The notes under the pieces: generated by a model
What the model was told of the DNA's origin: nothing
The model's database searches: none
Seen by the model: the letters and a program-made list of their open reading frames with translations, nothing else
Translations under genes and position numbers: made by a program
In this document: positions 1 to 43,019 of the stretch, in pieces
Layout of the letters: the number at the start of each line of letters is the position of its first letter
Numbering within the stretch: position 1 is the stretch's first letter
Source of the DNA: a virus
Virus genome (UHGV): UHGV-0172637
Length of the DNA: 43,019 nt
Strand: one strand, 5' to 3'

Positions 1-171
1 CATACTATTCTCCTGAGTTTTTATTAGTATCATTATTGTTTTCAGCGCATCACTCGTCTAGTTTCATCGCGCTGATGAGAGGGTAAATTTTACCCCAATT
101 TGTGCATGGGTAAGTAGTAAAACCTGTGCTAAAGGCCGGGGTAATAATAAGGAACGTGGAATCGCGGGCAT

Positions 172-200
172 AAAAAAACCAACCATGAAGGTTGGTTTTT
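172..200 (-). terminator. Rho-independent terminator just 3' of the tRNA-Pro fragment (likely the host tRNA terminator)
   Basis: Inverted repeat AACCAACC (178-185) / GGTTGGTT (191-198) with 5-nt loop, flanked by A-run on plus strand (T-run on minus strand). Confidence 0.5.
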
Positions 201-210
201 CTGGGATTTT

Positions 211-258
211 TGGTCGGCACGAGAGGATTTGAACCTCCGACCCCCGACACCCCATGAC
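211..258 (-). tRNA. Partial tRNA-Pro gene, 3' ~48 nt only (anticodon-arm to CCA end); prophage att core
   Basis: Minus-strand reads ...GTCATGGGGTGTCGGGGGTCGGAGGTTCAAATCCTCTCGTGCCGACCA, matching T-arm/acceptor 3' half of enterobacterial tRNA-Pro as I recall it; sequence 5' of this does not continue as a tRNA (no complementary acceptor-stem 5' strand). Confidence 0.7.
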
Positions 259-451
259 ACCGCTTATAAAACGCTGAGAGCCGCGCAATTGCTGGTATTA
301 GGTACTATTCGCATGTATAAACAAACAGTGCTTTTTTAGCAAAATCTGCTCTATATACATCAATGACTTAGGTGGTGGTTTCTCCCCATGTTTGAATAGT
401 TTCGAAAAGTTGTGTGACATAATGCCAGAACAAACTACTAGAGGCTGGATA

Positions 452-1303
452 ATGAAAAAAAGAACTAAAAAAGGCAGTAACATCCGTTTTCGAGAACACA
501 CTGAGGTCGAGAGGTCTTACATTAGTCTTTATAAGATATTCTGCCGCGCTTGTGAAATTTCTGCAGTCATATCACTGAATCAAAGCGGAATTAAGACCGA
601 CGGCAGGGGGATACGGGCTGCAAATATTTTCACTCGTCAAGTGTTGACTGCGCATAGTCTTAAGAAACTACTGCCAGTACTGCGAAACGGAGATAATCCC
701 GATGATACAGTTTGGGATGTAACCACTATCGCACTTGTGTCCAGAAGTGTGATGGAAAATTTTCAGGCGCTTTTTTATTACGGCACGGAAACGGTCTCGG
801 AAGCGGAGGCTGACTTTCGTTTTCGAATTTTCCAAAAAGACAGAAATGTTAAATGGCGTGATATCAGACTGAAGGCTGGTGAATCTGAAGAATCACTGGA
901 GGAGTTTTTCACTGGCATACCAAAGCAGCAGGAGGAGATAGTGAACCATGAATTCTATAGTTCACTGTCTAAAGAACAAAAGAATAGTCTCAAAAACAGG
1001 GCCGAAATGTATTATACCAAAGCTGAGTTTGAAGCTCGCTGCCCGCGGTTAGCTGATATTGCACTACATCACCAATTACTATCAAATCTAGCCCATCCAT
1101 TGCCACTGGCTATCCATAGGATTGATGAATTTAGCGGTCATGGTTCACCCAGTGAAGCAGACATCTGCTTAGTCATAATATCCCTGAAGGTTGCTACAGA
1201 CTGCCTAATTGCGTCAGTTGAGGGAATGGGCGAAAAATTTGCCGATAGTATCGGTATACTTTATCGGTCAATGATTGAAGAACTCTCCAATTACTCACTT
1301 TGA
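452..1303 (+). CDS. Hypothetical protein, att-proximal accessory gene (283 aa from the RBS-supported ATG)
   Basis: ORF 392-1303 in track; internal ATG at 452 preceded by AGAGG RBS; no motif I recognise; lies between att core and the convergent integrase gene. Confidence 0.5.
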   Translation: MKKRTKKGSNIRFREHTEVERSYISLYKIFCRACEISAVISLNQSGIKTDGRGIRAANIFTRQVLTAHSLKKLLPVLRNGDNPDDTVWDVTTIALVSRSVMENFQALFYYGTETVSEAEADFRFRIFQKDRNVKWRDIRLKAGESEESLEEFFTGIPKQQEEIVNHEFYSSLSKEQKNSLKNRAEMYYTKAEFEARCPRLADIALHHQLLSNLAHPLPLAIHRIDEFSGHGSPSEADICLVIISLKVATDCLIASVEGMGEKFADSIGILYRSMIEELSNYSL

Positions 1304-1396
1304 AATATATACTTTCCTCAACTTCCGACACAGAGCAACCCGTCCAATTTGGTTTGCTCTGCTTTATACTATAGCAATAAAGGGAGTAACTTATTA

Positions 1397-2575
1397 TTAG
1401 CTGGCTTTTATTTCTCCATGTGGAACGACAACCCAGTCGATATGGTTTTGCGTGTAAATTTTAGTTGATTTCGCATCGCTATGTGCCATTCGCCCTTGTG
1501 GATCGATACCCTGCTGATCGAAAAGATGCGCAGCCAGCGCTCTGATTTCGTGAAAGGTTGGTCTTTCGTCCATCGGTAGATTGTCGCATAAACCTAGCTT
1601 GTCACGCGTAGCTGAAAACGACCGACTCAAATAATCCGGCGCAACTTGAGTGGGATGTGAAACCTCTTTGCTGCGTTTAACCTGCCGTTCCGGGAGCCTG
1701 TGAACTATAAATGGACTGGCCACATTATCTCGGCTATCGTCAATTATTCGTTTCAACTCTTCCCCAATAGGTATTGCAACATGTGATGCCTCTTTTTTTT
1801 GCACCTTCTGCCTGTGGATATAGAGAGTCCCATATATGCCATTTTCTGGATGTTCTAACCAAACGCATCCGCATACTCCGTCTTTGGGTTCTTTGATGGA
1901 GTAGCGGATCCTTGATACCTCCAGTCGCGCGTGTGTTGTCTGCAATGCCAAATCCATCGCGCTCCGTAACCATGGTTCAGCTGCACGCCTGATAGCTTTA
2001 AAGTTATCAAGTGAGAGGCGCTGGCGTTTCTTCTCTTCTGTCCTACGCATTTTTTTACGGGTTGCCGGGTTATCGAACATTAGCGATTCATCGACCGCAT
2101 ACGAGAATAGTTTTTTAAGAAAGCTGACTTTCCTGTTTTGTACGTTTGCTGAAGCTTCGGCATGGTAGTGGTTTATATAGGCATTCACATGCTCCAGCTC
2201 AATATCGCAAGCTGGTGTGCTGATGAAGAATTCTTTCACTCTCAGAGCATCGTTGTTCCAATCGTCGAGTGTATTCTGTGAGGGGCGCTCATTCTCAATC
2301 GCCCGCTCCATAATATGATCTACGTGTTCAGCAAATGGTTTTGCTTCCCCCGTTACACCGCCAGATTCACGGACAAGTATTTCTACTGATGGTACATTTG
2401 CAGGCCTCATTCTGAGGTTGTATTCACGGGCTATAGCGATCGCTACAGCCCTGTCTTTACCGATATTCTTTTTTTTCCCAGTTATAAGCGTAAATTTATA
2501 AACGCCGCGATCTTTATCGAATATTAGATATTCGGGTAGATGGCGGTATTCTCTTTTTCTTGGCCTGGCTGCCAT
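1397..2575 (-). CDS. int: Tyrosine recombinase, lambda-type integrase
   Basis: 392 aa; C-terminal catalytic signature HEIRALAAHL...GRMAHSDAKSTKIY (His-x-x-Arg ... His ... Tyr), N-terminal arm-binding-like region; adjacent to att and xis. Confidence 0.92.
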   Translation of the reverse strand: MAARPRKREYRHLPEYLIFDKDRGVYKFTLITGKKKNIGKDRAVAIAIAREYNLRMRPANVPSVEILVRESGGVTGEAKPFAEHVDHIMERAIENERPSQNTLDDWNNDALRVKEFFISTPACDIELEHVNAYINHYHAEASANVQNRKVSFLKKLFSYAVDESLMFDNPATRKKMRRTEEKKRQRLSLDNFKAIRRAAEPWLRSAMDLALQTTHARLEVSRIRYSIKEPKDGVCGCVWLEHPENGIYGTLYIHRQKVQKKEASHVAIPIGEELKRIIDDSRDNVASPFIVHRLPERQVKRSKEVSHPTQVAPDYLSRSFSATRDKLGLCDNLPMDERPTFHEIRALAAHLFDQQGIDPQGRMAHSDAKSTKIYTQNHIDWVVVPHGEIKAS

Positions 2576-2577
2576 GG

Positions 2578-2787
2578 TTAACCCTCACTGATAAGCTGGC
2601 GAACCGTATGATTAACCATTGAGTCGACCCCCCATTTTTCAGACTCGCAGACCCAAACAGATCCGTCTACGATTTTGCCTGTGAGAAGTCCGTTTTCAAC
2701 CCAACGTTTAATGGTTCGATTATCCGGGATCGAGTCTTTGGTAAATTCGCGTTTACCCCACTGACTCGCCTTCATAAGTTTTGCCAT
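2578..2787 (-). CDS. xis: Excisionase (Xis-like DNA-binding protein)
   Basis: 69 aa, immediately upstream of and co-oriented with int; winged-helix-like RTIKRWVENGLL motif typical of excisionases. Confidence 0.75.
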   Translation of the reverse strand: MAKLMKASQWGKREFTKDSIPDNRTIKRWVENGLLTGKIVDGSVWVCESEKWGVDSMVNHTVRQLISEG

Positions 2788-2876
2788 GACAGACTCTCCA
2801 TACAGCCCGGCTGCACCCGGGCTTTAATATAAAACGATTGTGCTTTTAATATATAAAGACTTGCCTAATTGTTTAA

Positions 2877-4115
2877 TTACTTTTTCATCACCTTTTCAGC
2901 AACACCAGCAATTGCCTCAAGTCCATCAAACATTGCTGGTATATTATTTTCATTGTTTTGTATTGGACTAAAAATAAGAGCATCAAAAGAGTCTAAAACT
3001 TTCTCAATAGCAATGTTATTTTTTCTTCTATATTCAACATACCCATCAATGAAAGCACATAAGCTGAGCCTTAGATCAATCTGCATAAGTTGAGTTCTTA
3101 AAGCCTTCGCTTCTAAATATGAAAGTCTGAAAAAATAAATAATTGCCATCTCAATAGTAATAAATGGGAATAGAATGAAGATCGCTGAATAATCTTTAGG
3201 ATATAAATCAGGGAAAGAAAAATGGATTATTACAGCAATCACAGGAGCAATGAATACAGTCCCAAATAAATTTTTATAATTCATTTCAGTTGTAGAAAGC
3301 TCTTTCTCTTTTTTTTCTTTTATTATGTTAAAACCAGAGCTTAACCCAACAAAATTATACTCTGATTTTAAATTTCTCACACGCTCCTCTAGTGCCTTAA
3401 TTTCATCCCTTGATTCATCCACGTATTTTAAATTAGCATCTGCTTCTAGTTTTCCATCTACAATAGCTTTTTTAATGTCATTATAATTATCAGATATTAA
3501 TGATATGGATGCTTTAGTGTCTTTGTTAATTTTATCAATAGCCAAATCTAAGTTGCTAGAAATTTCATCGAGAAACTTCCGTTTGTTTTCGTCGAGGTCT
3601 GATATAAAGTTTCTAGCATCAGTTAGTTTGTTACTGTTTAGTAACCACTTCATAAGTGAAATAGGTAGTTTGTCTCGAATCCATGAAAATTGGTATTTAC
3701 CTTCATTATCCTTGAAAGTGTTTTCTAATAATGTCAATTTGCTGTCTGTGATAAAGTTAGGCGTGATAATGGAACGAGTGCCTGTCCAATAATAGTACTC
3801 GTACAATACTCTTAACAAGGTTGACAAAAAATCAATCTTGTCTTTCTTGTAATCGTCAACTTGAAATTCCATGTGCAACAATATATTGTCTTGATTAAAA
3901 CCTGTATTCTCATCTAAATGTTGTGGGTTGTTATTTATTATTGATATAAAAGTCGACCATGCTGAGTCCAATGTAGTATAGAATAAAGATATGCTATTAT
4001 CTTTCTTTTTGGCGGATTTCTTGGACATTTCTTCAAACCTAATAAGATCTCTACTAATTATAGTATTTGTTTCCTTTATTGAATTAAGTATTTTATTATC
4101 GCTATATAGTCCCAT
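2877..4115 (-). CDS. Hypothetical membrane-anchored protein (coiled-coil region, two C-terminal TM helices), AT-rich accessory gene
   Basis: 412 aa; Lys/Asn/Ile-rich, visibly AT-rich DNA; hydrophobic segments LFGTVFIAPVIAVIIHF and YSAIFILFPFITIEMAIIYFF; heptad-like segment DESRDEIKALEERVRNLKSE. Confidence 0.6.
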   Translation of the reverse strand: MGLYSDNKILNSIKETNTIISRDLIRFEEMSKKSAKKKDNSISLFYTTLDSAWSTFISIINNNPQHLDENTGFNQDNILLHMEFQVDDYKKDKIDFLSTLLRVLYEYYYWTGTRSIITPNFITDSKLTLLENTFKDNEGKYQFSWIRDKLPISLMKWLLNSNKLTDARNFISDLDENKRKFLDEISSNLDLAIDKINKDTKASISLISDNYNDIKKAIVDGKLEADANLKYVDESRDEIKALEERVRNLKSEYNFVGLSSGFNIIKEKKEKELSTTEMNYKNLFGTVFIAPVIAVIIHFSFPDLYPKDYSAIFILFPFITIEMAIIYFFRLSYLEAKALRTQLMQIDLRLSLCAFIDGYVEYRRKNNIAIEKVLDSFDALIFSPIQNNENNIPAMFDGLEAIAGVAEKVMKK

Positions 4116-4193
4116 TTCTATACCTTTTTAAATATTATTATGTTTCATTGAGTGATGAGATATTTTACGATCAATTTTCCGGTTTTGCTTCAT

Positions 4194-4225
4194 AAAATCC
4201 CCACCCTTTCTAAGGAAGGGGATCT
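4194..4225 (-). terminator. Possible terminator separating the early-left operon from the AT-rich accessory gene
   Basis: Minus strand ATCCCC...GGGGAT stem followed by TTTT; long loop, so weak. Confidence 0.3.
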
Positions 4226-4232
4226 AAATCTC

Positions 4233-5060
4233 TTATGGTTTAAATATTCCGATGAAAGTGTCCACTGATTCACACTCGAACTTGCTGATCAGCAAATTGC
4301 GGAATTCATTGGCGATCTCTTCTTCCTGGGCTTCAAGTTGGACGATGCGCAGAACAAAGCAGGGTTCATCGCTGGTCAGCAGGCTGTTACGCAAGCTAAA
4401 ACGGCGTTCGCCCAGACCTTCATACGGTACACATTTGAATTCAAACGCCACAGGCATTACGTCTTTGCTGCTTGCTTCAACGCTTTGCATCAGCGATTTT
4501 TTACCAGCGAAATCACCAGTTTCATGGTCCTGCTGGGTTGCTTGTTGAATGGTGATACGACGCACAGCCTGAGCCGCCTGGGAAATCTGCATCGTATTAC
4601 CATCGGCATCAAACGCGAGCAGGTAGTCACTCCAGTCTTCCAGCCATTCAGCGATTTGCTTTTGCTTCAGACGTTGACCATCGATCTGCAGTAACGCGCG
4701 GAACGGGGCGGTTTTCTTCAGGGTGATTGAAGCAACATTATCGGCGTGACCGGGATTATCCAGGGTGCCGATGTTGAACACTGAACGAGCGGTCATGTTG
4801 TCAGCGTCAATGAAGCAACGGGCTGGCTCGCTGGCGCTGGCGTAACCTTTAGAATAACGTGCGAAGTCGTCAATACTGGTTGTGGTCATTGCGCCACGGA
4901 AGCGGAAACGCTCCAGAGAAAAGCGCTCAAGGCTTTCAACGCCAGTACCTTCTGGCAATAATGCGGTCGGGCAAGCCAGGTCCTGAATATCATTCAGGTG
5001 ATAACCGGAAAGAACCAGGTCTTTGACCTGCTTGAAGGTACCGCTGTCTAACTGAGACAT
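4233..5060 (-). CDS. Phage early protein, possibly YfdQ-like (DUF2303-type)
   Basis: 275 aa ORF in the early-left operon; length and position resemble the yfdP-yfdQ pair of E. coli cryptic prophage CPS-53 (recall only, not verified). Confidence 0.4.
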   Translation of the reverse strand: MSQLDSGTFKQVKDLVLSGYHLNDIQDLACPTALLPEGTGVESLERFSLERFRFRGAMTTTSIDDFARYSKGYASASEPARCFIDADNMTARSVFNIGTLDNPGHADNVASITLKKTAPFRALLQIDGQRLKQKQIAEWLEDWSDYLLAFDADGNTMQISQAAQAVRRITIQQATQQDHETGDFAGKKSLMQSVEASSKDVMPVAFEFKCVPYEGLGERRFSLRNSLLTSDEPCFVLRIVQLEAQEEEIANEFRNLLISKFECESVDTFIGIFKP

Positions 5061-5116
5061 AAAAATTCCTTATTAACTGATGATCAAAGTGGTATCAGTG
5101 AGTTTGTTGTTGCGGA

Positions 5117-5491
5117 TCACTGAGCCGCTTTAAGCTTTCCATCCACCGCGCCAGTGATCCCGAACAGCTGACCCTGATCTTCCTGCAGGATGGTGAGCTT
5201 CCCGCCTTTGTTGACCCACATCGGGGTTTCGGTTGTGTCCTCTTCGGATGCTTTACCACGCGGTGTTGGGGTGCTGTAGTTCAGCTTGTGCTTGATCTTG
5301 ACGCGCTTCTCTTCAACGGAATTACCCATGCGCTCAAAATCAAATGTGAGGACTACTTTGCCTTTGTTGCCGTTGTTCAGAACGCCAAGTGCGGTGGTAT
5401 TAAGTGCTGCCGCGATTTTGTTCATGAACACGCCGGCATCCAGTTCGCCAAGAAAATCTGGCACTACGGTCATGCGGTCATTACTCATGGT
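5117..5491 (-). CDS. Hypothetical early-left protein (124 aa from the RBS-supported start)
   Basis: ORF track gives 5117-5575; internal ATG at 5491 preceded by GAGGG RBS; first gene after a ~500-nt ORF-free leader. Confidence 0.5.
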   Translation of the reverse strand, partial: TMSNDRMTVVPDFLGELDAGVFMNKIAAALNTTALGVLNNGNKGKVVLTFDFERMGNSVEEKRVKIKHKLNYSTPTPRGKASEEDTTETPMWVNKGGKLTILQEDQGQLFGITGAVDGKLKAAQ

Positions 5492-5998
5492 TTTACCCTC
5501 GTTATGGCGGCTGCCACCGCCGAACTTTCTCCATACACAACAGAGAAGGGCACCTGCATTTGTCGGCGACTGCAATCGCCATCCTCTTGCCCTGGTGGAT
5601 TGGGTTATGAGCCCGTCGCCCGGTGATGCCCTTTTCTGTTGTGCCCTGAAAAAGGCTGGCGGTTACCGGACAAATGGGAAAACACCGGGCCGCCAGAACA
5701 GGGAGTTACTTGTTATTGCTTTGGCCTGCTTTTAACCACATCAGGCGCGGTGGTAGGTATCTTCGGGCGGGGTGCTAAGGGGGTGATTAGCCCTTGCCCT
5801 TAACACTCCTGCTGGTTTTGGTATTCCTGGCTTGGGTATCGCCACCAGCTATAGGAATTTGACTACGAGTTGCGGTTAATCAGGCCGCGCCTCTGTTACC
5901 CCTCCCGAAGACACCTGTCAGCTAATCATCCGGTTATTCATATGCCACCGGCGGCTACTTCGTGGGCGTCCTGCCTGTTCGCTGTTTGTTTATTTAAT

Positions 5999-6048
5999 GT
6001 AGGATAACTTACAAAGAAAGGTCAAGAGGAAATGTTGGATAACTTACA
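5999..6048 (-). promoter_or_regulatory. Leftward early promoter/operator region (OL/pL-like): two operator copies flanking a TTGACC -35
   Basis: 16-bp sites TGTAAGTTATCCTACA (6014-5999, minus) and TGTAAGTTATCCAACA (6048-6033, minus); minus-strand TTGACC-18nt-TACATT mirrors the rightward promoter at 6768-6797. Confidence 0.55.
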
Positions 6049-6054
6049 TTGAGG

Positions 6055-6085
6055 GGTGAAAAAAAACCGGGATAACCCGGTTTCC
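6055..6085 (-). terminator. Rho-independent terminator immediately downstream of the repressor gene
   Basis: Stem CCGGG-ATAA-CCCGG followed on the minus strand by a run of 8 T. Confidence 0.7.
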
Positions 6086-6732
6086 TTATAAATCCATTAT
6101 CACTTGTCTTACTAATCCGACCAAACGGCAGTTGCCGTTTACCTCGAGCATCCTGTAGTTGGGATTGAGAGGTACAAGGTATTTAAGCGGACCATCAATG
6201 ACGAATTTTTTTATAGTGGCTTCGTCACTTCCCATTAGCTGAGCAATGACAATTTTACCATTTGCTTGGCTGGCATCTCCAAAGTCAGGTTCTACGACGA
6301 CGAGAGAGCCCTCCGGGATGCTTGGTGCGCCATTTGGGTTAGTCATTGAGTCACCGCGGACTATTAGTGCAAAAGCGCTCTCTGAAACAGCTGCTGAAGT
6401 GTAAACCCAGTCTTGAATGTCTCGTTCCGTTATCGCACCACTATTGGCAGTCCATTCCCCGGCTTGCACCCACGTTAAAACGGGAACTGATCTAATTCCG
6501 AATCTCTGCTCTGGGTTCATTGTTGGCGGTTGTTGTTTCCCGTCATCCTTACCCTCCAGCAACCACTGCGGTGTCTTTTCAAGAGCAGCAGCAAGCGCCT
6601 GAAGGTTCTCACCGCCAGGTTTATAGTCACCAGATTCCCAGCCGGTGATCGTGACGCGGTTTACCCCGACAAGCTTTGCCAGGACAGATTGCGTCATCTT
6701 CAGCTCTTTTCGTCTGCTTCGGATTCGATCAT
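6086..6732 (-). CDS. Prophage repressor, cI/LexA-like (HTH + S24 peptidase domain)
   Basis: N-terminal XRE-type HTH (MTQSVLAKLVGVNRVTITGWESG), C-terminal S24 autopeptidase signature (RGDSM ... K); start taken at ATG 6732 rather than track start 6820. Confidence 0.9.
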
Positions 6733-6797
6733 TCATTTTCATGTAGGCAATCCTACCATTTTCTAATGTAGGAGTGCTTGACCATTTTATGTAAGAT
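6732..6797 (+). promoter_or_regulatory. Rightward early promoter/operator region (OR/pR-like) with three operator-like sites
   Basis: Sites TGTAGGCAATCCTACC (6732-6747), TGTAGGAGTGCTTGAC (6757-6772), TGTAAGATATCCTACT (6780-6795); TTGACC (6768-6773) - 18 nt - TACTAT (6792-6797) upstream of cro-like gene. Confidence 0.6.
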
Positions 6798-6841
6798 ATC
6801 CTACTATTTATGCACTGCATGACCTAACTCCAGAGGGAAAA

Positions 6842-7039
6842 ATGAAAAAGAATGACGTTATCTCTTACTTCGGTGGCGTAGGGAAAACCGCCAAGGCGCT
6901 GAATATCTCCCACGCATCTGTATCGGGCTGGGATGAAGTTATCCCAAAGGGGAGGGCATTTGAGATCCAGGCGCTGACGAAAGGTGATTTGAAAGTTAAC
7001 CAATCCCTTTATGAAAAGCGTAGTCATTCGGCTGCGTGA
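6842..7039 (+). CDS. Cro/YdaS-like HTH regulator
   Basis: 65 aa, divergent from repressor across the operator region; HTH GKTAKALNISHASVSGW; AGAGGG RBS. Confidence 0.8.
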   Translation: MKKNDVISYFGGVGKTAKALNISHASVSGWDEVIPKGRAFEIQALTKGDLKVNQSLYEKRSHSAA

Positions 7040-7067
7040 TTAAAACCACAGAAATTAGGGGACAACC

Positions 7068-7634
7068 GTGGATAAACAACACTGGAAAGTAGAGCGACAA
7101 CCAGCTTGGCTGGTGGCTGCAATCAAAAGAACGATCGCCGAAATGTCGGGTGGGTATGCCGAAGCAGCTGAATGGCTTGGTCTGTACCGCGCTGGAAAAC
7201 TCTCAACGGATGCACTCTATAACCGACTACGTAACGAAGGTGATCAAATTTTCCCGCTTGAGTGGGCGATGGTGCTTCAGGATGCGAGCGGTACTAAGTA
7301 TGTCACCGATGCGATAGCCCGCCGTAGTGGTGGTGTATTCGTTCCGCTGGTGGAAGTAGATGATCTTGATAACGGCGATATCAACCAGCGTCTGATGGAG
7401 TCAATCGAATGGATTGGCAAACACTCGCAGTACCTGCGTAAGGCAACCGCCGACGGGGTTATTGATCCGGCAGAACGTGAGCAGATTGAAGAGAACAGTT
7501 ATCAGGTAATGGCTAAGTGGCAGGAGCATTTGACGCTGCTATTCCGTGTTTTCTGCGCGCCAGAAAAGAGTGACGCCCGCGAGTGTGCAGCTCCGGGCGC
7601 CTTGGCGAACAACTCTTCGAGTATGGAGAAATAA
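7068..7634 (+). CDS. CII-like/YdaT-like early regulatory protein
   Basis: 188 aa, GTG start with RBS, immediately after cro-like gene; family assignment from memory of Rac ydaS-ydaT arrangement. Confidence 0.45.
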   Translation: MDKQHWKVERQPAWLVAAIKRTIAEMSGGYAEAAEWLGLYRAGKLSTDALYNRLRNEGDQIFPLEWAMVLQDASGTKYVTDAIARRSGGVFVPLVEVDDLDNGDINQRLMESIEWIGKHSQYLRKATADGVIDPAEREQIEENSYQVMAKWQEHLTLLFRVFCAPEKSDARECAAPGALANNSSSMEK

Positions 7635-7806
7635 TCCGCATGAGCAGTTTAACGGCTTTTAACCGTCTACCGCAACTCAGGATGATCCCGGTTTCGGGTA
7701 CTCCGTTGTTTCGGTATGAACGCAGATTATCAAACCGCTGGGTTCCGTGTAACCACAGTAGGGCGGTTTCAATTGTGGGGGTCTATAACCGGAGGGCAAA
7801 ACGCCT

Positions 7807-7986
7807 GTGCGCGAACTTAACCGAAGGTTCAAAGACCACCGCGGAGTGTCTGTCCGTGTTATCCGCTGGGAACCAGAAACACAACGCGTTATCTACCTGC
7901 GTGATGGCTACCCGCACGAATGCTTCAGCCCACTTGAGCATTTCAGGCAAAAGTTCAGGGAGATAACGGACGATCATGAGCACTAA
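7807..7986 (+). CDS. Small hypothetical protein (59 aa, GTG start)
   Basis: Not in ORF track (below its size cutoff); GGAGGG 10 nt upstream of GTG; fills gap before replication gene and overlaps its start by 11 nt. Confidence 0.3.
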   Translation: MRELNRRFKDHRGVSVRVIRWEPETQRVIYLRDGYPHECFSPLEHFRQKFREITDDHEH

Positions 7987-8833
7987 ATTAACCGGCTACG
8001 TATGGGATGGTTGCGCGGCGTCGGGCATGAAGTTGTCTAGTGTCGCGATCATGGCTCGCCTCGCTGATTTCAGCAGCGATGAGGGAGTGTGCTGGCCGTC
8101 CATTGAAACTATTGCTCGCCAGCTTGGCGCAGGGCCGAGCACTATCAGAACGGCAATCGCAAAGCTTGAAAAAGATGGCTGGCTCACGCGTACACAGCGC
8201 CGTAATGGTAACCGTAATGCGTCGAACGTGTACCGCCTGAATGTGGCGAAACTTCAGGCTGCCGCATTTTCTCAACTGTCAGATTCTGACACGTCAAAAT
8301 CTGACGCATCAAATTTTGACGCCTCAAAAACTGACCCGTCGAAATCTGGCAAAAACGGCGGTTTTGACCCGTCAGAATCTGGCGGGGATCCGTCAGTAAA
8401 ATCAAAACAAGATCCACAAGTAACTTCAAAACCCTCTTGTCCGGTTGCGGCGCAACCAGACCCTGAAGTCGTGATTACTGATCAGGCAATTTTGGTTCTG
8501 ACCCATTTGAACCAGATCAGCGGATCCCGGTATCAGAAATCAAAAACATCCCTGGAGAACATCCGTGCCCGACTGCGTGAGGGATACAGCGTTGCAGACC
8601 TGCAACTTGTTATCGACCTGAAGCATGAGCACTGGCACGAGAACGACGAGCAGTACCAGTACATGCGCCCGGAAACGCTGTTCGGCCCGAAGAAATTCGA
8701 GAGCTATCTGCAAAGCGCTACCCGCTGGGAGCAGAAGGGACGGCCTAAACGTGCTGACTGGGGAGCGAAAAAGCGCGATGTGATGGCTTTTGGTCCGGTT
8801 GAAACAACGATTCCAGAGGGGTTCAGAGGATGA
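7976..8833 (+). CDS. Replication initiation protein (lambda O-like) with internal origin iterons
   Basis: N-terminal winged-helix region, low-complexity middle encoded by the iterons, conserved phage C-terminal domain. Confidence 0.75.
   Translation: MSTKLTGYVWDGCAASGMKLSSVAIMARLADFSSDEGVCWPSIETIARQLGAGPSTIRTAIAKLEKDGWLTRTQRRNGNRNASNVYRLNVAKLQAAAFSQLSDSDTSKSDASNFDASKTDPSKSGKNGGFDPSESGGDPSVKSKQDPQVTSKPSCPVAAQPDPEVVITDQAILVLTHLNQISGSRYQKSKTSLENIRARLREGYSVADLQLVIDLKHEHWHENDEQYQYMRPETLFGPKKFESYLQSATRWEQKGRPKRADWGAKKRDVMAFGPVETTIPEGFRG
8285..8402 (+). repeat. Origin iterons: about six direct repeats of ~15-18 bp (consensus TGACNCNTCAAAAWC) followed by an AT-rich stretch
   Basis: tctgacacgtcaaaatc / tgacgcatcaaatttt / tgacgcctcaaaaac / tgacccgtcgaaatc / ttgacccgtcagaatc / ccgtcagtaaaatc read directly in sequence. 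Confidence 0.75.
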
Positions 8834-9711
8834 CGTTAAACAAATATTGCCAGGCGCTGGTGGCACTACGTAGCCAACCAGCCCACGAATTGAAAGAAGT
8901 TGGCGATCAGTGGCGGACACCGGATCTGCTTTTTTGGGGTATCAACGCGCTATTTGGTCCATTAGTTCTGGACTTGTTTGCTGACGACGACAACGCGAAG
9001 TGCCCGGCATGGTACACCGCCGAAGATAACGCGCTGACACAGAACTGGTCTGAACGTCTGGATGAACTGGGCGGCGCGGCTTTTGCCAATCCTCCATATA
9101 GCCGCTCCCAGTATCACGACAAGCAGGCGATCACGGGTATGACACACATCATGAATCACACCATGGACATGCGTGAAAGAGGTGGTCGCTATATTTACCT
9201 GGTGAAGTCTGCCACAAGTGAAACATGGTGGCCGGAAGATGCCGATCACATCATGTTTATTCGTGGTCGTATTGGGTTCGATCTGCCTGTGTGGTTTGTA
9301 CCTGCTGACGAAAAACAGAAACCCACCAGCGCGTTTTTTGCCGGTGCCATAGCTGTATTCGATAAGTCGTGGCGGGGTGAGCGGTTCAGCTATATCAACC
9401 GCACAGAACTGGAGGAAAAAGGGCGGGCATTTATGGCTTTGGCTCAATTCGCCGTTGGTAAAGAGCAAACAATTGCAATGCAGGCAGCCAGGGAACCAGC
9501 AGCAACACCGGAAACTGAGTCACGAATCTGGCCTCTCGAGGTTGGTCTGGTGTTTAACCAGGTGGAAGGCGTTGATGTATTGAGCGAGGCCCAGCAGAAC
9601 AAACTGAAAGCCAACATCAATCAACTCTGGCTGGAACGAACGGCCACCAGCGAAATTATCACAATTGCGCGTGGTCTTGTTGGCAGCATGCAGGGGGTAA
9701 CCCATGCGTGA
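8830..9711 (+). CDS. Phage DNA N6-adenine methyltransferase (Dam-like) with C-terminal extension
   Basis: NPPY catalytic motif (FANPPYSRS); position in replication/nin region typical of phage orphan MTases. Confidence 0.75.
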   Translation: MTLNKYCQALVALRSQPAHELKEVGDQWRTPDLLFWGINALFGPLVLDLFADDDNAKCPAWYTAEDNALTQNWSERLDELGGAAFANPPYSRSQYHDKQAITGMTHIMNHTMDMRERGGRYIYLVKSATSETWWPEDADHIMFIRGRIGFDLPVWFVPADEKQKPTSAFFAGAIAVFDKSWRGERFSYINRTELEEKGRAFMALAQFAVGKEQTIAMQAAREPAATPETESRIWPLEVGLVFNQVEGVDVLSEAQQNKLKANINQLWLERTATSEIITIARGLVGSMQGVTHA

Positions 9712-11638
9712 GATTATCGTTGATAACTTTGCTGGTGGCGGTGGTGCATCAACGGGTATTGAACTGGCGATCGGACGCAGCGTGGATATTGCGATCAACC
9801 ACGACGAAAACGCCATTGCGATGCACAAGACGAACCACCCTGACACACTGCATTACTGTGAATCCGTATTTGACGTGGATCCGGTAGCCGCCACCGGCGG
9901 CAATCCTGTTGGCCTGGCATGGTTTAGCCCAGACTGCCGACACTTCTCAAAGGCCAAAGGCGCAAAGCCTGTGAAAAAAGAGATACGCGGTCTGGCCTGG
10001 ATCGTTCTGCGTTGGGCACTGGCGAAGCGACCGCGCGTGATGATGCTGGAGAACGTGGAAGAGTTTAAAACGTGGGGACCGCTGCTGGCCGATGAAATGC
10101 GTCCAGACCCTGCCCGCACTGGCGAAACATTCAATGCTTTTGTCGGCATGCTTTCCACTGGCATTCCTGCCGATCACCCGGCACTGGCGGAGGTCTGCGA
10201 ATTTCTTGCTATTGATCCTGGCAGCACGCAGGCCAAACAGCTGGTGGAAGGGCTTGGATATGATGTTGATTATCGCGAACTGCGCGCGTGTGATTACGGC
10301 GCGCCGACGATCCGCAAACGCTTCTTCATGGTTATGCGCTGCGATGGTTGCCCTATTCAGTGGCCTGTTGTAACCCATGGGGATCCCAAGTCACTGGAGG
10401 TGCAGAGCGGCAGGCTGATGCCATGGCGTACCGCTGCGGAATGTATCGACTGGAATGTTCCGGCTCTGTCCATCTTCGACCGCAAAAAACCGCTGGCGGA
10501 GAACACTCTGAAGCGGATCGCACGCGGCATACAGCGCTTTGTTATCGAAAGTGCGTCGCCGTTTATCGTGAAGTGCAACCACACGAGCTCAAAAAATGCG
10601 TATGACGCTTTTCGCGGACAGTCACTGAATGAGCCATTACAGACCATTACTAAAAAACTCGGCTACGCGTTAGCCGTTCCACACCTTACAAAATTCCGCA
10701 CTGGCGCAACCGGGCAGCCCGTTACCGAACCTGTTCCGACAGTAACCGCTGGCACGTCAAAACGCCCGGGCGGGAACGGGCATGCTCTCGGGATTGTTGA
10801 GGCTGCATTGACACCATTCCTGGCGGGTAATGGTGGTAGTGAATACCAGGCTAAACCGCGCCCGCTGAATAAACCTGCTCATACCATTCTGAAGCAATCC
10901 CGAGCCTGTCTTGTTGCGCCAGTGATAGCCCGCCAGTTTGGGGCCAGCGTCGGCCACCGTGCAGACGAACCGAGCGCAACCATCACCGCTGGTGGTGGAG
11001 GTAAATCTCAACTGGTAACGCCTACGCTGATTCAGATGGGTTATGGCGAACGACCTGGACAAGAACCGCGTGTGCTGCGACTGGATAACCCGCTGGGGAC
11101 CGTTACTGCAGGCGGAAATAAATTTGCGACGGTGAGCGCGTTCCTGGCGAAACACTACGGCGGTAACTATACGGGGCCGGGTGTCAGTATGGATGAACCC
11201 GCGCATTCAGTGACCACTGTCGACCATCATGCGGTAGTTGCCTCTCATCTGGTGAAACTGCGTGGAACATGCCGCGATGGGCAACGCCTTGATGTGCCAA
11301 TGCCAACAATCACTGCTGGTGGCCAACACGTGGGTGAGGTACGCACATTTCTCGAGACGTATTGCGGGGAAAGTGACGATGAATGGCTGGTAACGATCGA
11401 TGGGGTTAAATACCAGATCGTTGATATCGGAATGCGCATGTTGCAGCCGCATGAACTCTACAAAGCGCAGGGCTTCCCGGATGGTTACGTTATTGATCAG
11501 GACTACCGTGGAAATCGCTATGCAAAAGATAAGCAGGTAGCCCGCTGCGGTAATGCGGTACCACCACCATTCGCCAGGGCGCTGGTTGAGGCAAATCTTC
11601 CGGAACTGTGTGCAGTGCAACAGCAGGAGGTGGCATGA
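9704..11638 (+). CDS. DNA cytosine-5 methyltransferase, large form with repeated target-recognition-like segments
   Basis: Motif I FAGGGGAS, Cys motif SPDCRHFS, ENV motif MLENVEEF, RKRFFMV, C-terminal RCGNAV; five repeats of a P-x-P-T-[VI]-T-A-G-G-like segment in the variable region. Confidence 0.75.
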   Translation: MREIIVDNFAGGGGASTGIELAIGRSVDIAINHDENAIAMHKTNHPDTLHYCESVFDVDPVAATGGNPVGLAWFSPDCRHFSKAKGAKPVKKEIRGLAWIVLRWALAKRPRVMMLENVEEFKTWGPLLADEMRPDPARTGETFNAFVGMLSTGIPADHPALAEVCEFLAIDPGSTQAKQLVEGLGYDVDYRELRACDYGAPTIRKRFFMVMRCDGCPIQWPVVTHGDPKSLEVQSGRLMPWRTAAECIDWNVPALSIFDRKKPLAENTLKRIARGIQRFVIESASPFIVKCNHTSSKNAYDAFRGQSLNEPLQTITKKLGYALAVPHLTKFRTGATGQPVTEPVPTVTAGTSKRPGGNGHALGIVEAALTPFLAGNGGSEYQAKPRPLNKPAHTILKQSRACLVAPVIARQFGASVGHRADEPSATITAGGGGKSQLVTPTLIQMGYGERPGQEPRVLRLDNPLGTVTAGGNKFATVSAFLAKHYGGNYTGPGVSMDEPAHSVTTVDHHAVVASHLVKLRGTCRDGQRLDVPMPTITAGGQHVGEVRTFLETYCGESDDEWLVTIDGVKYQIVDIGMRMLQPHELYKAQGFPDGYVIDQDYRGNRYAKDKQVARCGNAVPPPFARALVEANLPELCAVQQQEVA

Positions 11639-12021
11639 AACTTGTGCTCCCGTTCCCTCCGAGCGTGAACACTTACTGGCGCGCCCCTAACAAGGGGCCG
11701 CTGGCCGGTCGTCACCTCATTAGCGCTGATGGTCGTAAATACCAGAGCGCTGCCTGCGTGGCGATCATTGAGCAATTACGACGTCTCCCGAAGCCATCGA
11801 CTGAACTGGCAGCGGTAGAAATCACTCTGTACCCGCCGGATGCGCGCCGTCGGGATATCGATAATTACAACAAAGCCCTGTTTGACGCGCTGACGCATGC
11901 GGGTGTCTGGGAAGACGACAGCCAGATTAAGCGCATGCTGGTGGAATGGGGACCCGTTGTGCCGAAAGGGCGGGTAGAGATAACGATCAGCAGATATGAA
12001 CCGGCGGGTGCAGCCGCCTGA
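11635..12021 (+). CDS. rusA: Holliday junction resolvase RusA
   Basis: 128 aa from ATG 11635 (AGGAGG RBS); MKLVLPFPPSVNTYWR N-terminus and DxD-containing core typical of RusA. Confidence 0.8.
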   Translation: MKLVLPFPPSVNTYWRAPNKGPLAGRHLISADGRKYQSAACVAIIEQLRRLPKPSTELAAVEITLYPPDARRRDIDNYNKALFDALTHAGVWEDDSQIKRMLVEWGPVVPKGRVEITISRYEPAGAAA

Positions 12022-12034
12022 TATGGAGAAAAGT

Positions 12035-12721
12035 ATGAGCCAGTTAATCGTGAATGGTGTAGTAACAATGTCCAGCCGTGATATTGCGGATCTGGTTCAG
12101 AGTAAACACAGTGACGTGAAACGCTCGGCTGAGCGTCTTGTTGCTGCGGGAATTTTAACCGCGCCGTTGGCGCAGTTCGATTTTGAGCATAACGGTAATG
12201 TGTACCAGGAGTATCGTTTTAACAAACGCGACTCTCTGGTGATTGTTGCCAGATTGTCACCTGAATTTACCGCCGCGGTCGTCGATCGCTGGCAGGAACT
12301 GGAAGAAGGGCTGAGTGTCAGTGTTCCACGCTCATTGCCGGAAGCGCTTCGTCTGGCTGCTGATTTAGCCGAGCAGAAAGAGCAACTGACCATCCAGCTG
12401 GAAGCTGCGGCGCCAAAAGTGGAGTTTGTTGATCGTTATTGCTCTGCAAAAGGCTCCATGTCATTCCGGCAGGTAGCCAAATTGCTTAACGCCAAAGAAA
12501 CCGAGTTCCGCCTGTTCCTCATTGAACGCAATATCCTGTATCGCCTCGGCGGCACACTTACCCCCATGGCGCAGCATATTTCCGCGGGAAGATTTGAAGT
12601 TAAGACGGGAACATCGAGTACATCTAACCACGCATTCAGCCAGACGCGTTTCACTGCCAAGGGAGTACGCTGGATTGGTGGTTTGTGGGCTGAATATATT
12701 GCAGGGGGACAGGCGGCGTGA
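12035..12721 (+). CDS. Phage antirepressor / regulatory protein (Rha N-terminal domain + KilA-C-like domain)
   Basis: N-terminal QLIVNGVVTMSSRDIADLV... Rha-type signature; GGAG RBS before ATG 12035. Confidence 0.6.
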   Translation: MSQLIVNGVVTMSSRDIADLVQSKHSDVKRSAERLVAAGILTAPLAQFDFEHNGNVYQEYRFNKRDSLVIVARLSPEFTAAVVDRWQELEEGLSVSVPRSLPEALRLAADLAEQKEQLTIQLEAAAPKVEFVDRYCSAKGSMSFRQVAKLLNAKETEFRLFLIERNILYRLGGTLTPMAQHISAGRFEVKTGTSSTSNHAFSQTRFTAKGVRWIGGLWAEYIAGGQAA

Positions 12722-13713
12722 GGGCTTTGTTAACTCCTGAAGTAGCCCATCGTATGGGGATTGTGTTGCTTCGGCCCGGTGCGGAACTGATGCACCTCTT
12801 CATGCGTGGTCGCGTTCTTCTCGAACCTGAACCAGAAGAAATGGCGTCATTCAGTACAGGGGCTGTTCCCGCCGCCATTCAGCCGCTGGCTGATGATCCG
12901 GTAATGCGGCAGGTCTTCGGGAATGAGCGGGTTATTCAGCGTGCCGGCGGGCTTCCTTCCCTTGAGCAGTGGCTGAGTTTACGGTTTGAATGCCAGTGGC
13001 CACATTCATCGTGGCACGATAAGAACTTCACAACAATGCGGCACCAACCAGGAAGCATTCGACTGTGCTGGCATTGCGATCACACTTTGTCCGGGCAGCA
13101 TACAGAACAGCTTGCAGGTATAGCGGCAGGAAACCTGGTATCCTGGATTCTGGAAGTTATTCGTCGCGATTCTGGTTTTCCCGAGTCGCATGTTCTGACG
13201 TTGCCGGAATTGTGCTGGTGGCTGGTCAGGAACGACCTGGCTGATGTTATACCGGAAAGCGTTGCGCACAAGGGGTTACGCCTTCCGGATGAGAAGATCC
13301 GCTCTGTTATGAGGGAAAGCGACATTGTGCCTTCCGTGTCAGCAGCCAGCCTCGTGCAGGAGAAGGCGAAGAAGATCCTCACGCTCTCTGTTGATCCGGA
13401 ATCGCCAGAGTCTTTCATGCTCAGGCCCAAACGTCGCCGCTGGGTAAATGAGACGTACACCCGCTGGGTTAAAACACAACCCTGTGAGTGTTGCCGACGG
13501 CCAGCAGATGATCCGCACCATATCGTAGGGCACGGTATGGGTGGTACAGCAACAAAAGCCCATGACCTCTTCGTGATCCCTCTGTGCAGAGAGTGCCACG
13601 ACGAGTTACACGCCGATGTACCGGCATTCGAACAGAAGCATGGTACGCAGCTTGAGCTGCTACTGCGTTTTATGGATCGGGCGCTGGCGATTGGTGTAAT
13701 TGCGAAAGCTTAA
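12718..13713 (+). CDS. Phage protein with C-terminal HNH-like zinc-binding motif (DUF968-like)
   Basis: C-terminal CECCRRPADDPHHIVGHGMGG...IPLCRECHDELH. Confidence 0.45.
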   Translation: MRALLTPEVAHRMGIVLLRPGAELMHLFMRGRVLLEPEPEEMASFSTGAVPAAIQPLADDPVMRQVFGNERVIQRAGGLPSLEQWLSLRFECQWPHSSWHDKNFTTMRHQPGSIRLCWHCDHTLSGQHTEQLAGIAAGNLVSWILEVIRRDSGFPESHVLTLPELCWWLVRNDLADVIPESVAHKGLRLPDEKIRSVMRESDIVPSVSAASLVQEKAKKILTLSVDPESPESFMLRPKRRRWVNETYTRWVKTQPCECCRRPADDPHHIVGHGMGGTATKAHDLFVIPLCRECHDELHADVPAFEQKHGTQLELLLRFMDRALAIGVIAKA

Positions 13714-13730
13714 GTGTATGGAGAAAAATC

Positions 13731-14147
13731 GTGCGTGATATGCAGAAAGTTTTAGATTTATGGGGGGCGTGGGCCGCGAGCGATTCATGCCATGTTGATT
13801 ACTCTCCGATTGCTGCGGGCTTCAAAGGGTTACTGCCGCAAACAAGTAAAACTCGGATTCAATGCACTGATGATGATGGGCTGGTAATAGAGGGGTGTAT
13901 GTCGCGCCTTAGCAGAAAGAGGCCATACGATTATCAACTATTGGTCGTGCACTATATCTACCGGGTGTCCAAGCGCCAAATGGCAAAGCACCGAAAGAAA
14001 AGTGAAAAGCAGATCCGAATCGAAATGCAACTGGCGGAAGGGTTTATTGAAGGGTGTCTGTCTATGCTGGATATCCCCCTTGAGATGGATCTGGTTGTAT
14101 ATGTGGAAAATCATCAAAAAAGCACTAGTGCGGTCCGCACTTTTTGA
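13731..14147 (+). CDS. Late-gene antiterminator Q
   Basis: 138 aa; N-terminal VLDLWGAWAA... and Cys cluster resemble lambdoid Q-family antiterminators; located just upstream of late region. Confidence 0.7.
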   Translation: MRDMQKVLDLWGAWAASDSCHVDYSPIAAGFKGLLPQTSKTRIQCTDDDGLVIEGCMSRLSRKRPYDYQLLVVHYIYRVSKRQMAKHRKKSEKQIRIEMQLAEGFIEGCLSMLDIPLEMDLVVYVENHQKSTSAVRTF

Positions 14148-14254
14148 TATAAGGTGTTAAGAGTGGTCACTAAGACACGGACTTAAAACGCTTTCTAACC
14201 TCGCTGCGGCGGGGTTTTCTGTTATGATAGCTTTCTTTCTATAGGTGAGTTGTC

Positions 14255-14917
14255 ATGGATATAATTCATTTACTGGAAGTGCTTAATCCTCTCGAAAACG
14301 TTGTAACTGTCAAAATCGACAACGACAAAAACTTGTTTACGATGTTTGGCGATTTATTAATTACATTAGCCCCTGCAGTGATAGCGGGTATTGCGATGGT
14401 GGTTTCTTATAAGCAATTCAAAACGAGCTTACACAGGCAAAGTGAGCAATTTGAACTGGGAATAAAGCAACAAATTAATACATTAAAAATTAATACACAA
14501 CTTGCTACTGAAGTTGAATTGATGAAAGAGGATTGCAAGGCATTAAGAGAAACTTATGTTAGCTATTTAGATGTCACTTCATTACTTTATAGAAGCCAAT
14601 GCGATTTTAAAAATTATAGTGGTCAATTTGATGATAATGCAATTAAGAGTCGCAATATAGCACATGAAAATATAATGACCTACAGTAGTAAGTTTTTGCA
14701 AACTAGAATTTTATTATTCTCTTATCTTAATCTTGAAATTCCCGAAGAGAAAAAACTACAAGAATGTATTATTGCTATTGGTGACTGTGCATTTAATGGA
14801 GACGGAACTGGGAAAGATATTGGAAAGTTACAAGGTGATGGTGCGACTCTCTGCTTTGAGTTAATAAAGAGGAAACGCCAGGCAATCTTCAGTTTGGTAG
14901 AAACCATTACCGAATAA
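14255..14917 (+). CDS. Hypothetical single-pass membrane protein, AT-rich accessory gene
   Basis: 220 aa; TM helix LLITLAPAVIAGIAMVVSY; visibly AT-rich; RBS TAGGTGAG; sits between Q and the lysis genes. Confidence 0.6.
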   Translation: MDIIHLLEVLNPLENVVTVKIDNDKNLFTMFGDLLITLAPAVIAGIAMVVSYKQFKTSLHRQSEQFELGIKQQINTLKINTQLATEVELMKEDCKALRETYVSYLDVTSLLYRSQCDFKNYSGQFDDNAIKSRNIAHENIMTYSSKFLQTRILLFSYLNLEIPEEKKLQECIIAIGDCAFNGDGTGKDIGKLQGDGATLCFELIKRKRQAIFSLVETITE

Positions 14918-15093
14918 ATACTGAAATTTCTTGCCTCTGTTGATAGAGGTATCCCGCTGTGAAAATGGGCGGCTGGTGGGTGTTAGCGCACCCGGCCAGC
15001 CATCAGCTCATGCTTTCAGGTCACAAGCTAACCAAGGCCCACTGCTTTAGCGCAAAAGCAACGTGAGCCTATCAGAGTTACGCTTACTAATCT

Positions 15094-16146
15094 ATGAAAA
15101 ATACTGTAAAAATAAACAGTGTTGAGTTAATCAACGCTGACAGCCTGCATTACGTCGCCACCCTCCCGGATAACTCTATTGATCTGATAGTTACGGATCC
15201 GCCTTACTTCAAAGTGAAGCCCAACGGCTGGGACAACCAATGGAAGGGGGACGAGGACTACTTACGCTGGCTTGATAGCTGTCTGGCTGAGTATGCTCGC
15301 GTTCTTAAACCTGCTGACAGCATTTACCTGTTTTGTGGTCACCGACTGGCCTCAAATATAGAGATTATGATGCGTGCCCGGTTCAACGTTTTGAATCACA
15401 TCATTTGGGCAAAACCATCGGGTCGCTGGAATGGATGTAACAAAGAAAGCCTGCGTGCGTACTTTCCATCTACGGAACGGATTTTGTTTGCTGAGCTCTA
15501 TCTTGGGCCGTACACAGGTAAAGAGGATGTTTACGAAAGGAAAAGCACAGAGCTAAAGCAGCACATTATGACGCCGCTGATTGATTACTTCCGTAATGCC
15601 CGTGAATCACTGGGTGTCAGCTCGAAAGAAATAGCTGAGGCAACCGGAAAGAAAAACATGGCGTCACACTGGTTCGGTGCAAGCCAATGGCAACTACCAA
15701 ATGAAGTGGACTATAGAAAATTGCAGGAACTGTTCACTCGGATCGCTATCGATAAGCACATTCAGCAGAAGCTTGAACATCCTCACCACCAGCTGATAGC
15801 TACCTATCAGTCATTAAACCGCAAGTATTCAGAATTGCTGGAGGAATACAAAACCCTCCGGCGCTGCTTTTCTGTTTCCGCTCTTGTTCCGTATACCGAC
15901 GTATGGACGCATAAACCTGTTCAGTTTTATCCAGGCAAACATCCATGCGAAAAACCTGCCGACATGCTGAAGCAGATCATTAGCGCCAGCAGCAGGCCGG
16001 GGGATATTGTTGCCGATTTCTTTATGGGCTCTGGTTCAACTGTGAAAGCAGCAATAGAACTTGGCCGTCGGGCGATCGGCGTAGAACTGGAGGAAGACAG
16101 GTTTATACAGACCACCGAAGAGGTGGAAAAACTGAAAAAATCATAA
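15094..16146 (+). CDS. DNA methyltransferase, beta-class (N6-adenine or N4-cytosine)
   Basis: DPPY motif near N-terminus (LIVTDPPYF) and SAM-binding FFMGSGST near C-terminus (beta-class motif order); third MTase in the prophage. Confidence 0.7.
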   Translation: MKNTVKINSVELINADSLHYVATLPDNSIDLIVTDPPYFKVKPNGWDNQWKGDEDYLRWLDSCLAEYARVLKPADSIYLFCGHRLASNIEIMMRARFNVLNHIIWAKPSGRWNGCNKESLRAYFPSTERILFAELYLGPYTGKEDVYERKSTELKQHIMTPLIDYFRNARESLGVSSKEIAEATGKKNMASHWFGASQWQLPNEVDYRKLQELFTRIAIDKHIQQKLEHPHHQLIATYQSLNRKYSELLEEYKTLRRCFSVSALVPYTDVWTHKPVQFYPGKHPCEKPADMLKQIISASSRPGDIVADFFMGSGSTVKAAIELGRRAIGVELEEDRFIQTTEEVEKLKKS

Positions 16147-16291
16147 CGATCACCACGCTTCCCCGTTGCTGTGGTGATCACCATCTTCAGGCACCGGGAA
16201 TCATCCTTAATTTTTACTTGAACATAAGAGCCAGGTTGCCTGATCCCCTTCAATCACACACAGCGCCATCCGAAAAATCGGAGGTGAGGCT

Positions 16292-16570
16292 ATGACCAGA
16301 ATGAGCACCATTTACAGCAGACTTTCATATGGAACAGGAACCACGCTGACCGGCTGCGGTGTATCAGCGAAGGCATATGCCGAAACAGCTAAAACAGCAA
16401 AAGAGGTGTCCTGGATGTTAGCCGACAGAATTGCAGGGTTAAGCCTGAGCGACTGGGCAATTATCGTCGGTATCGCATGCACCGTTATCACCTGTGCAGT
16501 GAACTGGTATTACAGGAAAAAGGAAAGGGAGGATCGGCTTAATGGCAATGTCACCAAAGCTGAAGAATAA
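16292..16570 (+). CDS. Holin with dual-start motif
   Basis: 92 aa; Met1-Thr-Arg-Met4 dual start, hydrophobic segment LSDWAIIVGIACTVITCAVNWYY, charged C-terminus; first gene of lysis cassette. Confidence 0.7.
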   Translation: MTRMSTIYSRLSYGTGTTLTGCGVSAKAYAETAKTAKEVSWMLADRIAGLSLSDWAIIVGIACTVITCAVNWYYRKKEREDRLNGNVTKAEE

Positions 16571-17090
16571 ACTGAGCGCAGCGGTCGTTGGTTTGATTCT
16601 TGCGGGGGCTTCTGCACCTGTGATTCTCGATCAGTTTCTTAATGAGAAAGAGGGTAATAGCCTTACGGCATACCGCGACGGTGGCGGACTCTGGACCATT
16701 TGCCGTGGCGCCACGATGGTTGATGGTAAGCCAGTAGTTCAGGGCATGAAGCTGTCTTCTGAGAAATGCGCCCAGGTAAACGCCATAGAACGCGACAAAG
16801 CGCTGGCGTGGGTTGAGCGAAGTATTAAGGTACCACTGACCGAACCACAGAAAGCCGGGATCGCGTCTTTCTGCCCATATAACATTGGCCCCGGAAAATG
16901 TTTCCCATCTACGTTCTATAAGCGGATCAATGCGGGCGACCGTAAAGGAGCCTGTGAAGCGATCCGCTGGTGGATTAAAGACGGTGGCCGCGATTGTCGC
17001 CTGACCAAAGGCCAGAAAAATGGGTGCTATGGTCAGGTAGAGCGGCGAGATCAGGAAAGCGCGCTGGCGTGCTGGGGGATAGACCAGTGA
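16542..17090 (+). CDS. Endolysin, phage lysozyme with N-terminal signal-arrest-release (SAR) domain
   Basis: N-terminal weakly hydrophobic Gly/Ala-rich segment LSAAVVGLILAGASAPVIL followed by lysozyme-like catalytic region (E...D...T motif: EGNSLTAYRDGGGLWTICRG). Confidence 0.8.
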   Translation: MAMSPKLKNKLSAAVVGLILAGASAPVILDQFLNEKEGNSLTAYRDGGGLWTICRGATMVDGKPVVQGMKLSSEKCAQVNAIERDKALAWVERSIKVPLTEPQKAGIASFCPYNIGPGKCFPSTFYKRINAGDRKGACEAIRWWIKDGGRDCRLTKGQKNGCYGQVERRDQESALACWGIDQ

Positions 17091-17650
17091 ACAGAAGTCT
17101 CGTTTTTGTTGGGATGGCAGCTATCATCTTCATCGCGGTGCTCTGTGTGCTGCTGGCCCGCAGTAATGCCGCGTTGGCCACGTCAGAGAGCGACAACCGG
17201 GTACTGCGTAGCGACAACGCGCTACAGACGGCGGTGATAACTACTCAGGCCTTCAACTTCAACCGGTTTAACCAGATAGCAGAGAATACCAACCACCTTA
17301 ATTCGCTAATAGATGCTGGAACAGAGAAAACCATCATTGAATACCGGGAGATTTTACGACGTGAAAAAACCTGTGATTTGCCTGTTCCTGCTGATGTCGC
17401 TGGTGGGCTGCTCAACTACACGAACCGTTTACGTGCCAGTGCAATGTACTCAGATTCCGGGGACGCTGACACAGCCGGTGATAGTCCCATTGCCTCCCGC
17501 GCGCTGACGTACTGCCAAGCCGTTATGTGGATCAATCCTTTATTGTCGGCTATTGAAAAGGCGAATAATCAGTTGAGTAGCATACGGGATCTTGAACGAA
17601 ACAGAGGATTAGAGCTAAGAAAAAACGTGAGACCTAACGTGCGGTTTTAA
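17087..17650 (+). CDS. Spanin inner-membrane subunit (Rz-like)
   Basis: GTG start overlapping endolysin stop; N-terminal TM FVGMAAIIFIAVLCVLL; contains nested Rz1 in +1 frame. Confidence 0.7.
   Translation: MNRSLVFVGMAAIIFIAVLCVLLARSNAALATSESDNRVLRSDNALQTAVITTQAFNFNRFNQIAENTNHLNSLIDAGTEKTIIEYREILRREKTCDLPVPADVAGGLLNYTNRLRASAMYSDSGDADTAGDSPIASRALTYCQAVMWINPLLSAIEKANNQLSSIRDLERNRGLELRKNVRPNVRF
17361..17507 (+). CDS. Spanin outer-membrane lipoprotein subunit (Rz1-like), embedded in Rz
   Basis: 48 aa from GTG 17361; lipobox LVGC, proline-rich mature part; entirely nested in Rz reading frame +1. Confidence 0.7.
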   Translation: MKKPVICLFLLMSLVGCSTTRTVYVPVQCTQIPGTLTQPVIVPLPPAR

Positions 17651-17660
17651 CACTTTAAGA

Positions 17661-17688
17661 TTCACATTTTGTAAACTTTTGCTATATT
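17661..17688 (+). promoter_or_regulatory. Candidate sigma70 promoter for the two-gene accessory cassette
   Basis: TTCACA (17661-17666) - 16 nt - TATATT (17683-17688), about 65 nt upstream of ATG 17752. Confidence 0.4.
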
Positions 17689-17751
17689 GCAACTGATGCC
17701 AACGGTCGTTTCCCTATTAAAATAAATTGTTATCGTGTTGGCAGTTTTTTT

Positions 17752-18195
17752 ATGACTACACGGAATGATGTTATGTCAGAAGTTGCAGCGGAGCTAGCCG
17801 AGCAGACTTGGCCTGATTTTTATCCAAAAGGTGTTCCCCCAAAAACGGCTGTGGATGCCGAGGGTGAGTTTTATCGTTTGGTTAGAGCTAACCCCCCGAC
17901 TCCAAATTGTTTCCTTTCTACCCATGAAGAGTATCCGAATAGACATAAAAAATGTCGTGGAGAAGCTCTTCAGTGCGTATATGGCACATCTTTTTTTTCA
18001 GAAGAAAGAGGTGCTACAGATGCAAAGGCTAAGTTTCCAGCGGCGTTAGGTGATCGTACCGTCGCTAAAGGTAACGTAATGCCATTCATGGGGGTCATGA
18101 AAAAGACTTTTGCGGATCCTGCTCACTATACAATATGGCTTACGGTAAATTGTTCTATCCATGAGCATTTTGCTTGTTTAGGAGAAGGCGAATGA
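17752..18195 (+). CDS. Hypothetical protein A of two-gene cassette (Cys/His-rich, possible metal-binding)
   Basis: 147 aa; C68-x6-C75 and C134-x2-H-x-H-x2-C142 patterns; no recognisable enzymatic motif; stop overlaps start of next gene (ATGA). Confidence 0.55.
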   Translation: MTTRNDVMSEVAAELAEQTWPDFYPKGVPPKTAVDAEGEFYRLVRANPPTPNCFLSTHEEYPNRHKKCRGEALQCVYGTSFFSEERGATDAKAKFPAALGDRTVAKGNVMPFMGVMKKTFADPAHYTIWLTVNCSIHEHFACLGEGE

Positions 18196-19484
18196 GTAAC
18201 GTTTTTCTGCCTAATACAATGATGGGGACTCTGCGCTATAAAAGGGTGTATGAGTTTTTCGAAGAGCCTCGTTTCTTTTCAGCAGAGAATGAAGTTAGTT
18301 CATTATTTGTTGTTTATTGGATTGGTGAGGATGAGGACGCCGATAGCTGGTATGTTATCCCTGTATCGCCGACACGATTGGAGTTAATTGAAAGAAAAAG
18401 AATTGATTTGCGTTCAGTTTTAATTGATCAGGAACAGTCTTTTTTCTACGAAGTACGCGCTCCTTATGATCGGGAGGTTGCACCTACATGGAATGTTAAA
18501 GGCGTAGATGCCGTCTATGAAAATGCTTTACCAGCTCAGGGACTGTTTATTAGCTCTGTGGTTCCTGTTTTAGAAAATGGTCGAATCGGTGAAGCAATTA
18601 AGTATTCAACACATGAGATTCATTTAGAAAAAAGCTCAAAGAAAAGTGCTGGAAATTTGGTGCTAAGTCACGTTTCGAATGTGTGTGATAGCTTTAGTGC
18701 GTTATATGACAGTTTGCTGGAGTTTAGCGGTCTCAAAGACAAGCTACGTCCAGTTGATGCTCGTCCTGGTTCGTTCATCCTTTCATTCCAAGCTGAAAAG
18801 CTGAACGCCTATGAAGAGATTTTACGTGATTTGAGCGCTCTGATTGAGCGTCGTGCTGATATAGTCGATTTCATACAAAACAATGGGATAGATATCCAAG
18901 CCTTTTCTGATTTGCTTCAGTCTATTGTATCGACTGGAACAAATATGGAATTAAAAAGCAATCAGACTGGTGAGGTTATATTTCTGCTGACTAAAGCAGG
19001 AGCTGAGTTCTATCTTAGGGTAATCAGTAGGATGTCTGCACTTGCAGTTAGTGGTCATCAAATTCCGCAGGCAGATACTTTAGAAAAAGTTTTTAAAGTA
19101 GTTGAAGTCAAATGGAGTGGGGAGCCTTGTACTGTAGAGAATACAGGTTTGCAAGAAAGACACGTTTATTATTACCTACATGCTGCAAAGGTATTAGGGT
19201 TTCTGAATGCTAATGGCAATGTAACTGCGATGGGGCAAAAGTTAATTCAGTCTGGACAAGAGAACCAATATAAAATTGCTGCAAGATGCTTTGAGGTGAG
19301 CCATATTGGTTGGGCTTGGATTAACTGGTCAGAAGTTGAGAATTTATCTCAAATAGATCCAGATACAGCTGAGAAATTTTTACTTGAACAGTGCAATTCA
19401 TTAAGTAAAGACACTATAGCCAGAAGGTCGCGAACTCTTAGACATTGGGGCAAAGAGCTTAAGGAAAAATATACTCCGCTCTAA
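18192..19484 (+). CDS. Hypothetical protein B of two-gene cassette (430 aa)
   Basis: ATG 18192 preceded by GGAGAAGG RBS; visibly AT-rich; no P-loop or nuclease motif recognised. Confidence 0.6.
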   Translation: MSNVFLPNTMMGTLRYKRVYEFFEEPRFFSAENEVSSLFVVYWIGEDEDADSWYVIPVSPTRLELIERKRIDLRSVLIDQEQSFFYEVRAPYDREVAPTWNVKGVDAVYENALPAQGLFISSVVPVLENGRIGEAIKYSTHEIHLEKSSKKSAGNLVLSHVSNVCDSFSALYDSLLEFSGLKDKLRPVDARPGSFILSFQAEKLNAYEEILRDLSALIERRADIVDFIQNNGIDIQAFSDLLQSIVSTGTNMELKSNQTGEVIFLLTKAGAEFYLRVISRMSALAVSGHQIPQADTLEKVFKVVEVKWSGEPCTVENTGLQERHVYYYLHAAKVLGFLNANGNVTAMGQKLIQSGQENQYKIAARCFEVSHIGWAWINWSEVENLSQIDPDTAEKFLLEQCNSLSKDTIARRSRTLRHWGKELKEKYTPL

Positions 19485-19511
19485 TTCCAAATATACAGTA
19501 TCGCAATTCCA

Positions 19512-19536
19512 CACCCCGCTAATGCGGGGTTTTTTG
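19512..19536 (+). terminator. Rho-independent terminator ending the two-gene cassette
   Basis: CCCCGC-TAAT-GCGGGG stem-loop (19514-19529) followed by TTTTTT. Confidence 0.8.
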
Positions 19537-19559
19537 TTGATAATTACTATCATTTGTGC

Positions 19560-19640
19560 GGGTCCTCCCGGCGAGGTGGCCTGCCACGGGGCGGGAGCGG
19601 CGCGGAAAACGGCTAGTTTTTCGGATCTAAGGTCATCATC
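19560..19640 (+). other. Candidate cos site (cohesive-end region) upstream of terminase small subunit
   Basis: GC-rich ACGGGGCGGGAGCGGCGCGGAAAACGGC (19586-19613) resembles lambda cosN region ACGGGGCGGCGACCTCGCGGGTTTTCGC from memory. Confidence 0.4.
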
Positions 19641-19705
19641 ATCATTTGCGCAGGTTATTGATCTAATTAGAGGCTATTTCGCGCAGATGTCGAATCGTTT
19701 AAAAA

Positions 19706-20206
19706 GTGTTCACCATCATGGACCAGGAAATTGCCGCTTTAAAACTGAACATCAACCAACTGGCTGGGATTACTGGCGTACACCGTCAGACGGTCGCCGC
19801 CAGGCTGAAAAATATTGAACCGGCCCCAGGTAGCAACAGCAAATTAAAGCTTTACCTGATAACCGATATTCTGACCGAACTGATGATCCCCACTGTGTCA
19901 GCCAATATCGATGATATGCCGCCATCGGACAGGCTTTCCCACTGGAAAGCAGAGAATGAGAGACTCAAGTTCGAGCAGGATACGGGGCAGCTCATTCCCG
20001 CCGATGAAGTTGCGCGCGAATTCTCATTGATGGCGAAAGCCGTCGTCATGGTACTTGAAACCCTCCCTGATGTACTTGAGCGTGACTGTGCATTAACGCC
20101 TGTTGCGGTTTCTCGCGTGCAGAGCGTTATTGATGACCTACGCGATCAGATGGCGGAGAGGGTGCAGGACGTTGAAGCAGAGGAGGAAGAGCCAGAGGAG
20201 GACTGA
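19706..20206 (+). CDS. Terminase small subunit (Nu1-like)
   Basis: N-terminal HTH LNINQLAGITGVHRQTVAARLKNIEP similar to lambda Nu1 N-terminus; acidic C-terminus; start ambiguous (GTG 19706 or ATG 19718). Confidence 0.7.
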   Translation: MFTIMDQEIAALKLNINQLAGITGVHRQTVAARLKNIEPAPGSNSKLKLYLITDILTELMIPTVSANIDDMPPSDRLSHWKAENERLKFEQDTGQLIPADEVAREFSLMAKAVVMVLETLPDVLERDCALTPVAVSRVQSVIDDLRDQMAERVQDVEAEEEEPEED

Positions 20207-22308
20207 TGGCAAAGCGGGCATCCGCCAGAGGCATCCGCCGCGATGTTTCCGGTATCTTACGTGCCCCGCGTCGAATGCAGGTGGCCGATGCGGTCAGTAC
20301 TTATATGCGCGTGCCAATGGGGGCGGGTAACTCCGTTCCATGGGATCCGGATCTGGCACCTTACGTGATTGAACCGATGAACTGCCTGGCATCGCGTGAA
20401 TATGACGCGGTAGTGTTTGTTGGTCCGGCGCGAACGGGTAAAACCATTGGTCTGATTGACGGCTGGATTGTTTACAACGTTGTCTGTGATCCGGCTGATA
20501 TGCTCTTGATTCAGATGACTGAGGAAAAGGCGCGCGAGCATTCCAAAAAGCGTCTTGATCGTACATTCCGTTGCAGCCCTGAAGTGAAATCCCGACTGAG
20601 TCCGCGACGTAATGATAACAACGTATATGACCGCACGTTTCGTGCCGGTAACTATCTGAAAATAGGCTGGCCATCGGTCAATATCATGTCCTCATCGGAC
20701 TATAAGTGCGTCGCACTGACCGACTATGACCGTTTCCCGGAAGATATTGACGGGGAAGGTGACGCATTTTCCCTGGCATCAAAGCGAACAACAACGTTCA
20801 TGTCGTCAGGTATGACACTGGTTGAGAGTTCGCCGGGCCGCGATATACGTGACACAAAATGGCGCCGTAGCTCACCGCATGAAGCACCTCCCTCAACGGG
20901 GATTCTGGCGCTGTACAACCGCGGTGATCGCCGTCGCCTTTACTGGCCGTGCCCACATTGCGGTGAATATTTCCAGCCTGAAATGGACAACATGACAGGT
21001 TACCGCGATATCGCAGACCCTGTTCAGGCCAGCGAGAAAGCGAGTCTTCAATGCCCTGCCTGTAAAGATCACATCACGCCGGATATGAAGCGTTCGCTGA
21101 ATATGAAAGGCGTGTGGCTGCGCGATGGGCAAACCATCGACAGCGATGGTGTTATCACTGGAGAAGGGCGCCGCTCGCGCATTGCCTCCTTCTGGATGGA
21201 AGGACCCGCCGCCGCGTACCAGACCTGGGCGCAGCTCATCTATAAATTTCTTACTGCCGAGCAGGACTATCAGGCCACCGGCAGCGAGGAAGCACTGAAG
21301 ACGGTAATCAACACCGACTTTGGGCGTCCGTACCTTCCCCGATCCAGCATGGAGCAGCGTAAAAGTGAATTGCTTGAGCAGCGTGCGGAGGATATACCAA
21401 AGCGCTCTGTTCCGGACGGGGTTTGTTTTCTTATGGCGACCGTCGACGTTCAGGCGGGGCGCAACCGGCGTTTTGTTGTTCAGATTACTGGTTACGGCAG
21501 CATGGGAGAGCGCTGGCTGGTGGACCGCTACAACATCCGGCAGTCGATGCGCCATGACGCCAATGGTGAGAGCCAGCAGATTGACCCGGCAAGCTATCCG
21601 GAAGACTGGGATTTATTGCTGACCGATGCGTTTAACAAAGCCTGGCCATTGGCATCGGATCCGACCCGGTGTATGCGGCTGATGGCGATGGCCGTTGACT
21701 CCGGCGGTGAGGATGGTGTGACCGACAACGCTTATAAATTCTGGCGTAAGTGCCGTCGGGAGGGACTAGGAAAACAGGTTTATCTGTTCAAAGGCGACAG
21801 TGTCCGCCGATCAAAACTCATCTCCAGAACCTTTCCTGATAATACCGGACGCTCAAGCCGACGAGCACAGGCTTCTGGTGATGTCCCGCTTTACCTGCTC
21901 CAGACCGATGCTCTGAAAGACAGGGTGAACAACGCTTTGTGGCGTGATTCACCTGGCCCTGGCTATGTGCATTTCCCTGACTGGCTCGGCAGCTGGTTTT
22001 ACGATGAACTGACCTATGAGGAGCGTTCGACCGATGGTAAATGGAGTAAGCCGGGACGTGGTGCAAATGAAGCATTTGACCTGCTGGTCTACGCTGATGC
22101 GCTCGCCATCCTCCACGGCTACGAGAAAATCAAATGGCCCGCTGCTCCTGAGTGGGCGAGGCGGGAAACCTGGCTGGAGAACGCGCCGCCGGAAGCTGGC
22201 GAAGCATCATCCCAGGCACCAGAACCAGTACCCGCCAAAAAACGGAAGCGGAAAAAGCCCGTAACCGATGATGCTAACCCTTGGAGTACTTCAGGAGGAT
22301 GGTTGTGA
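20206..22308 (+). CDS. Terminase large subunit (lambda gpA-like)
   Basis: 700 aa; start overlaps TerS stop; zinc-finger-like CPHCGEYF segment and overall architecture like lambda A. Confidence 0.85.
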   Translation: MAKRASARGIRRDVSGILRAPRRMQVADAVSTYMRVPMGAGNSVPWDPDLAPYVIEPMNCLASREYDAVVFVGPARTGKTIGLIDGWIVYNVVCDPADMLLIQMTEEKAREHSKKRLDRTFRCSPEVKSRLSPRRNDNNVYDRTFRAGNYLKIGWPSVNIMSSSDYKCVALTDYDRFPEDIDGEGDAFSLASKRTTTFMSSGMTLVESSPGRDIRDTKWRRSSPHEAPPSTGILALYNRGDRRRLYWPCPHCGEYFQPEMDNMTGYRDIADPVQASEKASLQCPACKDHITPDMKRSLNMKGVWLRDGQTIDSDGVITGEGRRSRIASFWMEGPAAAYQTWAQLIYKFLTAEQDYQATGSEEALKTVINTDFGRPYLPRSSMEQRKSELLEQRAEDIPKRSVPDGVCFLMATVDVQAGRNRRFVVQITGYGSMGERWLVDRYNIRQSMRHDANGESQQIDPASYPEDWDLLLTDAFNKAWPLASDPTRCMRLMAMAVDSGGEDGVTDNAYKFWRKCRREGLGKQVYLFKGDSVRRSKLISRTFPDNTGRSSRRAQASGDVPLYLLQTDALKDRVNNALWRDSPGPGYVHFPDWLGSWFYDELTYEERSTDGKWSKPGRGANEAFDLLVYADALAILHGYEKIKWPAAPEWARRETWLENAPPEAGEASSQAPEPVPAKKRKRKKPVTDDANPWSTSGGWL

Positions 22309-22520
22309 ACCGTGTTGATATTGAAGCCATGATCCAGCGTTATACCGAAGCCGAAATGGCGGTGTTGGATGGCAAAACTATCCGTTTCAATGGGCAGGAA
22401 ATGACGATGGAGAACCTGTCGGAAATCCGTAAAGGGCGGCAGGAGTGGGAGCGTCGTCTCTCATCTCTTATTTCTCATCGCCGAGGGCGACCCGGTTACC
22501 GACTGGCGAGGTTTAAATGA
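22299..22520 (+). CDS. Head-tail joining protein (lambda gpW-like)
   Basis: ~73 aa, between terminase and portal; C-terminal RRGRPGY like lambda W; start ATG 22299 or GTG 22305. Confidence 0.6.
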   Translation: MVVNRVDIEAMIQRYTEAEMAVLDGKTIRFNGQEMTMENLSEIRKGRQEWERRLSSLISHRRGRPGYRLARFK

Positions 22521-24025
22521 GCCTTTTAGATGATGCGATTGGTGTCTTTTCGCCTGGCTGGAAAGCTGCCCGTCTGCAGGCGCGCGCGAAAATCAGGGCA
22601 TATGAAGCCGTTACCCCGACCAGAACGCACAAAGGGCGCCGTGAAAACCGTTCGGCAGATCAGCTCAGCAAAATGGGGGCTGTATCACTGCGGGAGCAGG
22701 CCCGGTGGCTCGATAACAACCATGATCTGGTGATTGGGGTGTTCGATAAGCTTGAAGAACGGGTGGTGGGTAAAGCCGGAATTATTGTTGAACCCCATCC
22801 CAAACTGATGAACGGTCAAATCGCCAAAAAGCTGGCCGATCAGATCCGTAATAAATGGGCAGAATGGTCTGTCAGGCCAGATGTCACAAACCAGTTTACC
22901 CGTCCGATGCTTGAGCGCCTGATGTTGCGTACCTGGCTGCGGGATGGCGAAGTGTTTGCCCAGCTTGTCAGTGGAACCGGGAATGGTCTTACGCCAGCAG
23001 CCGGTATTCCTTTCTGGCTTGAAGCGCTTGAACCCGATTTTATTCCCATGAACAGCGATGCTGCCAGCCAGCTTAATCAGGGAGTATTCGTCGACAACTG
23101 GGGCAGACCAAGGAAATATCAGGTTTATAAAAGCCTGCCCGTTTCGGGCCGTCAGCTTGATACCAAAGAAGTGGATGCGGAAAACATGCTGCATCTTAAA
23201 TTTGTCCGCCGTCTGCACCAGACCCGGGGCGTATCGATGCTGTCCGGCGTACTGATGCGCCTCAGCGCACTCAAAGAATATGAAGACGCCGAGCTCACCG
23301 CCGCACGTATTGCTGCTGCGCTTGGCATGTATATCAAAAAGGGGGACGGGCAAAGCTTCGAAGAGAGTAACAGTTCTTCCGATGATGATGATCGGGAAGT
23401 GATGATTCAGCCAGGCATCATTTATGACGATCTTAAGCCAGGTGAAGATATCGGCATGGTGAAATCTGACCGGCCCAATCCTAACCTTGAAACCTTCCGT
23501 AATGGGCAACTTCGCGCTGTCGCAGCAGGCAGCCGACTCAGCTTTTCAAGCACAGCCAGAAACTACAACGGCACCTACAGCGCTCAGCGGCAGGAACTGG
23601 TGGAATCAACAGACGGCTATCTCATTTTGCAGGACTGGTTTATTGGTGCGGTGACCCGGCCAATGTACCGCGCCTGGCTGAAAATGGCGGTGGCCGCTGG
23701 CGAGATTAATTTACCCCGCGGTCTGGATATGGAATCGCTGTACTCGGCAGTGTATTCCGGCCCTGTTATGCCGTGGATCGATCCGGTTAAAGAGGCCAAT
23801 GCCTGGAAGTTACAGATCCGGGGCGGAGCGGCAACGGAATCCGACTGGGTCCGCGCCAGCGGACGTAACCCGAACGATGTGAAGGCGCGCCGGAAGGCAG
23901 AGATCGACGAAAACAAAGAGATGGGGCTGGTGTTTGACACTGACCCTGCCAATGACAAAGGAGGCACAAGTGCCGAAGCCAAAGAACCGGGCGCACCACC
24001 GTCCGAAAGCCAGCGCAAAAAGTAA
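22517..24025 (+). CDS. Portal protein (lambda gpB-like)
   Basis: 502 aa, position after terminase/W; start overlaps W stop. Confidence 0.85.
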   Translation: MSLLDDAIGVFSPGWKAARLQARAKIRAYEAVTPTRTHKGRRENRSADQLSKMGAVSLREQARWLDNNHDLVIGVFDKLEERVVGKAGIIVEPHPKLMNGQIAKKLADQIRNKWAEWSVRPDVTNQFTRPMLERLMLRTWLRDGEVFAQLVSGTGNGLTPAAGIPFWLEALEPDFIPMNSDAASQLNQGVFVDNWGRPRKYQVYKSLPVSGRQLDTKEVDAENMLHLKFVRRLHQTRGVSMLSGVLMRLSALKEYEDAELTAARIAAALGMYIKKGDGQSFEESNSSSDDDDREVMIQPGIIYDDLKPGEDIGMVKSDRPNPNLETFRNGQLRAVAAGSRLSFSSTARNYNGTYSAQRQELVESTDGYLILQDWFIGAVTRPMYRAWLKMAVAAGEINLPRGLDMESLYSAVYSGPVMPWIDPVKEANAWKLQIRGGAATESDWVRASGRNPNDVKARRKAEIDENKEMGLVFDTDPANDKGGTSAEAKEPGAPPSESQRKK

Positions 24026-25994
24026 TTCCTGGTTCCGTATGCAGGCCAGCTCCGACAACGAAGCGGATATTTATATCTACGATGAGATCGGCTACTGGGG
24101 GGTGACGGCGCGCCAGTTTGTGAATGACCTGAAGGCGCTGGGCGACATTACCCATATCAACCTTCATATCAATTCGCCCGGTGGCGATGTCTTTGATGGC
24201 ATCGCCATTTTTAATGCCCTGAAGCATCACGGCGCGGCGATCACCGTTCACATTGATGGTCTGGCAGCTTCAATGGCTTCGGTGATTGCGATGGTTGGTA
24301 ACCCGGTCATTATGCCGGAAAACACGATGATGATGATCCACAAACCATGGGGGTTCGCAGGTGGTGATGCCAACGACATGCGGGATTATGCCGATCTGCT
24401 GGATAAGGTCGAGTCAGTCCTGATCCCGGCATATGCGGAGAAAACCGGGAAAACGACCGAGGAAGTGGCCGCCATGCTGGAGGATGAAACCTGGATGGAT
24501 GGTAAAGAATGCCTGGTGCATGGCTTTGCTGATCAGGTCACAACATCCCTGCAGGCGATGGCCTGTATTCAATCAAAACGTATCGAGGACTTTGAAAAGA
24601 TGCCAAACAGCATTCGTAACATGATCACCCCGCCGCGCAATACTACCCAGCGCGAACCGCAGCAACCACAACCACAGGTGGCGGCAACGACGACCCCAGC
24701 GCCAGCGTCAACTTCTGATGAAGCCACTATCCGTGCACAGGTGCTTGCCGAGCAAAAGAACCGTGTTACCGCGATTAACGATCTCTTTGCGATGTTCGGC
24801 GGCAAGCATCATGAGCTGCAGAATAAATGCATCGCGGATCCAGAATGCACCGTTGCACAGGCTAAAGATGAACTGCTGGCGGCGCTGGGCAAAAATGCAA
24901 CCCCGTCGAATAAAACCACGGATGCGCATATTTACGCCGGGAACGGTAACTTTGTTGGCGACGGAGTTCGCCAGGCACTGATGGCGCGCGCGGGCTTCGA
25001 GAGCCTGGAGCGGGACAACGTCTATAACGGCATGACGCTGCGCGAATATGCCCGTATGGCACTGACCGAACGCGGCATCGGCGTTTCCAGCTATAACCCG
25101 ATGCAAATGGTCGGCATGGCACTGACGCACAGCACGTCTGACTTCGGTAATATCCTGCTCGACGTTGCTAATAAAGCGTTGCTGCAGGGCTGGGAGGAGG
25201 CGGCAGAAACTTTTGAGCAGTGGACCAAGAAAGGCCAGTTGTCTGACTTTAAAACGGCGCATCGTGTCGGTCTGGGCGGCTTCTCATCCCTGCGTCAGGT
25301 ACGCGAAGGTGCTGAATATAAGTATGTGACCACCAAAGATAAAGGTGAAAGCATCGCGCTGGCCACCTACGGTGAAATCTTCTCTATTACCCGTCAGGCG
25401 ATCATCAACGACGATCTGAATCAGTTAACCGATGTACCTATGAAGATGGGGCGCGCGGCAAAAGGGACAATTGGCGATCTGGTGTATGCCGTTCTGACCG
25501 AAAACGCGAAATTGTCGGATGGCAAGCCGCTGTTCCATGCTGATCACGGCAATATTTCCGCAGGCGCGATTTCTGTAGCCAGCCTTGATGAAGCGCGCAA
25601 AATGATGCGCCTTCAGAAAGAGGGAGAGCGTCCCCTGAATATTCGCCCGGCATTCATGCTGGTGCCAGTCGCCCTCGAAACCCTGGCAAACCAGACGATC
25701 AAGTCAGCCAGTGTGAAAGGGGCGGATATCAACGCCGGTATCATGAACCCAATTCAGAACTTTGCTGAAGTTATCTCGGAGCCGCGTCTTGACGCCAAAG
25801 ACACCAGCGCCTGGTATCTGGCCGCCGCTAAGGGCACGGACACCATCGAAGTGGCTTACCTGAACGGCGTTGATACTCCGTATATCGACCAGCAGGAAGG
25901 CTTCACGACCGACGGCATTGCGACCAAGGTGCGCATCGATGCTGGTGTTTCCCCTCTGGATTATCGTGGCCTGGCGAAATCTACCGGGAAATAA
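23970..25994 (+). CDS. Prohead protease (ClpP-like) fused to major capsid protein
   Basis: N-terminal ClpP-family region (IYIYDEIGYW...INSPGGDVFDGIAIFNAL...ASMASVIAMVG), Pro/Gln/Thr-rich linker, C-terminal ~350 aa capsid-like region; GTG 23970 has AAGGAGG RBS (track start 23934). Confidence 0.7.
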   Translation: MPKPKNRAHHRPKASAKSNSWFRMQASSDNEADIYIYDEIGYWGVTARQFVNDLKALGDITHINLHINSPGGDVFDGIAIFNALKHHGAAITVHIDGLAASMASVIAMVGNPVIMPENTMMMIHKPWGFAGGDANDMRDYADLLDKVESVLIPAYAEKTGKTTEEVAAMLEDETWMDGKECLVHGFADQVTTSLQAMACIQSKRIEDFEKMPNSIRNMITPPRNTTQREPQQPQPQVAATTTPAPASTSDEATIRAQVLAEQKNRVTAINDLFAMFGGKHHELQNKCIADPECTVAQAKDELLAALGKNATPSNKTTDAHIYAGNGNFVGDGVRQALMARAGFESLERDNVYNGMTLREYARMALTERGIGVSSYNPMQMVGMALTHSTSDFGNILLDVANKALLQGWEEAAETFEQWTKKGQLSDFKTAHRVGLGGFSSLRQVREGAEYKYVTTKDKGESIALATYGEIFSITRQAIINDDLNQLTDVPMKMGRAAKGTIGDLVYAVLTENAKLSDGKPLFHADHGNISAGAISVASLDEARKMMRLQKEGERPLNIRPAFMLVPVALETLANQTIKSASVKGADINAGIMNPIQNFAEVISEPRLDAKDTSAWYLAAAKGTDTIEVAYLNGVDTPYIDQQEGFTTDGIATKVRIDAGVSPLDYRGLAKSTGK

Positions 25995-26020
25995 TTCCTT
26001 CCACTCAAGCAGCACATCAC

Positions 26021-26041
26021 AGCCCATCAGGGCTTTTTTTG
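26021..26041 (+). terminator. Short terminator/attenuator after capsid gene
   Basis: AGCCC-ATCA-GGGCT stem followed by TTTTTTT. Confidence 0.5.
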
Positions 26042-26085
26042 TATCTGAATTCGGCCCCAACAGGGGCTGGATGGAGACTGAATCT

Positions 26086-26412
26086 ATGGCGAAGAATTTT
26101 GTACAGCATGGCAAAACTATTGAGATTGCCAACACGGGCAGCGTTGCGATCCTGAGTGGTTCGCCGGTGATGGTGGGGAAAGTCGTGGCGATTGCCATTA
26201 CTGATATTGCGGCAGGCCAGACAGGGGACGGTTTTGCCGAAGGTGTTTTCCTGCTGCCTAAGCTGACTACCGATGCGATCACCATCGGTGAGCAGGTTTA
26301 TATCAAAGCTGGCAAAGTGCAGAACGACGCGACAGGTGCCGATTTGGCCGGGGTAGCCTGGGAAGATGCTGCTGTCAGTTCCTCAATTGTAGCCGTGAAA
26401 ATCAATGCTTAA
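26086..26412 (+). CDS. Putative head decoration / capsid cement protein
   Basis: 108 aa Gly/Ala-rich small protein directly after capsid gene; GGAG RBS. Confidence 0.4.
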   Translation: MAKNFVQHGKTIEIANTGSVAILSGSPVMVGKVVAIAITDIAAGQTGDGFAEGVFLLPKLTTDAITIGEQVYIKAGKVQNDATGADLAGVAWEDAAVSSSIVAVKINA

Positions 26413-26680
26413 TCCCTTTGACAGACTTGTCAGCCGCATGGATGCGGTCACGGTAAACAAAATGGGCAAGCCAGCGACCATCAACGGGGAGCCCATGATT
26501 GTTATTCCGGCTGAGTTTCTGGAAGAAATGGGGCCTTTAAGCGGAACAGGACGGTCGCTGGTGGTGTTTACCGCTGGCTACCAGCCACGCCGTAATGATG
26601 TGGTGATTTTTGAGGGGGAGGAATTCCATCTTACCCGTCACGAACGCTTTAACGGCAAACCGCGCATCTTTATCGAGTAA
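26405..26680 (+). CDS. Putative head-tail joining / head completion protein
   Basis: 91 aa; position between head and tail modules. Confidence 0.4.
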   Translation: MLNPFDRLVSRMDAVTVNKMGKPATINGEPMIVIPAEFLEEMGPLSGTGRSLVVFTAGYQPRRNDVVIFEGEEFHLTRHERFNGKPRIFIE

Positions 26681-26692
26681 ACAGGGGGGGAT

Positions 26693-27247
26693 ATGTCGAT
26701 TAAGGGGCTGGAGCAGGCCATTGCTAATCTGAACAGCATCAGTAAAAGAGCTGTACCGCGCGCTTCCGCCCAGACGGTGAATCGTATCGCCACACAGGCG
26801 GTCAATCGCAGTGTGTCCACTGTCGCGAAATCAACCCGAGTTCCCCGAAAACTGGTCAGGCAGCGTGCACGGATACGTCGGGCGACGGTGGCGAAGCCAC
26901 GCGCTCTGATTCGCATAAACCGCGGTAATCTTCCCGCTATCAAACTGGGACCATCCAGTATGCGTCTGTCCCGGCGTAAACGGGATAAGTCTGGTACGAA
27001 CAGTGAGCTACGTGTAGGGCGTTTCCGTTTCCCCGGGGCCTTTATTCAGCAACTGGCAAACGGCCGCTGGCATGTTTTGCGGCGTACCACGAAGAGCAGG
27101 TATCCCATTGAAGTGATCAGTATTCCCCTTGCCGTTCCGCTCACCGAGACATTCCGGGCTGAAGTACCAAAACTAATGGACGAACGTATGCCGCAAATTA
27201 TGCGACAGAACCTGTCTAACCAACTGAGGCTGATCCTTAAACGATGA
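26693..27247 (+). CDS. Minor tail protein Z-like (head-tail connector)
   Basis: 184 aa, basic; directly precedes gpU homolog as in lambda Z-U order. Confidence 0.5.
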   Translation: MSIKGLEQAIANLNSISKRAVPRASAQTVNRIATQAVNRSVSTVAKSTRVPRKLVRQRARIRRATVAKPRALIRINRGNLPAIKLGPSSMRLSRRKRDKSGTNSELRVGRFRFPGAFIQQLANGRWHVLRRTTKSRYPIEVISIPLAVPLTETFRAEVPKLMDERMPQIMRQNLSNQLRLILKR

Positions 27248-27642
27248 AAAACAGTGATATCCGCAAAGCCGTACTAACCGCGCTCCGGCGCAATATCTCA
27301 GATGCGGTGACATGGTTCGATGGTCGCCCGGGGTTTCTGGATGAGCAGGATCTTCCGGCGGTTGCTGTTTACCTTTCTGACGCCCGAGCCTCGGATGAAA
27401 GTGTTGATGAAGATATGTGGACAGCCGTGCTGCATGTTGAGGTGTTTCTAAAAGCCACGGCTACAGACAGTGCTCTGGATTCCTGGATGGAGGACCGCAT
27501 CTATCCGGCAATGGCTGATGTTCCCGAACTGGCAAATCTTCTCGAATTGATGGCGGCTCAGGGGTATGACTATCAACGCGATGAAGAGGCCATGACGTGG
27601 GGATCTGCCGACCTCAGTTATTCCATCAGCTACATTATGTGA
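27244..27642 (+). CDS. U: Tail terminator protein U
   Basis: Near-collinear similarity to lambda gpU as recalled (FDGRPGFLDEQDLPAVAVYL ... SADLSYSISYIM). Confidence 0.9.
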   Translation: MKNSDIRKAVLTALRRNISDAVTWFDGRPGFLDEQDLPAVAVYLSDARASDESVDEDMWTAVLHVEVFLKATATDSALDSWMEDRIYPAMADVPELANLLELMAAQGYDYQRDEEAMTWGSADLSYSISYIM

Positions 27643-27649
27643 GGACGTA

Positions 27650-28387
27650 ATGACTACACCAAACCCACTGGCGCCGGTAAAGGGTGCCACCACAACGCTC
27701 TGGATTTATTCCGGATCGGGCAACCCGTTCGCTAACCCATTATCGGATGTTGACTGGACGCGCCTGGCAAAGATTAAAGATCTGCAGCCCGGTGAACTGA
27801 CTGCCGAATCAAACGATGATACCTATCTGGATGACGATGATGCCGACTGGACTGCTACCGCGCAGGGGCAGAAATCGGCGGGTGAGGCCAGTTTTACGCT
27901 GGCCTGGAAACCTGCTGAGAGCGGGCAGCAGGATCTGGTTCGCTGGTTTGATGACGGTACCGTGCTGGCGTACAAAATCAAATACCCGAATGGCGCCATC
28001 GATGTGTTCCGTGGCTGGGTAAGTAGCCTGGGCAAAACGGTGACGGCAAAAGACACCATTACCCGTTCTGTCAAAATCAGCAATAACGGTAAGCCAGGCC
28101 TTGCTGAAGACAGTGCTGCTGCAGCGATTGCCGTAGCCGGCGTCAGCCTGGATAAATCGACCACCACCGTTGCGGTTGCTGCCACCACCACGCTGAATGT
28201 CACCGTGGCACCAGCCAGCGCGAGTGATCAATCTTTCCGGGCCACCACCACGGATGCAGGTAAAGCCACGGTGACTGTCGTCGGTACGGTGCTGACGGTC
28301 ACCGGTATTGCCGCCGGAACCGCTGACATTATCGTGATGACCAACGACGGGCTGTTTGTTGCGACCTGTAAAGTCACCGTTTCCTGA
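27650..28387 (+). CDS. V: Major tail protein V with C-terminal Ig-like domain
   Basis: Strong similarity to lambda gpV (PVKGATTTLWIYSGSGNPFANPLSDVDWTRLAKIKDL...FRGWVSS). Confidence 0.9.
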   Translation: MTTPNPLAPVKGATTTLWIYSGSGNPFANPLSDVDWTRLAKIKDLQPGELTAESNDDTYLDDDDADWTATAQGQKSAGEASFTLAWKPAESGQQDLVRWFDDGTVLAYKIKYPNGAIDVFRGWVSSLGKTVTAKDTITRSVKISNNGKPGLAEDSAAAAIAVAGVSLDKSTTTVAVAATTTLNVTVAPASASDQSFRATTTDAGKATVTVVGTVLTVTGIAAGTADIIVMTNDGLFVATCKVTVS

Positions 28388-28423
28388 CCTCCGGGGCTGT
28401 GGCCCCGCTTTCTGGAGTAACCC

Positions 28424-28831
28424 ATGTTTTTAAAAAGTGAACCGTTCGAACGTAACGGTAATACAGTCACGCTCTACGAACTGTCGGCACTGCAGCGTAT
28501 TGAGCATCTTGAACACCTGAAGGCGCTGGAAAGTATCACTGATGCCGACATGCAGGCGGCGATGGATATGACGATAAAATCCGGCGCACTGCTGGTGGCC
28601 ATGTCGTTATGGCATGGCCACCCCCTGAAAGGGACGCACAAAACGCCGAAAGAAGACGTAGAGCAGATCCAGAATGAAGTGCTGATGACCTGGCCGCTGG
28701 AGATTGTTTCCGCAGCAGAGCACAGCGTGAAGCTGCTGTCAGGCATGGTGCCTTTGCAGGAAGCGAATGATCCGGAGGATGTCACTGTGACTGAGCCAGT
28801 CAGTCTGGAAAAGTCCTCGCCAGTGAGCTGA
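28424..28831 (+). CDS. G: Tail assembly chaperone G
   Basis: MFLKSEPFERNGNTVTLYELSALQRIEHLEHLK closely resembles lambda gpG N-terminus. Confidence 0.9.
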   Translation: MFLKSEPFERNGNTVTLYELSALQRIEHLEHLKALESITDADMQAAMDMTIKSGALLVAMSLWHGHPLKGTHKTPKEDVEQIQNEVLMTWPLEIVSAAEHSVKLLSGMVPLQEANDPEDVTVTEPVSLEKSSPVS

Positions 28832-29160
28832 CATTCGTCCTGAAACTGGCGCGTGAATTTCGTCGCCCGGACTGGCGCGCCATGCTTGCTGGTATGTCGT
28901 CAACGGAATACGCCGACTGGCGAACGTTCTACCAGGACAATTTTTTTAATGATGTGCAACTGGATGCGCATTTTTCCTCGCTGATGCATATCGTCATTAC
29001 CGCGCTTGACCCCAAAACCACATCAACCCCTGCCAGCTTCAGCCTGCTTTCACCTTCTGCGGAGGATATTGCCGATGATGAACCCGGTGACGCAGTGCTG
29101 ATGGCAAAGGCCGAGGGCATTTCAGGAGGCGTTCGCTATGGCCCAGACGGCAGTGGGTGA
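28424..29160 (+). CDS. T: Tail assembly chaperone G-T fusion made by programmed -1 ribosomal frameshift near 28807-28813
   Basis: -1 frame is open from 28795 and encodes LKLAREFRRPDWRAMLAGMSSTEYADW, matching lambda gpT; A-rich slip site G-GAA-AAG just before G stop. Confidence 0.75.
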
Positions 29161-31654
29161 CCTGGTCGTTAACCTTGACGTTAATTCGTCAAAGTTCAAC
29201 GAGCAGATGGAGTATGTAAAACGGCAGTTTAAGCAGACGGGTGACGCAGCGAATGACCCAGCGCTGAAGGTCCAGCAGTCATTTACCCGTCAGGAGAGCG
29301 CCGCGAAGAAGGCCGGTATTTCTGTAGGCCAGTACAACGCGGCGATGCGTATGTTGCCTGCGCAATTTACGGATATCGCCACCCAGTTGGCTGGTGGGCA
29401 GAGTCCGTGGCTTATCCTGCTGCAGCAGGGCGGTCAGGTGAAAGACTCCTTCGGCGGTATTATACCGACCTTTCGGGCGCTGCTGGGCACCATATCGCCA
29501 GTGATGGTGGGGGTTGGCGCGCTGGCTGCCGCCACTGGCGCGGTGGTTTACGCCTGGTATCAGGGCTCGTCCACGCTGTCTGATTTCAATAAAACGCTGG
29601 TTCTGTCCGGTAATACTGCCGGGCTGACCTCAAACCGCATGCTGGTGCTGGCGAAATCCGGCGAGCAGGCGGGACTCACGTTTAGCCAGACCAGCAGTGC
29701 GCTGACGGAGCTGGTTAACGCCGGAGTGCGTGCCGGTGCCCGGTTCGATGAGATGAGTCAGGCGGTAGCGAAATTCACCGATGCGTCGGGTGTGCCGGTC
29801 GATAAGGTGGCAGCGGCATTCGGCAAACTGACGAACGATCCGACCTCAGGCCTTATTGCCATGGCGCAGCAGTTCCATAACGTCACAGCGGAACAGATTG
29901 CTTATGTGGCGCAACTGCAGCGTGCTGGTGATGAAGCGGGGGCGCTACAGGCAGCTAATGATGCGGCGACGAACGGTTTTCGTGAGCAGACAAAGAGCCT
30001 GCGCGACAATATGGGGTCGATTGAGTCGGCCGCCGACAGCCTTAAGCGTGCCTTTAAATCGATGTGGGATGCGGCGCTCGATATCGGGCGGCCTGACACC
30101 ACGCAGGAGATGGTTGCCAAAGCGGAAGCGGCCTTTAAGCGGGCGGATGAAATCTGGAATCTGCGCAAAGGTGATGGTTATGTCAATGATGATGCGCGCG
30201 CCAGCTACTGGAACGATCGGGAATCTGCACGCCTTGCACTGGAAATGGCGCAGCAGCAGGCCAGTGTGGCAAAGGCAACTGAAGATAACGCTGCCCGCGA
30301 GGCGGTGATTGAATCTGATCGCCAGAAGTATGCCGCGCAGGCGCAGTCGAATTATGCAAAGACGCAGACTGCGCTGGAGAAGTACACGGCCCGTCAGAAT
30401 GAACTGAACAAGGCGCTGAAAGACGGACGGATCCTGCAGGCTGACTACAACATCAATCTGGAAGCTGCGAAAAAAGAATACGACGACTCGCTGAAGAAAC
30501 CCAAAGCCCCTTCAGCGGTAAAAACTCCTGCAGGTGTAAAAAGTGTCGATACTGCCAGCGCGCAGACGCTGGAGCTGGAGGCGCAGTTACGCACTCTGCA
30601 GGAGCATAAGAGCATCACGGATACCATCAGCCAGCAGCGGCAGGAATTGTGGAAACAACAATCCCGCTTTTCAGTGCTGGAAGAGGCCGCCAAAAAGCGC
30701 GCGCTGACCGCCGATGAAAAATCGGTGCTGGCGAACAAAGACGAGGTACTGGCGCGGGCCGAAGTGAATGCCCGGCTGGGCGATCAGATTGTTGCCCAGG
30801 GGCGGTTAAACCGCCTGCAGGACAGCTCGCAGAAGTACGTTACCCAGATTGGGGAGAAAACCCGAGCGCTTGTGGCCGGGGGCAGCATGAGCAGTCGCGG
30901 CGCGCAGCGGCAAAACGAAGAGGCACAGCTGCGGCAGGGCTGGATGAATGCCGGCGGTACGGACACCGATCAGGGTTATCAGAACGAACTGGATGCACTG
31001 AAGAAATATTATGCCGCGCAGGACGAGCTACGTGGCAACTGGCAGGCCGGGGCGAAATCAGCGTGGGCTGACTATGCCGATTCAGCAGCTGATGCCTATG
31101 GTTCGATGAAGTCCGCTGCTTCAGCCACATTCGATGGTATTAGCCAGAATATGGCCGATATGCTGACGACAGGGAAAGCAAACTGGGCAGATTTCACCCG
31201 TTCCACGTTGTCGATGCTGACGCAGATCCTGATGAAGCAGGCTATGGCAGGCCTGGTCAGTTCTGCCACGTCAGCGCTGGGTTTTGCTGGCGGTGGTTAT
31301 ACCGGGTCCGGCGGCAAGTATGAGCCTGCGGGTGTGGTGCACCGTGGAGAGTTTGTCTTTACGCAGGAAGCCACCAACCGAATCGGTGTCGGCAACCTTT
31401 ATCGCATGATGCGCGGCTATGCGACTGGTGGTCTGGTCGGGGGGAGTGGCGATGGCGTTGCTTCTCCTTTTGGTGTCAGCGTGTATGCACCGGTTTCGGT
31501 TACAACAGGCCAGGGGGATTCCGGTCAGCAGAAAGGAAACGGCGATGCGCTGGGGAAAGCCTATCAGCAGGTGATCAACAGTTCCATCAGGGAAGGTATC
31601 ACCCGAGAGGTCCGACCCGGAGGCATCATCTGGAATGCAACAAAACAGAGGTAA
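29138..31654 (+). CDS. H: Tail tape measure protein H
   Basis: 838 aa; long stretches nearly identical to lambda gpH as recalled (ISVGQYNAAMRMLPAQFTDIATQLAGGQSPWLILLQQGGQVKDSFGG...). Confidence 0.92.
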   Translation: MAQTAVGDLVVNLDVNSSKFNEQMEYVKRQFKQTGDAANDPALKVQQSFTRQESAAKKAGISVGQYNAAMRMLPAQFTDIATQLAGGQSPWLILLQQGGQVKDSFGGIIPTFRALLGTISPVMVGVGALAAATGAVVYAWYQGSSTLSDFNKTLVLSGNTAGLTSNRMLVLAKSGEQAGLTFSQTSSALTELVNAGVRAGARFDEMSQAVAKFTDASGVPVDKVAAAFGKLTNDPTSGLIAMAQQFHNVTAEQIAYVAQLQRAGDEAGALQAANDAATNGFREQTKSLRDNMGSIESAADSLKRAFKSMWDAALDIGRPDTTQEMVAKAEAAFKRADEIWNLRKGDGYVNDDARASYWNDRESARLALEMAQQQASVAKATEDNAAREAVIESDRQKYAAQAQSNYAKTQTALEKYTARQNELNKALKDGRILQADYNINLEAAKKEYDDSLKKPKAPSAVKTPAGVKSVDTASAQTLELEAQLRTLQEHKSITDTISQQRQELWKQQSRFSVLEEAAKKRALTADEKSVLANKDEVLARAEVNARLGDQIVAQGRLNRLQDSSQKYVTQIGEKTRALVAGGSMSSRGAQRQNEEAQLRQGWMNAGGTDTDQGYQNELDALKKYYAAQDELRGNWQAGAKSAWADYADSAADAYGSMKSAASATFDGISQNMADMLTTGKANWADFTRSTLSMLTQILMKQAMAGLVSSATSALGFAGGGYTGSGGKYEPAGVVHRGEFVFTQEATNRIGVGNLYRMMRGYATGGLVGGSGDGVASPFGVSVYAPVSVTTGQGDSGQQKGNGDALGKAYQQVINSSIREGITREVRPGGIIWNATKQR

Positions 31655-31657
31655 GCA

Positions 31658-32005
31658 ATGGCGATCGAGCATTTTGCGTGGCGGATTAAAGCATCCAGCC
31701 AGCCGACCCTGAAAAGTAAGGATAACATCCGTACGGCGCAGTTTGGTGATGGCTATAAGCAGGTGTCAGGTGCCGGGCTGAATGATGAAACACTCAGCTA
31801 TGAGTTCTCGTTTACCGGCGAACCGGGAACCGTCAAGGATATCTATGTTTTCCTGCGGCGCCATAAGACGAAATCATTTTCGTTTACCCCGCCTGGCGGT
31901 GATCTTGCGCTGTGGCGCGTTGAGGCAGACAGCCTGCAGCGCGTCACCAAAAGTAAAACGGTGGAAACCGTATCAGCCACCTTTGAACAGGCGTTTGCAC
32001 CATGA
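31658..32005 (+). CDS. M: Minor tail protein M
   Basis: 115 aa; FGDGY motif and position as lambda gpM. Confidence 0.85.
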   Translation: MAIEHFAWRIKASSQPTLKSKDNIRTAQFGDGYKQVSGAGLNDETLSYEFSFTGEPGTVKDIYVFLRRHKTKSFSFTPPGGDLALWRVEADSLQRVTKSKTVETVSATFEQAFAP

Positions 32006-32757
32006 GCTTAAACAGTGATTATCAGAAACTTGAGCCGGGCAATGTTGTCCGGCTTTTTGATGTCGATGGCACCGCATTTGGTGTTTCCGACGTTCTCCGC
32101 TTCCACGCCCACAATATTGCCCACACTGCCGATGAAATCGTCGCTGCTGGTGGAGATGAAAATAAGCTACCGGCGAAATCGATCTGGTGGCAGGGACAGG
32201 AATATAAAGCCTGGCCCTGCCAGATAGAGGGTATTGAGACGGCGACCGACGGGACTAGCGCGCAGCCAACGCTCTCGGTCGCTAACCTGGATAGTTCCAT
32301 TACGGCGCTGTGTCTTGTTTATGATGACCTGCTGCAGGCGAAGGTCACCATTCATGACACGCTGGCGCAGTATCTGGATGCGGAAAACTATCCGGAGGGT
32401 AACCCGTCGGCGGATCCTCAGCAGGAAAAGCTGAAGGTGTTTTACATAGACGCCAAGAGCACTGAAACCAACGAAGTGGTGGCGTTTACGTTGTCCAGCC
32501 CGATGGACCTGCAGGGGCTGATGATTCCGACACGCCAGCTACATTCGCTTTGTACCTGGTGTATCCGTAACAAATACCGCTCCGGAGATGGATGCGACTA
32601 TGCCGGGACGCGCTATTTCGACAAGCACAACAACCCGGTTAACGATCCGTCGCTCGATAAATGCCCCGGTACGCTCACTGCGTGCAAGTTGCGACATGGC
32701 GAGGGGAACGAGTTGCCGTTCGGTGGTTTTCCGGGCACATCCCTGATCAGGAGCTGA
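32002..32757 (+). CDS. L: Minor tail protein L
   Basis: 251 aa; C-terminal Cys cluster (CTWC...C...C) as in lambda gpL. Confidence 0.85.
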   Translation: MSLNSDYQKLEPGNVVRLFDVDGTAFGVSDVLRFHAHNIAHTADEIVAAGGDENKLPAKSIWWQGQEYKAWPCQIEGIETATDGTSAQPTLSVANLDSSITALCLVYDDLLQAKVTIHDTLAQYLDAENYPEGNPSADPQQEKLKVFYIDAKSTETNEVVAFTLSSPMDLQGLMIPTRQLHSLCTWCIRNKYRSGDGCDYAGTRYFDKHNNPVNDPSLDKCPGTLTACKLRHGEGNELPFGGFPGTSLIRS

Positions 32758-32758
32758 T

Positions 32759-33469
32759 ATGCGTCAGAAAATTATCGACGCCATTATGGCGCATGCTGCC
32801 GCTGAATATCCGCGGGAGAGCTGCGGTGTGGTGGTACAAAAAAGCAGGGTGCAGCGATACATACCCTGCCGCAATCTGGCAACCGATCCGACAGAGCATT
32901 TCCACCTGTCACCGGAGGATTACGCCGCTGCTGAAGACTGGGGTACGGTGATTGCCATTGTCCACAGTCACCCGGATGCCACGACGCAGCCAAGCGAACT
33001 GGATAAAGCGCAATGCGATGCAACGCTCTTACCCTGGCACATCGTGAGTTGGCCGGAGGGTGATCTGCGTACCATCCAGCCGCGGGGAGAGCTGCCGCTA
33101 CTGGAGCGCCCGTTTGTGCTCGGTCACTTCGATTGCTGGGGGCTGGTGATGAGTTACTTCAGGCAGACGCATGGTATTGAACTGAAGGATTACCGCGTCG
33201 ATTATCCCTGGTGGGAAGACAGTTACCCCGAAAACTTCTACCACGATTGCTGGTATGAATGCGGCTTCCGTGAATTCAGCGGCGCACCGCAGCCAGGTGA
33301 TATGGTTATCATGCAGGTCCAGTCCAACAAGTGGAACCATGCCGGTATCCTGTTAGAAGGTAACATGCTACTGCATCACCTTTACGGGCATCTTAGCCAG
33401 CGCGTTCCTTATGGTGGCTACTGGCAGGAACGAACAATGAAGGTTCTACGGCATGAGGCTCTGTGTTAA
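32759..33469 (+). CDS. K: Tail assembly protein K (JAB/MPN + NlpC/P60-like)
   Basis: HSHP JAB-type motif (IAIVHSHPDA) and Cys/His peptidase-like C-terminal half; lambda K position. Confidence 0.85.
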   Translation: MRQKIIDAIMAHAAAEYPRESCGVVVQKSRVQRYIPCRNLATDPTEHFHLSPEDYAAAEDWGTVIAIVHSHPDATTQPSELDKAQCDATLLPWHIVSWPEGDLRTIQPRGELPLLERPFVLGHFDCWGLVMSYFRQTHGIELKDYRVDYPWWEDSYPENFYHDCWYECGFREFSGAPQPGDMVIMQVQSNKWNHAGILLEGNMLLHHLYGHLSQRVPYGGYWQERTMKVLRHEALC

Positions 33470-33500
33470 CCTTTTACAATATCAAAAAGGGGATAGGGAC

Positions 33501-33836
33501 ATGAAAAGAGCCATATTATTTATTTCTTTATTGGGTTTATTTGGTTGTAGTGCATCTTCCTTGCAGGAAGAATCTCCAATTTATTCAGGGCATTCATTAA
33601 AGAGTGCTTCACAAATTAATAAGTGCTTATCGCCTAAATGGCAGGATCTACATCCACAGGCAACAAGTATAGAAACCGAAGCTGGTTATAGAATATCAGC
33701 ATCTGATGATTTATTTGGTGTTTTATCGATGGCTATAATAGAGGGGAACCCAAATGGTGGGGCTGATGTGAAAGTCTATGCCGCAAGTAAAGGTATTGGT
33801 GATCCATGGGGTAAAGCTGCGCGTTCCTGTATTTAA
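33501..33836 (+). CDS. Small lipoprotein, accessory gene inserted between tail genes K and I
   Basis: 111 aa; signal peptide with lipobox LFGC (MKRAILFISLLGLFGCSAS); visibly AT-rich; own terminator downstream. Confidence 0.65.
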   Translation: MKRAILFISLLGLFGCSASSLQEESPIYSGHSLKSASQINKCLSPKWQDLHPQATSIETEAGYRISASDDLFGVLSMAIIEGNPNGGADVKVYAASKGIGDPWGKAARSCI

Positions 33837-33854
33837 GTCGATTCTAATCTTCAA

Positions 33855-33877
33855 AGCCACTTTATGTGGCTTTTTTA
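33855..33877 (+). terminator. Rho-independent terminator after lipoprotein gene
   Basis: AGCCAC-TTTAT-GTGGCT stem-loop followed by TTTTTT. Confidence 0.7.
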
Positions 33878-33888
33878 TTGGAGTTAAC

Positions 33889-34491
33889 ATGCAAGAAGTA
33901 ATGACCAGGATTGAACTTGGTGGGGTTTTAGGTAAATCATTTGGCCGCTCTCATAACAGATTAATAAGAACAACGGCCGAAGCCATTAACGCTTTATCAA
34001 AAACAATAAATGGATTTGAACAGTATTTAAATACCAGCAAAATGCGAGGGCTTACGTATGCAGTATTTAAAGGTAAAAAAAATCTTGGGAAAGATGATTT
34101 AGGTTTTCCCGTTACAGGTGAAGTGATACGAATCGTTCCTATCGTGATTGGGAGTAAAAAAGCAGGTTTACTTCAAACAATCTTAGGGGGCGTACTGGTG
34201 GTAATTGGTGCGTTGGGGGCAACAATAGGCCAGGCATGGGGTGGTGCCGCATGGGGGCCAGCTGCAATGAAAATTGGTGCGGCAATGGCGCTTGGCGGTG
34301 TTATACAAATGCTCTCACCGCAACCATCCGGCATAGCCAGCAAGCAAAGTGCAGATAACCGGGCTTCGTATGCGTTCGGAGGCGTAACTAATACAGCTGC
34401 GCAGGGGTATCCAGTTCCTCTTTTATACGGTCAGCGACGTATTGGTGGCGCTATCATATCGGCAGGTATTTATGTTGAAGATCAGCAATAA
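33889..34491 (+). CDS. I: Tail assembly protein I
   Basis: Start at ATG 33889 after the terminator (track start 33778 runs through the hairpin); Gly/Ala-rich hydrophobic C-terminal half as in lambda gpI. Confidence 0.8.
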   Translation: MQEVMTRIELGGVLGKSFGRSHNRLIRTTAEAINALSKTINGFEQYLNTSKMRGLTYAVFKGKKNLGKDDLGFPVTGEVIRIVPIVIGSKKAGLLQTILGGVLVVIGALGATIGQAWGGAAWGPAAMKIGAAMALGGVIQMLSPQPSGIASKQSADNRASYAFGGVTNTAAQGYPVPLLYGQRRIGGAIISAGIYVEDQQ

Positions 34492-34545
34492 CCATGTTGT
34501 AATTACGCTATAGGTAATAAGCCTAATATCAAGGTGATAGGGTAT

Positions 34546-35262
34546 ATGAAGAAATTATATGTTTTGTTACTCAGTACAGTTTTGATTTCTGGGATGAGTC
34601 ACGCCGAAAATGGTTATATTCCTGTATTATATAATCTATCAACTATGTTCGATTTTAATCCTGTTAAAGGACCAGTGAAATCACTTAGTACTATAGTGGA
34701 GAGTAATGGCAAGGTTACTTATAAAGTATTATTAAAGCTAAATAAAAAAGGTTGTATTGAAAGCCTGAGCTTGGATAATATTTCAAATGGCTTTAAAACA
34801 GAACTTAATAATGATGGGGTAAATCTTGTAGGCAAGAGAGGTGAAAACCCGTACTTTGTTGGTCTAACGGAAGATTGTAATATTCTTTCTCAGAATGATA
34901 ATGGTGAGAAAAATACATTCTCTCTCACAGCAAGTGGAATGATTAAAGATACTTATTATTTAGGCCAAAAAATAGCAACGCATTTTTATGATGATAATGA
35001 TAATTTAATACGCTCTGAGTTTTATGGCTCAGATAAAATTTTGTCCAGTAATGAAGTTATTTATTTAGATAAAAATACTAAACCTCTTGACTACAAGATT
35101 ATAAACGAAAGTAGCTATGCACAAGGATATACTGCTACAACAACTTGTAAATACAACGCGAAACTTGTTCCAGAGTTATGTAATCTGATAATACAGAATG
35201 CAGGGAATCCGCTTCCTAAACCGACAGTAATTACAGCACATACAAGCGTGGAATTTTATTAA
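34546..35262 (+). CDS. Secreted hypothetical protein, AT-rich accessory gene between tail genes I and J
   Basis: 238 aa; Sec signal peptide MKKLYVLLLSTVLISGMSHA; Asn/Lys/Tyr-rich; ends in aromatic residue; own terminator. Confidence 0.65.
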   Translation: MKKLYVLLLSTVLISGMSHAENGYIPVLYNLSTMFDFNPVKGPVKSLSTIVESNGKVTYKVLLKLNKKGCIESLSLDNISNGFKTELNNDGVNLVGKRGENPYFVGLTEDCNILSQNDNGEKNTFSLTASGMIKDTYYLGQKIATHFYDDNDNLIRSEFYGSDKILSSNEVIYLDKNTKPLDYKIINESSYAQGYTATTTCKYNAKLVPELCNLIIQNAGNPLPKPTVITAHTSVEFY

Positions 35263-35281
35263 ATATCCACCTTCATATATA

Positions 35282-35304
35282 CCGCCTACGGGCGGTTTTT
35301 TTAT
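35282..35304 (+). terminator. Rho-independent terminator after secreted accessory gene
   Basis: CCGCC-TAC-GGGCGG stem-loop followed by TTTTTTT. Confidence 0.75.
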
Positions 35305-35313
35305 GGGCGCGAA

Positions 35314-38300
35314 ATGGCTAAAGCAACCCTTATCAAAGGCCGCAAGGGCGGCAGTTCCAGTTCCCGAACCCCAACCGAACAGCCAGATGATCTGCAATCT
35401 GTAGCGAAGGCTAAAATTCTCGTTGCGCTTGGTGAAGGGGAGTTTGCAGGGAAATTAACCGGAAAAAATATCTATCTGGACGGCACGGCGTTGGAAAACC
35501 CCGACGGCTCCCAAAACTTTAGCGGCGTGACGTGGGAGTTTCGCGCGGGAACGCAGGCACAAAATTACATTCAGGGCATTCCCGGTACCGAAAACGAAAT
35601 CAATGTTGGAACTGAAGTATCAAGCGCTACTGCCTGGACGCGCACCTTCACCAACACCCAACTATCAGCCGTTCGCCTGCGACTGAAATGGCCTTCACTG
35701 TTTAAGCAAGAGGACAACGGCGATCTGGTAGGGTATTCCATCAATTATGCGATAGACCTGCAGACTGATGGTGGGACCTGGCAAACCGTTCTTAATACCA
35801 GCGTAACCGGCAAAACGACGTCTGGTTATGAGCGCAGCCACCGTATTGATTTACCGCAGGCTGGCAGCACCTGGACAATCCGACTGCGTAAGATTACCGC
35901 TGACGCAAACAGCGCCAAGATCGGCGACACGATGACGCTGCAAAGCTTCACGGAAGTGATTGATGCCAAGCTGCGCTATCCGAACACCGCGCTGCTGTAC
36001 ATCGAATTCGACTCGAGTCAGTTTAATGGTTCAATACCCCAGATCTCCTGTGAGCCTCGCGGGCGCGTGATCCGTGTTCCTGATAATTACGACCCTGAAA
36101 CGAGGGCTTACAGCGGTACATGGCAGGGCGCGTTTAAGTGGGCCTGGACTGATAACCCGGCGTGGATATTTTACGATCTGGTGATTACCGATCGCTTTGG
36201 TCTGGGTAATCGCCTGACTGCAGCCAACATTGATAAATGGACGTTGTACCAGGTTGCCCAGTATTGCGATCAGCCGGTACCGGATGGAAAAGGTGGAAGC
36301 GGGACAGAACCACGCTATACCTGTAACGTCTATGTTCAGGAGAGGAATGACGCTTACACTGTGCTGCGTGACTTTGCGGCTATATTCCGGGGTATGACGT
36401 ACTGGGGCGGCGATCAGATTGTGGCCCTGGCTGACATGCCGAGAGATGTGGATTACGCTTACACTCGCGCTAACGTTATCGACGGACGCTTTACCTATTC
36501 CAGCAGTACAACAAAAACGCGCTATACAACAGCGCTGGTTTCCTGGTCTGATCCGGGTAACGCCTATGCGGATGCGATGGAGCCAGTGTTTGAGCAGCCT
36601 CTGGTGGCGCGGTACGGATTTAATCAGCTGGAAATGACAGCCATCGGCTGTACCAGGCAGTCAGAAGCTAACCGAAAGGGGCGCTGGGGCATTCTCACCA
36701 ACAACAAGGATCGCGTTGTTTCTTTTGATGTCGGGCTGGACGGAAACATTCCGCAGCCGGGCTACATCATCGCCGTGGCAGACGAGCTGCTTTCCGGAAA
36801 GGTTATGGGTGGCCGCATCAGCGCCGTTAACGGTCGCGTGATTAAACTTGACCGAGTGGCGGATGCAGTAGCAGGTGATCGCCTTATTCTCAACCTTCCC
36901 TCCGGTGCGTCACAGAGCAGGACCATTCAGGCCGTGAACGGGGAATCAGTCACAGTCACCACTGCGTACAGTGAGACGCCGCAGGCCGAAGCTGTTTGGG
37001 TGGTTGAATCGGACGAGCTTTACGCGCAGCAGTATCGTGTTGTCAGCGTCTCCGATAATAATGATGGTACTTTCTCTATTACCGGGGCATGGCACGATCC
37101 GGATAAATATGCCCGTATCGATACCGGAGCCATCATTGACCAGCGGCCAGTGAGTGTGATCCCGCCGGGTAACCAGTCGCCGCCAGCCAACATTGTGATC
37201 AGTTCATTTTCAGTGGTTCAGCAAAATATCAGCGTTGAGACTATGCGGGTGAGCTGGGACCAGGCGCAGAACTCCATCGCCTACGAGGCACAGTGGCGCC
37301 GCAATGATGGTAACTGGGTAAACGTGCCGCGCAGCTCCACCAACTCATTTGATGTATCGGGTATTTATGCAGGGCGCTACCTCGTGCGTGTGCGTGCCAT
37401 TAATGCCGCTGAAATATCCTCTGGCTGGGGCTACTCCGAAGAGAAAACGCTGACGGGTAAGGTGGGAAATCCGCCGAAACCTGTCGGCTTTGCGACAACA
37501 CCGATTAACTGGGGCATTCGTCTGAACTGGGGATTCCCGGCTAACACCGGGGATACACTGAAAACGGAAATTCAGTACACCGCGAACAGTGATTTCTCAA
37601 ATCCTCTTTTGCTGTCGGATGTGCCTTATCCTTCTGCTGAATACACTCAACTGGGATTAAAAGCGGGGCAGGAATTCTGGTACCGTGCGCAGCTGGTAGA
37701 CAGAACGGGTAATGAGTCAGGCTGGACTGACTGGGTTCGTGGTGAATCTAATGCGAATGCTGACGACTACCTGGGCGATATTGCTGATGACTTCCTGACT
37801 TCTGCCGACGGTAACCGCCTGACAAGCGATATTGATACCAACCTCGAAGCCGCATTGCAGAATGCGCTGGCAAACCATGCAACCGCGGAACACCAGTGGG
37901 CGCAGTACGGCGAAGTACGCGCGGATATTCTGGTAATTAAAACGACGGTCGCCAGTGTGGATAAGGCGATGGCTGAGCTGTCTACGCAGGTACAGGCACA
38001 GATTGAAGATGTGACAGCTTCACTCGAGGACAAACTGACCGCTACTGTCGATGCTTCGGGGGCTACAGCCATTCATACCCTGAAAGCCGGAGTGCGCATC
38101 AACGGTATTTTTTACAATGCCGGGATGTCGATTGCGGTGCTGGCCGAATCAGGTAAGCCGGTAGTAACCCGTGTCGGGTTTAACGCCAACCAGTTCGTCC
38201 TGATGAGTGGCAGCGGTGATACGCAGTATTCTCCTTTTGCTGTTATCAATGGTCAGGTATTTATTAGCGATGCGTTTATTCAGGATGGCAGCATTACCAA

Positions 38301-38517
38301 TGCCAAAATTGGTAATTTTATCCAGTCGAATAACTTCGTTGCGGGTTCAGCAGGCTGGCGCATTGATAAAGATGGAAACGCTGAATTACATGGCAAACTT
38401 TACGCTGACAGTGGCCAGTTTGCATTTAATGGCACCAATAACACTGTCGTCATCAACGGGAATGGGCTGACGGTCAATTTGTCCGGTGGTGGTAGGGTTG
38501 TAGTCGGGAGGTGGTGA
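35314..38517 (+). CDS. J: Central tail fiber / host specificity protein J
   Basis: 1067 aa; size, position after I and fibronectin-III-like central region consistent with lambda gpJ family. Confidence 0.85.
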   Translation: MAKATLIKGRKGGSSSSRTPTEQPDDLQSVAKAKILVALGEGEFAGKLTGKNIYLDGTALENPDGSQNFSGVTWEFRAGTQAQNYIQGIPGTENEINVGTEVSSATAWTRTFTNTQLSAVRLRLKWPSLFKQEDNGDLVGYSINYAIDLQTDGGTWQTVLNTSVTGKTTSGYERSHRIDLPQAGSTWTIRLRKITADANSAKIGDTMTLQSFTEVIDAKLRYPNTALLYIEFDSSQFNGSIPQISCEPRGRVIRVPDNYDPETRAYSGTWQGAFKWAWTDNPAWIFYDLVITDRFGLGNRLTAANIDKWTLYQVAQYCDQPVPDGKGGSGTEPRYTCNVYVQERNDAYTVLRDFAAIFRGMTYWGGDQIVALADMPRDVDYAYTRANVIDGRFTYSSSTTKTRYTTALVSWSDPGNAYADAMEPVFEQPLVARYGFNQLEMTAIGCTRQSEANRKGRWGILTNNKDRVVSFDVGLDGNIPQPGYIIAVADELLSGKVMGGRISAVNGRVIKLDRVADAVAGDRLILNLPSGASQSRTIQAVNGESVTVTTAYSETPQAEAVWVVESDELYAQQYRVVSVSDNNDGTFSITGAWHDPDKYARIDTGAIIDQRPVSVIPPGNQSPPANIVISSFSVVQQNISVETMRVSWDQAQNSIAYEAQWRRNDGNWVNVPRSSTNSFDVSGIYAGRYLVRVRAINAAEISSGWGYSEEKTLTGKVGNPPKPVGFATTPINWGIRLNWGFPANTGDTLKTEIQYTANSDFSNPLLLSDVPYPSAEYTQLGLKAGQEFWYRAQLVDRTGNESGWTDWVRGESNANADDYLGDIADDFLTSADGNRLTSDIDTNLEAALQNALANHATAEHQWAQYGEVRADILVIKTTVASVDKAMAELSTQVQAQIEDVTASLEDKLTATVDASGATAIHTLKAGVRINGIFYNAGMSIAVLAESGKPVVTRVGFNANQFVLMSGSGDTQYSPFAVINGQVFISDAFIQDGSITNAKIGNFIQSNNFVAGSAGWRIDKDGNAELHGKLYADSGQFAFNGTNNTVVINGNGLTVNLSGGGRVVVGRW

Positions 38518-38518
38518 T

Positions 38519-39463
38519 ATGCCGGAGGGGATATTAATCGACTATAACGATGGCCGTCCGGTGATGGCAATTACTGCGGGGTTGCGAGCGCCGAGTTTTT
38601 GTACATCGTTCTCGGGCTGGTCATCCCAGTTCATGCAGTACCCGGTCAATACGCCACTTGTTCCAGGTTCACAGGTTATCGTGGTGCCAACCAATCCCAT
38701 TTACATCTATTCCTTTGCTGAATTCGACGTGGCCATTATGACAGGAGTCACCCGCAACGGTAATTCCGGGATAATTATCGGGGCTGAGACAATCGGGGGT
38801 AAATCCCTCACTCCGGACTGGTCAGGCTACGTTATGGAGCTGCTGCCAGCGGCGACCTATAACGAAGGATTACTGGTTTCAAACTCGACTGACTTCACCG
38901 CCATATCCAATCAGGCCGCGCTGATGACCTGCGCTTACTCCGGACGTATTACGGTTAGCGGCAGCGCGCCGCTTCCGGTGAGCGGTATTCCTTTCGGCAA
39001 ATGGGATAACCCGAATGTGTCGGTGGGGTTTGATGGCACCAGTATCATCGTTCGCGATATTTCCTACACAGGGCGGGACGACGTGGCCGGAACGGCAACG
39101 ATAGACCTGGTGATATTCAATCAGACCGCACCAGTTGGCGGTGACGGTATCACGATGACCAACGCCGCAGGCCAGGTAACATTCTCCACGCTGAAACGCC
39201 CCTTTGTGTATGACCGACAAATCCAGATCACCGATGCCTTTCAGGATATTGGCGGTGGGTTCTGCCAGATAGTCTATACCGGCGTTCAGGTACGAATGAT
39301 TGGTGGATGGGGAAATATCAGAACCAAAGGTGTGGTCATGTCAGGCGGTAGCGTCAGGTCAGCCTACAACAAAGTATTTGCGGACCGCAATTCTGGCGCA
39401 TGGGATATGACCCGAAACAGAAATATCGCCATGCCCATTCTTATTCTTCCGAACATGTACTGA
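38519..39463 (+). CDS. Hypothetical tail-associated protein downstream of J
   Basis: 314 aa, start overlaps J stop (translational coupling); no motif recognised. Confidence 0.5.
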   Translation: MPEGILIDYNDGRPVMAITAGLRAPSFCTSFSGWSSQFMQYPVNTPLVPGSQVIVVPTNPIYIYSFAEFDVAIMTGVTRNGNSGIIIGAETIGGKSLTPDWSGYVMELLPAATYNEGLLVSNSTDFTAISNQAALMTCAYSGRITVSGSAPLPVSGIPFGKWDNPNVSVGFDGTSIIVRDISYTGRDDVAGTATIDLVIFNQTAPVGGDGITMTNAAGQVTFSTLKRPFVYDRQIQITDAFQDIGGGFCQIVYTGVQVRMIGGWGNIRTKGVVMSGGSVRSAYNKVFADRNSGAWDMTRNRNIAMPILILPNMY

Positions 39464-39472
39464 GGAAAGCCC

Positions 39473-40717
39473 ATGTCAGCAGGAACGTTAACCCTTAACA
39501 ATAACTCAGCCTCGGTTGCCGGAACTGACACCACTTTCACCACTGAGTTAGCTGCAGGTGATTTTATTGTGGTTGTCGTGGGTGGTGTGCCTTACACACT
39601 TCCCGTACTGGAAGTTAACAGCAATACACGGCTGACGCTGGTCAGTAATTACACCGGACCGCGAGCGACCGGGGCTGCCTGGTCTGCCGTTCCCCGCGTG
39701 GCGCTGAATATGGTTACCGCGGCGCTGGTGGCCCAGAGTGCTGAGGCGCTTCGGGGTCTGAACTACGACAAACAGAACTGGCAGCGGGTATTCAGTGGTA
39801 CCGGAACTATCACCGTCAGGTTGCCTGACGGGACAACATTCAGCGGCCCTGCGTGGAACAGTATTGTTCAGACGCTTGCAGGCAAGGCTGACCTGGTCAG
39901 CGGCGTGGTGTCAAAAATGCAGGGTGGGACAGGGTTATCCAGTCCCTTTGGCGCCGGGGCCGGTTCTTTCTGTGAGGGGAATGATGTCCGCCTTAACACT
40001 ATCGGCGGCAAATCCGGAGGCCAGATAACCAGCCCGTTTGGCAAGGTCAACGCATTGCCGGGGAGCTTTGACTCCCTCTATGCCGGAAACCGCAACTACG
40101 GTCTCTACCAGGAACAGATGAATGTACTCGGTGCAGGTTATCTGTATCCGCACATGAGTTTCAAGATGTACTGGCCAGGTCATTACGGCGGGGTGTTTAC
40201 ATGGTCTGCATGGGCAAATGACATGAATCCGGAGTATGTTCTCTCCTGGACAACGGAGGTGGGAACCACGCCGCACATGTGGCGGTTTAATGGCACTAAT
40301 GGTAACGCCACAGCTACCGGAAACTGGGTTAACGGCGGCTCGACTGTCAAAATTAAGGAAAAAGTCGAAGACATCCAGAATCCGCGCGAAACGATGCGGA
40401 TAATCCGCGCATGCACCTGGCGACTGAAAACGAAAAATGCTGACGGACGTTTCGGCATCGGTGTTCTGGCTGAAGGGCTATATGAAGCGTACCCGGAGGC
40501 GAAAGTCACAGCCGGTGATATCGAACTACGGGACGGGACTGTTGTTAAGGATGCCTTATCTGTACAGGCTGGCGATTCCGGCGTACTGGCCGCTGTTCAC
40601 CACGCAACCATTATTTCTCTGATGGATGAAAACGAAGCACAGCAGAAAGAAATCAATCAACTGAAAGCAGACATGGAGGCGCTGAAGAAAATTGTTGAAC
40701 AACTCGCCGCCAGATAA
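39473..40717 (+). CDS. Side tail fiber protein with C-terminal intramolecular chaperone-like domain
   Basis: N-terminus MSAGTLTLNNNSASVAGTDTTFTTELAAGDF typical of enterobacterial prophage tail fibers; C-terminal segment ending in coiled coil QQKEINQLKADMEALKKIVEQLAAR. Confidence 0.7.
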   Translation: MSAGTLTLNNNSASVAGTDTTFTTELAAGDFIVVVVGGVPYTLPVLEVNSNTRLTLVSNYTGPRATGAAWSAVPRVALNMVTAALVAQSAEALRGLNYDKQNWQRVFSGTGTITVRLPDGTTFSGPAWNSIVQTLAGKADLVSGVVSKMQGGTGLSSPFGAGAGSFCEGNDVRLNTIGGKSGGQITSPFGKVNALPGSFDSLYAGNRNYGLYQEQMNVLGAGYLYPHMSFKMYWPGHYGGVFTWSAWANDMNPEYVLSWTTEVGTTPHMWRFNGTNGNATATGNWVNGGSTVKIKEKVEDIQNPRETMRIIRACTWRLKTKNADGRFGIGVLAEGLYEAYPEAKVTAGDIELRDGTVVKDALSVQAGDSGVLAAVHHATIISLMDENEAQQKEINQLKADMEALKKIVEQLAAR

Positions 40718-40897
40718 TTCTGCTCTGGACCATCAAAGTGCAATGTCATAAAGCGAAATAACAGGGTGGGATCTGCCGCAACCATACCGTATGCAAGAGT
40801 ATGGCTGCGGCCGACTGGCGAACGTTCGATAGTGCGAGTACTGAATGATTGCCAGTCGCAGCGGATTGTACTTAAGCAATATGACGGTTCAAGGCGT

Positions 40898-41140
40898 TTA
40901 ATCTGAAACCAGCCACATATCAGCCTCTTCAAACATTTCCTGAACAGTACGGCTTATCTGTTCCTTCTCATGCTTGCTGGCGTCAGTGTTGATCGCCGGC
41001 AGTGTCATCATCGGTTTTACCCGGACATCAGCATCAGGGAAGACCCGGTGAACCCTCTTAGTCAATTCGCCCAGAATGATATCTTTTGCACCGGGCAGAC
41101 CATCAAAATTCCTTTTGCCATAAACGAGTTCTATGAACTT
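40898..41140 (-). pseudogene. dinI: DinI-family gene lacking a canonical start codon
   Basis: Minus-strand frame encodes KFIELVYGKRNFDGLPGAKDIILGELTKRVHRVFPDADVRVKPMMTLPAINTDASKHEKEQISRTVQEMFEEADMWLVSD, collinear with E. coli DinI as recalled; AAG (41138-41140) or ATA (41132-41134) occupies the expected ATG position; no SD. Confidence 0.6.
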
Positions 41141-41165
41141 ATAAGTGATGTGAGAATGGCAGAGT

Positions 41166-41894
41166 CTAATGTTTGTCCGATGATGTGAGTTGCTGCAAAC
41201 ATATATGTTCAGGATGCGGCCTGGATGCTATTTTTTTCCCTGAAGCGGAAAACATTACTACTGTACCTTTAACCCTGGTTTTAACATTCTCGAAATGCTC
41301 TGAAAGTATTTGTTTTAACCCTTCTTTGGAATCTTCGGTGTTTGAAAAGATGCCTTTCTGATTGTATATGCTCATCAGTTTTTTACCGAAGGTATTATGC
41401 ACAACGCCATCACCAACAATTGTGGCGCCATACAGAGTACCATCGTCAGTTAAGGCCTGCGCCGCATTGCGTATTACACAGGTTTTTGTCGATATATTTC
41501 CAGGCAGGCAGTGAAGAAGGTAAAACATTGAAATGGAATCAAATTGACCATGCAATGCTGCGGGATAAGGTTCAAAAACATCATGGCAAATTTTATGTTG
41601 AATTTTTGACTTTCCAGCCCTTGTTGATGCAGCGTTCAGGCTAGCTTCGTTCAAATCCATTAGAGATTTCAAACCACTTTCAGGTACGTGAGTAAGGTAA
41701 AACCCAGTTCCAACACCAATATCCAGATGGTTGTTACCTAAATGTTCCAGAAAGTGTGGAAGAAGGTATTCCTTTGTAGGGCATCCCCATGCAAGTCGAT
41801 TTGATACACCCAAAACCCACCAGTCATAAAGTTTTAGTGTGAATGGTGTGTAAACTTTAGCCCCATCATCTGTGTTTTTTTTCATTAATTTCAC
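41166..41894 (-). CDS. Class I SAM-dependent methyltransferase (small-molecule/protein type, not an obvious DNA MTase)
   Basis: Motif I LDIGVGTGFY; 242 aa; AT-rich 5' half. Confidence 0.6.
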   Translation of the reverse strand: MKLMKKNTDDGAKVYTPFTLKLYDWWVLGVSNRLAWGCPTKEYLLPHFLEHLGNNHLDIGVGTGFYLTHVPESGLKSLMDLNEASLNAASTRAGKSKIQHKICHDVFEPYPAALHGQFDSISMFYLLHCLPGNISTKTCVIRNAAQALTDDGTLYGATIVGDGVVHNTFGKKLMSIYNQKGIFSNTEDSKEGLKQILSEHFENVKTRVKGTVVMFSASGKKIASRPHPEHICLQQLTSSDKH

Positions 41895-41985
41895 CGTGTT
41901 ATAGTTTTGGTCATGAATTAAATCAATAATGGCGATGAATTACAAGGGGTTAAATGATGCCACGACGTAGCGATATTGAAATGGC

Positions 41986-42300
41986 TTGGCATGCTTCGAC
42001 ATGCGGGCATCGCGTTCACATTTCGGGGAAGGGATACTCCAGGGTGCGCTGCTTGTGGTAGATGCATCACTTTCTGCCTGCGATGGCTCACTGCTGATAT
42101 GTGCAATCGACGGGGAGTTCAGGATCAAACGATATCGAACACATCCTCAACCCCACCTGATTAATCTGGAGAGCGGGAGAAGGGAGGTGCTACCAGTAGA
42201 TGATGACGGTTACGGTTCTGCACCCGCTATATTCGGGGTGATTACTTACATCATTAATGATGCCAGGAACGCGGAGTTTGATGATTGTCCGGTGATGTAA
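41986..42300 (+). CDS. UmuD-prime-like S24 peptidase-fold protein lacking the N-terminal arm
   Basis: 104 aa; aligns to UmuD C-terminal domain (LLVVDASLSACDGSLLICAIDGEFRIKRY...IFGVITYII); upstream frame does not encode a UmuD N-terminus. Confidence 0.55.
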   Translation: MACFDMRASRSHFGEGILQGALLVVDASLSACDGSLLICAIDGEFRIKRYRTHPQPHLINLESGRREVLPVDDDGYGSAPAIFGVITYIINDARNAEFDDCPVM

Positions 42301-42969
42301 TCATATTGGCGTTATTAGTTCGGCCCCCTGATTTTTCACATTCCCAACGGCACGCGTTACGGCGTGCCATATAAATTTATCAGCCGGCACAACACCGTCG
42401 GCTGCAATTTCCGCTGCTTCTTTCCCTCCAACATCCTGCCTCATCCATTCGCGCGCGGCTTCCGGTAGCAGTATCAGCGGTCGTCTGTCGTGAATATCAA
42501 CCAGTCCTTTGTCAGCTGCAGCTGTAACTATCAGGAAACCTTCTGCTTCATCTCCACGTTCAAATGGTGTGCTGCCAATCGCCGCCATAAATATCGGCTG
42601 ACCATCGGCCCGATGAATGAAGTAAGGCTGCTTCGTGTCACCTTCCTTTTTCCATTCGTACCATCCATCAGCAAAGCAAATTGCACGACCGTGCTGCCAG
42701 AGTGGTTTAAACATTCTGCTGGTGGCCGCAGTTTCAGATCGAGCATTAATTAGCGGTGGCTTATCCCACCATCCAGGGGCATATCCCCAAATGACAGGGT
42801 CAAGGTGCAGTTGTTCATCACGTTCGCTCAGAAGCAAAACTTTTGTTCCTGGCGCTACGTTGAATCTTCCGATGGGTTCTGGATCGTATGGAATGTCGCG
42901 TTCTGATTCATCAGCGAGCAGGGCAAGATAATCTTCACGCGTCATTGACTGTGCAAAGCGTCCACACAT
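42301..42969 (-). CDS. SOS response-associated peptidase (SRAP/YedK family)
   Basis: 222 aa beginning MCGRF (catalytic Cys2), conserved SRAP signature throughout. Confidence 0.85.
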   Translation of the reverse strand: MCGRFAQSMTREDYLALLADESERDIPYDPEPIGRFNVAPGTKVLLLSERDEQLHLDPVIWGYAPGWWDKPPLINARSETAATSRMFKPLWQHGRAICFADGWYEWKKEGDTKQPYFIHRADGQPIFMAAIGSTPFERGDEAEGFLIVTAAADKGLVDIHDRRPLILLPEAAREWMRQDVGGKEAAEIAADGVVPADKFIWHAVTRAVGNVKNQGAELITPI

Positions 42970-43019
42970 AGAAACCTCCAGCCGTATGTCAGACTGAAAG
43001 TATAGGGCAGTAAGAAAAA

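Follow-up and report, generated by a model that had tools for sequence, protein, structure and literature searches.

A rare single-gene membrane-protein cassette adjoins an M.EcoGII-family methyltransferase gene between antiterminator Q and the lysis genes of a Citrobacter-type prophage

The window analyzed here is the entire 43,019-nucleotide stretch of the viral genome UHGV-0172637. On its plus strand, the gene for antiterminator Q (13731..14147; 138 aa; PF06530 Phage_antitermQ, 3.4e-51; phrog_79) is followed by an open reading frame for a 220-aa protein (14255..14917), a DNA methyltransferase (MTase) gene (15094..16146), and the holin gene with which the lysis cassette begins (16292..16570; PF16080, 7.9e-14; PF04971, 1.4e-06). 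A lysozyme gene lies at 16542-17090 (PF00959). An earlier note on this DNA, made from the letters alone, had placed the 220-aa open reading frame and the MTase gene at these positions between Q and the lysis genes, and both the genes and their flanks were confirmed. The lysis set of the window is complete, comprising holin, SAR-type endolysin, and both spanins, and a PD-T4-10-like pair lies downstream of it. No tRNA genes or known RNAs were found in the Q-to-holin interval; the single Rfam match there, to the serC leader, was dismissed as noise because it scored 18.8 bits where the gathering score is 35 (E 0.47).

Shortly after Q, a terminator-like hairpin (14197-14216) runs into a T-tract, the two together covering 14197..14226 on the plus strand. 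The terminator scan gave eight pairs, five of them G-C, with the tail TTCTGTTATG. This hairpin is presumed to be a tR'-type terminator that is overridden by Q. It is retained in other loci with differing stem sequences, and SfV has an annotated terminator at the equivalent post-Q position. The hairpin also marks the left edge of the cassette described below, homology to other loci beginning at 14194-14213. A consensus scan of 14100-14196 for pR' gave no convincing sigma-70 match.

The MTase gene (ATG start, 350 aa) encodes a predicted beta-class N6-adenine enzyme of the M.EcoGII family. Its match to PF01555 N6_N4_Mtase (4.5e-44) covers residues 29-337, and the PADLOC model MTase_II matches at 7.3e-141. 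The DPPY motif at residues 35-38 (15196-15207) comes before FMGSG at residues 310-314 (16021-16035). This order is that of the beta class, in agreement with what the earlier note had read from a DPPY...FxGxG arrangement. Aligned end to end with M.EcoGII, the protein is identical at 257 of 348 positions (74%); the alignment has two gaps of one residue each, close to the C-terminus, and runs ungapped through the 160-237 recognition region. To the reconstructed ancestor Anc291 the protein is 82% identical along its whole length; both reference sequences were machine-read copies from the supplement of PMC11551740 in which small errors are present. The dN/dS of the gene is 0.06. Homologues in SfV, mEp460, and E. 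coli Nissle likewise lie between Q and holin. No open reading frame for a nuclease partner was found in 14148-16291, and a Type II restriction-modification system was rejected, the neighbors being the 220-aa membrane protein and the holin, with no nuclease domain. Homology and gene order show the predicted enzyme to be an orphan member of the M.EcoGII family, encoded by a regular backbone gene of the lambdoid lineage in its usual place. It is not unusual but belongs to a known family of phage methylase.

M.EcoGII and M.EcoGI are non-specific N6-adenine DNA methyltransferases of E. coli O104:H4 prophages, and the prophage-borne M.EcoGII is unexpressed in the lysogen and deleterious under constitutive expression (PMC5778455). 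The window enzyme is comparable in length (350 aa versus 349 aa for M.EcoGII), and both proteins have DPPY, a central recognition region, and FxGxG; both are also prophage-borne without a cognate nuclease. They differ in that the window enzyme belongs to a Citrobacter-type prophage whereas M.EcoGII comes from E. coli, and the usual upstream open reading frame of 63 aa is missing from the window, the 220-aa cassette standing in its stead. This relationship suggests that the window enzyme may methylate adenines without regard to sequence context. By analogy with M.EcoGII, the gene would be silent in the lysogen and would be transcribed once Q allows read-through of the terminator at 14197-14216. 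The enzyme may then methylate the adenines of progeny DNA broadly before packaging, which would blunt restriction in the next host.

Directly upstream of the MTase gene lies a conserved 136-nt leader (14958..15093, plus strand) with a GC-rich hairpin at 14967-15001. The leader is 88-99% identical across loci whose MTase third codon positions are 43-51% identical, and the MTase ATG stands at a fixed offset from it in all 114 of 114 contigs. Its fold z-score is -2.8, and Rfam gave no match. A covariation test found a compensatory change in 1 of 38 pairs and was uninformative, the sequences being too conserved. A small open reading frame in the leader was considered and rejected, as an in-frame TAG interrupts it in many variants and the encoded peptide shows no conservation.

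The post-Q terminator and the right-hand boundary formed by this leader enclose a variable cargo slot with sharp edges and dozens of alternative occupants. In related phages these include an NsnA/GmrSD_N-like protein with a C5 methylase, an Abi-type HEPN protein, an SDH protease, lipoproteins, and others, in keeping with the earlier note's expectation that this interval carries cargo in lambdoid phages. Members of the 220-aa family occupy the slot in 4 of the 94 phage contigs that have it. E. coli Nissle is 96% identical to the window over the MTase-holin-lysozyme block from 14948 on, and its cargo upstream differs. No description of this Q-to-MTase slot as such, or of the 220-aa family, was found in the literature.

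In the window, the slot holds a single-gene AT-rich cassette (approximately 14212..14955, plus strand) that consists of a promoter-like element, a ribosome-binding site, the 220-aa open reading frame, and a 38-nt tail. Its homology breakpoints across eight loci fall at about 14212 and at 14948-14958. The open reading frame begins with ATG, 5 nt downstream of a Shine-Dalgarno-like AGGTGAG read from the sequence (14243..14249, plus strand). It is a genuine gene: its homologues form 29 clusters that reach down to 35% identity, and its dN/dS against its closest relative is 0.18. The upstream gene had been called AT-rich, and its GC content is indeed 0.34 versus 0.47 for both Q and the MTase gene; in 300-nt windows GC dips to 0.29-0.34 over the open reading frame versus about 0.46-0.50 on both sides. 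Across all alleles the 220-aa gene has a GC content of 0.33-0.37, and Q and MTase genes have 0.46-0.52.

These data show the 220-aa gene to be a rare single-gene cassette in the variable slot, probably a horizontally acquired moron. Its base composition differs from that of the flanks, and its presence at one site is variable: in Nissle, SfV, mEp460, and 90 of the 94 phage contigs, the site is empty or filled by other cargo. A classical moron would also have a terminator of its own, which this cassette lacks, since the terminator scan and folding gave only hairpins without a U-tract between 14917 and 15094. With no terminator between the open reading frame and the MTase gene, a constitutive cassette promoter could therefore read into a methylase whose expression is reportedly harmful.

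A putative cassette promoter is present as an extended -10-like element, TGTTATGAT (14220..14228, plus strand), 26 nt upstream of the ATG. The pattern TGnTAnnnT lies 24-29 nt upstream of the ATG in 9 of 10 loci, which span at least three independent contexts and include the independent contexts L017 and L020; the background expectation is 0.012 per 15-nt placement window. The exception, locus L013, has TATACT only, without the TG. The general sigma-70 scan did not call the element because it lacks a -35 hexamer. We infer from its conserved placement that the gene has its own promoter. An extended -10-type promoter together with a ribosome-binding site suggests that the protein is probably made in the lysogen from this promoter, in addition to any late transcription. 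The gene also persists in non-phage and antisense contexts, beyond drive by Q. The Q-dependent late transcription proposed earlier for both genes therefore needs qualification for this one: because a promoter-like element accompanies it, its expression is probably not due to Q read-through alone.

The protein is built of an N-terminal tail (residues 1-30), a transmembrane (TM) segment (31-52), a stalk helix (53-100), and a four-helix bundle (101-220). As the earlier note had described, there is exactly one hydrophobic segment, FGDLLITLAPAVIAGIAMVVSY (14345..14410, plus strand), with a 19-residue Kyte-Doolittle maximum of 2.2 at residue 43 and a next best value of 1.16; in the AF2 model, helix 28-121 is continuous through it. 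The protein is thus predicted to be a single-pass inner-membrane protein. The segment is preceded by a net charge of -1 to -3 and followed by one of +1 to +3, which weakly predicts a cytoplasmic bundle. AF2 models of the window protein and a class-B relative, which is about 20% identical to it in the bundle, share one architecture, and the pLDDT of the bundle exceeds 90. Pairwise identity averages 71% in the N-tail, 59% in the TM segment, 63% in the stalk, and 36% in the bundle, and all nine of the nine nonsynonymous differences from the closest relative fall in the bundle. The variable bundle may set the specificity of the protein, with the conserved membrane module acting at the membrane.

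When the 220-aa protein was compared with Pfam, PHROGs, PADLOC, and NCBIfam, along with ten relatives from the far end of its family, only sub-threshold noise was returned, and no PADLOC-DB v2 defense model matched the 220-aa protein at E <= 0.01. Structure searches returned generic helical bundles. No curated family matched the protein, to which the earlier note had likewise assigned no function. The fold matches include the four-helix-bundle sensor domains of Tar/Tsr, PcaY, TorS, NarX, and QseE, with fold-level similarity at 5-11% sequence identity. In contrast to those chemoreceptors and sensor kinases, the 220-aa protein has neither a second TM segment nor a signaling output domain, and its charge bias suggests a cytoplasmic bundle whereas the sensor domains are periplasmic. 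A periplasmic sensor domain of the 4HB_MCP type was rejected, given one TM segment, no output domain, and no Pfam match. Up-down four-helix bundles are widespread, and bundles designed de novo come close to the same scores in the fold search; the sensor-domain match therefore says little about function.

The family is tiny, with 34 clusters among 1.84 billion representative proteins, and is enterobacterial. A search of 5,426 complete E. coli genomes and of 50,697 phage records did not find the 220-aa open reading frame. Genomic contexts were taken from exact-protein look-ups because a scan of species-representative genomes yielded only a single locus. The 220-aa gene and the MTase gene are adjacent in Citrobacter, Salmonella, Enterobacter, Kluyvera-type, and Buttiauxella prophages, which comprise two Q families and two lysis cassettes. 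Within the nearer part of the family (35-96% identity), this adjacency was found in all intact prophages examined, where a functional link between the two is conceivable, and in one lineage, that of a very distant member, the genes are still adjacent in reversed order, with the MTase first. Members also occur in other settings. In locus L019 the family gene is immediately 5' of holin without an intact MTase gene, and one member lies antisense beside terminase, again without an intact MTase gene. In a prophage remnant of Enterobacter roggenkampii (22 contigs), the 220-aa gene stays intact at a fixed chromosomal site amid the decaying prophage, whereas the MTase gene is reduced to about 160 bp. 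A stand-alone member adjoins the cusCFBA copper-efflux operon, with no phage genes around it.

Each gene therefore occurs without the other: the 220-aa family lacks an intact MTase in four contexts, and the MTase lacks the 220-aa gene in approximately 110 of 114 phage contigs and in approximately 1,100 E. coli genomes. Nor do they vary together, MTase identity being 92-98% where identity of the 220-aa protein is 41-59%, and comparison with locus L006 gave a dS of 1.43 for the N-terminal part of the 220-aa open reading frame versus 0.13 for the MTase gene. Because of this separate occurrence, the lack of co-variation, and the membership of the MTase (74% identical to M.EcoGII) in the M.EcoGII family, the unusual modification-dependent module that the earlier note had entertained is not supported. 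Its other suggestion, two independent morons, holds in part. The independence of the two genes is shown by their distribution, and they appear to be neighbors rather than a functional pair, but the MTase gene is not a moron; it belongs to the conserved backbone of the lineage and has a conserved leader to itself.

Overall, we consider it probable that the locus combines unrelated neighbors, a backbone MTase gene of the M.EcoGII family and a moron membrane gene. As for the role of the latter, its position, architecture, and evolutionary pattern lead us to propose conflict between phages; superinfection exclusion or abortive infection may be its most likely function, a view that we hold tentatively. 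The same slot carries NsnA/GmrSD_N-like and HEPN proteins in other phages, and the window encodes a PD-T4-10-like pair elsewhere; against such a role, the 220-aa protein matches nothing in PADLOC. It is possible, though somewhat doubtful, that the family constitutes a new single-protein, membrane-anchored prophage anti-phage system. The N-tail, TM segment, and stalk would then be a membrane-acting module, the hypervariable bundle would determine which invading phage is recognized, the lysogen would express the gene from the cassette promoter, and hosts would retain the gene even after the prophage decays.

Two known membrane proteins offer comparisons. HK97 gp15, the first described moron, is an inner-membrane superinfection-exclusion protein whose N-terminal part is conserved and whose C-terminus has diverged, and it has homologues outside phages in Enterobacteriaceae (PMC3594210). 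The gp15 gene and the 220-aa gene are both single-gene additions to a late operon whose base composition differs from that of their flanks, and both products are membrane-inserted proteins with a conserved N-terminal part and a diverged C-terminus; homologues of both are restricted to Enterobacteriaceae, some of them outside prophages. However, the two have no sequence relationship. The gp15 protein is small, its gene lies in the tail operon, and exclusion by it has been demonstrated, whereas the 220-aa protein has a large helical bundle, is encoded after Q, and is known from sequence alone. [quoted passage not shown] Like SieA, the 220-aa protein is a predicted inner-membrane product of a prophage and lacks a signal peptide. 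SieA differs in having three predicted TM segments in approximately 162 aa, no sequence match to the 220-aa protein, and another genomic position.

Alternatively, the gene may serve lysogenic conversion, aiding the host in envelope stress, colonization, or toxin resistance rather than in dealings with phages. Many morons benefit the host apart from phage conflict (PMC3594210), and the moron features of the cassette, its intact copies amid decaying prophage in E. roggenkampii, and the stand-alone copy beside the cus operon would all fit. Nevertheless, no signal, domain, or neighbor indicates a specific host function, and conflict genes show deep allelic diversification of one domain more typically than fitness factors of the housekeeping type do. 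We regard this explanation as unlikely.

Less likely still, the protein could be a lysis accessory of the late operon, holin-like, antiholin-like, or involved in lysis timing, and made only when Q is active. The gene would be on the late transcript; in most contexts it lies just 5' of the lysis cassette, and in L019 directly before holin. In size and single-pass layout the protein resembles the T4 class III holin T, which has about 218 aa and one TM segment. Neither Pfam nor PHROGs, however, matched it to holin, antiholin, spanin, or other lysis families, its fold matches only generic bundles, the window already has a full lysis set, and the family is found with three different lysis cassettes. 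Furthermore, the gene, always accompanied by the promoter-like element, persists in a prophage remnant, at a non-phage locus, and on the strand opposite a terminase operon; this makes a holin improbable because a constitutively expressed holin would not be tolerated in those contexts.

Least likely is a functional pair in which the membrane protein regulates, tethers, or depends on the MTase, whether as a modification-linked toxin or sensor or through a cassette promoter that gives low-level MTase expression in lysogens; adjacency in prophages with two Q families and two lysis cassettes, and even with the order reversed, and probable co-transcription, given that no terminator lies in between, speak for it, but the many partnerless MTase genes, the remnant in which the MTase gene has decayed beside an intact 220-aa gene, and the lack of co-variation make it very improbable, and adjacency is explained by both genes occupying the short Q-to-holin stretch that is also home to many unrelated genes.

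In sum, the proposed methylase-linked module reduces to something ordinary, a known phage methylase family in its usual place. The Q-to-MTase slot, given its sharp edges and its many occupants, some of them recognized defense genes, is a cheap place in which to seek new prophage-borne functions. The 220-aa family found there is very small and has an evolutionary pattern like that of known membrane exclusion proteins, which makes its product a candidate exclusion or abortive-infection protein.

In this lambdoid prophage, the interval makes up the leader region of the late operon. Upstream of it come RusA, Ant, DUF968, and Q (13731–14147; PF06530), and a holin (16292–16570), a lysozyme with an N-terminal hydrophobic anchor (16542–17090), and spanins follow downstream. 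Both plus-strand ORFs between Q and the holin, 14255–14917 (220 aa) and 15094–16146 (350 aa, the methyltransferase or MTase), are present exactly as the earlier note described, and the AT richness it reported for the first was confirmed (GC of 0.29 to 0.34 in 300-nt windows versus about 0.5 around it; 0.34 for the gene versus 0.47 for Q and the MTase). The lysis genes are a complete pinholin-type set: within 16542–17650, an endolysin with a SAR-like N-terminal hydrophobic anchor comes after a P21/HP1-type holin, and a 64-aa lipoprotein-like ORF with an LVGC lipobox (17313–17507) is nested inside a 187-aa i-spanin-like gene (17087–17650).

Alignments of the window with eight other loci lose homology at two common points. 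One, at ~14212, falls on the T-tract of the terminator-like hairpin that comes after Q (14197–14216); the other, at ~14948–14958, coincides with the start of a conserved MTase leader. As judged from these alignments, the 220-aa gene forms a cassette of its own within a variable slot. In the E. coli Nissle 1917 prophage, an SDH/ClpP-like protease shares the slot with two small hypothetical genes; SfV has a 64-aa ORF there, and mEp460 a 308-aa gene on the opposite strand with small ORFs. Among 120 phage contigs retrieved with an invariant 18-mer of the leader, the distance from Q to the leader ranged from 200 to 3,335 nt, and slot ORFs grouped into 96 clusters. A 63–64-aa ORF like SfV orf47 (2293–2487 in the SfV locus; 3797–3988 in L001, another comparison locus) lies just upstream of the leader in 84 of 94 contigs but is absent from the window; it has weak winged-helix matches (E about 0.005) and might regulate the MTase. 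Only 4 of the 94 carry the 220-aa family, all without this ORF. Occupants in other phages (IMG/VR loci L124 and L135) include a 386-aa NsnA/PD-T4-2_A-like GmrSD_N protein (PADLOC, 5.9e-45) beside a C5 methylase and a 229-aa HEPN_MAE_28990 protein (2.9e-17), which bear out the premise that the Q-to-holin interval carries defense-type cargo; a DUF6731 protein and two lipoproteins were also found. A HicA/HicB toxin-antitoxin pair between the MTase and holin of a Citrobacter braakii prophage (L010, 7953–8591, minus strand) marks a second insertion point within the interval.

The MTase matches PF01555 (4.5e-44), with DPPY at residues 35–38 and FMGSG at residues 310–314, and its assignment to the beta class holds. 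It is 74% identical to M.EcoGII (machine-read copy from the PMC11551740 supplement) over an end-to-end alignment with two single-residue gaps, and 82% identical to the reconstructed ancestor Anc291 (PMC11551740). M.EcoGII, a 349-aa beta-class enzyme whose source is a prophage of E. coli O104:H4, methylates adenines regardless of context, is unexpressed in the lysogen, and is harmful when constitutively expressed; its describers point out that E. coli prophages and enterobacterial phages carry a very large family of such enzymes (PMC5778455; PMC7544214; PMC6602927). Of 5,426 complete E. coli genomes, approximately 1,100 contain DNA resembling the window MTase region. The block from MTase through holin to lysozyme matches the Nissle 1917 prophage at 96% identity, and SfV, mEp460, and Nissle all keep the gene in the identical position between Q and the holin. 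The similarity to M.EcoGII and this shared position show, on sequence grounds, that the MTase is of a known kind, an M.EcoGII family member in the family's usual place. A dN/dS of 0.06 indicates purifying selection, and no nuclease partner was found among the ORFs of the interval or in Pfam and PADLOC scans. By analogy, we infer nonspecific activity, late timing, and an anti-restriction role: the MTase would be a Q-dependent late enzyme that methylates progeny DNA. The early region also encodes a 644-aa C5-cytosine methyltransferase-like protein (9704–11638), giving the prophage at least two DNA methylases; sister prophages also have a Dam-family gene (PF05869) just upstream of their own copy.

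The 136-nt MTase leader (14958–15093) is a conserved noncoding element, more conserved than the MTase gene itself, being 88 to 93% identical in phages whose MTase third codon positions are 43 to 51% identical. The MTase ATG stands at a fixed offset after it in 114 of 114 contigs reaching far enough. Its fold is stable (z of −2.8; hairpin at 14967–15001), Rfam returned no match, and a coding role was rejected since no ORF is conserved. Possibly, it controls a toxic methylase.

The 220-aa protein has its nearest relatives in Citrobacter. All 29 clusters returned by a word-indexed search are labeled "hypothetical" and come from Citrobacter, Kluyvera, Salmonella, and Enterobacter. Profile searching against 1.84 billion representatives raised only 34 clusters at 50% identity, each of about 200 to 240 aa with identical layout and no fused domains. 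Neither Pfam nor NCBIfam matched the window protein or ten of its most distant relatives, and PHROGs and PADLOC did not match the window protein. The homology and structure search proposed earlier yielded a small family and a helical architecture. The single transmembrane segment was confirmed (residues 31–52). In the AlphaFold model (mean pLDDT of 76; residues 1–38 of low confidence), a continuous helix (28–121) comprises this segment and a stalk and is followed by an up-down four-helix bundle with pLDDT above 90. Modeled with equal confidence, a class-B relative sharing only about 20% bundle identity has the same architecture; at the level of models, the bundle is one greatly diverged domain, not a swapped one. 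Mean pairwise identity within the family is 71% in the N-terminal tail, 59% in the transmembrane segment, 63% in the stalk, and 36% in the bundle; against the closest relative, nine of nine nonsynonymous changes fall in the bundle (overall dN/dS of 0.18). Charge bias is weak (−1 to −3 before the segment, +1 to +3 after), slightly favoring an N-out, C-in topology.

The post-Q hairpin is retained across phages with differing stem sequences, and right after it, 25 to 26 nt before the ATG, all prophage copies carry an extended −10-type element, TG(T/G)TATGAT. The two independent distant contexts carry TGGTAAAAT (L017) and TGTTAAAAT (L020) 24 to 29 nt before the ATG, a placement found in 9 of 10 loci (background expectation, about 0.012); the stand-alone copy has TATACT without TG. 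Together with persistence of family copies where Q cannot act, this element suggests that a promoter travels with the gene, which would allow expression in the lysogen. Only GC-rich hairpins without a U-tract, and no intrinsic terminator, separate the 220-aa ORF from the MTase, and cassette transcription could in principle reach the latter.

The 220-aa gene is best read as an independent moron, its product a predicted inner-membrane protein. The role proposed as most likely, though tentatively, is phage exclusion or abortive infection, as argued by the slot's other occupants in other phages, by the gene's survival in a prophage that is decaying, by an evolutionary pattern resembling those of HK97 gp15 (PMC3594210) and P22 SieA (PMC10883804), and by a second defense-like pair after the lysis genes. 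The last comprises two AT-rich genes upstream of the packaging genes (17752–19484), encoding 147 aa and 436 aa with DUF6575 (3.3e-40), whose weak PADLOC matches to PD-T4-10_A (1.9e-6) and PD-T4-10_B (2.5e-5) make them a candidate two-gene defense moron; Tai-type defense genes are reported from the equivalent position in phi80 (PMC11364771). In an exclusion protein, specificity would come from the variable bundle, and action at the membrane from the conserved membrane module. A moron that serves host fitness in ways unconnected with phages is unlikely, and a lysis accessory is less probable still.

Least probable is a true MTase-linked pair, for which adjacency is the sole argument: the order Q, 220-aa family, MTase occurs in intact Citrobacter, Salmonella, and Enterobacter prophages, and it persists across two unrelated Q families and two kinds of lysis cassette. 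However, the MTase nearly always occurs without the 220-aa gene in E. coli genomes and phage contigs, and four settings have a family member but no intact MTase. An Enterobacter roggenkampii prophage remnant (22 contigs) combines a truncated Q with an intact family gene and an MTase cut down to its first ~160 bp; a stand-alone copy adjoins cusCFBA, a third copy lies immediately before a holin, and a fourth lies beside a terminase operon on the opposite strand. A very distant member shows reversed order (Q, MTase, family member, another cargo gene, holin). The MTase is 92 to 98% identical across loci where the 220-aa protein is 41 to 59% identical, and against one locus (L006) synonymous divergence is 1.43 in the N-terminal part of the 220-aa ORF versus 0.13 in the MTase; this lack of covariation indicates that old cassette alleles have been swapped between flanks that were shared recently. 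A module of the two genes is not supported, and the modification-dependent system proposed in the earlier note was not borne out. Of its alternative, two independent morons under Q, independence stood; Q dependence may apply to the MTase, and the 220-aa gene probably has its own promoter. Adjoining the family member in the remnant (L007, 3799–4929, minus strand), a 257-aa protein with a weak RelA_SpoT match and a 118-aa partner may be a small-alarmone-synthetase toxin-antitoxin pair.

In sum, neither gene should surprise a specialist. That the 220-aa family represents a new single-protein membrane defense family is conceivable but doubtful. The MTase family is already known, and annotations of published phages already place it in this position; the 220-aa protein, itself uncharacterized, belongs to a familiar class, the phage morons of a cargo hotspot.

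Follow-up and report, generated by a model that had tools for sequence, protein, structure and literature searches.

What does a pair of overlapping genes do between the lysis genes and the terminase genes of a prophage, and does it encode, as the original prediction proposed, an undescribed defence or anti-defence system? The question is raised by a locus in a stretch of viral DNA of 43,019 nucleotides (UHGV virus genome UHGV-0172637), hereafter called the window, whose host element is a Salmonella-type lambdoid prophage. We consider it fairly probable that the cassette is a moron that specifies a two-protein abortive-infection system of the toxin–antitoxin type, distantly related to PD-T4-10.

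An AT-rich insert between lysis and packaging genes

The two genes, A and B, form an AT-rich insert between Rz/Rz1 and the cos/terminase region (Table 1). The original prediction had placed them between the spanin genes and cos/terminase, and both open reading frames that it delimited (17752-18195 and 18192-19484, sharing an ATGA overlap) are present between Rz/Rz1 on the left and terS/terL on the right, with the start of A corrected to 17773. The AT-richness that it described is borne out by a GC content of 40.6% in the cassette, as against 49.5% in the left flank and 54.2% in the right flank. Comparison with related prophages sets the boundaries of the module at approximately 17661 and 19537 (ranges: 17661, or 17731, on the left and 19484-19538 on the right), close to the extent first noted (17661-19536); homology to other prophages resumes exactly at 17661, and the right-hand breakpoints lie at 19535/19542 and 19538. 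The related phage mEp043 has different genes in the gap from Rz to terS, in agreement with the claim that this position is a cargo hotspot. A type II methyltransferase is encoded at 15094-16146, 1.6 kb from the pair, with lysis genes between.

Transcription signals of its own had also been claimed for the unit, and both are found. The promoter, with 10 of 12 consensus matches and a TG ahead of the -10, is the best sigma-70-like site within 16000-20500, and the terminator combines a stem of 7 pairs with a run of T. The -35 hexamer and TTTGCTATATTGC are unchanged across 8 loci with approximately 70-97% coding-DNA identity to the window; several of these loci have reached saturation at synonymous sites when compared with it (pS 0.70-0.84 for the pairs computed). 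The extended -10 is found again in sub-families down to approximately 47% B identity. Downstream of it lies a leader inverted repeat, for which RNAalifold gives a stem of 8 bp with invariant arms, 0 compensatory changes and 4 AU-to-GU changes. The order -10, 8 nt, TGCCA(A/G), N26-38, TTGGCA is present in 28 of the 49 distinct upstream regions versus 2.9% of random windows; folding of the single leader sequence gives the stem no support (z +0.9), and an Rfam search of the leader gave no match. The repeat is a candidate either for a 5'-terminal mRNA hairpin or for an operator.

An own promoter and terminator, a deviant composition and a variable presence between conserved phage genes are the marks of a moron, and the cassette bears all of them. 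It is presumably a prophage moron expressed in the lysogen, since a sigma-70 promoter and a terminator of its own inside the late region fit such expression.

Table 1. Features of the cassette and its flanks (window positions)
Feature	Position	Strand	Description
Rz	ends 17650		Left flank
Rz1, embedded in Rz	17313-17507		Left flank; lipobox LVGC and Pro-rich tail, read off the sequence
Sigma-70-type promoter	17661-17688	+	-35 TTCACA (17661-17666), 16-nt spacer, TG-extended -10 TGCTATATT (17680-17688)
Leader inverted repeat	17697-17743	+	TGCCAACG (17697-17704), partner within CGTGTTGGCA (17736-17743), variable spacer
Gene A	17773-18195	+	140 aa (alternative start 17752, 147 aa); predicted ADP-ribosyltransferase fold, homologue of the antitoxin PD-T4-10A
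Gene B	18192-19484	+	430 aa; presumed toxin/effector; N-terminus homologous to PD-T4-10B
N-terminal DUF6575 module of B	18192-18860	+	aa 1-223
C-terminal tandem winged-helix region of B	19074-19481	+	approximately aa 295-430; weak DUF7226 match
Intrinsic terminator	19513-19536	+	7-bp stem (19513-19530), 6 G-C, loop 4, T run; approximately 50 nt ahead of cos
cos	near 19589		Right flank; inferred from the start of one related phage record
terS	19706		Right flank
terL	20206		Right flank

Conservation of the pair and features of its products

Wherever B is intact (81/81 loci), an A-family open reading frame lies directly upstream of it on the same strand, and the pair is thus conserved as a unit. 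These loci span Pseudomonadota, Cyanobacteriota, Bacteroidota and Actinomycetota, ranging from Enterobacterales to Vibrio, Nostoc, Hymenobacter and Rhodococcus, and throughout them B starts either within the end of A or immediately after it, the 4-nt overlap being read directly in some. Three prophage cargo slots are occupied, namely between Rz and terS, between Q and holin, and next to an integrase. Among public assemblies, 610 blocks list a protein identical to A, whose available source names point to Salmonella, and a gene for a 430-aa DUF6575 protein comes next in 4/4 places shown. A search of 50,697 deposited phage genomes found no homologue of A or B; the pair occurs in integrated elements and large plasmids only and in no deposited phage isolate, an absence that fits a gene benefiting the lysogen. 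A structural or lytic function, which would have spoken against the original prediction, was rejected for both proteins because related phages lack the pair, and because it occurs in three slots with transcription signals of its own.

For gene A, the ATG at 17773 (Met8 of the longer reading) is conserved, the ATG at 17752 is replaced by TTG or missing in homologues, and a database protein 100% identical to A has 140 aa; judged from these sequences, 17773 is most likely the true start and the product has 140 aa. The gene is under strong purifying selection (dN/dS 0.02-0.07). Conserved residues, in the numbering of the 147-aa form, are R42, S80, G114, H125 and W129; across 133 representatives of the A superfamily, R42 is kept in 130, S80 in 132 and H125 in all. 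The metal-binding Cys/His cluster proposed originally did not survive this comparison: less than 10% of the 133 representatives have Cys or His in the columns of C68, C75, C134, H139 and C142, and 51 have either in that of H137, several cluster residues vary within the close family too, and a metal site was therefore rejected. Approximately half of the wider superfamily has another trio of Cys (positions 28, 74 and 77), which A of the window lacks.

The structure predicted for A has the characteristic ADP-ribosyltransferase (ART) fold. Canonical ART enzymes carry a triad (R-S-E or H-Y-E) on strands 1, 2 and 5; in A, R42 and S80 are present and H125, with which the fifth strand of the model begins, stands in place of Glu, as mapped by DSSP on the predicted model with no structural superposition. 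Since the third catalytic position is His and not the Glu of known transferases, A may be inactive. No match to the ART families of Pfam or the PDB was seen at the level of sequence; Pfam gave nothing at E<=1 for A or for any of its relatives (0/133), and comparison of the A and B sequences with solved structures returned noise only, such as myoglobin and a nitroreductase. The ART fold of a PD-T4-10-type A protein appears to be new, with no earlier report in the literature searchable here.

Gene B has the signals expected of translational coupling, an ATGA overlap with A at 18192-18195 and a strong Shine-Dalgarno sequence, AGGAG, at 18180-18184. Its homologues form 47 clusters, mostly of 420-434 aa, a dN/dS of 0.057 indicates strong purifying selection, and the AF2 model of the protein has a pLDDT of 87.4. 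B had at first been described as free of assignable motifs. This stands as far as catalysis is concerned, for Pfam, PADLOC and structure searches found no catalytic motif, toxin domain, nuclease family or nuclease fold; it does not stand for domains, since aa 3-223 match Pfam DUF6575 (PF20215) at 3e-40 (138.3 bits, cut-off 26.6). Foldseek of B against the PDB gave nothing at E<=1e-3, and PHROGs and NCBIfam searches of the pair gave nothing either. Membership in the RexA family of the lambda Rex exclusion system was rejected (13.1 bits, cut-off 25, along no more than 46 residues), as were matches to ZorA, HA2 and VanU, all far under their thresholds.

B is built of modules: a constant N-terminal one, always alongside A, and a swappable C-terminus. 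The first 110-130 residues are the sole part common to the deepest relatives and the PD-T4-10_B model, and the DUF6575 module is for this reason proposed to be cognate to A. Distant relatives carry other domains in place of the C-terminal region, which in the window matches DUF7226 (Pfam PF23871) weakly and which, from its modelled winged helices, is presumed to be a nucleic-acid-binding or sensor module.

Relation to PD-T4-10 and proposed mode of action

PD-T4-10 is a toxin–antitoxin pair of E. coli ECOR65, found by selection for phage resistance, that protects against T-even phages by abortive infection; when each component was expressed singly, B alone was toxic, and A neutralises B and is not deletable (Vassallo 2022, Nat Microbiol; PMC9519451). 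The system is functional as a two-gene clone (Vassallo 2022). The HHpred tables of the same study hold no hits for PD-T4-10A or PD-T4-10B, and its text mentions 'DUF6575' among its 21 systems. Both proteins are 'of unknown function' there (PMC9519451) and in a 2024 survey, and the searchable literature assigns a function to neither.

Likeness to this system was judged against the PADLOC profiles (PDLC04023/PDLC04024), the native proteins being RCO36089.1 and RCO36088.1, encoded at 196254-197857 of QOYX01000006. A matches PD-T4-10_A with an E value of 1.9e-6 (25.6 bits) over profile positions 25-143 of 148 (80%), and so do 77/133 A-superfamily representatives, the best at 8e-14; a profile search of the protein database with the A-superfamily alignment returned close relatives only. 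B matches PD-T4-10_B with an E value of 2.5e-5, its aa 29-95 aligning with profile positions 34-98 of 353 (65 positions), which is not most of the profile, and distant DUF6575 partners match at 1e-7 to 8e-12, reaching positions 10-129. The N-terminus of B aligns with that of the PD-T4-10_B model, and the arrangement is shared as well, with a small protein of approximately 140-165 aa encoded first and a larger one second in overlapping frames. The differences are that B of the window is longer (430 aa), with a DUF6575 core and a tandem winged-helix C-terminus, and that the profile matches are weak, covering about 65 (in relatives up to about 120) of the 353 positions of PD-T4-10_B.

By these sequence comparisons the cassette, which is widespread in prophages, is a distant relative of PD-T4-10 and not wholly undescribed. 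The guess that it is a defence module gains from the PADLOC matches of A and B to both components in the correct order; 'undescribed system' was too strong, because the family was discovered functionally in 2022 and B has a named domain. The low coverage of PD-T4-10_B leads us to judge that the coverage cut-offs of annotation pipelines probably miss the pair, and, with the match of B confined to 65 of the 353 positions, whatever makes PD-T4-10B toxic may be absent here.

By analogy, the variant would behave like PD-T4-10 in its neutralisation, its trigger and the action of B. In the lysogen, A and B would be transcribed from the TG-extended promoter as a single mRNA, the terminator would block read-through into the terminase genes, and the ATGA overlap would couple translation of B to that of A. 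A would hold B inactive by binding its DUF6575 N-terminal module, possibly adding an NAD+-dependent modification, given the ART fold. A superinfecting phage would break this neutralisation, upon which B, with its presumed nucleic-acid-binding tandem winged-helix C-terminus, would arrest or kill the cell before the phage completes, to the protection of sister lysogens and the prophage. A more specific version of this scheme, which we hold to be rather doubtful, is that A represents an active Arg-Ser-His branch of the ART fold and serves as an enzymatic antitoxin in the manner of type VII toxin–antitoxin systems, infection being sensed through loss of the modification or a change in NAD+. We know of no earlier toxin–antitoxin or defence case in which an ART-fold protein is the antidote and not the poison. 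If A is active, the pair would add a new logic to toxin–antitoxin immunity; if it is inactive, annotation pipelines could still recognise a defence family that is probably missed by current models. The predicted ART-fold antitoxin with its conserved set of Arg, Ser, His and Trp, the modular toxin and the deeply conserved promoter and leader provide testable leads.

The ART fold is typical of toxins and not of antitoxins, so that the roles of A and B could differ here. A would then be an ART-type effector akin to DarT, CmdT and the RES toxins, acting on a protein, DNA or RNA target of phage or host, and B a sensor or regulator whose winged-helix domain would detect phage nucleic acid and so set A to work. 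That 130-133 of the 133 representatives keep R42, S80 and H125 hints at a ligand-binding or catalytic site in A, and B has no recognisable catalytic domain, while its C-terminus, of DNA-recognition type, is exchanged from lineage to lineage, as is often seen in sensors. We nevertheless find an effector role for A unlikely, as in PD-T4-10 only B is toxic alone and A is neutralising and not deletable (PMC9519451), the canonical catalytic Glu is His in A, and its sequence matches no ART family of Pfam or the PDB. A toxin–antitoxin pair may also serve prophage maintenance instead of defence. Overlapping genes with the small protein first, an own promoter, a possible operator-like inverted repeat and an occurrence confined to integrated elements and large plasmids, never deposited phage isolates, would suit an addiction or stabilisation module that penalises loss of the prophage and has no anti-phage role; against this, the homologous PD-T4-10 came out of a selection for resistance to phages and works through abortive infection, post-segregational killing offers little to a prophage integrated in the chromosome, and the pair occupies classical moron slots beside other cargo of benefit to the lysogen, which makes pure addiction quite improbable.

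A restriction-like or methylation-sensing function, linking the FokI/BrxA-like domain of B to a neighbouring methyltransferase, is suggested by the resemblance of the B C-terminus to type IIS recognition domains and BrxA, by the methyltransferase that the window encodes and by an N6/N4 or Dam-type enzyme within approximately 400 nt in many independent loci (L002/3, L008-10, L016, L017, L018, L041, L050, L052-55, L079 and L073 in our numbering), in varied orientations and from three families. Methyltransferases are, however, common cargo of the same prophage slots, and their adjacency may only reflect shared hotspots. The enzyme of the window is separated from the pair by the lysis genes, Salmonella prophages with an identical pair lack it (L085, L087), none adjoins the pair in the E. 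coli loci L004-6, PD-T4-10 worked as a two-gene clone, and B has no nuclease motif or domain. A DNA-modification link is accordingly very unlikely in our estimation, and type II/IIS restriction–modification proper was rejected for want of a nuclease in B and because the methyltransferase lies 1.6 kb off and is absent from the identical Salmonella loci. Anti-defence cargo, in which A would be an inhibitor with an ART fold, comparable to AcrIF11, and would disable a host defence on behalf of the phage, is hardly credible: a large second protein is obligately linked (81/81 loci), A and B each have homologues in a defence system, the 50,697 deposited phage genomes hold no homologue, and an own sigma-70 promoter and terminator in the late region fit expression in the lysogen. 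The abortive-infection moron related to PD-T4-10 is the reading that we prefer.

Comparison with known systems

Among systems with an ART protein, RES-Xre, ParST, MbcTA, DarTG and CmdTAC all use it as the toxin, whereas A of the window is the homologue of a neutralising partner. In contrast to ART-fold toxins and Tpt1/KptA, A has His as its third motif in place of Glu and shows no similarity to them at the level of sequence, and the pair has no Xre, macrodomain or chaperone partner. Membership of A in the RES-Xre family was rejected, the Pfam search having found no RES domain and the partner being a DUF6575 protein and not Xre.

The modelled C-terminus of B resembles BrxA of BREX and the recognition domains of FokI and N.BspD6I at the level of fold only (7-16% identity), and the window differs from these systems in having neither a BREX nor a restriction-enzyme gene set, and no nuclease domain in B.

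In its organization the cassette resembles the lambda bor type of moron, a concept that reportedly goes back to Juhala and Hendrix. Lambda bor is itself a moron of the slot between Rz and cos, and both are units of promoter, gene or genes and terminator, of deviant GC content, that lie between conserved late genes and are presumably expressed from the prophage; where bor encodes a single lipoprotein, the window has a two-gene pair of the toxin–antitoxin type.

Organisation and limits of the cassette

The two ORFs of the original prediction, A (the small first gene) and B (the second gene), were found where claimed, with an ATGA overlap at 18192-18195, AGGAG 7 nt before the B start and no ORF of more than 50 codons on the opposite strand of the region. 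The start of A was, however, moved to the conserved ATG at 17773 (140 aa), because homologues lack ATG 17752 or have TTG in its place, and because the database protein 100% identical to A has 140 aa. The promoter and terminator attributed to the cassette were likewise located, and its AT-richness holds, with 40.6% GC in 17661-19536 vs 49.5% in 15094-17650 and 54.2% in 19537-24025. The flanks are as described, Rz/Rz1 on one side and cos/terminase on the other, in a late region ~79% identical to the lambdoid phages mEp043, mEp213 and Flotzy. Since mEp043 carries other small ORFs there, the gap between Rz and terS is a variable cargo slot. One related phage record starts at window ~19589, which would place cos ~50 nt past the terminator.

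Features of the cassette and its flanks (coordinates in the window)
Feature	Position	Strand	Remarks
N6/N4 methyltransferase, type II	15094-16146		1.6 kb upstream of the pair, before lysis genes
Holin	16292		left flank
Endolysin	16542		left flank
Rz1 lipoprotein ORF, embedded in Rz	17313-17507		lipobox LVGC and proline-rich tail, read from sequence
Rz	ends 17650		left flank
Promoter-like site, TTCACA-16-TATATT, TG before it	17661-17688	+	best such site in 16000-20500
Inverted repeat TGCCA(A/G)...TTGGCA	arms 17697-17704, 17736-17743		arms invariant, spacer variable
A ORF	17752-18195	+	147 aa from upstream ATG
B ORF	18192-19484 (from ATG)	+	430 aa
Terminator	stem 19513-19530 and T run	+	best such site in 16000-20500
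Small terminase subunit, lambda-type	19706		right flank
Large terminase subunit, lambda-type	20206		right flank

The module boundaries follow from 80-odd related loci. One group of prophages loses similarity over the C-terminal part of Rz and regains it exactly at 17661, with the -35 hexamer; in another, in which the pair precedes an HNH/terminase set, it spans 17731-19484/6; and in prophages that carry the pair elsewhere, terminase-side similarity starts at 19538-19558. These comparisons delimit a mobile unit of ~17661-19537, matching the limits first proposed. Purifying selection is strong on both genes: a close relative gives dN/dS of 0.02 (A) and 0.057 (B), and homologues whose synonymous sites are saturated give 0.06-0.07 for A.

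Conservation of the unit extends to its transcription signals: eight loci, several of them saturated at synonymous sites relative to the window, share without change the -35 hexamer, TTTGCTATATTGC and two leader blocks. The leader pattern begins with an extended -10, TG(C/T)TATATT, followed by 8 nt, TGCCA(A/G), a variable 26-38 nt and TTGGCAG with a T-rich tract; the start codon (ATG) of A comes ~25-35 nt further on. Of 49 distinct upstream regions, 28 have this pattern, which extends down to ~47% B identity and turns up in only 2.9% of random windows. Pairing of the two arms of the repeat would give an 8-bp stem at the predicted mRNA 5' end; no compensatory changes were found in this stem, a single-sequence fold does not favour it, and the element has no match in Rfam. 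The repeat may act as an operator or, in the mRNA, as a 5'-terminal hairpin.

Occurrence of the pair and neighbouring cargo

Homologues of B form 47 clusters, mostly of 420-434 aa, the named ones being from Enterobacterales, Vibrio and Photobacterium. Close homologues of A form 23 clusters, and an A profile run against 1.84 billion representative proteins retrieved 956 relatives (209 at E<1e-10), mostly of 125-145 aa. The pairing sample comprised 62 IMG/VR loci, 10 GTDB genome loci and several assemblies, whose ORFs were searched with the A and B profiles. An A-family ORF lies directly upstream on the same strand in all 81 loci with an intact B, including those of Nostoc, Hymenobacter, Rhodococcus and one unassigned metagenome lineage, and the 4-nt overlap was directly seen in several homologous loci. 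The pair is obligate.

Within prophages the pair is found in at least three places: between Rz and terS (the window and E. coli locus L001), between antiterminator Q and holin (E. coli loci L004-6 and many others), and after the integrase in Vibrio cholerae. Among 5,426 complete E. coli genomes, eight hold a copy of 73% identity in the slot used in the window. The exact A protein is listed in 610 blocks of public assemblies, with source names pointing to Salmonella enterica, and is followed by a 430-aa DUF6575 gene in all four places shown. Five plasmids, two of them megaplasmids, encode homologues, and 50,697 deposited phage genome records contain no homologue of A or B.

Many independent loci, including most non-enterobacterial ones, have DNA methyltransferases next to the pair, and three families are represented (N6_N4 of 350 aa, N6_N4 of ~224-247 aa and Dam-like). 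The methyltransferase genes lie within ~400 nt, in varied orientations (L002/3, L008-10, L016-18, L041, L050, L052-55, L073 and L079): convergent and 12 nt downstream in V. cholerae, convergent and overlapping in L008-10, and upstream in Photobacterium and V. splendidus (by ~50 nt) and in Psychromonas (by 127 nt). The link is not obligatory, since the Salmonella prophages L085 and L087 have an identical pair and another Q module without the methyltransferase. The adjacency may reflect shared cargo hotspots only.

Further ORFs of note occur in the window. Beside the integrase (1397-2572), a very AT-rich island of ~30% GC holds a 411-aa ORF (2877-4112, minus strand) that Pfam and PADLOC do not match and that is a candidate cargo gene. 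Between Q (13731-14144) and the methyltransferase, an AT-rich stretch carries a 220-aa ORF (14255-14914), also without a Pfam or PADLOC match; this three-gene order recurs in locus L084. Within the tail-gene block, after a homologue of lambda tail assembly protein I, a UPF0257-family ORF (34534-35259; Pfam 2.5e-22) in an AT-rich island of 32-41% GC looks like another moron. The right end (41166-42966, minus strand) carries a SAM-dependent methyltransferase-like ORF and an SRAP (SOS-response-associated peptidase) gene, which may be host flank beyond the prophage.

Predicted features of the two proteins

Protein A is predicted to adopt an ADP-ribosyltransferase (ART) fold. ART-type proteins listed with figures are Rhs TreX (5.9), TreTu (5.0), Scabin (5.8) and DarT (5.1 and 4.8); the list also includes cholera-, pertussis- and diphtheria-type toxins, AcrIF11, Tse6 and Tne2. 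All 133 representatives, 24-48% identical, have G114, H125 and W129; 132 have S80 and 130 have R42. DSSP places R42 on strand 1 (FYRLV) of the model, S80 on strand 2 (GTSF) and H125 at the start of the fifth strand, which follows two antiparallel strands and a short loop. Read from DSSP rather than from a superposition, R42, S80 and H125 would be the three ART motif positions, His replacing the catalytic Glu of known transferases. The Cys/His metal site proposed for A did not hold, as its residues fall in unconserved columns of the 133 representatives.

Other positions vary within the superfamily. Position 53 (17908-17910) is Asp in 118 of 133 representatives and Cys in all 21 of the window's sub-family; at this almost universally acidic position, C53 is a change specific to the lineage. 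Roughly half of the representatives have a Cys trio at 28, 74 and 77 (147-aa numbering), formed by the Cys of a CPP motif and a CxxC just before the conserved G-x-S; this trio could be a zinc site. Window A has V28, Q74 and Y77.

Protein B matches Pfam DUF6575 over aa 3-223 (3e-40) and, below the Pfam threshold, DUF7226 over aa 316-419; its AF2 model is confident (pLDDT 87.4). With deep relatives it has only the N-terminal 110-230 residues in common, and the C-terminal halves of the DUF6575 proteins of Nostoc (L007, 5399-6610; E 2e-9) and Hymenobacter (L019, 5995-7200; E 7e-9) match PDC-M63B, an unvalidated PADLOC candidate. B thus combines a constant N-module with a swappable C-module, and the PDC-M63B matches in distant pairs indicate domain swapping behind the former.

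Relation to PD-T4-10

PD-T4-10 originates from E. coli ECOR65 and came out of a selection for T4 resistance. Its two ORFs overlap; B is toxic and resistance is lost without it, A neutralises B and is not deletable, and the mode is abortive infection; the authors' HHpred tables give no domain for either protein (PMC9519451). In a 2024 survey, both still had no assigned function. As the original prediction had advised, PADLOC was run on both cassette proteins, and both components were matched in the right order: A by PD-T4-10_A (E 1.9e-6, profile 25-143 of 148) and B by PD-T4-10_B (E 2.5e-5, profile 34-98 of 353). Bridging matches support the relation, as 77 of 133 A relatives match PD-T4-10_A (best 8e-14) and distant DUF6575 partners match PD-T4-10_B, down to 7.7e-12.

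The anatomy, pairing, homology and predicted folds of the cassette come from the present analysis; the toxin and antidote roles were established for PD-T4-10 alone and would probably extend to the window pair by homology. A would then neutralise B via the DUF6575 N-module, and NAD+-dependent chemistry, if any, would enter into how the two work, as would a trigger and a target of B. In the main alternative the roles are swapped and A is the effector, as would suit an ART fold, which marks the toxin wherever such a system has been characterised; the PD-T4-10 expression data contradict this reading and we regard it as unlikely. With A as antidote, the family would offer an 'antitoxin' with a predicted ART fold.

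The observations behind the original prediction are thus confirmed, the metal site excepted, and its interpretation is partly supported: the cassette is probably a defence-type moron, yet not an undescribed system, its family having already been found experimentally as PD-T4-10. It would probably be missed at standard thresholds. Window A is a member of the PD-T4-10_A superfamily, whereas window B has only the N-terminal module in common with its counterpart, and the cassette is therefore a distant PD-T4-10 variant.

What the first reader, a model, noticed from the sequence alone, without database searches (positions are those of the whole stretch)
33501..33877. Lipoprotein moron inserted between tail genes K and I
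A small AT-rich lipoprotein gene (lipobox LFGC) with its own terminator interrupts the otherwise lambda-collinear K-I junction. Small lipoproteins within tail-gene clusters, such as Cor and Llp, act as receptor-blocking superinfection-exclusion factors, so a similar role is plausible.
Basis: partly seen in the sequence, partly recalled or inferred. Interest (0 to 1): 0.55.

Follow-up and report, generated by a model that had tools for sequence, protein, structure and literature searches.

The report
Lipoprotein gene cassette in phage tail cluster
A prophage, probably from Citrobacter, carries a small outer-membrane lipoprotein gene with its own terminator between tail genes K and I, in a slot that related phages fill with many unrelated envelope-protein genes, including the known exclusion factor Cor, so it probably protects against phage infection, though this is untested.

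Summary
Window 33501-33836 (+) is a real 111-aa gene. It has a lipoprotein signal peptide (lipobox LFGC, Cys16) and low GC (0.39 against 0.55 in K), and an intrinsic terminator follows at 33853-33873. It lies between the lambda-like tail genes K and I, which abut in phage N15.

The protein belongs to PHROG 914 (function unknown). This is the family of phiKO2 Gp19, annotated there as a "putative moron". It is small (69 clusters at 50% identity) and under purifying selection (dN/dS about 0.12-0.15). A confident model shows a TBP-like alpha/beta domain. It is not homologous to Cor or Llp.

Of 80 viral contigs with a K at least 89% identical, 77 carry an insert in this slot. The gene just before I falls into at least 14 unrelated families, almost all lipoproteins or membrane/secreted proteins. 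One is a true Cor homologue. Most cassettes have their own terminator, and about 40% share a leader sequence.

A superinfection-exclusion or receptor-masking role is therefore plausible by position but unproven. Cassette family and receptor-binding module assort independently, and no own promoter was found. The kind is known; the family and fold are uncharacterised.

The parts
32759..33469 (+). Left flank: tail assembly gene K (236 aa, Prok-JAB + NlpC/P60 domains). Its 3' end and stop codon form the conserved left border of the slot.
   Evidence: Pfam PF14464 E 9e-22 and PF00877 E 6.7e-22; PHROG 30. The K 3' end and stop are conserved in the window, mEp390, LMessi and phiKO2.
33485..33500 (+). 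Conserved cassette leader and ribosome-binding region, AAAGGGGATAGGGAC, directly before the ATG.
   Evidence: GATAGGG-N2-3-ATGA occurs only twice in the window, at the starts of the two inserted genes; 0.02 expected. The same leader precedes 31 of 75 slot genes in relatives, across at least 3 unrelated protein families. It is also conserved in mEp390 and LMessi ahead of different lipoprotein genes.
33501..33548 (+). Signal peptide with lipobox: residues 1-16, MKRAILFISLLGLFGC, with Cys16 as the lipidation site.
   Evidence: The L-x-G-C lipobox is conserved in 57 of 58 family members. The +2 residue is S/A/T and others, never Asp. 19 of 58 members hit Pfam LPAM_1.
33501..33836 (+). Lipoprotein gene, 111 aa including the signal peptide; the end coordinate includes the stop codon. 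PHROG 914 family. The mature domain of 95 aa (Cys16-Ile111) has conserved K34, C42 and C110.
   Evidence: PHROG 914 full-length match, E 6.2e-20. Homologues. Invariant residues. AF2 model pLDDT 88.5, order beta-alpha-beta4-alpha. dN/dS 0.12-0.15. GC 0.387.
33853..33879 (+). Intrinsic terminator: stem-loop AAAGCCAC-TTTAT-GTGGCTTT followed by a T-run, ending 10 nt before the start of I.
   Evidence: Scan hit with 8 pairs. The 57-nt region 33834-33890 folds at -19.8 kcal/mol, z -5.38. A hairpin plus T-run follows 23 of 27 distinct family members, with different stem sequences, and most other slot families.
33889..34491 (+). Right flank: tail assembly gene I (200 aa). Its first ~285 nt (33889-34173) are part of the AT-rich tract (GC 0.37 against 0.525 for the rest).
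   Evidence: Pfam PF06805 E 3.1e-8; PHROG 32 E 6e-72. GC values. The I 5' part is AT-rich in every related locus with an occupied slot (0.33-0.46) and 0.51-0.52 in the 3 loci without an insert.
34492..35295 (+). Second cassette, in the I-J slot. It holds the same leader motif (34533-34549), a YnfC/UPF0257-like secreted protein gene (34546-35262, 238 aa, no lipobox Cys) and a terminator (35281-35296). GC is 0.32.
   Evidence: Pfam PF06788 E 2.4e-22; NCBIfam YnfC E 1e-22, below its cut-off. Insertion borders come from comparison with L022 and L027. Terminator; leader.

Best explanation
This is an accessory, non-structural gene cassette of a lambda-like prophage, probably from Citrobacter. It has three parts: a conserved ribosome-binding leader, a gene for a small lipoprotein, and an intrinsic terminator.

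Inferred pathway of the protein:
- It is exported and lipidated at Cys16.
- Because residue +2 is Ser, the Lol pathway should sort it to the inner leaflet of the outer membrane.
- There a 95-residue alpha/beta domain, probably locked by a C42-C110 disulfide, faces the periplasm.

Most likely role: it works like the known phage exclusion lipoproteins Cor, Llp and Rtp45. It would dock on the periplasmic side of an outer-membrane component and make the cell, and the debris left after lysis, refractory to adsorption or DNA entry by phages.

What is shown: the gene, its signal peptide, the terminator, the fold, the purifying selection, and the slot with its other occupants. What is inferred: lipidation, localisation, the target, and the exclusion phenotype.
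For: - The gene and lipobox are conserved.
- No family member has Asp at +2.
- Two further Cys are invariant.
- The model is a confident, compact domain.
- dN/dS is 0.12-0.15, against 0.04-0.06 for K, L, I and the J N-terminal part. The gene is functional but evolves 3-4 times faster, as expected for an accessory gene.
- It is dispensable for the tail. K and I abut in N15 and in 3 of 80 relatives, and unrelated genes replace it in others.
- The gene just before I is almost always an envelope protein: at least 14 families, mostly lipoproteins.
- One of these is a true Cor homologue.
- Terminators with different stems are kept after the cassette in 23 of 27 family members and in most other slot families. 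This only makes sense for transcripts that are not antiterminated, which suggests expression outside the late programme.
- Published precedent: periplasmic outer-membrane lipoproteins Llp (on FhuA) and Rtp45 (on LptDE) block receptor-binding proteins from the periplasmic side (PMC9586334, PMC12685063). Lipoproteins encoded in coliphage tail clusters exclude phages when expressed from a plasmid (PMC11893012).
Against: - There is no experimental test of any family member; sources name them 'hypothetical protein' or 'lipoprotein'.
- It is not homologous to Cor, Llp, mEp021 Lpp021 or the mEp390 lipoprotein beyond the signal peptide.
- It has no PADLOC match.
- The cassette family is not linked to the receptor-binding module. 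This family occurs with J proteins of 1051-1641 aa, with or without DUF6453, and the window's own distal module also occurs with other cassette families.
- No sigma-70-like promoter lies upstream. There is only a weak TACAAT, not conserved in relatives, so expression in the lysogen is unproven.
- One Pseudomonas homologue sits in a non-phage chromosomal context.
Confidence: 0.45

Rival explanations
1. Lysogenic-conversion fitness factor unrelated to phage exclusion. An outer-membrane lipoprotein that changes host envelope properties (serum or stress resistance, adhesion, permeability), as lambda Bor does, and is kept because it benefits the lysogen.
For: - Other occupants of the same or the neighbouring slot are copies of host envelope protein families: YecR-like and YebO-like in the K-I slot and YnfC-like in the I-J slot.
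- The best fold match is a Francisella virulence-associated lipoprotein, Flpp3.
- A chromosomal, non-phage homologue exists in Pseudomonas.
- The cassette family is independent of the receptor-binding module.
- All phages that carry it in the phage database are temperate-type.
Against: - No own promoter was detected, so expression in the lysogen is unproven.
- Every phage-borne context examined, in enterobacteria, Pseudomonas and a non-lambda tail type, lies inside the tail-tip gene cluster next to I or J. That is where known exclusion genes sit.
- A Cor homologue uses the same slot.
Confidence: 0.25
2. Exclusion at a step that does not depend on the receptor. The lipoprotein blocks the periplasmic stage of infection by lambda-like tail tips, for example passage or channel formation by the tape-measure protein, or local peptidoglycan opening. 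This would be broadly analogous to T4 Sp or HK97 gp15 rather than to Cor or Llp.
For: - The family is independent of the receptor-binding module but tightly linked to the conserved tail-tip genes I and J over wide divergence. Lip is 25-48% identical from Serratia and Pseudomonas phages to a DUF1833-type tail module.
- Its divergence roughly tracks that of K, I and J.
- The mature domain is larger and differently folded than the ~6-kDa receptor jammers.
Against: - This is purely inferential; no interaction partner is known.
- Linkage to I and J can be explained by inheritance of an old insertion plus cassette exchange between conserved flanks.
- The fibre C-termini, the true receptor-binding parts, lay outside most fetched loci, so the independence test is incomplete.
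Confidence: 0.15
3. A function in the phage's own late cycle. Either an inhibitor or immunity protein for the NlpC/P60 peptidase domain of the neighbouring K protein, or a helper of lysis or tail assembly.
For: - The gene lies directly after an NlpC/P60-domain gene in most loci, including the non-lambda tail type.
- It sits within the late operon without a recognisable promoter of its own.
Against: - In several relatives 0.7-4 kb of other genes separate it from K while it stays next to I.
- It is replaced by unrelated proteins, or absent, in phages with nearly identical K.
- A periplasmic lipoprotein cannot take part in cytoplasmic tail assembly.
- The window has separate lysis genes elsewhere, and this protein does not resemble a spanin.
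Confidence: 0.05

Closest known systems
Klebsiella phage phiKO2 Gp19 (YP_006599.1) and PHROG 914
   Same: Same protein family (44% identity over the full length; PHROG 914 E 6e-20), same K-I position and a downstream terminator. The phiKO2 record already labels it 'putative moron gene product'. Further members lie in the same place in Escherichia phages Fraca and LMessi and in Serratia phage OS31.
   Different: Nothing of substance. The window copy is a divergent member whose closest match is a Citrobacter braakii prophage (99% protein identity). No member has a tested function.
Cor superinfection-exclusion lipoproteins (N15 gp24, phi80, T1; PHROG 1119)
   Same: A small phage-encoded outer-membrane lipoprotein with an intramolecular Cys pair, encoded in the tail-tip and host-recognition region. 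A Cor homologue occupies exactly this K-I slot in a relative (L087).
   Different: - No homology. With the signal peptide removed, the profile comparison scores 13.1 against 8.9 +/- 2.0 for shuffles.
- Cor's mature part is about 60 aa, against 95 aa here.
- In N15, cor lies downstream of J.
- Cor is tied to FhuA-using phages, whereas this family is not tied to any receptor-binding module.
T5 Llp and Rtp Rtp45 (structurally characterised exclusion lipoproteins)
   Same: The proposed way of working is the same: a periplasm-facing outer-membrane lipoprotein binds the periplasmic face of FhuA or LptDE and rearranges extracellular loops so the phage receptor-binding protein cannot bind (PMC9586334, PMC12685063).
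mEpimmI coliphage lipoproteins Lpp021 and Lpp010
   Same: Lipoproteins encoded within a lambda-like tail gene cluster whose L, K, I and J are related to the window's. They have been shown to exclude phages when expressed from a plasmid (PMC11893012).
   Different: Different family: only the signal peptide aligns. Lpp021 is 72 aa and lies downstream of J on the opposite strand. In mEp021, K and I are contiguous.
Francisella Flpp3 / DUF3568 and other TBP-like lipoprotein domains (BamC N-terminal domain)
   Different: 8% sequence identity and no Pfam DUF3568 hit. Flpp3 is a chromosomal virulence-associated protein. The fold is widespread and carries no specific function.
Lambda and HK97 morons (Bor; HK97 gp15, gp22/gp23)
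   Same: An AT-rich extra gene with a terminator inserted between conserved late genes. HK97 has annotated morons in the neighbouring I-J slot and a terminator in its K-I gap.
   Different: The defining own promoter is not evident here. The slot shows systematic cassette replacement with a shared leader sequence.

Membership tests
Bacterial lipoprotein (signal peptidase II substrate) | N-terminal signal peptide with a positively charged n-region, a hydrophobic core and a lipobox [LVI]-x-[GAS]-C within about 15-35 residues | tested here: met
   MKRAILFISLLGLFGC has K2/R3, a hydrophobic core and L-F-G-C16. The lipobox Cys is conserved in 57 of 58 aligned members. 19 of 58 members match Pfam LPAM_1.
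Bacterial lipoprotein (signal peptidase II substrate) | Actual lipidation and Lsp processing; outer-membrane sorting | not testable with these tools
   Only the sorting rule could be applied. Residue +2 is Ser here and never Asp in 57 members, which predicts outer-membrane localisation in enterobacteria.
Moron (independent transcription unit added between conserved phage genes) | Inserted between two genes that are adjacent in related phages | tested here: met
   K and I abut in N15 and in 3 of 80 related contigs, with a gap of 8 nt.
Moron (independent transcription unit added between conserved phage genes) | Nucleotide composition different from the surrounding genes | tested here: met
   GC 0.387 against 0.55 (K) and 0.53 (J). 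The AT-rich tract also covers the first 285 nt of I.
Moron (independent transcription unit added between conserved phage genes) | Own transcription terminator | tested here: met
   Terminator at 33853-33873 plus a T-run; the surrounding 57-nt region folds at -19.8 kcal/mol, z -5.4. It is conserved in 23 of 27 distinct family members, with different stems.
Moron (independent transcription unit added between conserved phage genes) | Own promoter | tested here: inconclusive
   No + strand sigma-70-like site with at least 9 of 12 matches lies upstream. The relaxed scan finds only TACAAT (33475-33480) with a 3/6 -35 element. The TACAAT is not conserved in mEp390 or LMessi. Needs RNA-seq or 5'-RACE.
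PHROG 914 (phage protein family of unknown function) | Full-length match to the family profile | tested here: met
   E 6.2e-20, residues 1-111 on profile positions 1-118 of 118.
Cor superinfection-exclusion family (PHROG 1119) | Sequence homology to Cor | tested here: not met
   No PHROG 1119 hit. hhalign aligns only residues 1-32, the signal peptide plus a short motif. The mature-only comparison scores 13.1 against shuffles of 8.9 +/- 2.0, maximum 15.2.
Cor superinfection-exclusion family (PHROG 1119) | Inactivation of the FhuA receptor and exclusion of FhuA-dependent phages | not testable with these tools
   Needs plating and adsorption assays.
T5 Llp family | Sequence or fold similarity to Llp (PDB 8a60 chain B) | tested here: not met
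DUF3568 / Flpp3-like lipoproteins | Pfam profile match and shared fold | tested here: inconclusive
Known anti-phage defence systems (PADLOC-DB) | Match to any defence-system protein model | tested here: not met
   0 families at E up to 1.

The most novel reading that the evidence does not exclude
The position just upstream of tail gene I in HK97/N15-like tail modules may be a dedicated exchange site for envelope-effector cassettes. Each cassette would consist of a shared leader (AAAGGGGATAGGGAT-ATG), one lipoprotein or membrane-protein gene and a terminator. Cassettes would be swapped by recombination between the K 3' end and leader on the left and the AT-rich 5' part of I on the right.

The 14 or more unrelated cargo families, including this one, would then be a largely unexplored reservoir of phage-exclusion factors. 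PHROG 914 would be a new structural class of these (a ~10-kDa TBP-like domain) that acts independently of the phage's own receptor-binding protein, for instance on a conserved periplasmic step of DNA entry.
Probability: 0.15. Interest if true: 0.65.

Novelty: new variant of a known kind. Interest (0 to 1): 0.4.

Why it matters
If the protein does exclude phages, it adds a new and structurally different family to the few characterised exclusion lipoproteins (Cor, Llp, Rtp45, Lpp021/Lpp010). Its target could reveal another outer-membrane or periplasmic weak point in siphovirus infection.

The wider pattern is practical. The K-I slot could be mined as a positional marker for new envelope-acting phage-resistance genes in enterobacterial and Pseudomonas prophages, which matters for predicting phage-therapy failure in lysogens.

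If the protein is instead a host-fitness factor, the result is ordinary: one more lysogenic-conversion lipoprotein.

Tried and rejected
- Homology to Cor. The apparent similarity (hhalign probability 88%) comes from the signal peptide plus a short LEKQxPxxxG-like stretch. Without the signal peptide it falls within the range of shuffled controls. Rejected.
- Homology to Llp, mEp021 Lpp021, the mEp390 lipoprotein and all 13 other slot families. Only signal peptides align, or nothing does.
- Pfam, NCBIfam and PADLOC give no family for the protein. Scanning 58 relatives gave only weak DUF6491 hits in 8 of them (best E 0.016), not pursued.
- Test for linkage between cassette family and receptor-binding module. 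No linkage was found. Clustering wrongly merged two families through their signal peptides and was redone on mature parts. The fibre C-termini lie beyond most fetched loci, so the test is incomplete.
- Promoter search with standard and relaxed criteria: nothing convincing.
- Rfam scan and repeat search of 32700-35500: no RNA family, and no flanking repeats that would point to transposition.
- Megablast of the LMessi K-I region against 5,426 complete E. coli genomes: no match.
- The phiKO2 genome paper could not be read. The Salmonella prophage transcriptome paper held nothing on this slot.
- HK97's 320-nt K-I gap has no + strand ORF of 40 aa or more, so I make no claim that HK97 encodes a slot protein.

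Full report
**1. What is in the sequence**

The window carries a lambda-like late operon in lambda order: tape-measure gene, M (31658-32005), L (32002-32757), K (32759-33469; Prok-JAB + NlpC/P60), I (33889-34491; Lambda_tail_I) and J (35314-38517). An integrase gene lies at the left end.

Between K and I lies an ORF at 33501-33836 (+). It encodes 111 aa starting MKRAILFISLLGLFGC. It is preceded by AAAGGGGATAGGGAC. It is followed by an 8-bp GC-containing hairpin at 33853-33873 with a T-run. The 57-nt region containing the hairpin folds at -19.8 kcal/mol (z -5.4), and none of 200 shuffles folds as well.

Two refinements apply:
- The AT-rich tract continues through the first ~285 nt of I (GC 0.37, against 0.525 for the rest of I).
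- A second insert lies between I and J (34492-35295, GC 0.32). It encodes a YnfC/UPF0257-like secreted protein and has its own terminator.

The closest genome match is a prophage of Citrobacter braakii ATCC 51113, 96% identical over 32167-37363.

**2. Is it a real gene, and what kind of protein is it?**

It matches PHROG 914 (function unknown) over its full length, E 6e-20. Pfam, NCBIfam and PADLOC give nothing.

Close relatives (66-98% identity) come from Citrobacter, Atlantibacter, Trabulsiella and Enterobacter. An exhaustive profile search of 1.84 billion representative proteins found only 69 clusters, nearly all 105-120 aa.

Conserved features:
- the lipobox Cys, in 57 of 58 aligned members;
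- Lys34, in at least 90% of the 58;
- Cys42 and the penultimate Cys110, both invariant, which suggests a disulfide;
- no Asp at position +2 in any member, which predicts outer-membrane sorting.

Pairwise dN/dS is 0.12-0.15. That is purifying selection, but 3-4 times more relaxed than in L, K, I and the J N-terminal part (0.04-0.06).

AlphaFold2 with a 58-sequence alignment gives a confident model (pLDDT 88.5, pTM 0.77) with the order beta-alpha-beta4-alpha.

**3. Genomic context of relatives**

In the phage database, homologues occur in four phages: Klebsiella phiKO2, Escherichia phages Fraca and LMessi, and Serratia OS31. In each the gene lies between K and I. The phiKO2 record already calls its Gp19 a "putative moron gene product" with a putative terminator.

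In 30 IMG/VR contigs with 68-99% identical proteins the gene lies close upstream of I, typically about 50 nt away. In L037 one small ORF intervenes, and in L044 and L047 about 130 nt do. In five loci (four of these contigs and L015), 0.7-4 kb of other genes separate it from K. These include antirepressor-like, KilA-N and Arc-like genes.

The same position before I is seen in Pseudomonas prophages at 35-41% identity.

Members at about 25% identity lie between a short NlpC/P60 gene and J in a different siphovirus tail type (DUF1833-type, no I). Another lies between tape-measure fragments and J.

One Pseudomonas homologue is chromosomal, with no phage genes nearby.

The hairpin plus T-run after the gene is kept in 23 of 27 distinct 3' regions, with different stem sequences.

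**4. The slot rather than the gene**

I fetched 80 viral contigs whose K is at least 89% identical to the window's.
- Only 3 have K and I adjacent; one of them has the length of N15.
- The other 77 carry at least 321 nt in between.

The gene immediately before I falls into at least 14 families with no detectable homology to one another or to this one:

| Family | Loci |
|---|---|
| This family (PHROG 914) | 29 |
| 136-aa lipoprotein, PHROG 890 (as in mEp390) | 20 |
| 115-aa signal-peptide protein | 5 |
| 131-aa lipoprotein | 4 |
| 74-aa YebO-like membrane protein | 4 |
| 203-aa lipoprotein | 3 |
| YecR-like lipoprotein | 3 |
| 146-aa lipoprotein | 2 |
| 77-aa membrane protein | 2 |
| Singletons | several |

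One singleton (L087) is a true Cor protein. It is 61% identical to N15 Cor (E 1e-35) and matches PHROG 1119 "Cor superinfection exclusion protein".

Most of these cassettes end in their own hairpin terminator just before the I ribosome-binding site.

Many start with the same leader. GATAGGG-N2-3-ATGA occurs exactly twice in the 43-kb window, at the starts of the two inserted genes, where 0.02 is expected. The leader precedes 31 of 75 slot genes in relatives, across at least three unrelated families.

The 5' 285 nt of I is AT-rich (0.33-0.46) in every locus with an occupied slot. It is 0.51-0.52 in the three loci without an insert, although the encoded I domain is about 70% identical in all.

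So the site is a cassette position for envelope proteins. In this lineage an occupied slot is the norm.

**5. How it most likely works**

Three lines of evidence support the leading explanation:
- The protein itself is predicted to be an outer-membrane, periplasm-facing, disulfide-stabilised small domain.
- Its slot-mates are all envelope proteins, and one is a proven exclusion factor.
- Published work shows that such lipoproteins block phages from the periplasmic side of their receptor: Llp on FhuA (PMC9586334) and Rtp45 on LptDE (PMC12685063). Other tail-cluster lipoproteins exclude phages when expressed from a plasmid (PMC11893012).

The authors who described the Pseudomonas phage AH14a lipoprotein gene just before gene I proposed the same idea for it, also without a test (PMC4936722).

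The leading explanation is therefore an exclusion or receptor-masking lipoprotein. It would protect the lysogen, protect progeny from adsorbing to debris, or both.

The conserved terminators argue that non-antiterminated transcripts cross the cassette, that is, that it is expressed outside the late programme. No promoter could be recognised, however.

**6. Evidence that weakens the simple Cor/Llp analogy**

- The family is unrelated to Cor, Llp and Lpp021.
- Its mature part is about 50% larger and folded differently.
- It is not linked to the receptor-binding module. It occurs with J proteins of 1051 to 1641 aa, with or without the DUF6453 + fibre module. The window's own distal module (DUF6453 at least 94% identical) also occurs with other cassette families.
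- That test is incomplete, because the fibre C-termini lie outside most fetched loci.
- It leaves room for a target independent of the phage's own receptor, or for a host-fitness role as with lambda Bor. The presence of host-like envelope families in these slots (YecR, YebO, YnfC) fits the fitness reading too.

**7. Novelty and verdict**

- The kind of element is known: an accessory lipoprotein gene in a tail cluster, flagged as a moron in phiKO2 and speculated to be Cor-like in AH14a.
- The family has no tested function, a fold not seen among known exclusion lipoproteins, and a small but wide phage distribution.
- The comparative picture of the slot was not described in the papers I found and read. 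It comprises near-universal occupancy, at least 14 envelope-protein families including Cor, a shared leader, private terminators and a linked AT-rich 5' part of I.
- I rate this a new variant of a known kind, of moderate interest (0.4). Simple plating and adsorption experiments would decide the question.

Noticed in passing
window 34492-35295 (ORF 34546-35262; terminator 35281-35296): A second AT-rich cassette (GC 0.32) sits between I and J. It encodes a YnfC/UPF0257-like protein whose signal peptide ends LISGM-SHA, so it lacks the lipobox Cys of YnfC lipoproteins and is probably a soluble periplasmic protein. It is present only in the closest relatives (L005, L018, L019, L021, C. braakii L132) and absent from L022, whose lipoprotein is 96% identical.
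   Followed up: partly
window 33489-33504 and 34533-34549; related loci L018-L129: The motif GG(G/T)GATAGGG-N2-3-ATGA occurs exactly twice in the window, at the start codons of the two inserted genes; 0.02 expected. The same leader precedes 31 of 75 slot genes in relatives, across unrelated protein families. It may be a shared translation-initiation region or a recombination junction for cassette exchange.
   Followed up: partly
window 33889-34173 (5' part of gene I); 78 related loci: The first 285 nt of gene I are AT-rich (0.33-0.46) in every locus whose K-I slot is occupied, whatever the cassette family. They are 0.51-0.52 in the three loci without an insert. The encoded domain is about 70% identical in all. 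Unexplained.
   Followed up: partly
L087 (IMGVR_UViG_3300011855_000004), K-I slot: A true Cor superinfection-exclusion homologue (61% identical to N15 Cor; PHROG 1119) sits in the K-I slot of a phage whose K is 92% identical to the window's. In N15, cor lies downstream of J.
   Followed up: yes
L085/L086/L106 and L109/L113/L121, K-I slot: Other relatives carry copies of host envelope protein families in the slot: a YecR-like lipoprotein (Pfam PF13992, E 6e-21) and a YebO-like small membrane protein (PF13974, E 2e-12).
   Followed up: partly
window 35314-40717: J is short (1067 aa) and ends with the Phage_Tail_Tip domain. It is followed by a DUF6453 protein (38519-39463) and a 414-aa protein with weak matches to the endosialidase-chaperone (Peptidase_S74) domain (39473-40717). 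The receptor-binding part is therefore probably a separate distal module rather than the J C-terminus.
   Followed up: partly
L002 (Fraca), L003 (LMessi), L077, L125: Some relatives hold two lipoprotein genes in tandem in the K-I slot: a 115-122-aa PHROG 2320 lipoprotein followed by a PHROG 914 member.
   Followed up: partly
L015, L023, L025, L041, L045, L061, L064, L070, L071: In several relatives a 0.7-4 kb block of regulatory-type genes (Arc-like, KilA-N, ORF6N and antirepressor-like) is also inserted after K and ahead of the lipoprotein gene. The K-I junction thus accepts larger cargo too.
   Followed up: no
L130 (HK97, NC_002167 13513-13833): HK97 has a 320-nt K-I gap with an annotated terminator but no + strand ORF of 40 aa or more. 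It may be the remnant of a decayed cassette. Its I-J slot holds the annotated morons gp22 and gp23.
   Followed up: partly
literature: Pseudomonas phages AH14a/AH14b (PMC4936722): The reported satellite prophage AH14b carries a tail-assembly-I gene next to a lipoprotein gene although it lacks other structural genes. This gene pairing is worth a look, given how tightly the lipoprotein gene is linked to gene I here.
   Followed up: no
window 41166-41894 (-) and 42301-42969 (-): The right end of the window encodes a SAM-dependent methyltransferase-like protein and an SRAP (SOS-response-associated peptidase) protein on the minus strand. They may be prophage cargo or flanking host genes.
   Followed up: no

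Follow-up and report, generated by a model that had tools for sequence, protein, structure and literature searches.

We found that a segment between tail genes I and J of the UHGV virus genome UHGV-0172637 (43,019 nucleotides, analysed as a whole and called the window below) is a genuine moron-type accessory cassette of a lambdoid Citrobacter prophage. In our reading, to which we give a probability of roughly 0.75, the cassette encodes a soluble periplasmic protein of the YnfC family that serves the host and is not a part of the virion. The features on which this reading is built are given below with the evidence used for each of them.

33886..34491, + strand: tail assembly gene I, the left flank, whose 3' end supplies the -35-like hexamer (Pfam Lambda_tail_I; phrog_32 at 6e-72)
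34475..34480, + strand: -35-like hexamer TTGAAG from the last codons of I (GTT GAA G..), with T34476 as diagnostic synonymous base (conservation, GTT/GTC split)
34492..35270, + strand: inserted cassette, about 780 bp long with ends placed to +/-7 bp, between the I stop codon and the native I-J hairpin (alignment to empty junctions, gap lengths, GC)
34495..34503, + strand: extended -10-like TGtTGTAAT, 17 nt downstream of the -35-like hexamer (conservation across lineages)
34533..34537, + strand: Shine-Dalgarno GGTGA, 8 nt before the ATG (read off the sequence; the lineages of the window, Kluyvera, L005 and L063 all keep AAGGTGA)
34546..34605, + strand: signal peptide coding region, residues 1-20, MKKLYVLLLSTVLISGMSHA, with a predicted signal peptidase I cut after A20 (hydropathy, charge pattern, alignment)
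34546..35262, + strand: CDS of a 238-aa pre-protein, UPF0257/YnfC family, non-lipidated branch (full-length Pfam PF06788 match, homologues, dN/dS, AlphaFold model)
35281..35303, + strand: terminator-like hairpin ACCGCC-tacg-GGCGGT followed by a T7 run (seen in the sequence, folding, also present in empty sites)
35314..38517, + strand: tip attachment/host-specificity gene J, the right flank (Pfam FNIII-A_GpJ, Phage-tail_3, Phage_Tail_Tip)

The cassette ORF starts at the ATG at 34546 on the + strand, and it is in the ORF listing alone that the frame begins at GTG 34534. We take the ATG as the real start because it is preceded by the Shine-Dalgarno sequence, because homologues align from MKK, MNK or MRK, and because the Kluyvera copy has an in-frame TAA directly before its ATG. 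As calculated from base composition, the chance of a 238-codon open frame at 32% GC is about 7e-9. The gene has a GC content of 31.9% (GC3 23.9%) against 53-55% for the tail genes K, L and J, and this low GC relative to the surroundings holds in all lineages. Its product contains 10.1% N, 8.8% K and 6.3% Y, compared with 6.5, 3.3 and 3.7% in J. The preliminary description of this DNA, which had reported a 238-aa ORF between tail genes I and J and an Asn/Lys/Tyr-rich product encoded by AT-rich DNA, was thus correct on these points, the flanks being identified by Pfam and PHROG.

The boundaries of the cassette were placed by aligning the occupied junction of the window to the empty junctions of an E. 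coli W619 prophage and of Enterobacter phage MStein-2023a, and the empty-site sequences align across the insertion point. Close relatives were defined as the 80 phages in which the J N-terminus is at least 93% identical. Among them, the I-J junction is empty in 65, holds a YnfC-like gene in 6 and holds other cargo in 8, so that the YnfC-like gene is missing from 73 of the 79 relatives with a scorable junction. The gap between I and J measures about 52-55 bp in the 65 empty relatives and 822-823 bp when occupied. Precise presence or absence at the junction and a deviating base composition, two of the marks of a moron in the Juhala/Hendrix sense, were therefore both observed, and the empty (65/80) or differently filled (8/80) junctions agree with the moron insertion proposed at the outset. 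The gene had also been called a second independent insertion in the tail cluster; in line with this, it assorts independently of the lipoprotein cargo found in the K-I slot, as both occur at 2 loci, the lipoprotein alone at 14 and the YnfC-like gene alone at 4. The cassette is old and does not represent a one-off insertion, since at least 32 IMG/VR contigs have the order I-gene-J with fixed spacing, the identity of the protein going down to 46% (L063).

Empty I-J junctions carry the identical hairpin, T-run and J ribosome-binding region. The hairpin therefore belongs to the I-J junction itself, and the cassette makes use of it without having brought it. In the window, the 50-nt segment around it folds with -16.1 kcal/mol (z -2.3), and one stem pair co-varies between lineages (CCGCC/GGCGG vs CCACC/GGTGG). 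An earlier statement that the gene is closed by its own terminator thus holds for the existence of a hairpin and T7 run at 35281-35303 and fails for their ownership, as they are already present in the empty sites.

To which family the product belongs is indicated by Pfam PF06788 (UPF0257), which it matches with 80.3 bits (cut-off 25), the alignment of residues 1-238 covering profile positions 1-236 of 236. The score against the NCBIfam YnfC equivalog model NF002798 is 81.1 bits, far under its cut-off of 263, and the identity to canonical YnfC is about 24-27%. Judged from these matches and the alignment, the product is a full-length YnfC/UPF0257 member in a branch without the lipobox cysteine. 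This membership had not been recognised in the preliminary description. Features common to the YnfC family are the FDF-P-x-G motif of the N-terminal helix, YD-like hairpins and a C-terminal aromatic pair. Cysteines C70, C111, C201 and C212 are invariant in 25 sequences and the same four positions are seen in sequences of the lipoprotein branch; the four residues probably form two disulfides. The AlphaFold2 model (pLDDT 89.3, pTM 0.82) contains a helix at residues 26-35 and 16 strands, so that the protein is predicted to fold as a 16-strand beta-barrel around one N-terminal helix. This agrees with the UPF0257 family model, which has been described as a 16-strand barrel with an N-terminal helix (PMC12095923). 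The best structural match of the model is the soluble protein 4ghb.

Other searches with the protein returned little. A PDB sequence search gave nothing meaningful (best E 0.13), PHROGs held no family for it, and none of the PADLOC-DB defence HMMs matched at E <= 0.01. Foldseek against viral structures gave low-TM matches to MORN repeats alone (TM <= 0.36), a likeness that we set aside as generic and uninformative beta-hairpin similarity. Homology to a tail assembly component, which had been named as one of the findings that would speak against a moron, was absent from both Pfam and PHROG. Literature searches on YnfC and UPF0257 turned up screen tables plus one fold note, and no function.

The N-terminus has the layout of a Sec signal peptide, as had been proposed: K2K3 make up the n-region, residues 4-16 the hydrophobic core (Kyte-Doolittle mean over 11 residues up to 2.65) and S-H-A|E-N the c-region, as recognised by hydropathy and sequence rules. 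No second hydrophobic segment was detected in the protein (maximum 19-residue mean 0.51), and residues 1-20 are the sole low-confidence part of the structure model (pLDDT <50). In the alignment, the AxA site is conserved among relatives and the lipobox cysteine is absent except in the distant P0016 and P0034. The window protein reads L-I-S-G-M and then SHA|EN, without the +1 cysteine of a lipobox (L-x-[GAS]-C); M, I or T stands at this position in all close relatives, and the distant branch has L-x-[GAS]-C. Read in this way, 'ISGM' is a relic lipobox in which Met replaces the acylated Cys, the pattern in the branch of the window protein being L-x-S-G-[MIT]. Since the lipobox cysteine was lost, the product is predicted to be soluble in the periplasm and not lipid-anchored: it would be cut after SHA (residue 20) and freed as a 218-residue protein. 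On this prediction, the cassette protein would therefore be a free-diffusing version of a normally lipid-tethered protein.

We also looked at the region upstream of the gene, where a promoter-like element spans the I stop codon. All of 10 clade representatives have GTTGA, among them chromosomal copies in which the I frame is lost, and TG-n-TGTAAT is invariant in all lineages, while spacer and leader vary. The I codon that contains T34476 is GTT in 40 of 40 occupied sites and GTC in 65 of 65 empty ones. A long hitch-hiking haplotype was dropped as the sole cause of this signature, as no site other than T34476 separates the two groups perfectly within the last 120 nt of I; the association could come in part from tight linkage, the base lying only 15 nt from the cassette. 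The candidate promoter is most likely a hybrid, to judge by its motifs, with the -35 supplied by gene I and the extended -10 opening the cassette, and transcription is predicted to start near 34510. A consensus promoter scan called none, because the -10-like hexamer has a G where A(-11) is normally invariant. An alternative reading of the motif is a mini-ORF, ATG/GTG-YTG-TAA. No significant structure was seen in the leader RNA (z 0.2-0.3), and Rfam gave no match in 33300-35500, so a riboswitch or leader-structure account of the conserved upstream motif was dropped.

Then, the distribution of the gene was studied. The family profile is matched by 40 IMG/VR viral contigs. Among 50,697 deposited phage genomes, none has a YnfC-like cassette protein at >27% identity, and 5,426 complete E. 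coli genomes lack the gene. When phages, E. coli genomes and plasmids were searched with megablast and blastn, the matches were confined to the I/J flanks or to canonical ynfC. The hosts of the cassette include plant and environmental Enterobacterales. Selection on the gene is purifying, with dN/dS of 0.08-0.16 in all divergence bins and an intact frame in each of 48 distinct alleles. Besides the phage copies, intact orphans were found in Kluyvera and Enterobacter, flanked solely by fragments of I and J, that is, in decayed prophages. In the tree they nest inside phage clades, and they are still constrained (e.g. dS 0.56 with dN/dS 0.16). The orphan copies have no shared chromosomal context, and vertical inheritance after a single decay, argued from a common context, was dropped because the contexts differ, the nesting in the tree and the flanking I and J fragments being relied on instead. 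That orphans remain intact and constrained in decayed prophages favours a function at the level of the host.

Taken together, these data are consistent with the following course of events. The protein descends from the YnfC (UPF0257) family of outer-envelope lipoproteins, the lipobox cysteine having been replaced (ISG-M). In lytic growth, the gene would be transcribed passively with the late tail operon, as no terminator separates it from I. In the lysogen, transcription would most likely start from the hybrid sigma-70 promoter made of TTGAAG in I and TGtTGTAAT in the cassette, and the transcripts would end at the pre-existing I-J hairpin. The pre-protein would be exported by Sec and cut by signal peptidase I, giving a soluble periplasmic barrel that works for the bacterial cell and not for the virion. 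As for what it does there, our guess is that it binds a periplasmic envelope component and in this way protects the envelope of the lysogen. In the leading specific form of this guess, which we regard as tentative, it would interfere with a periplasmic step of the genome delivery of incoming siphophages, by analogy with HK97 gp15. A broader version, which we think unlikely, would make the de-lipidated YnfC branch an unrecognised, phage-spread family of periplasmic protection proteins: a soluble copy of a host lipoprotein, with a promoter at the I stop codon, that blocks siphophage genome delivery or antagonises the host YnfC pathway and that was repeatedly domesticated as an orphan.

Other functions of the gene were weighed against this reading. 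Its place immediately upstream of the receptor-binding gene J brings to mind llp, a neighbour of the T5 receptor-binding gene, and cor, found next to tail-fibre genes; the products of both act from the periplasmic side, the compartment to which export of the cassette protein is predicted. The protein might accordingly be a receptor-masking exclusion factor that binds the periplasmic face of J's outer-membrane receptor, blocks superinfection and spares progeny from debris. In such a case variants of the protein would be expected to follow the receptor-binding end of J, and they do not: their Spearman rho with the J C-terminal 250 residues is 0.24, and pairs in which the cassette protein is at least 95% identical have J C-terminal identities of 30-100%, identical proteins occurring with J ends that share no more than 30% identity. 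This speaks against receptor-specific exclusion, and the receptor-matched specificity of Cor and Llp is thus not seen here. Moreover, Cor and T5 Llp are small FhuA-specific lipoproteins, whereas the cassette protein is four times larger, unrelated in sequence and without a lipid anchor; orphans persist in genomes that hold no phage, and neither PHROG nor PADLOC gave a match. Cor is summarised in PMC3594210, and we consider that the cassette protein is quite unlikely to act in this manner. A helper of lytic growth, expressed from the late operon alone, with a periplasmic role in virion release (lysis timing or envelope breakdown) and none in the lysogen, would fit the orientation of the gene with the tail operon, the lack of a terminator between it and I, the strong Shine-Dalgarno and the non-canonical -10 of the candidate promoter. 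Yet most close relatives do without the gene, orphans stay intact under purifying selection where no late operon or phage is left, and the TTGA/TGnTGTAAT block is kept even where gene I is gone, which makes this role improbable.

The protein had also been described as periplasmic or outer-membrane, possibly affecting serum resistance or adhesion. Periplasmic export is indeed predicted, but a beta-barrel integral to the outer membrane, of the Lom/Ail or porin type, that alters the surface, serum resistance or adhesion is a decidedly improbable description of the product. Such a barrel would be recognised by a family match, by membrane-spanning strands at least about 9 residues long and by a hydrophobic belt. 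In the AlphaFold model, 7 of the 16 strands measure just 6-7 residues; charged residues (21 K/R and 24 D/E) make up 20% of the mature protein, which has four invariant cysteines; its relatives are lipid-anchored and not membrane-inserted; the best structural match, 4ghb, is soluble; and no Pfam outer-membrane family was matched. Nothing in the analysis points specifically to serum resistance or to adhesion. Neutral or selfish passenger DNA, of no function for phage or host, could be suspected from the behaviour of the cassette as a small mobile element (Duffyella and Rouxiella share 1.46 kb at 97.5% identity) and from the lack of a known function for the YnfC family. It is made very improbable by the low dN/dS over 48 distinct alleles with the frame always intact and by the invariant cysteines and motifs, and the cassette has no mobility gene of its own. 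Finally, a role in tail assembly or in the virion that is peculiar to this phage group, as the position inside the tail cluster, fixed between I and J in many phages, might suggest, is effectively refuted: the protein has a predicted cleavable export signal when tail assembly is cytoplasmic, it is absent in 73 of 79 scorable relatives with near-identical J, it has no tail-protein homology, and its gene survives alone in decayed prophages.

The reading as a host-serving periplasmic protein places the cassette beside several known systems. Prophages are known to alter their hosts through morons in tail operons. The YnfC/UPF0257 lipoproteins of Enterobacterales have the same length, four cysteines, motifs and predicted fold as the cassette protein; canonical ynfC is chromosomal and lies beside speG, whereas the cassette gene is phage-borne, AT-rich and lacks the lipobox cysteine. 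The Bacteroides 'porin-like' soluble proteins BACUNI_01323 (PDB 4ghb) and BVU_2266 (PDB 3tzg) are 7-12% identical to the cassette protein; they are neither phage-borne nor enterobacterial. The genes for Gifsy-2 SodCI and for lambda Bor and Lom lie in or beside late/structural regions. Like the cassette product, these are Sec-exported products of accessory genes of lambdoid prophages. Accessory genes of Gifsy-2 such as sodCI are highly expressed in lysogens, while the lytic genes of that prophage stay silent (PMC7067206). Of the three products, SodCI is an enzyme whose substrate is known, Bor a lipoprotein and Lom an outer-membrane barrel, none of them is homologous to the cassette protein, and the cassette, in contrast to this group, has no link to virulence.

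HK97 gp15 is a YebO-derived tail-operon moron, from a host envelope family, that acts as a superinfection-exclusion protein; it is expressed from the prophage and has host homologues outside prophages (PMC3594210). Both it and the cassette gene are extra tail-operon genes of lambdoid phages, with a deviating base composition and an origin in a diverged enterobacterial envelope family. They differ in that gp15 is a small inner-membrane protein encoded between the tail chaperone and tape-measure genes, while the cassette encodes a predicted 218-residue soluble periplasmic barrel between I and J; the two proteins have no sequence relationship, and exclusion activity is known for gp15 alone. Known exclusion proteins are usually membrane-anchored, and the cassette protein is without an anchor.

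Altogether, the cassette is not a new kind of system; most likely it is phage cargo of an ordinary kind, taken from a family that had not previously been described on phages. It adds the YnfC family to phage cargo and ties an uncharacterised family of enterobacterial lipoproteins to phage biology. The junction illustrates how a cassette can make a candidate promoter out of the final codons of a structural gene and take over an older hairpin as its terminator, and the intact orphans in decayed prophages are a clear example of moron domestication. If the broader reading, of a phage-spread family of periplasmic protection proteins, is true, it would also offer a first way into the function of the orphan YnfC/UPF0257 family.

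The 238-residue YnfC-like protein is encoded between tail protein I on the left (Lambda_tail_I, phrog_32) and J on the right (FNIII-A_GpJ, Phage-tail_3, Phage_Tail_Tip), and these Pfam and PHROG matches confirm the position given in the preliminary description. Upstream, the gene order is H, M, L, K, a 111-residue lipoprotein, and I, and the nearest genome match is the Citrobacter braakii ATCC 51113 prophage (protein identity 100%). The following features were located at the junction.

34475-34480: -35-side element, TTGAAG
about 34492-35270: cassette, between the I stop and the hairpin
34495-34503: -10-side element, TGtTGTAAT
34546-35262 (+): YnfC-like ORF, 238-residue product
35281-35303: stable hairpin and T7 run

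The automatic ORF listing begins the YnfC-like frame at GTG 34534. The true start is ATG 34546, since GGTGA, a Shine-Dalgarno sequence, is found 8 nt before it, every homologue aligns from that Met, and an in-frame TAA immediately precedes the ATG in the Kluyvera copy. As had been noted earlier, the product is rich in Asn (10.1%), Lys (8.8%), and Tyr (6.3%) and lies on AT-rich DNA (GC 31.9%, GC3 23.9%, versus 53-55% in K, L, and J). Its N-terminus, MKKLYVLLLSTVLISGMSHA followed by ENG, has a pair of basic residues ahead of a hydrophobic core of 13 residues and then the cleavage motif S-H-A, in agreement with the Sec-type signal sequence predicted for it, and hydropathy of the 238 residues revealed no second hydrophobic stretch. 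The protein would be exported by Sec and cleaved after A20.

Relatives of the gene are encoded by 40 IMG/VR viral contigs, at least 32 of which keep the order I, YnfC-like gene, J with a fixed spacing, I being only about 60% identical and the YnfC-like gene 56-66% identical to those of the window. A 46% identical copy (protein P0012, contig L063) occupies the same I-J slot with the same junction features. For a junction survey, we used 80 viral contigs with a J N-terminus at least 93% identical to that of the window.

Content of the I-J junction in the 80 surveyed contigs, with the other cargos all located immediately before position 2501
Empty (about 52-55 bp): 65 loci
YnfC-like gene (822-823 bp): 6 loci
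Other AT-rich cargo: 8 loci
 insert of about 317 bp: L095, L125, L135, L145
 689 bp: L134, L137
 879 bp: L080
 501 bp: L118
No I match, unscored: 1 locus (L116)

The four other cargos of these close relatives (GC 0.39-0.43) encode an ORF of 88-95 residues (MKKYLRLTISGL...), one of 190 residues, and two on the reverse strand, of 210 and 71 residues; no Pfam or PADLOC match was obtained for them. The YnfC-like gene is an accessory cassette, faithful to the I-J slot. The idea of an independent insertion was right in kind, with 65/80 junctions empty and 8/80 holding other cargo, but this is an old shared cassette and not a one-off, since it occupies the I-J slot of at least 32 contigs, down to 46% identity. 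It was absent from the deposited phage genomes searched, from 5,426 complete E. coli genomes, and from the plasmids searched.

The gene had also been credited with its own terminator. We compared empty junctions from an E. coli W619 prophage and Enterobacter phage MStein-2023a, where the I stop is followed by about 15 nt, the hairpin GGCCACC-tcag-GGTGGC, a T7 run, ATGGGCGCAAT, and the J start codon. The same hairpin and T7 run are present there, and the claim did not hold. Between lineages, one base pair of the stem has changed in a compensatory way (CCGCC/GGCGG versus CCACC/GGTGG). Phages without cargo also have this hairpin, which stands within the late operon directly before the ribosome-binding region of J (hairpin-to-J regions: window, 35281-35313; compared contigs L062, 2990-3028, and L061, 2985-3022). 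It might serve there in attenuation, in RNA stability, or in shielding J from cargo promoters upstream.

For the other end of the cassette, we aligned the stretch between the end of I and the start codon in 10 clade representatives. GTTGA and TG-n-TGTAAT, separated by a fixed 17-nt variable spacer, were invariant, and little else was. GTTGAA is kept in the chromosomal copies of Duffyella and Rahnella even though the I reading frame is lost there. The first T of TTGA comes from a Val codon of I, which is GTT at all 40 sites occupied by the YnfC-like gene (GTC, 0) and GTC at all 65 empty sites (GTT, 0). Over the final 120 nt of I, no other position separates occupied from empty sites, and occupied lineages differ from one another at 24-29 further positions, some of them synonymous sites between this base and the cassette; a residual chance is left to tight linkage to the cassette as the source of the GTT signature. 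A mini-ORF, ATG/GTG-YTG-TAA, is a second way to read the conserved upstream motif. The likely reading is a hybrid promoter, built from the end of I and the start of the cassette. Its -10 hexamer carries a G at the usually invariant -11, which is why a consensus promoter scan missed it. In the leader, RNA structure was not significant, and Rfam returned no match. In a lysogen, transcription would start at this candidate promoter and end at the native hairpin. No terminator lies between I and the YnfC-like gene, suggesting co-transcription with the late operon.

The protein matches Pfam PF06788 (UPF0257, YnfC family) over its full length (80 bits versus a cut-off of 25) and stays far from the NCBI YnfC-lipoprotein equivalog threshold (81 versus 263); it belongs to UPF0257, outside the equivalog. 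This family is tiny, with only 56 representatives (50% clustering) among 1.84 billion proteins, and no function of YnfC itself is described in the literature on it. It has two branches, a distant one with canonical lipoboxes (LLTGC, LLAGC, and similar) and that of the window, with AxA signal-peptidase-I sites in their place. In the latter, the position of the acylated Cys is M, I, or T (ISG-M, VSG-M, FSG-I), which looks like a fossil lipobox, and the aligned signal regions show its loss. The public name of P0013, P0014, P0023, and P0024, homologues called 'YnfC family lipoprotein', was probably carried over from the family name and is misleading, the lipobox being missing. Conservation is complete or almost complete at four cysteines and in the motifs YNLSTxFDFNPVKG, HFYD, and PLDY. 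In both branches, the last two residues are a near-invariant aromatic pair, [FY][YF] (...VEFY in the window, 35251-35259), recalling the C-terminal signal of outer-membrane proteins.

An AlphaFold2 model built from 25 sequences (pLDDT 89.3, pTM 0.82) contains a single helix (26-35) and 16 beta-strands; disorder is confined to the signal peptide. This agrees with the published note on PF06788 (PMC12095923), in which an N-terminal helix accompanies a barrel of 16 strands and the model is an outlier within the Tubby-like Pfam clan. Below the closest structural neighbours came outer-membrane barrels and Rhs/teneurin YD shells, and a viral structure library returned nothing beyond weak MORN-repeat similarity. 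We read the protein as a soluble barrel of the periplasm, not as a porin in the membrane, since seven strands are merely 6-7 residues long, 20% of the mature protein is charged, the cysteines are conserved, and relatives are lipid-anchored, not inserted. Disulfides would form in it.

The reading frame is intact in 48/48 distinct alleles, with pairwise dN/dS of 0.08-0.16 in every divergence bin, showing purifying selection. Several 'chromosomal' copies are orphaned prophage remnants that have survived. Kluyvera loci keep 47 codons of I upstream and J scraps downstream, with gene, upstream motif, and hairpin intact, while 22-74 codons of I are left in Enterobacter loci. In a neighbour-joining tree, orphans are nested in phage-borne clades and the lipoprotein branch is basal, indicating transfer from phage to chromosome. 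Orphans sit in differing chromosomal contexts and are still constrained (loci L007 versus L014: dS 0.56, dN/dS 0.16), which argues for a benefit to the cell independent of the phage and against a tail-assembly role. Duffyella gerundensis (L009, 614-2073) and Rouxiella aceris (L016, 5803-7257), from different families, share a 1.46-kb unit at 97.5% identity. This identity indicates that a small cassette was recently transferred horizontally and also moves on its own. The unit spans the gene with some 200 bp on the upstream side and some 540 bp on the downstream side, the latter including an 82-residue ORF; its flanks are unrelated.

Other cargo was seen nearby. The K-I slot is more variable than I-J, with a gap that among relatives is 8 or 47 bp when empty and reaches 1463 bp, and the lipoprotein it holds here assorts independently of the YnfC-like gene among the surveyed relatives.

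33501-33836 (+): K-I lipoprotein, 111 residues, MKRAILFISLLGLFGC followed by SASS; a second cargo gene, GC 0.39, phrog_914 match (unknown function)
33853-33873: its own terminator-like hairpin
33750-34200: mosaic gene I, N-terminal half AT-rich (GC 0.38-0.40), C-terminal part GC-rich
35314-38517: J frame, 3201 nt
2877-4115 (-), 14001-15000, 18001-19000, 41001-42000: other AT-rich islands

In another prophage with the YnfC-like gene (L005, 5898-7253), the K-I slot holds a minus-strand HxlR-type regulator and a metallo-beta-lactamase-fold protein, possibly anti-defence cargo given a faint Anti-Pycsar Apyc1 match. In L023 (5338-5943), identity is just 66% for I and 96-97% for K, the YnfC-like gene, and J. 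The J frame of the C. braakii ATCC 51113 prophage (L012, 6769-8835) spans 2064 nt, followed directly by fibre-like sequence; compared with the 3201 nt of the window, J appears shortened or rearranged in this reference. The strongest of the AT-rich islands, a 412-residue minus-strand ORF (31% GC) near the left end, adjoining a probable integrase-sized ORF, is likely further cargo.

The gene falls into a known category, a moron in a lambdoid tail operon encoding an exported envelope protein. Our best guess is that the product would be a periplasmic binding protein protecting the envelope of the lysogen. The most testable specific version is that it would interfere with genome delivery by siphophages at a step in the periplasm, by analogy with gp15 of HK97, a moron of the tail operon that stems from the host YebO family (PMC3594210). 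Receptor masking in the style of Cor/Llp was also weighed. However, such blockers use a lipid anchor that the YnfC-like protein has lost, its variants follow the adjacent I and the J N-terminus (rho 0.63-0.73) and hardly the J receptor-binding end (rho 0.24), and near-identical YnfC-like proteins are paired with J ends just 30% identical. What stands out is a candidate promoter made from the last codons of gene I, a borrowed terminator, and the repeated domestication of the cassette, which together make the orphan YnfC family experimentally approachable.

Follow-up and report, generated by a model that had tools for sequence, protein, structure and literature searches.

A probable start-less dinI pseudogene relic at a mosaic junction of a Citrobacter lambdoid prophage

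The minus-strand DinI-family reading frame near the right end of viral genome UHGV-0172637 is very probably a promoterless, start-less dinI pseudogene relic, located at a mosaic junction at the right end of a Citrobacter lambdoid prophage. In the window (the whole stretch of 43,019 nucleotides that was analyzed), an 805-nt segment that carries a methyltransferase gene and a spacer is found where an intact relative has 67 nt of dinI control region. A first-pass annotation made from the sequence had described a DinI-family gene that had lost its start codon, and had proposed either recent inactivation or an insertion that displaced the promoter. The second proposal agrees with the comparisons described below. 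As to the first, the loss was not due to a recent point mutation private to this copy; four diverged alleles have the junction in common. Turnover of prophage accessory genes ordinarily produces loci like this one, which is not a new system or mechanism.

Identity and coding content of the reading frame

The frame consists of 80 sense codons followed by TAA, with no internal stop (translation, KFIELVYGKRNFDGLPGAKDIILGELTKRVHRVFPDADVRVKPMMTLPAINTDASKHEKEQISRTVQEMFEEADMWLVSD). It matched the Pfam DinI family (PF06183) with a score of 75.2 bits (cutoff, 24.2 bits; E value, 5e-21) over profile positions 3 to 63 of 63. Residues 16 to 80 could also be aligned with residues 14 to 81 of the solved E. 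coli DinI (1GHH; E value, 1e-7), including the acidic C-terminal helix (...FEEADMWLVSD in the frame and ...WESADDWFVSE in 1GHH). Residues 2 to 80 aligned without gaps to 80-amino-acid "DinI family protein" entries from Citrobacter, E. coli, and Salmonella, at identities of up to 95%, which bears out the collinearity from the second residue to the C terminus that had been read from the sequence. All of these entries have MFVEL at the N terminus. The score against the NCBIfam equivalog for chromosomal DinI (NF007893) was 40.3 bits, below its cutoff of 111. These scores assign the frame to the DinI family, as a member of the prophage 80-amino-acid paralogue subfamily and not as an orthologue of chromosomal DinI.

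At the nucleotide level, identity to intact E. coli dinI-family genes was 95 to 96% from position 41138 downward. In a megablast comparison with E. coli genomes, homology extended from 41138 to 40788 (96%), and the first homologous base is the last base of codon 1. Codon 1 reads AAG, as the first-pass annotation had stated; the ATA that it had offered as a further replacement of ATG is codon 3, at which the homologues have GTG. No in-frame ATG, GTG, or TTG precedes codon 26, and neither AAG nor ATA is preceded by an AGGAGG-like Shine-Dalgarno core, the latter in agreement with the earlier description. A consensus scan found no promoter near the frame, and no LexA-like site was found near it in the window scan. 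The ORF list for this interval contained just an internal, TTG-started piece of 55 amino acids (40898 to 41065), so the gene had indeed been missed. An antisense ORF on the plus strand (40970 to 41188) had no family match and was treated as spurious.

The stretch downstream of the frame (40772 to 40892) is shared with dinI loci of E. coli, Salmonella, and Citrobacter as far as approximately position 40788. It contains a promoter-like sequence (TTGAAC-16-TACAAT; minus strand, 40892 to 40865) and two imperfect 16-nt hairpins (40772 to 40814 and 40812 to 40858) with no Rfam match, and it could contain the dinI terminator or encode a small transcript. A perfect direct repeat of 18 nt, GCCGACTGGCGAACGTTC, is present at 28912 to 28929, in the tail-gene region between the ORFs at 28424 to 28831 and 29138 to 31654, and again at 40810 to 40827, a short distance past the dinI remnant. 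By chance, ca. 0.01 to 0.03 such repeats are expected, but the flanks of the two copies have no common homology.

Table 1. Features of the dinI region in the window and their counterparts in the intact locus L118
Feature	Window position	Strand	L118 position	Basis or comment
dinI-family reading frame, start-less pseudogene relic (probable)	40898-41140	minus		Translation, Pfam, 1GHH, nucleotide identity
dinI from the G of ATG onward	41138-40870		1503-1771	BLAST map
AAG at the ATG start position	41138-41140	minus		Homology to intact loci begins at the last base, 41138
ATA (Ile); GTG (Val3) in all intact homologues	41132-41134	minus		Common to all four junction alleles
Noncoding tail of the dinI module	40788-40897	minus		Conserved; a homologous region follows intact dinI genes
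Replacement segment (methyltransferase gene plus spacer), 805 nt for 67 nt	41139-41943	minus	1436-1502	BLAST map against intact L118, alignments
87-nt spacer, ancestral methyltransferase stop to dinI remnant	41141-41227	minus		Without start codon, Shine-Dalgarno sequence, or promoter; no terminator found
Perfect 12-bp palindrome in the spacer	41198-41209			Judged incidental; not conserved
Class I SAM-dependent methyltransferase ORF, 242 amino acids as it stands	41166-41894	minus		Pfam Methyltransf_12; last 21 codons are a frameshift extension
A7 homopolymer run	41231-41237	minus		A6 in relatives puts TAG (41230-41228) in frame as the methyltransferase stop
S24 (UmuD/LexA-like) peptidase gene remnant, divergent	41944-42299	plus		Pfam Peptidase_S24 on a 104-amino-acid ORF; 288-nt deletion between 41999 and 42000
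S24 gene 5' end plus first 10 nt of the intergenic region	41999-41944		1381-1435	BLAST map
288-nt internal S24 deletion, no window counterpart			1093-1380	BLAST map
S24 gene, 3' part	42299-42000		793-1092	BLAST map

Replacement of the dinI control region

The reference set consisted of the best-scoring 80 intact homologous loci, taken from viral contigs with six peptide seeds. All 80 have ATG at the start position, in a set that is biased toward full-length genes because one of the six seeds contained M and the best 80 were kept. The LexA boxes that the first-pass annotation had proposed looking for in intact promoters were present: among the 78 loci with enough upstream sequence, 77 have a canonical CTG-N10-CAG box within 100 nt upstream, typically ca. 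20 to 40 nt from the ATG. The typical upstream string is TTGAATACCGGATAAAAACACAGTATAAATACTGTATATCCATCCAGTAAAGGAGCAATAAGCA-ATG, which includes a -35 hexamer (TTGAAT), a -10 hexamer (TATAAA), the LexA box (TACTGTATATCCATCCAGTA), and an AAGGAG Shine-Dalgarno sequence; the hexamers and the Shine-Dalgarno sequence are conserved. Many E. coli and Citrobacter prophages have the S24-peptidase gene and dinI in divergent orientation, separated by an intergenic region of ca. 75 nt. The upstream arrangement of the intact loci fits published work on the Gifsy prophages, in which mitomycin C induces dinI homologues that are preceded by a LexA box (PMC3121763).

The breakpoints were mapped to the base by BLAST against one intact S24-peptidase/dinI locus, L118 (Table 1). 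The S24 gene and dinI are adjacent in L118 and in a second intact locus, L001, and in the window the 805-nt cassette lies between them. The 67 nt that were lost contain the -35 and -10 hexamers, the LexA box, the AAGGAG sequence, and the "AT" of the ATG, as expected if an insertion had displaced the promoter. The left junction, from the S24 start to the methyltransferase gene, is also found in E. coli phages such as 2G7b; the right junction, from the spacer to dinI, is specific to a Citrobacter-type lineage.

The S24 gene divergent from dinI is also a pseudogene, and its 288-nt deletion is common to the window and one other locus with the right junction (L006). In E. coli SC476, the annotation of the S24 copy gives it a frameshift. 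Taken together, the right arm has the look of a group of SOS-associated accessory genes in decay, beside an intact SRAP gene (42301 to 42969). No prophage att sites in the form of direct repeats, and no tRNA, were found within the window. A perfect CTGT-N8-ACAG core (TACTGTAAAAATAAACAGTG, near the LexA-box consensus) is present on the plus strand at 15104 to 15119, in codons 4 to 9 of a DNA N6/N4 methylase gene (15094 to 16146). Approximately 0.7 such sites are expected in the window by chance, so this one could be either a genuine LexA site or a coincidence.

Age of the junction and decay of the sister alleles

Viral and metagenome contigs were searched with a 28-mer across the junction (TCTCACATNACTTATANGTTCNTNGAAC) in which the start-codon positions could vary, and methyltransferase-based loci were added. 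The junction, CACTTATAAGTTCATAGAAC, was recovered in four distinct alleles: that of the window (also L197), L006, L035 (also L195), and L036 (also L194 and L196). All four read AAG TTC ATA, and none has ATG. An independent ENA metagenome scaffold, L197, matches the window with 99.97% identity over 6.5 kb and has the same AAG and the same A7 run; its gene calls leave the dinI interval empty. The first-pass annotation had advised checking the reads for a sequencing error, which is not the source of the AAG because the same codon is present in independent assemblies. The junction is older than the divergence of these prophages, whose dinI sequences differ at 6 to 8% of nucleotides, and is thus not strictly recent.

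The sister alleles have further lesions. In L006, dinI was recombined away after codon ca. 63. L035 has a +1 G frameshift that leads to a stop at codon 13, located in a short G run where it could be an assembly error. L036 has the substitutions L5Q, K9E, and N11I in columns that are invariant in 37 distinct intact proteins. Pairwise dN/dS values among the start-less alleles were 0.12, 0.27, and 0.32, compared to medians of 0.05 to 0.07 for intact pairs of similar dS; the values of two start-less pairs were above every intact pair in their bin. The sister copies are thus decaying under relaxed constraint, as would be the case for a pseudogene.

Two observations run counter to the pseudogene interpretation. 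All 80 codons of the window copy are open, with no internal decay, and the dN/dS values of the start-less alleles are well below 1, which recombination with intact alleles can explain. The dinI body in the window differs from an intact E. coli allele at 4 nt (98% identity), all within the first 45 nt, and from its junction-sharing sisters at 15 to 17 nt. The simplest reading would be that the body downstream of the junction was refreshed by homologous recombination with an intact dinI on other prophages. One IMG genome (2773857937) contains both the start-less, 3'-truncated L006 and, on another prophage contig, an intact dinI (L177) that is 98% identical to the consensus query and is a possible donor for gene conversion. 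The presence of this intact copy in the same genome makes dinI function redundant, and redundant dinI genes on coresident prophages allow a loss of this kind.

The methyltransferase gene and the spacer

The methyltransferase is 91% identical to that of Escherichia phage 2G7b, whose end reads ...SASGKK*. In 85 related methyltransferase loci the gene ends with A6 followed by TAG (...GGG AAA AAA TAG), whereas A7 was found in three (the window, L197, and L006). The A7 run shifts the frame past the ancestral TAG and adds 21 codons (IASRPHPEHICLQQLTSSDKH), so that the ORF ends at 41166. The distance of 25 nt between the methyltransferase stop (TAG, 41168 to 41166) and the AAG had been given correctly in the first-pass annotation; it is, however, secondary, because this short gap, like the extension of the ORF across the palindrome, results from the A7 frameshift. 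A6 alleles have 87 nt between the methyltransferase stop and the dinI remnant. The extra A is either a genuine frameshift in the homopolymer, or the run may be a place where slippage occurs.

A consensus scan of the methyltransferase cassette gave no promoter and no minus-strand terminator; by eye, TTGATT-17-TATAAC can be seen upstream of the methyltransferase start. On the plus strand, a terminator-like hairpin with a T7 run (41206 to 41237), the T7 being the complement of the methyltransferase A7, is located ca. 500 nt beyond the convergent tail-fiber gene. Hits of this type in the region were at or below the expectation from shuffled sequences.

Among the fetched loci, the spacer is present in the junction alleles only, and searches of E. 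coli complete genomes, phage records, plasmid records, and GTDB representative genomes gave no matches to it. No stable fold was predicted for the spacer, which folded more weakly than shuffled sequences (z = +1.2), and the region from 40000 to 43019 contained no structured or known RNA family by Rfam at an E value of ≤1.

The palindrome (AACATATATGTT) that had been described in the spacer is perfect over 12 bp, located at 41198 to 41209 and not at 41200 to 41211. The suggestion that it occupies the place of a dinI operator did not hold. Its arrangement is CTG-N14-CAG, not the CTG-N10-CAG LexA box of the intact homologues, and at the same position the sequence is imperfect in two of the four alleles (AACATATATGGTT in L035 and AACATATACTGTT in L036). 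Perfect 12-bp palindromes occur in the window at chance frequency (13, compared to 10.9 ± 2.9 in shuffles), and the spacer DNA is unrelated to dinI promoters.

Expected consequences for dinI expression

In its ancestral form, dinI would have been switched on by the SOS response, with the TTGAAT/TATAAA promoter, the LexA box, AAGGAG, and ATG in place. The rearrangement would then have substituted the methyltransferase gene and an unrelated stretch of 87 nt for all of the sequence from the -35 hexamer through the "AT" of the ATG, and the dinI body would have been kept from the third position of codon 1 onward. Because neither a terminator nor a stable hairpin was found between the methyltransferase gene and dinI, the remnant might be transcribed passively, at most, by read-through from the methyltransferase gene. 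No DinI protein is expected from it, since it appears to have no usable initiation codon or ribosome site, and the SOS-induced DinI contribution of the prophage would be lost. The prophage carries a CI-type repressor of its own (helix-turn-helix plus S24, 6086 to 6820), so the loss of dinI should not affect prophage induction. That the frame is still open in this copy is probably explained by a very young body, or by one that homologous recombination with an intact allele has renewed of late.

It is unlikely, judging from the sequence features of the locus, that dinI is still functional at a low level, with constitutive, SOS-independent traces of DinI made from a methyltransferase cotranscript by use of a noncanonical initiator (AUA at codon 3, AAG, or AUC at codon -2) or by reinitiation. 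The intact 80-codon frame, the closeness of the methyltransferase stop, the lack of a detected terminator between the two ORFs, and the dN/dS values below 1 would all be compatible with such expression. However, no Shine-Dalgarno core precedes any of the candidate codons, and enterobacteria initiate very poorly at AUA, AUC, and AAG. Furthermore, the 25-nt spacing is confined to the A7 lineage, in contrast to the 87 nt of the A6 alleles, and the disabling lesions in three of the four junction alleles argue against selection for a product. Translation of the start-less frame on the methyltransferase transcript, by near-cognate initiation or termination-reinitiation, is accordingly improbable. 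If it did take place, the promoter swap would have made a RecA modulator that was SOS induced into one that is weak, constitutive, and independent of LexA.

A methyltransferase-DinI fusion protein formed by stop codon read-through or frameshifting is scarcely plausible. The ancestral TAG (41230 to 41228) is in the dinI frame, and the 29 codons that separate it from dinI are all sense codons; this frame relationship holds in the window coordinates and in the A6 allele L036. Nevertheless, the A7 run of the window puts the methyltransferase in another frame, and a 1-nt deletion after the TAG in L035 breaks the relationship, so that it is not conserved among the alleles. A run of 29 stop-free codons is expected by chance in ca. 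25% of cases, and no read-through signal or structure was found. The fusion was rejected on the basis of the nonconserved frame.

The weakest alternative is that dinI is otherwise intact and LexA regulated and that the AAG arose from ATG by a simple recent point mutation or by a sequencing error. It might be suggested by the single-base difference between AAG and ATG and the 98% identity of the body to intact alleles, but its probability is negligible. It is refuted by alignments in which none of the sequence before the G of codon 1 is related to dinI promoters and by five further independent sequences with AAG (L006, L035, L036, L196, and L197).

Comparison with known systems

The probable pseudogene relic most resembles the 80-amino-acid DinI-family genes of E. 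coli, Citrobacter, and Salmonella lambdoid prophages (for example, WP_047414238.1 of E. coli SC476), with which it shares length, collinearity, identities of up to 95% (amino acid) and 96% (nucleotide), and a position between the tail-fiber region and the S24 peptidase gene. These genes have ATG, an AAGGAG Shine-Dalgarno sequence, a sigma-70 promoter, and a LexA box, whereas the window copy lacks all four. The dinI homologues of Gifsy-1, -2, and -3 of Salmonella are likewise DinI-family genes on lambdoid prophages; they are preceded by LexA boxes and induced by DNA damage, and the Gifsy dinI heads an operon under LexA control in which the antirepressor is encoded as well (Lemire, Figueroa-Bossi, and Bossi, 2011; PMC3121763). 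In contrast, dinI in the window stands alone, is terminal, and is promoterless. Chromosomal E. coli DinI (1GHH), a modulator of the RecA filament, belongs to the same Pfam family, but the window frame is only a distant paralogue, and its expression is not expected.

As in the morons and mosaic junctions of lambdoid phages, an extra gene separates two genes that relatives have side by side, and the breakpoint falls sharply at a gene boundary. However, a classic moron is a self-contained unit that leaves its neighbors undamaged, whereas here no terminator was found after the methyltransferase gene and the acquisition deleted the control region and start codon of the neighbor. The locus thus provides a base-resolved example of accessory-gene exchange at lambdoid prophage ends destroying a neighboring SOS-regulated gene. 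In annotation, it should be labeled a DinI-family pseudogene that has lost its 5' control region and start codon, rather than being left blank or called as the 55-amino-acid TTG ORF, and the 3' homopolymer frameshift of the neighboring methyltransferase ORF should be flagged.

Among prophage dinI genes, disruption at the 5' end seems to recur. L199 (an ENA scaffold, P0013) and L200 (Salmonella, P0063) carry DinI-family genes that have Q or I in place of the conserved M and were called with upstream extensions, and in L199 an insertion sequence (rve) fragment abuts the dinI start.

Follow-up and report, generated by a model that had tools for sequence, protein, structure and literature searches.

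A predicted class I methyltransferase on a mobile cassette of lambdoid prophages belongs to the family of fungal alpha-pyrone O-methyltransferases

The methyltransferase gene and its prophage setting

The window analyzed in this study, a stretch of 43,019 nucleotides (UHGV virus genome UHGV-0172637), is a lambdoid prophage with an integrase gene (1397..2575, minus strand), a gene for a CI-like repressor (6086..6820, minus strand), a homologue of tail gene J (35314..38517), a DUF6453 gene and a gene for a 414-aa tail fiber (39473..40717). Two separate DNA methylases, one of the C5 and one of the N6/N4 type, are encoded in the early region. The gene under study follows the tail fiber gene, as stated in an initial annotation, and lies antisense to the late operon. 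The features used below are the following:

204..258, no strand: attL, 55 bp identical to the 3' part of tRNA-Pro(GGG)
40898..41143 (end approximate), minus strand: dinI-like remnant downstream of the methyltransferase gene, matching Pfam DinI (2.5e-18) and reading KFIELVY...
41166..41885, minus strand: methyltransferase coding sequence, with its likely start ATG at 41885..41883 and stop codon TAG at 41168..41166 (239-aa allele)
41169..41231, minus strand: 21-codon frameshift tail IASRPHPEHICLQQLTSSDKH, taken from the spacer upstream of the dinI-like remnant and absent from homologues
41215..41999, minus strand: mobile AT-rich cassette of 785 bp (GC 40.1%), ~91-92% identical with copies in E. 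coli prophages and phages
41231..41237, minus strand: A7 homopolymer (coding strand) with a +1 insertion that abolishes the normal stop codon, from alignments with E. coli strain E10, K-12 ybcY, L088 and L089
41697..41726, minus strand: SAM-binding motif I LDIGVGTGFY, residues 57-66 counted from GTG (D55, G57, G59 and G61 in ATG numbering)
41891..41945, minus strand: conserved upstream region with candidate promoters found by eye and a GGTGA ribosome-binding site (41895..41891)
41986..42300, plus strand: 5'-truncated humD/umuD'-like fragment upstream of the methyltransferase gene, matching NCBIfam HumD (5.2e-46) over model positions 27-129 only
42301..42969, minus strand: intact SRAP/YedK-like gene, the last before attR (Pfam SRAP 3e-51, NCBIfam PRK09951 1e-139)

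The right-hand limit of the prophage was located on a near-identical metagenome contig (L085), in which the SRAP gene is followed by tRNA-Pro(GGG), yejM, yejL, yejK, rplY and radD. The attR partner lies in this tRNA-Pro, ~220-280 nt past the right end of the window, and the pair of 55-bp att repeats thus places everything from position 259 to the end of the window, the methyltransferase gene included, inside the prophage. The gene had been regarded as right-arm cargo of a prophage, which agrees with its position between the att repeats and with the occurrence of the cassette in virion genomes. We also considered that it might be a housekeeping host methyltransferase located outside the prophage; chromosomal relatives are 50-75% identical and have a genus-specific context (e.g., beside dcp and ydfG in Enterobacter and Citrobacter), whereas this copy is phage-borne. 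The flanking host core genes on contig L085 are only 83.5% identical to E. coli, and the host is therefore an enterobacterium other than Escherichia. The best protein match to the methyltransferase (93%) is from Citrobacter freundii.

Both neighbors of the gene are gene fragments. In the dinI-like frame, AAG occupies the place where we presume the start codon ATG, related DinI-like proteins presumably beginning with MFVELVY. This AAG is common to three related IMG/VR loci (L087-L089). As L088 carries a frameshift besides and the C-terminus of L087 is changed, the dinI-like ORF represents a decaying remnant. On the other side, the humD-like fragment has in-frame stop codons just upstream and is cut near the end of cassette homology. 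The tail of the methyltransferase had been described as overlapping the presumed former dinI regulatory region: it does overlie DNA just upstream of the dinI-like ORF, but no LexA box was found between the remnant and the methyltransferase gene. From the normal stop codon, 38 open codons run in frame to the dinI ORF; we discarded this continuity as meaningful, as it is compatible with chance (~0.16). An Rfam scan of the 38.5-43 kb region returned no matches.

The ORF list gives an ORF at 41166..41894 on the minus strand, counted as 242 aa from a GTG codon. Both this ORF and the motif I it was reported to contain are present, but the start codon is more likely ATG at 41885, which would yield a product of 239 aa. 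Four observations favor the ATG: the GTG at 41894 sits within a Shine-Dalgarno-like GGTGA (41895..41891) five bases 5' of it, family alignments begin at the ATG, the match to phrog_2132 begins at residue 4 of the GTG-started ORF, and an independent gene call on contig L085 has 239 aa. The gene was also said to have an AT-rich 5' half; in fact it is AT-rich throughout: GC makes up 39.5% of the 5' half and 40.9% of the 3' half, but 50.1% of the window and 54% of the tail fiber gene.

Two candidate promoters were found by eye in the upstream region, TTGTAA-17-TTTAAT (41945..41917) and TTGATT-17-TATAAC (41926..41898), while a consensus promoter scan upstream of the methyltransferase gene called none. 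The motif TTGATT-17-TATAA(C/T) is kept in divergent cassettes that include the region, even at locus L091, where the upstream homology breaks. We infer that the gene probably uses a promoter of its own and, being antisense to the late operon, is probably expressed in the lysogen.

Methyltransferase class and fungal relatives

Its sequence shows the product to be a class I SAM-dependent methyltransferase, and an intact one. Two Pfam models, Methyltransf_12 (37 bits, cut-off 30) and Methyltransf_11, score above their cut-offs, and phrog_2132 (‘unknown function’) is matched over its whole profile (positions 1-218 of 218) by ORF residues 4-221 with an E-value of 5.1e-144, which together is far beyond chance. 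Based on phrog_2132, Pfam and the core of the AF2 model, the conserved enzyme comprises residues 1-218 of the 239-aa allele. In motif I, LDIGVGTG spans residues 54-61 (ATG numbering, used from here on), with D55, G57, G59 and G61 invariant in 31 bacterial and fungal sequences. Of the acidic residues that in this class lie at the end of beta-2, contacting the ribose, and in motif III, contacting the adenine, D77 is invariant and D102 nearly invariant in the family. Asp77 and Asp102 have been described in CysG (PMC11408123), their match with D77 and D102 of this family being by numbering analogy only. Similar numbering of H125, C126 and D185 might likewise recall the His-His-Asp metal site of BelI/CysG, which is speculation.

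The AF2 model (pLDDT 90.7 for the core) contains the seven-stranded, helix-flanked beta-sheet of the class I fold, together with two lid helices at the N-terminus. A structure-based assignment, suggested with the initial annotation, leads to class I. Among solved structures, JHAMT is the best sequence match (E 3e-6), followed by UbiG (8e-4); fold neighbors include RebM, DhpI, Coq5, GSMT, PmtA, PfPMT and JHAMT, with a few tRNA enzymes lower down. These fold and structure matches fix the methyltransferase class, not the substrate. JHAMT and UbiG share the class I fold, and both methylate a carboxyl or hydroxyl group of hydrophobic isoprenoid substrates, but only the Rossmann core aligns (~residues 41-160, ~22% identity), while the lid and C-terminal regions differ. 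No DNA methyltransferases occur among the fold-search neighbors or the Pfam and NCBIfam matches. Their catalytic motifs had been noted as lacking, and motif IV, whether (D/N/S)PP(Y/F/W) or PCQ, and a target-recognition domain are indeed absent from the 218-aa single-domain protein. The NCBIfam search yielded only sub-threshold CpaM and RquA matches. Assignment to a defense system was rejected, as PADLOC gave only a 16-bit mad2 match.

The family profile recovers 1749 clusters (50% identity) at E ≤1e-3 and 413 at E ≤1e-30. Members are found in Gammaproteobacteria (Enterobacterales, Pseudomonas, Xanthomonadales, and Pasteurellaceae) at 50-60% identity, and in many Ascomycota at ~40-47% identity. 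We looked at longer members for domain fusions and discarded the idea: their N-terminal extensions contain no Pfam domain, apart from one eukaryotic RCC1 fusion. One fungal cluster (that of P0324) holds UniProt Q0C9L6, annotated as ‘Methyltransferase ctvB’ of Aspergillus terreus. The window protein and CtvB share 40% identity over 214 of 219 residues (E 3e-49), a level that does not fix substrate or regiochemistry, and CtvB has phrog_2132 as its sole match among the PHROGs, over its full length (2.4e-46). CtvB (citreoviridin), AurB, AstB, and DovB are the family's only characterised members, with full-length homology and a similar size of ~220-230 aa. They O-methylate the alpha-pyrone ring hydroxyl of polyene polyketides, and for DovB this pyrone O-methylation was shown directly (PMC12312803; PMC7077241).

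Bacterial and fungal members have 27 invariant residues in common, all of which the window protein retains: Y12, L17, Y20, D21, V24, W33, C35, D55, G57, V58, G59, G61, D77, S117, S119, H125, L127, K134, G149, G153, T155, N164, N175, F180, N182, D185, and G207. The likeness to the CtvB type covers the N-terminal lid YDxWV...AWxC, motif I, D77, the histidine of LHCLPG, and the C-terminal N/F/N/D residues; Y12, Y20, D21, W33, C35, H125, N164, N175, F180, N182, and D185 are thus shared with the CtvB/AurB type.

The genomic settings differ. The fungal genes belong to polyketide clusters with defined polyene-pyrone substrates, whereas the bacterial and phage genes stand alone with no PKS nearby. In 80 bacterial genomic loci, neither a conserved neighbor gene nor a PKS was found around the family genes, and in the window the neighbors are phage genes and gene fragments instead of a polyketide cluster (HR-PKS, FMO, hydrolase). 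Such a lack of conserved neighbors suggests that the enzyme modifies or detoxifies by itself rather than catalyzing one step of a pathway.

The ybcY cassette and the frameshifted tail

The cassette consists of the gene, ~14 bp beyond its normal stop codon and ~105 bp upstream. Its distribution among related prophages, which had been proposed as a check, is wide: it occurs in E. coli prophages and lambda-like phages, being present in 3824 of the 5426 complete E. coli genomes (~70%) in up to four copies, in 14 records of a plasmid collection, and in the sequenced phages 2G7b, ev243, PhiR26_1, Turner, Kati, and others. In these phages, it lies between the tail fiber genes and a block with an alpha/beta-hydrolase gene, ompT and int. 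The E. coli K-12 orthologue is ybcY (b0562), a pseudogene of the cryptic prophage DLP12 that is located between tfaD and tfaX-appY-ompT and lacks two bases near its start codon. The same 785-bp cassette carries the intact orthologues WP_000239881 (222 aa) and gp26 of phage 2G7b. The window copy is ~91-92% identical to the YbcY orthologues at the nucleotide level, with ~91.5% for K-12 ybcY and 2G7b gp26, and 90-91% at the protein level (E. coli and 2G7b proteins), and it has the same orientation, antisense to the tail genes, near the tail fiber/att end of lambdoid prophages. It differs from them in the A7 frameshift tail, in a host that is not Escherichia, and in its flanks. In 77 of the best 80 IMG/VR loci, the cassette is inserted between fragments of TfaD-like and TfaX-like tail fiber assembly genes (tfaD'/tfaX'), whereas it stands between dinI' and humD' here. 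Among these 80 loci, the humD'-MT-dinI' arrangement is limited to L087-L089, of which L089 retains a TfaX fragment. We found no paper on the function of ybcY in the literature. YmfD of the e14 prophage was also considered as the K-12 homologue. It too is an uncharacterised putative class I methyltransferase of ~220 aa, encoded next to an integrase gene, but it belongs to a different family without detectable similarity (BLASTP E 2.0), and ybcY is the true orthologue.

No direct, inverted or transposon-like repeats were found flanking the cassette, which has thus probably spread by recombination between phages and not by transposition. PGAP annotates a ‘DinI fragment’ upstream of the E. coli cassette; its translation contains no clear DinI-like sequence, and the idea that the cassette splits a dinI gene was dropped. 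The cassette has traits of a moron, with a GC content of 40% against 50% for the window and flanks that differ between phages. Compared with the E. coli copies, dN/dS amounts to 0.15-0.18, which indicates purifying selection on the protein. At the same time, the K-12 copy is a pseudogene and many copies in databases are truncated, which makes the gene dispensable. In the explanation that we consider the best, and moderately probable, the gene would be what a small moron cassette with horizontal mobility (the ybcY cassette) carries at the tail fiber/att end of lambdoid prophages, where it runs antisense to the late operon.

The C-terminal tail mentioned in the initial annotation is present, but it originates from a +1 frameshift at the normal stop codon and has no counterpart in homologues. 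On the plus strand, the T run at 41231-41237 counts seven T against six in relatives. Relatives end with ...TCA GGG AAA AAA TAG (SGKK-stop). In the window, the extra T turns this into ...AAA AAA ATA GCA..., so that the normal TAG is missed and 21 more codons follow before the TAG at 41168..41166. The closest relatives, L088 and L089 (IMG/VR; 94-95% protein identity, same downstream DNA), keep a shorter run and the normal stop codon, and the insertion is therefore derived within this lineage. It is no one-off sequencing error, given that the A7 allele also occurs in the metagenome contigs L085 and L086 and in the IMG/VR locus L087. A different C-terminal extension beginning at the same lysine run is found in the database protein P0012, which is consistent with the A run being an indel hotspot. 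In the AF2 model of the 239-aa allele, residues 221-239 have a pLDDT of ~40 while the core is unchanged (pLDDT >90), and the tail is thus predicted to be disordered and benign-looking, leaving the catalytic core untouched.

Proposed function and alternatives

We propose, with moderate confidence, that the gene is a lysogen-expressed moron encoding a small-molecule O-methyltransferase of the CtvB/AurB/AstB/DovB family. A small molecule, a protein or RNA had all been named as possible substrates; the evidence favors a small molecule, given that the fungal enzymes, the sole relatives to have been characterised, O-methylate alpha-pyrones. The enzyme would act alone in the cytoplasm, binding SAM through motif I (D55-G61), D77, and D102, while the aromatic N-terminal lid (Y12, Y20, D21, W33, C35) would close over a hydrophobic small substrate. 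An acidic hydroxyl would then receive the methyl group of SAM, the likely base being H125, the invariant histidine of LHCLPG. The fungal relatives, which methylate the acidic enolic 4-hydroxyl of alpha-pyrone polyketides, may serve as a model for the chemistry here. The lysogen could plausibly benefit if the enzyme inactivates or modifies a metabolite or toxin that resembles a hydroxypyrone, a hydroxyquinolone or a phenol. The +1 slip in the A run at the stop codon would add only a disordered tail of 21 aa to this enzyme and leave its catalytic core intact.

This proposal has to be weighed against the view that the gene is a decaying, functionless remnant, a frameshifted copy turning into a pseudogene like K-12 ybcY amid the fragments dinI' and humD'. 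Two broken genes do flank the methyltransferase, its stop codon was lost through a homopolymer slip, and truncated or fused variants in databases are, like the K-12 pseudogene, in line with decay. Nevertheless, all family-invariant residues are retained under a dN/dS of 0.15-0.18, the slip only added a disordered tail to an unchanged core model, and the A7 allele is found unchanged in at least three other assemblies, so we consider decay unlikely. Methylation of a macromolecule (tRNA, rRNA or protein), e.g., altering translation or shielding a host target from a toxin, is compatible with the fold but quite unlikely: no specific match supports it, such matches as exist are no better than those to dozens of small-molecule enzymes, the 218 aa contain no extension for RNA binding or substrate recognition, none of the NCBIfam models for RNA methyltransferases was matched, and the only characterised family-level homologues (40% identity) are small-molecule O-methyltransferases.

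Another alternative is an enzyme that methylates membrane lipids or quinones (PmtA-, UbiG-, UbiE- or RquA-like), by which the envelope or the respiratory quinones of the lysogen would be remodeled. In Foldseek, PmtA (8ys9) ranks first by the TM-score normalised to target length (0.71), UbiG, Coq5, and JHAMT are among the top sequence and fold matches, a weak RquA match exists, and ubiquitous substrates would suit a stand-alone gene. The scores are marginal, however (family profile against 8ys9 PmtA, E 0.069 and 15.6 bits; RquA, 16.8 bits against a cut-off of 175), and CtvB is vastly closer. Moreover, the E. coli membrane does not regularly contain methylated PE derivatives (PMC8590670), yet 70% of the complete genomes carry the cassette; the ‘endogenous’ E. 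coli route in the same study runs via LplT/Aas and not via a methyltransferase. We therefore rejected the PmtA/monomethyl-PE idea for its marginal sequence support and hold a lipid or quinone substrate to be very unlikely. A DNA methyltransferase that protects the phage from restriction is effectively refuted. Orphan DNA methylases are frequent in phages, and some phage records say only ‘methyltransferase’, but the protein has neither a DPPY/NPPY or PCQ motif nor a target-recognition domain or DNA methyltransferase fold neighbors, and the early region of the prophage already encodes its C5 and N6/N4 DNA methylases.

Within the favored small-molecule reading, a bolder version can be formulated, which we regard as improbable: the ybcY-family cassette would be a chemical-defense moron, its CtvB-like O-methyltransferase inactivating, or altering the signaling of, hydroxypyrone-, hydroxyquinolone- or hydroxycoumarin-type molecules from competing bacteria, fungi or plants. 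If so, lysogeny would confer resistance to a small-molecule toxin, and fungal and Pseudomonas members would be nearly 50% identical because of a common ecological substrate or of transfer between kingdoms.

We should note that the protein is annotated everywhere as ‘class I SAM-dependent methyltransferase’ and is the orthologue of ybcY; what is added here is an annotation-level link to fungal enzymes, not a new kind of system, and in this window we are dealing with an ordinary moron with a harmless-looking frameshift. The link nevertheless gives a first lead at the level of function for a gene that ranks among the commonest uncharacterised cargo of E. coli prophages and for the K-12 pseudogene ybcY. 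It makes the family the bacterial and phage counterpart of the fungal pyrone O-methyltransferases and suggests concrete candidate substrates. If the enzyme detoxifies or edits a small molecule, metabolite modification would join the traits that temperate phages bring to enterobacteria.

Gene remnants on either side of the methyltransferase cassette

The mobile cassette that carries the methyltransferase gene lies between two open reading frames. The upstream neighbor is a humD/umuD'-like ORF (41986-42300, plus strand) in which the first ~26 codons are absent and the truncation point is located near the upstream end of the cassette. The humD/umuD'-like gene was apparently destroyed by the arrival of the cassette. 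The downstream neighbor is a dinI-like gene (40898-41143, minus strand) with AAG at the position where the start ATG is expected, a feature common to the three IMG/VR loci with a similar gene arrangement (L087-L089). This ORF also contains a frameshift in L088 and has an altered C-terminus in L087, and the dinI-like gene is thus probably a pseudogene.

In normal-stop alleles of the methyltransferase gene, the TAG codon shares its reading frame with the dinI-like ORF; the region concerned is 41166-41232 on the minus strand of the window, together with its counterparts in L087 and L089. The 38 codons separating them are all stop-free in that frame, which is compatible with chance (probability ~0.16), and stops do occur between the two in L088. 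Read-through at the normal TAG would result in a methyltransferase-dinI-like fusion protein. The 3' end of the methyltransferase gene coincides precisely with a terminator-like hairpin and the T7 run that follows it (41206-41237, plus strand). Half of the hairpin stem falls beyond the conserved cassette, and the two terminator-like sites observed in this region match the number expected by chance (2.2).

Prophage ends and early-region DNA methyltransferases

An exact 55-bp att repeat is shared between positions 204-258 of the window and 7675-7729 of L085, a near-identical metagenome contig reaching into the host chromosome. The repeat spans the 3' part of tRNA-Pro(GGG), adjoining yejM. The prophage is ~43.1 kb long, and the window lacks just its final ~0.28 kb. 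At the opposite prophage end from the methyltransferase, an ORF without a match in a Pfam search may represent a second cargo gene. The early region holds two DNA methyltransferase genes.

ORF and DNA methyltransferase genes of the left end and early region
392-1303, plus strand: ORF of 303 aa that begins with TTG, flanked by attL and the integrase gene
9704-11638, plus strand: protein of 644 aa whose first ~120 residues hold a C5 DNA_methylase domain
15094-16146, plus strand: N6/N4 DNA methylase, matching the N6_N4_Mtase domain

The start of the latter gene overlaps a near-consensus LexA/SOS box (TACTGTAAAAATAAACAGTG, 15102-15121; core 8/8, overall 16/20), which is the top-scoring site of that type in the window.

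Cassette copies and relatives of the methyltransferase

Cassette copies with 91-93% identity are present on two short contigs (L006, L016) that were binned into 'Bacillus sp.' and 'Planococcaceae' metagenome-assembled genomes. These contigs most likely represent mis-binned enterobacterial or phage DNA. Within the protein family, we found an Escherichia coli variant of 265 aa (P0001) with an internal tandem duplication of ~47 residues (AALHGQFDSI...LYGAT repeated).

One fungal query matches both ascomycete members (among them Fusarium, Aspergillus, Trichoderma, and lichen fungi) and Pseudomonas/Xanthomonadales members at ~50% identity (P0279-P0382 vs. P0304-P0331). Such an identity is unusually high between a bacterium and a fungus and is suggestive of inter-kingdom transfer.

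Follow-up and report, generated by a model that had tools for sequence, protein, structure and literature searches.

Two genes converge at the right end of the window, by which we mean the whole 43,019-nucleotide stretch of viral DNA that was analyzed (UHGV-0172637). On the plus strand, the list of open reading frames gives a small ORF of 104 amino acids with a TTG start (41986-42300); on the minus strand lies an intact gene of the SRAP/YedK type, encoding 222 amino acids that begin MCGRF (42301-42969). The TAA of the small ORF (42298-42300) directly abuts a TCA (42301-42303), which is the complement of the TGA of the SRAP gene. A sequence-only reading of this DNA had described the small ORF as UmuD-related with an S24 fold and its neighbor as a convergent SRAP/YedK-family gene whose stop codon it touches. 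Profile searches bear out both assignments (E=5e-46 for the HumD model and E=3.7e-11 for the UmuD subfamily model in the first case, PF02586 over the full model in the second), and the abutment of the stops is exact in the sequence. Further to the left, on the minus strand, are a methyltransferase cassette and a gene of the DinI family; the latter had been grouped with the two convergent genes as a DNA-damage-response cluster.

The left end of the window is host flank (positions 1-175, for which no E. coli match was found), followed by the 3′ part of a tRNA-Pro gene. Repeat matching places attL in this fragment, as one copy of a 55-bp exact direct repeat on the minus strand at 204-258; ARAGORN found no complete tRNA in the window, positions 204-258 being a partial tRNA-Pro only. 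An integrase (1397-2575), a CI-like HTH-S24 repressor (6086-6820) and lambda-like tail genes come next. To the right, the window is continued by two near-identical metagenome contigs that carry the identical SRAP protein (L003 and L004, 99.98% and 100% identity), and positions past the window end are given here in coordinates extended along these contigs. A second exact copy of the 55-bp att core lies at extended 43240-43294, 270 nt beyond the start of the SRAP gene; the region upstream of that gene (minus strand, starting with 42970-43019) runs 270 nt, past the window end, to this attR repeat. The gene order on the contigs, outward from SRAP, is an intact tRNA-Pro(GGG) (L003 9647-9723, adjoining yejM), yejM, yejL, yejK and rplY. 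The right att site had been supposed to lie outside the window, which is the case, and rightward extension to a second tRNA-Pro/att copy had been proposed as the way to tell prophage cargo from host DNA; with the copy found, that question is settled as cargo. Both the small ORF and the SRAP gene are located between the direct repeats and, with the att copy and the intact tRNA-Pro(GGG) following 270 nt past the start of SRAP, are the last cargo genes of a prophage of ~43 kb in proL. In related prophages, the final gene ahead of the same att is humD, the family to which the small ORF is assigned below.

The SRAP gene matches its family models from end to end and above their cut-offs: PF02586 at E=3e-51 and 174.4 bits (positions 1-214 of 214) and NF007413/PRK09951 at 463.2 bits (cut-off 349; positions 1-222 of 222). 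Like E. coli YedK, whose human homologue is HMCES, the predicted protein has the full length of 222 amino acids; it is 87% identical to YedK (PDB 6kcq, 2icu), and alignment to 6kcq shows that the four catalytic residues are conserved, namely Cys2 directly after the initiator methionine, Asn75, Glu105 and His160. Related PDB entries are described as YedK (6kbs and 6nua) or as "abasic site processing protein YedK" (8d2m). Given this degree of identity and the established biochemistry of YedK and HMCES, we infer that its Cys2 becomes covalently linked, as a thiazolidine, to abasic sites in single-stranded DNA and that the protein thereby shields them. The window copy differs from YedK in its location: a lambdoid prophage carries it as att-proximal cargo, whereas YedK is encoded at the chromosomal yedK locus. 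A promoter-like site with a weak match to the consensus is located 87 nt upstream of the SRAP ATG (L003 9886-9914), and transcription of the gene probably starts at a promoter of its own beside attR.

The small ORF scores above the curated cut-off of the NCBIfam HumD equivalog model NF051876 (E=5.2e-46, 155.8 bits, cut-off 120), the match spanning profile positions 27-129 of 129 only. It also matches the UmuD' crystal and NMR chains 1umu, 1ay9 and 1i4v (E=3e-9), two PHROGs labeled "UmuD-like", of which phrog_811 is covered at positions 47-140 of 140, and, weakly, Pfam Peptidase_S24. Every one of these profile matches is N-terminally incomplete. In a MAFFT alignment with P1 HumD, N15 gp26, HK639 and UmuD, the GFPSPA arm that is kept by both UmuD' and HumD is absent. 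P1 HumD, N15 gp26 and HK639 gp28 begin at or near MGFPSPA, corresponding to Gly25 of UmuD', and HumD proteins extend from there for 129 amino acids; the window copy lacks residues 1-30, and its frame opens with five unrelated codons (M/L-A-C-F-D) ahead of the humD part. The modal length among 301 database homologues is likewise 129 amino acids. A scan for related loci, with one genome per species, returned ten loci, all of them from Citrobacter, and four of these (L009-L012) encode an intact 129-residue HumD that is 89-91% identical to the small ORF over the shared part; carriers of the intact gene are Citrobacter portucalensis, C. meridianamericanus, C. braakii and C. freundii. The family, HumD within the S24/UmuD line, is an already characterized one, whose name NCBI uses in relatives.

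These comparisons bear on the proposal that the ORF resembles an already processed UmuD'. The P1, N15 and HK639 proteins are 62-65% identical to the 99 codons retained in the window and share the same S24/UmuD' core fold. The N15 and HK639 genes also resemble the window copy in their placement at the end of the tail-fibre arm, by the att or partition region, and P1 humD resembles the intact Citrobacter genes in having an upstream LexA box. In contrast to these HumD genes, the window copy has no start codon, ribosome-binding site or LexA-controlled promoter of its own. The annotation of the P1 record states that humD has a LexA site and functionally complements UmuD'. McLenigan and colleagues are said to have reported such complementation by P1 HumD in 1999. 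A naturally pre-processed UmuD' is therefore a known idea, embodied by HumD, and the window ORF is shorter still. Relative to E. coli UmuD and UmuD' (1umu, 1ay9, 1i4v, 8gmt), it has a homologous core with 31% identity, but the homologous part begins only at about UmuD residue 54, so that not only the cleavable N-terminal segment of 24 residues but also the UmuD' arm (residues 25-39) is missing, and no umuC partner gene adjoins it. The resemblance to processed UmuD' accordingly does not hold: UmuD' and HumD keep the arm from G25/MGFPSPA, and the ORF starts some 30 residues further in. The residues at the positions of UmuD Ser60 and Lys97 are retained, as the S of SRSHF and the K of RIKRY; these positions are not strictly defining, since they vary among HumD proteins (N15 and HK639 have Thr, and HK639 has Met).

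The missing N-terminus is explained by a deletion. Breakpoints were placed by BLAST of the window against L009 (C. portucalensis), L011 (another Citrobacter locus) and L001 (E. coli strain AH01), and the junction sequences were checked. Window positions 42000-42302 correspond to L009 6012-6315, and the 288 bp that precede this segment in relatives (L009 5724-6011) are gone at a junction between 41999 and 42000; the same break is seen against strain AH01. The humD gene starts at L009 5923, so the deletion takes its nucleotides 1-89 together with the ribosome-binding site and the ATG. The loss comprises codons 1-30 with the MGFPSPA arm, cuts into the first core strand (at TYF) and covers most of a small ORF further upstream. 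What remains of humD (42000-42300, plus strand) starts with the last nucleotide of codon 30 and runs through codons 31-129 to the TAA. The loss of humD nucleotides 1-89 in this deletion is why the ORF starts so far in, and the view that it is not a remnant of a longer gene fails, the remnant having arisen by deletion rather than by frameshift. On the other side of the junction are the first 46 nt of the small upstream ORF (41954-41999, plus strand; 91% identity to L009 5678-5723), which has kept its start (ATGATG, at 41954) and, just ahead of it, the ribosome-binding site AAGGGG. In relatives this ORF encodes 80 amino acids, and its match to phrog_3893 (E=1.3e-36) spans positions 1-78 of 79. 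Some records present it as a tail-fibre-assembly fragment, an assignment that we rejected, as it is a full-length member of phrog_3893, a family of unknown function.

The fusion of the small phage ORF to humD is out of frame and yields a 35-residue ORF (41954-42061), so the humD frame is left with only two possible starts, the TTG at 41986 and an internal ATG at 42001 (Met31). No Shine-Dalgarno sequence was found ahead of either, and no promoter-like site was found on the plus strand upstream of the remnant; the frame has no start codon, ribosome-binding site or LexA promoter of its own. This arrangement is not an assembly artefact, because two independent metagenome contigs carry it at 99.98-100% identity. 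The 99 codons contain no internal stop or frameshift, and dN/dS relative to the intact relatives is 0.07-0.18, a value that does not tell a functional gene from a dead one, since the sequences diverged for the most part before the deletion. One substitution, R to G, is specific to the lineage of the window; R occupies this site in P1 HumD as well as in the close HumD relatives from Citrobacter and E. coli. Since the deletion took the arm, part of the first core strand, the ribosome-binding site and the start codon, the 104-residue ORF is best read as a recently made pseudogene remnant of humD and not as a mimic of UmuD', and it is presumably not expressed. Some expression or residual activity, for example in heterodimers, may nevertheless be conceived of, because the 99 codons are open, dN/dS is low, the Ser60 and Lys97 residues are kept and the Met31 ATG is in frame.

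Damage of a similar kind was found in dinI. A DinI-family ORF is indeed present upstream (40898-41065, minus strand; PF06183, E=2.5e-18), as the sequence-only reading had it, but it is truncated at its 5′ end and has lost its start codon, the profile match being confined to positions 13-63 of 63. Comparison with relatives shows that codons 2-80 and the stop are conserved (40898-41140, minus strand), and that the start codon, in which the methyltransferase cassette has its left edge, now reads AAG instead of ATG: where relatives begin MFVELVYDK, the window reads YKFIELVYGK with no start. The sole in-frame start left is a TTG at 41065, giving 55 amino acids, and a complete DinI of ~80 residues with its own start codon is not encoded. 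Window positions 40774-41138 correspond to L009 5236-5600, which contains dinI, and homology to the relatives stops at 41138. From there to 41953 the minus strand carries an 815-bp cassette (41139-41953; delimited by BLAST against L009, L011 and L001) with a gene for a ybcY-like class I SAM methyltransferase (41166-41894, or 41166-41885 if read from an ATG). The product gives matches to Methyltransf_12, Methyltransf_25 and Methyltransf_11, and matches phrog_2132 at E=5e-144. At the DNA level the cassette is ~91.7% identical to the ybcY-type cassette of E. coli lambdoid phages and DLP12-type prophages, where it adjoins tail-fibre-assembly remnants.

In the window, the cassette stands in place of 77 bp (L009 5601-5677) that form the intergenic region between dinI and humD in relatives and contain LexA boxes there. 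The two genes are divergent in the relatives and ~75-150 bp apart, and the gap holds a near-consensus LexA box (TACTGTATGGATATACAGTA in L011, with 2-3 mismatches to the 20-mer consensus) as well as a second, weaker one. A search of 40700-43330 (window plus extension) gave no site closer than 8 mismatches to the LexA consensus. Similarly, the motif CTGT-N8-ACAG occurs once in the whole window, at 15104, and nowhere near the locus. A CTG...CAG string upstream of SRAP was considered as a LexA box and rejected for its wrong spacing. By sequence, then, the SOS operator is gone, and both dinI and humD, two of the three proposed damage-response genes, are decapitated; the pair was wrecked because the cassette replaced the LexA-box region and the dinI ATG, and the deletion took the 5′ end of humD. 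The DNA-damage-response cluster has in this sense been dismantled, and the SRAP gene is its sole intact member.

Taken together, these observations are very probably explained by a mosaic stretch of prophage cargo in which humD and dinI were wrecked by two rearrangements, SRAP alone stayed intact and the abutment of the two stop codons is incidental. According to this model, the locus would be the right-arm cargo end of a lambdoid prophage of ~43 kb in the proL tRNA-Pro(GGG) of a Citrobacter-type host. The ancestral layout, kept in the relatives, would have been a divergent SOS-controlled pair, with dinI on one side of the LexA boxes and the phrog_3893 ORF and humD on the other, humD being an analogue of pre-processed UmuD' of the P1 HumD type that serves the UmuC of the host. 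An independent cassette with the YedK-type SRAP gene would have come to lie tail-to-tail against humD, just inside attR. In one rearrangement, the ybcY-like methyltransferase cassette would have replaced the 77-bp promoter region with its LexA boxes and removed the dinI ATG; in the other, the 288-bp deletion would have removed humD codons 1-30 with the ribosome-binding site and start codon. All of the components belong to characterized families (HumD/UmuD', YedK/SRAP, DinI and the ybcY-like methyltransferases). For annotation, the ORF should be labeled a humD pseudogene remnant, and dinI likewise a remnant, instead of a UmuD'-like gene, and an SOS mutagenesis module should not be credited to this prophage. 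What a lysogen is predicted to gain is an additional shield for abasic sites of the YedK type, along with a ybcY-like methyltransferase.

It may be argued that humD and SRAP were selected together as a damage-tolerance module, in which an accessory factor of Pol V is combined with a shield for abasic sites, the abutment, with convergent transcripts that overlap, is regulatory and the window copy is a decayed one. A statistical association links SRAP genes to umuDC, dinB and imuAB neighborhoods, and SRAP genes are also found in prophages (PMC3765255), phage PHB10 has umuDC ~2.4 kb from an SRAP gene that is next to the integrase, and the same abutting pair, at 92-96% DNA identity, occurs in e14-like prophages of E. 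coli. We surveyed 5426 complete E. coli genomes with a 401-bp probe across the humD-SRAP junction, however, and recovered the junction in only eight, all in e14-like prophages at icd, with humD annotated as frameshifted in every one. The other 17 matching genomes gave one-sided alignments, and the ones listed end at or near the stop/stop boundary. Furthermore, humD directly precedes the att in L015 (C. murliniae) and in L009 (C. portucalensis), with att-proximal sequence following within ~40 bp and an SRAP cassette of ~856 bp (about 42299-43154 extended) missing; in L011 and L014 the SRAP gene is 1.1-1.5 kb from humD, past an att fragment; and P1, N15 and HK639 have humD without SRAP. Because the breaks in homology fall exactly at the shared stop/stop boundary, they are as expected from the shuffling of cassettes at gene ends, and because the genes are convergent they do not constitute an operon. 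That SRAP should be found beside humD is thematically unsurprising, given the association of SRAP with umuDC and the prophage SRAP genes already described (PMC3765255). We therefore consider a co-selected module unlikely, and the abutting stops are best regarded as a mosaic cassette junction that is not a conserved unit and implies no functional coupling. The locus illustrates how prophages of Citrobacter and E. coli, integrated at different sites (proL, icd and the argW region), trade att-proximal cargo cassettes with breakpoints precisely between genes.

A second alternative grants the truncation but holds that its product, of 99-104 amino acids from Met31 or the TTG, is a functional mini-HumD, acting as a dominant-negative on the UmuD'2C of the host, and hence against mutagenesis, or as a modulator of the RecA filament. 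Its 99 conserved codons make up an uninterrupted frame that keeps the dimer-forming core, and UmuD' without its arm still dimerizes, although it fails entirely in SOS and MMS mutagenesis (PMC11791011); in models of the Pol V mutasome, the arm is predicted to insert near the active site of UmuC (PMC11791011). In addition, other N-terminally shortened HumD proteins recur, such as a 114-residue form beginning MGKKRI in Salmonella, E. coli and Kluyvera. Against this, nothing is left of the native promoter and its LexA box or of the ribosome-binding site and the start codon, neither the TTG at 41986 nor the ATG at 42001 is preceded by a Shine-Dalgarno sequence or promoter-like site, the deletion cuts into the first core strand at TYF, and an arginine shared by close relatives and P1 HumD has become glycine in this lineage. 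The 114-residue forms, moreover, are fossils at prophage/host junctions, sometimes located right behind a full-length copy. On balance we regard a functional short HumD as very unlikely. A database cluster of 99-residue proteins (P0005) was examined as a candidate conserved short form and rejected, being a contig-end artefact next to yfdC. More specifically, the 99-residue core might be made from Met31 through read-through or antisense-strand transcription over the methyltransferase cassette, pair with host UmuD' and dampen Pol V mutagenesis in the lysogen, or convergent transcription through the humD-SRAP junction, with its spacing of zero nucleotides, might tune SRAP; we hold this to be highly improbable. 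If it were so, the recurrent shortened HumD forms at prophage ends would be selected variants and not debris. Finally, that the two genes are host chromosomal flank instead of cargo, as could be supposed from the 87% identity of the SRAP protein to chromosomal E. coli YedK and from the absence of the right att site from the window itself, is scarcely credible when a copy of the attL core, the intact tRNA-Pro(GGG) and yejM are all found past the SRAP start, after 270 nt, on contigs of 99.98-100% identity, host flank begins only past attR, and related prophages end in humD before the same att.

Among the closest known counterparts is the e14-like dinI-humD-SRAP block of E. coli (at icd; for example in strains AH01 and Ecol_545), which has the same contiguous humD-SRAP junction and the same downstream sequence as the window. 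The block is ~92% identical in DNA to the segment from 42000 to extended 43291, and past the SRAP gene it still includes the tRNA-Pro att core as a fossil. Unlike the window, the E. coli copies retain dinI, the small ORF and the 5′ end of humD, and have neither the methyltransferase cassette nor the 288-bp deletion; they differ also in that a (CAGC)n tract in humD is expanded.

Two minor observations concern humD in other genomes. In Salmonella, the 114-residue HumD forms are fossils located near yfdC, where prophage meets host. In the e14-like humD of E. coli, the tract contains 9, 11, 11, 13 and 14 copies of CAGC in five genomes, as compared with 2-3 copies in intact genes, and the gene is in frame only at n=9; the tract thus looks like a slipped-strand on/off switch in a mutagenesis gene.

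A tetranucleotide tract, (CAGC)n, was found inside humD, the gene for a UmuD′ analogue of the phage P1 HumD type, at about codon 23 in E. coli e14-like prophages (8737-8780 in locus L001, from 937 in L027, and also in L002, L028 and L029). Its copy number in these five complete E. coli genomes is 11, 11, 9, 14 and 13, and the reading frame is kept only at n = 9 (strain fEC.1), where the product is a 137-aa HumD carrying the insert QPASQPASQPA. Intact Citrobacter humD genes have two to three copies of CAGC, and the part of the gene that bears the tract is deleted in the window copy. By its sequence, the tract looks like a slipped-strand, phase-variable on/off switch within a mutagenesis gene; to our knowledge, a tract of this kind in such a gene is unusual for E. 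coli.

A recurrent 114-aa form of HumD with a replaced N-terminus (beginning MGKKRIISQPAATYF) was observed in Salmonella enterica (loci L022-L026, 4001-4345; proteins P0082, P0053 and P0009). In these loci its gene is the final one before yfdC/mlaA, at the junction of prophage and host, and in two loci a full 127-aa S24 gene lies directly upstream; the S24 gene of L022 is itself adjoined by a gene for a 495-aa reverse transcriptase. The 114-aa form is probably a fossil from successive prophage replacement.

Downstream of the YedK-type SRAP gene, the e14-like element of E. coli strain AH01 (L001) carries, in two copies (approximately 10030-10081 and 11136-11266), sequence related by homology to a region of the proL-integrating Citrobacter phage, namely its tRNA-Pro att core and the stretch next to att. 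The AH01 element is integrated at icd. On sequence grounds, this is an att fossil brought into a prophage with another integration site.

In some relatives, an 80-aa ORF lies between the LexA boxes and humD (5678-5920 in the Citrobacter locus L009; its 5′ part corresponds to 41954-41999 of the window). The ORF belongs to phrog_3893, a conserved phage family without known function, and is optional, being missing from the Citrobacter loci L010 and L012. In E. coli DLP12-type prophages, too, the ybcY methyltransferase cassette is followed by the 5′ end of this ORF, which may thus have been the homology patch by which the cassette entered.

Near attL and the integrase are two cargo ORFs, of 412 aa (2877-4115, minus strand), within a 31% GC island, and of 303 aa (392-1303, plus strand), with the att core on one side and the integrase on the other; a Pfam search returned zero matches for both, and they are candidate defence or other accessory genes. 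Other accessory genes lie within the prophage. An N6/N4 DNA methylase gene (15094-16146, plus strand) has at its start the sole CTGT-N8-ACAG site in the whole window (15104-15119). A DUF6575+DUF7226 protein is encoded in a 41% GC patch (18174-19484, plus strand), and the gene for a functionally uncharacterised UPF0257 family protein (34534-35262, plus strand) interrupts the run of tail genes, where GC content falls to 39%.
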